Notes under the pieces: model-generated | What the model was told of the DNA's origin: nothing | Database searches by the model: none | Seen by the model: only the letters and a program-made list of their open reading frames with translations | Translations under genes and position numbers: made by a program | NCBI RefSeq assembly: GCF_003334765.1 | Contig: NZ_QOWT01000142.1 | DNA from: Escherichia coli | Lineage (GTDB): Bacteria > Pseudomonadota > Gammaproteobacteria > Enterobacterales > Enterobacteriaceae | Length of the DNA stretch: 326 bases | Reading direction: 5' to 3' (one strand) | Shown here: piece by piece, positions 1 through 326 of the stretch | Numbering within the stretch: the first letter of the stretch is position 1 | How the letters are laid out: the number at the start of each line of letters is the position of its first letter

Positions 1-59
1 ATGTATAAGCAATAAAAAACAGCTTCAGGTAATAAGGAATATCTCAATTTTTAAACATA

Positions 60-326
60 AAATGCGAATTATTTAGTACAAAAAGCAGGGAAAGATTACG
101 AAAGCCCGCTCCCCGCAAGGACTGACGCGAGATAGTTTCTATCCATGGCTGCTTTTCGCATCTTACGTCTTAACCCTGCCTTGAATACCTTATCATTCGT
201 TAAAATATTAATAGCGATGTGCCGTATCCCTGAAAATAATTCTGCGGCGTTTCCTCTTCTTATTTTGCAGTCGTCTTCATTCATTACCACGTCCAGACGC
301 CAGTGCAGCTTATTCTCCACGTGCCA
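60..326 (-). mobile_element. Right-hand (transposase 3') end of an ISAs1-family insertion sequence; outer boundary unresolved, element continues past position 326
   Basis: ISAs1-family elements are about 1.2-1.4 kb with a single transposase ORF and short terminal inverted repeats, so the element end should lie a short distance past the stop codon, somewhere within 1-95. The start coordinate of 60 is a placeholder, not a measured boundary. The inverted repeat cannot be identified without the opposite end. Confidence 0.45.
96..326 (-). CDS. ISAs1-family transposase (H-repeat-associated protein), C-terminal fragment; 5' end lies beyond the window
   Basis: The six-frame track gives a 74-aa minus-strand ORF at 96..320 ending in a TAA stop (plus 96-98 'tta'). 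By my own translation the frame stays open through 321-326 (His, Trp), so the N-terminus is outside the window. The sequence [15 protein letters not shown]…[27 protein letters not shown] is recognised from memory as the C-terminal tail of enterobacterial ISAs1-family transposases (E. coli paralogs such as YhhI/YdcC/YbfD); no database search was run, and I cannot tell which paralog or host this is. Confidence 0.85.

Follow-up and report, generated by a model that had tools for sequence, protein, structure and literature searches.

The locus studied here raises the question of where an insertion sequence (IS) ends when only the last part of its transposase gene is visible, and of what the AT-rich DNA beyond the stop codon represents. 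The window is the whole stretch of Escherichia coli DNA analysed, 326 nucleotides in length. A preliminary description of the window set an AT-rich part (1-95) against a coding part of moderate G+C content, located the IS terminus and the IS/target junction in the AT-rich part, and predicted an element of the ISAs1 type with inverted repeats of 14-22 bp.

Genome matching gave 100% matches to a large number of complete genomes of E. coli, K-12 MG1655 and ATCC 8739 among them. In MG1655 the window (L001 4001-4326) stands at the distal end of RhsC, where the gene order is dtpD, phrB, ybgA, ybfD, ybfL, ybfQ, ybfC, RHS fragment, ybfB and rhsC. It contains the 3' end of ybfL on the minus strand and most of the ybfL-ybfD spacer. 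RefSeq annotates ybfD as a partial ISAs1 transposase, ybfL as an ISAs1 family transposase with an internal stop and ybfQ as an ISAs1 fragment. The compositional contrast described earlier was real: the G+C content is 20/85 (0.235) in positions 1-85 and 111/241 (0.461) in positions 86-326 (Fisher p = 2.9e-4), and with the original division the values are 0.263 (1-95) and 0.459 (96-326; p = 1.2e-3). The AT runs cited in support of the contrast are located at 11-20 (aataaaaaac) and 45-63 (caatttttaaacataaaat). The break in composition is the boundary 85/86, not the stop codon. No RNA families were found in an Rfam scan of the entire H-repeat array; around the junction, a promoter scan returned 2 promoter-like sites, which is not above chance (1.1 ± 1.1 expected), and a terminator scan returned 0 terminators. 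A 24-aa ORF at 44-118 on the minus strand was treated as a chance ORF. The features of the window are listed in Table 1.

Table 1. Features located in the window, with strand and supporting evidence.
Feature	Position	Strand	Evidence or remark
AT-rich 5' untranslated leader of outer H-repeat ybfD	1..85	-	runs from element position 109 to 25
Right-hand copy of the 10-bp target-site duplication	76..85	.	GTACAAAAAG on +, CTTTTTGTAC in element sense; equals outer ybfD positions 25-34
Right terminal inverted repeat (IRR) of the ybfL element, CAGGGAAAGATTACGAAA	86..103	.	inverted-repeat pairing; end of homology in other copies
ybfL stop codon TAA	96..98	-	falls within the IRR; element position 1278-1280 of 1290
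ybfL C-terminal 76 codons	99..326	-	ORF list, NF033564, PF01609, RefSeq; gene extends past 326

The ORF of the window encodes 76 residues from the C-terminus of an ISAs1-family transposase (NF033564, E 1.6e-15, 57.1 bits), and the score of this fragment falls below the cutoff of 70 solely because it is partial. The ORF also matches the end of PF01609 (Pfam DDE_Tnp_1), and its residues are identical to the C-terminus of YhhI. Full-length proteins score 418.3 bits (ATCC 8739 allele) and 412.4 bits (yhhI) on NF033564 (cutoff 70), and domain matches give the ATCC 8739 transposase a DDE-type architecture of PF13808 (E 1.5e-33) and PF01609 (E 8.9e-31). The intact ATCC 8739 allele, whose protein is WP_000420797.1, is named 'ISAs1-like element ISEc1 family transposase' in RefSeq. 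Read inward, the IRR CAGGGAAAGATTACGAAA and the left terminal inverted repeat (IRL) CAGGGAAAGATCACGTAA at L001 5375-5358 are identical at 16 of 18 positions, and both arms open with CAGGG (window 86-90 on the right). The partner repeat expected at the opposite end of the element is thus present; a repeat search over the array paired window 85/86-103 in inverted orientation with L001 5358-5375, and also with 5738-5756. The ybfL element occupies L001 4086-5375, which corresponds to 1,290 bp from terminus to terminus with one 378-codon ORF. Its other end lies 1,049 bp past position 326, short of the 1.2-1.4 kb that had been anticipated.

IS elements of the ISAs1 type are approximately 1.2-1.5 kb in length and carry a single ORF, and the ybfL element fits this range. 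Members of the family have been described with inverted repeats of 14-22 bp that begin with CAGGG and with 10-bp direct repeats (PMC11946415). The 18-bp, CAGGG-initiated repeats of the ybfL element agree with this description, and the 10-bp duplication CTTTTTGTAC, present in ATCC 8739-type genomes, falls within the 8-10 bp taken as the criterion for target duplication. By its NF033564 and Pfam matches, its CAGGG 18-bp inverted repeats, its length of 1.29 kb and its 10-bp duplication, the ybfL element is an ordinary ISAs1-family IS, and the family had been named correctly. Its closest described relative is the H-repeat (H-rpt) of the E. coli Rhs elements, equivalent to ISEc1, whose reference copy yhhI in RhsB has ~95-96% nucleotide identity to the ybfL element (58 differences in 1,291 columns). 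The two agree in length (solo yhhI, 1,291 bp), in their CAGGG... terminal repeats and in their 378-aa DDE transposase. The Rhs H-repeat has been treated as an IS-like element with yhhI as reference copy (PMC3715488).

The end of the element was demonstrated by aligning the 3' ends of ybfL, yhhI (RhsB), ydcC (RhsE) and the ybfD remnant, which share a common sequence up to ...CCCTG; beyond this motif, yhhI, ydcC and the ybfD remnant run into unrelated DNA. Because the homology among copies stops exactly after ...CCCTG, window 86 is the outermost base of the ybfL element. The IS terminus and the IS/target junction are therefore within positions 1-95, as had been proposed, at 85/86. The terminal repeat was also sought in that interval, and 10 of its 18 bases do lie there; the repeat itself is the G+C-richer 86-103, which takes in the stop codon, and the AT-rich DNA does not form the element's tail. 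Codon 18 of K-12 ybfL (L001 5180-5182) is TAG, the sole in-frame stop of the ORF, where yhhI and ATCC 8739 have CAA (Gln). Because of this TAG, the K-12 copy is unable to supply its own transposase, though its ends are intact.

On the minus strand, window 1-85 reads CTTTTTGTACTAAATAATTCGC..., and 81 of its 85 positions agree with the left end of the ybfL element at element positions 25-109. Five other leaders align with it, among them the 5' leaders of yhhI, ydcC, ybfL and ybfQ, which do so column for column. On the basis of this match and this alignment, window 1-85 is the decapitated left end of a second H-repeat, neither the tail of ybfL nor host DNA, although the AT-rich DNA beyond the element had been taken for the host target. 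The second copy is ybfD, and its start codon is located ~36 bp before window position 1. At the junction, this outer copy lacks its first 24 bp and thereby its left inverted repeat. Compared with ybfL, the ybfD element (L001 3132-4085) has also lost 313 bp internally, and its right repeat, CAGGACAAATTTACGAAA, is degenerate; besides being decapitated, the outer copy is defective at both ends. When a 100-nt junction-centred query was used, thousands of genomes matched it as two separate halves with the break at window 85/86. Where a genome lacks the junction, the two parts align apart from each other with this same break. Conserved IS sequence extending past position 1 had been named as an observation that would speak against a junction in 1-95; such sequence does extend past position 1, but it belongs to the second element, and in solo copies the homology ends at window 86.

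How one H-repeat came to adjoin another in this manner can be read from ATCC 8739, whose array is simpler: it consists of two copies, lacks ybfQ and keeps the ORF equivalent to ybfL intact. In element sense, the order in ATCC 8739 is RHS fragment, CAGGGAAAGATCATCAGAAGTTCA-CTTTTTGTAC, inner element 1..1290, and CTTTTTGTAC-TAAATAATTCGC... (TAAAT...). The segment CAGGGAAAGATCATCAGAAGTTCA-CTTTTTGTAC corresponds to outer positions 1-34, the inner element spans from its own CAGGG to its own ...CCCTG, and the sequence to its right is outer position 25 onward. Deleting the inner element together with one CTTTTTGTAC yields a canonical H-repeat left end with no indels relative to yhhI. Three copies of segment 25-34 are present with only two right ends, which matches the prediction of a nested insertion. 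Since outer 25-34 flanks both sides of an element with exact termini, the arrangement carries the signature of transposition, and since the window is 100% identical to ATCC 8739, its junction and that of ATCC 8739 derive from the same event. Insertion of an IS into another IS with a 10-bp target duplication is very probably the right explanation of the junction. From these alignments we infer that transposition made the duplication, and that the events took the following order. An older resident H-repeat (ybfD), located beside ybgA at the end of the RhsC locus, would have been the target. The inner element would have transposed into this outer copy just inside its left inverted repeat, thereby duplicating 10 bp (outer positions 25-34) and cutting the outer copy from its left terminus, which would have disabled it. 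A target duplication of approximately 8 bp had been forecast; a duplication does exist, but it measures 10 bp and is visible only in ATCC 8739-type genomes, not in K-12.

The distribution of the junctions was determined over 5,426 complete E. coli genomes with junction-centred queries of 36-38 nt. Each half of such a query is shorter than the 28-nt megablast word, and a match therefore needs an intact junction. Counts obtained with queries of 100-118 nt were inflated, separate pieces being merged into one 'place', and were replaced by those of the 36-38-nt queries. The IRR/leader junction of the window (query, window 68-103) was present in 1,348/5,426 genomes. The left junction of the ATCC type, which joins the stub to the IRL, was detected in 71/5,426 genomes (38-nt query), and the K-12-type ybfQ(..380)/IRL junction in 2,355/5,426 genomes (36-nt query).

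The left-hand CTTTTTGTAC duplicate is absent from K-12, and the nested reading of the window depends on the identity of the right ~580 bp to the ATCC 8739 element. A comparison of K-12 ybfL with the ATCC 8739 inner element revealed 42 differences in the first 708 columns and 0 in the last 583, a pattern with a probability of ~1e-11 under uniform spread, and the crossover lies near element position 670-710. Because the differences from ATCC 8739 are confined to the first 708 columns, the alignment marks K-12 ybfL as a recombinational mosaic. Its right part, including the junction of the window, would stem from the nested insertion. Later, in the K-12 lineage, homologous recombination within the inner element would have replaced the left ~700 bp and everything upstream, thereby removing the left duplicate and the 24-bp stub and bringing in the ybfQ fragment and ybfC. 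In other lineages, the ybfL/ybfD tandem pair would have collapsed into one hybrid copy. In strain 120899 (L007 3019-3995), the ybfQ/IRL junction leads into a lone copy whose left part resembles ybfL and whose right part resembles ybfD, including the 313-bp deletion of ybfD. This copy indicates that the pair collapsed by homologous recombination, and collapse of the 120899 type would explain why the ybfQ junction is commoner than the junction of the window.

Several arrangements were observed near other copies. At L001 5375/5376, the ybfL IRL begins exactly where the ybfQ fragment (H-repeat positions 1-380) ends, without a target duplication. This ybfQ/IRL junction may be half of a second IS-in-IS insertion; the reciprocal junction predicted for such an insertion at ybfQ gave no match in a search that needed an exact 28-mer. 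Just outside the left repeat of ybfQ (L001 5756-5771), the sequence CAAATGGAACGCAAAA is similar, in inverted orientation, to the beginning of the H-repeat ORF (AAATGGAACTTAAAA), a likeness that could be due to chance or could mark a scrap of another copy. In the RhsE locus (L003 9647-12013), ydcC, annotated as ISEc5-type, is located directly downstream of yncI, a divergent and frameshifted ISAs1 copy. The complete IRL of ydcC abuts the 3' region of yncI, forming a tandem H-repeat arrangement in which a duplication is not visible.

Target duplications of 6-12 bp were not found at the ends of five full-length solo copies, namely yhhI (L002 9850-11140), ydcC (L003 ~9637-10926) and copies in three other contexts (L008, L009 and L010, 1501-2791). 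Three of the five are full-length ISEc1 copies from a plasmid collection in which several 'plasmid' records are chromosome-sized or carry chromosomal genes. Either the flanks of the solo copies were exchanged by recombination between copies, or the copies arrived together with the adjoining DNA. The 10-bp duplication, though seen in 71 genomes, represents a single insertion event. A comparison with an empty-site allele had been proposed in the preliminary description, and a query joining both outer flanks of the array found no clean empty site in the genome collection. TUM14759 (L004 3190-3400) was the sole genome with both flanks close together, and it has an RhsC-ybgA allele without any H-repeat. 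This allele departs from K-12 over ~200 bp around the site and in the small ORF next to it, a divergence that prevents reconstruction of the place where the outer copy first inserted.

Three other explanations of the junction were weighed against nested insertion. In one, the copies would have formed a head-to-tail tandem array, by unequal recombination or as an IS dimer, and two independent deletions would then have removed the first 24 bp of the downstream copy and, in ATCC 8739, the upstream copy save 34 bp, with no nested transposition. H-repeat copies do stand in tandem at RhsC and RhsE, homologous recombination between copies clearly occurs, and the solo copies are free of target duplications, all of which accord with such an origin. 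However, both deletions would have to stop precisely where the middle element begins or finishes, with an overlap of exactly 10 bp (25-34), the duplication length reported for the family, and the three copies of segment 25-34 against only two right ends are those that nested insertion predicts; a tandem array trimmed by deletions is therefore improbable. The dimer form of this proposal can be compared with known structures. Tandem IS dimers with abutted ends, the (IS)2 junctions of IS30, IS21 and IS911/IS3-type elements, are reactive transposition intermediates in which a few bp lie between an IRR and an IRL that are both complete. The window resembles them in having two head-to-tail copies, the right end of one adjoining the left region of the next. 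Unlike in these dimers, no IRL is present at the window junction, the downstream copy begins at its position 25, and in ATCC 8739 the missing 24 bp are found beyond the opposite end of the inner element. A complete IRR and IRL do not abut here, 24 bp being missing, and the dimer junction was rejected; because the downstream IRL is absent from the junction and displaced in ATCC 8739, the window junction represents an insertion and not a dimer.

An adjacent deletion mediated by the IS, in which the right end of ybfL attacked its neighbour and removed the first 24 bp of a tandem downstream copy, would account for the exactness of the junction at the IRR terminus, and the ybfQ/IRL junction is equally exact at the opposite terminus and without duplication. 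It leaves unexplained why outer positions 1-34 lie directly outside the IRL in ATCC 8739 with a 10-bp overlap with the right flank, and we consider it very improbable. The picture drawn in the preliminary description, that positions 1-95 are the AT-rich tail of the element itself, holding the inverted repeat and followed by host DNA with a duplication of ~8 bp, draws on the facts that AT-richness starts just past the stop codon and that the inverted repeats of the family are indeed 14-22 bp. This picture has next to no chance of being correct, since the homology in solo copies ends 10 bp after the stop codon, positions 1-85 share 95% identity with the leader at the left end of this IS, the matching halves part at 85/86 across thousands of genomes and the duplication is 10 bp; it is refuted by the solo-copy ends, the leader identity and the 85/86 split.

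Nested insertion can be placed beside what is known of H-repeats and of the ISAs1 family. Zhao et al. (1993, J Bacteriol 175:2799) reportedly found an H-rpt of 1,291 bp in RhsB and a tandem set of three partly defective copies in RhsC. The ybfL element shares with yhhI a position at the distal end of an Rhs locus. It differs in lying within another H-repeat, in its mosaic structure and, in K-12, in the premature stop at codon 18. As found in ATCC 8739, it also keeps a 10-bp target duplication, whereas yhhI has none. IS1358 of Vibrio cholerae is a further ISAs1-family element, and its transposition has been documented. The ISAs1-family elements Francci3_2330/2941 of Frankia likewise have inverted repeats opening with CAGGG, a 10-bp direct repeat at the insertion site and a single DDE transposase ORF (PMC11946415). 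The Frankia elements were caught transposing into ordinary genes, whereas the ybfL element offers a historical footprint only, with a copy of the same IS as its target. Transposition of the H-repeat has not been observed in E. coli (PMC3032704), and ISAs1 circles were not detected in a study of the K-12 mobilome.

The element and this feature of the RhsC locus are already known and catalogued, and the current understanding of IS elements and Rhs loci is unchanged. Mildly new is only the preserved 10-bp footprint of an H-repeat inserted in an H-repeat. The main consequence concerns annotation: the label of the AT-rich stretch should read decapitated left end of the ybfD H-repeat, and the ybfL terminus should be set at window 86. 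The 10-bp duplication in 71 genomes provides sequence-level evidence for past transposition of a Rhs-associated IS in E. coli, and the mosaic and collapsed forms show that H-repeat copies now act as substrates of homologous recombination at the RhsC tip. There is a small chance that the nested copy, as a genuine H-repeat/ISEc1 transposition footprint, also reflects a preference of this IS for the AT-rich DNA that follows its own left terminus. If this were true, self-targeting would help to explain the piling up of H-repeats in tandem at the ends of Rhs loci, and the piled-up H-repeats would then be recombination substrates that swap Rhs toxin/immunity tips.

Follow-up and report, generated by a model that had tools for sequence, protein, structure and literature searches.

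The DNA analyzed here, called the window below, is a 326-nucleotide stretch that corresponds at 100% identity to the reverse complement of positions 737731-738056 of the Escherichia coli K-12 MG1655 chromosome (NC_000913.3). Its MG1655 counterpart comprises the 3′ end of ybfL (b0705) and most of the spacer up to ybfD (b0706), downstream of rhsC, and the annotated gene order is rhsC-ybfB-ybfO-ybfC-ybfQ-ybfL-ybfD-ybgA-phr. In the annotated context of eight genomes, the junction locus contained in the window sits downstream of rhsC and orphan tips and upstream of ybgA-phr. An earlier sequence-only reading had associated the window with Rhs elements, and the rhsC-ybfB-ybfO-ybfC-ybfQ-ybfL-ybfD locus bears this out. 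It had also mentioned O-antigen clusters as a context of H-repeats, which is supported by a remnant in a Salmonella O-antigen cluster, for which yhhI served as the reference H-repeat (PMC3715488). Accessory cargo was suspected just outside the window. On the side of base 1, the flanking DNA is the rest of the ybfD copy, followed by ybgA and phr; Rhs orphan toxin/immunity modules do occur, on the 326 side only and beyond the rest of the insertion sequence.

The window was also 100% identical to many other E. coli chromosomes, where the annotation reads ISAs1 family transposase. A place covering at least 80% of the window was found in 2,219 of 5,426 complete E. coli genomes, and some match to it was present in 5,252 of the 5,426; the median number of matching places per genome was 7, and nearly all of these places were chromosomal. 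The element is nearly absent from plasmids (25 of 72,556 records), and several of the plasmid records bearing ISEc1 are 0.7-4.9 Mb in size and look like misfiled chromosomes or chromosome fragments.

Hill and co-workers reportedly characterized the H-repeat of the RhsC element in the early 1990s, and H-rptC2/ybfL and H-rptC3/ybfD of the K-12 RhsC element were reportedly described by Zhao et al. (1993, J Bacteriol 175:2799). ISfinder lists the RhsC H-repeat as ISEc1. The window is identical in sequence to the region of H-rptC2/ybfL (b0705) and H-rptC3/ybfD (b0706), with zero difference from K-12, and the gene order downstream of rhsC matches as well. The element, the locus and the family are already known; the window is an ordinary part of the E. 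coli RhsC locus and, as a textbook component of this locus in K-12, carries little weight alone. The window matched strain ATCC 8739, which has an intact gene (WP_000420797.1), equally well, so a K-12 origin is not required. Its sequence is the same in strains in which the gene at the ybfL position is intact and in strains in which it is dead, and cannot distinguish the two. H-repeats have been counted as insertion sequences although their transposition was not observed (PMC3032704).

Transposase tail and element ends

The coding part of the window consists of the last 76 codons of an ISEc1/H-repeat transposase at the ybfL position (residues 303-378 of 378), which occupy bases 99-326 of the minus strand and are cut by the window edge at 326. 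The minus-strand frame is open from 326 to 99 and is closed by a TAA stop codon at 98-96. This assignment is based on translation, a family profile, 100% identity to annotated genes and mostly synonymous divergence from paralogues. A stop-free run at least as long as the observed one occurred in 237 of 2000 shuffles of the window; ORF length alone is therefore weak evidence, and homology is decisive. Two other predictions were rejected: the GTG start listed at 320 by the ORF program is artefactual, the gene being cut by the window edge, and a 24-codon minus-strand ORF at 44-118 is spurious, being unsupported and overlapping both the insertion sequence end and the adjacent leader.

The NCBIfam model NF033564 (ISAs1 family transposase) matched the tail with E=1.6e-15 and 57.1 bits, aligning tail residues 1-42 (bases 201-326, minus strand) with profile positions 273-314 of 314. 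The score is below the model cut-off of 70 bits because just 42 of the 314 profile positions are covered by the window fragment. The sequence-only reading had assigned bases 96-326 to the C-terminus of an ISAs1-family transposase and had expected this profile for the 76-residue tail; both points were confirmed, and its coordinates were exact for the ORF plus stop. The aligned residues form the C-terminal block of the DDE transposase domain, and Pfam DDE_Tnp_1 gave a weak match to them (E=0.0097, model positions 161-200 of 200). Past base 326, the window continues in ATCC 8739 into the intact 378-codon gene WP_000420797.1, whose product scored 418.3 bits (E=1.8e-125) against NF033564, for which the cut-off is 70. 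This protein contains DDE_Tnp_1_assoc (PF13808) at residues 8-94 (E=1.5e-33) and DDE_Tnp_1 (PF01609) at residues 102-343 (E=8.9e-31), of which the last 41 residues are held by the window. This agrees with the ISAs1-type DDE transposase that had been anticipated for the extended gene. Its anticipated length of about 380 residues agrees with the 378 codons of ATCC 8739; K-12-type genomes depart from it in that they carry a TAG at codon 18.

Within the last block of the DDE_Tnp_1 model, Glu306 (GAG codon at bases 315-317, minus strand), located in the motif HWHVEN, is a candidate for, and likely represents, the third catalytic acidic residue, an assignment that draws on general features of IS4-like DDE transposases. 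A sequence search of solved structures with the full-length protein returned chance-level matches only (E>1), with no solved relative among them.

Comparison with other chromosomal copies supports real coding sequence. The window tail differed from yhhI by 6 synonymous and 0 non-synonymous codons and from ydcC by 8 synonymous codons and 1 non-synonymous codon, and in the gene comparison of ybfL with yhhI, 31 synonymous and 9 non-synonymous codons were counted. Differences among these paralogues are mostly synonymous, implying that the protein was under purifying selection while the copies diverged.

To set the limits of the element, two independent copies were compared together with their flanks, one located next to rhsB (the yhhI element) and one next to rhsE (the ydcC element). 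The homology shared by the yhhI, ydcC and ybfL copies has sharp limits, which define an ISEc1 unit of 1291 bp that starts with CAGGGAAAGATC and ends with AATCTTGCCCTG. The ybfL copy is full length, and its 18-bp ends are complementary at 16 of 18 positions (89%). In the window, homology stops at base 86, where the terminus reads CAGGGAAAGATTACGAAA on the plus strand; the element thus extends 10 bp past the ORF and stop. Bases 86-103 are the right arm of the terminal inverted repeat of this full-length copy, so that the stop codon (96-98) and the last two transposase codons lie inside the repeat. The sequence-only reading had taken the window to mark an insertion sequence edge, and we found that this edge lies inside the window at base 86.

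Members of the ISAs1 family generate target duplications of 8-10 bp. The family prototype is ISAs1 of Aeromonas salmonicida, and IS1358 sits in the rfb regions of Vibrio cholerae. ISEc1 shares with this family the profile, the domain architecture, the compact one-ORF organization, the inverted repeats and the target duplication (see below). With 1291 bp, its unit falls in the compact size range of about 1.2-1.5 kb; it holds a single ORF, and its short inverted repeats are imperfect. ISEc1 resembles ISAs1 and IS1358 in belonging to the NF033564 family and in having a single ORF in ~1.3 kb, short inverted repeats and a target duplication within 8-10 bp; unlike them, it is an E. coli lineage tied to Rhs loci.

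The 85/86 junction

The remaining part of the window also belongs to ISEc1. Bases 1-85 (minus strand; GC 23.5%) are 96-98% identical to independent ISEc1 copies over positions 25-109 of the unit and run into the transposase fragment of ybfD, whose ATG is located 36 bases past window base 1. They represent the 5′ untranslated leader of a second, defective copy, which is referred to here as the outer copy, as opposed to the inner, full-length copy that ends at base 86. Positions 25-913 of the yhhI element align from the 85/86 junction outward into the ybfD copy, again at 96-98% identity; the ybfD copy has an internal deletion of positions 914-1224 and keeps its own right end. The view that the window contains nothing except an insertion sequence tail is incomplete with regard to bases 1-85. 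A permissive Rfam scan of both strands of the window gave no match, and the folded leader of the outer copy had no more structure than shuffled sequence (z = +0.26). A consensus scan of the window for promoters and terminators yielded 0 sites of either kind, which leaves a junction promoter or terminator unsupported.

The arrangement of the two copies is best seen in ATCC 8739. The order there is outer positions 1-34, inner positions 1-1291, outer positions 25-913 and, after the deletion, outer positions 1225-1291. In reverse-complement coordinates of the locus extract, the 34-bp fragment occupies 2918-2951, the inner copy 2952-4241 and the outer copy from position 25 onward 4242-5195. The inner copy is directly preceded by CAGGGAAAGATCATCAGAAGTTCACTTTTTGTAC, which equals positions 1-34 of the outer copy, and is flanked on both sides by the perfect 10-mer CTTTTTGTAC. 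In the window, the right-hand copy of this target-site duplication lies at bases 76-85, where it reads CTTTTTGTAC on the minus strand and corresponds to outer-copy positions 25-34, as identified by comparison with ATCC 8739. When the inner copy and one 10-mer were removed in silico, an uninterrupted left end was restored, in which 108 of 110 bases were identical to the yhhI element. We saw no sign that the 34-bp fragment and 10-bp repeat of the ATCC 8739 type are assembly artefacts or are missing in other lineages carrying the junction.

Two unrelated ISEc1 copies are likewise flanked by perfect 10-bp duplications, one in strain 2014C-3307 (GGTAGGAGGC) and the other in strain 0-4 (GGGTTTATAA), which shows that ISEc1 inserts in such a way. 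Copies B, E and C2 of K-12 showed no target duplication, a finding compatible with subsequent rearrangement. Retention in ATCC 8739 of both the outer 34 bp and the 10-bp duplication is the signature of insertion, not of deletion, and identifies the window as the right-hand junction of a nested transposition. On the basis of identity, boundaries, inverted repeats, duplication and population distribution, all observed here, we are highly confident that the window is the right-hand junction of an ISEc1 copy whose transposition target was the 5′ leader of another ISEc1 already resident downstream of rhsC. Judging from these alignments, the ybfL-ybfD spacer is an IS-in-IS junction, and neither an edge between an insertion sequence and host DNA nor a plain intergenic region.

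Different origins of the junction were considered. An edge of the insertion sequence against non-IS host or accessory DNA was implicit in the first description of bases 1-95, and the sharp drop of GC content across 85/86, from 46% to 23.5% in bases 1-85, would fit such an edge; however, the low GC is a property of the ISEc1 leader itself. Bases 1-85 had no better alignment to non-IS chromosomal sequence than to ISEc1 leaders, and their match to ISEc1 positions 25-109, leading into ybfD, refutes this explanation, to which we assign practically no probability. The junction could also derive from a head-to-tail dimer, produced by tandem duplication or left over as an (IS)2 intermediate, with subsequent deletion of 24 bp from the abutted IRR-IRL junction. 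K-12 alone, which shows three tandem copies with the downstream one devoid of its left inverted repeat, could be read in this way, and a similar junction without the left repeat exists at RhsE in O121 strains. What speaks against a dimer is that ATCC 8739 keeps the apparently missing 34 bp upstream of the inner copy together with the 10-bp duplication; moreover, the copies differ by 5-6% and are thus not recent duplicates of each other. We regard a dimer origin as very improbable.

A further question is whether the transposase of H-repeats at Rhs loci has been domesticated for a host role, for example in shuffling Rhs toxin/immunity cassettes, instead of being the product of a selfish insertion sequence. 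Several features of its distribution are in line with domestication, including copies in 5,252 of 5,426 genomes (median 7 places, nearly all chromosomal), the presence of Rhs loci next to copies in every case inspected, mostly synonymous divergence and rarity on plasmids (matches in 25 records out of 72,556, with several of the 25 as large as a chromosome). Nevertheless, the copy in the window is a pseudogene in 6 of 8 sampled loci, and ISEc1 copies have retained their inverted repeats and generate target duplications, as ordinary insertion sequences do, which makes a domesticated function very unlikely.

A nested transposition could have proceeded as follows. Transposase would bind the two CAGGG...CCCTG ends and cut there, and the cut ends would then be joined to a target cut with a 10-bp stagger. 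Where the target was the leader of another copy, the left inverted repeat of this outer copy would be parted from its gene, and the resulting junction would afterwards be passed on vertically at a fixed chromosomal site. As predicted from its intact 378-codon gene and both ends, the inner copy of the ATCC 8739 type is potentially mobile.

History of the K-12 form

The gene at the ybfL position was intact in 2 of 8 inspected loci (ATCC 8739 and HCM-25C-3), and the codon-18 TAG was present in the other 6 (MG1655, 720632, L73, W5-6, FORC 064 and H9Ecoli). In K-12, this nonsense codon results from C52T. We compared the K-12 gene (locus extract 6096-7232) with that of ATCC 8739 (locus extract 4096-5232) and found 25 differing sites, all within the first 564 nt, whereas the last 573 nt were identical; the nonsense codon falls within the divergent part. 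The pattern, judged from the placement of these sites, is that of a recombination mosaic.

The two forms also differ upstream. At its left end, the K-12 form carries another variant, CAGGGAAAGATCACGTAACG, and it is devoid of the 34-bp fragment of the outer copy. Upstream of the inner copy, ATCC 8739 has an RHS fragment as well as DUF6258 and NTF2-fold immunity genes, all of which are absent from K-12. In addition, a 380-bp left-end fragment, ybfQ, is present in K-12 at the ybfC side. FORC 064 carries the pseudogene of the K-12 type and no ybfQ fragment (reverse-complement coordinate 752 of the locus extract); the left end of its copy adjoins the flank (…gcgttccatttg) that precedes ybfQ in K-12 on the ybfC side. 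The ybfQ fragment may have been either gained in K-12-like strains or lost in FORC 064.

As reconstructed from the eight loci, the K-12 form is most simply read as a product of homologous recombination, in which a copy located downstream of ybfC would have replaced the left part of the nested inner copy. Along with outer-copy positions 1-34, the same event would have deleted the orphan Rhs fragment, as well as the DUF6258 and NTF2-fold immunity genes.

Adjoining ISEc1 copies

Several other loci contain ISEc1 copies next to each other. In O121 strain GTVSS-020 (locus extract 1784-4196), two intact ISEc1 transposase genes are found in tandem at RhsE, and the right end of one copy is joined to position 16 of the next, …CTTGCCCTG being followed directly by AGGAGTTCAC…. 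No matching duplication was seen upstream of this tandem. The same junction between a right end and position 16 recurs in many O121, O103 and other strains.

Strain 0-4 (locus extract 1770-5523) has three ISEc1 copies in a row beside an RHS core gene. The first has the duplication GGGTTTATAA, left-end fragments (CAGGGAGAGATTATCGTG, CAGGGAAAGATC) are stacked in a 72-bp spacer, a full copy is immediately preceded by a left-end fragment of 12 bp, and the exact right end of the second copy is joined to position 192 of the third. In 2014C-3307 (locus extract 3061-4371), a full ISEc1 copy has the perfect 10-bp duplication GGTAGGAGGC, and its target began at the base next to the right end of a resident copy with an internal deletion. 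At K-12 RhsE (locus extract 6587-7672), the ydcC element begins 32 bp past the point at which yncI is annotated to end. The yncI gene is a distantly related pseudogene of the ISAs1 family (about 67% identity at the DNA level), apparently with a truncation close to its 3′ end. Here, too, family members adjoin, and no duplication was seen at this site.

ISEc1 copies repeatedly adjoin in such a manner that one exact terminus is joined to the end region of a neighbour. Insertions into the left end of another copy were detected at positions 12, 16 and 25-34, and also immediately outside a right end; in the window, the inner copy is joined at position 25-34 of its neighbour. Across this handful of loci, the adjoining copies provide hints of self-end targeting. 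It is conceivable, though we hold this only tentatively, that ISEc1 moved repeatedly in natural E. coli with 10-bp duplication and may prefer to insert within ~35 bp of the termini of resident copies, or at the base just outside, building the nested and tandem arrays of Rhs loci.

IS30 and IS21-type elements target their own ends, with (IS)2 dimers. ISEc1 is similar to them in that its copies inserted at positions 12, 16 and 25-34 of left ends or just outside a right end. In contrast to these elements, no intact abutted IRR-IRL junction of ISEc1 was found in a search with a synthetic 120-mer, the nearest sequences having spacers of at least 10 bp or left-end truncations; the resemblance, known from sequence junctions, is a lead only.

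For annotation, the ybfL-ybfD spacer should be treated as an IS-in-IS junction and not as intergenic DNA. The nested form of the ATCC 8739 type, with its perfect duplication, offers a candidate active ISEc1 copy as well as footprints for questions about H-repeat mobility and reshuffling of Rhs cassettes. If copies of ISEc1 do target each other's ends, the 85/86 junction of the window would be one such self-targeted event, and self-end targeting would provide a first clue, from behaviour, to how elements of the ISAs1 family work.
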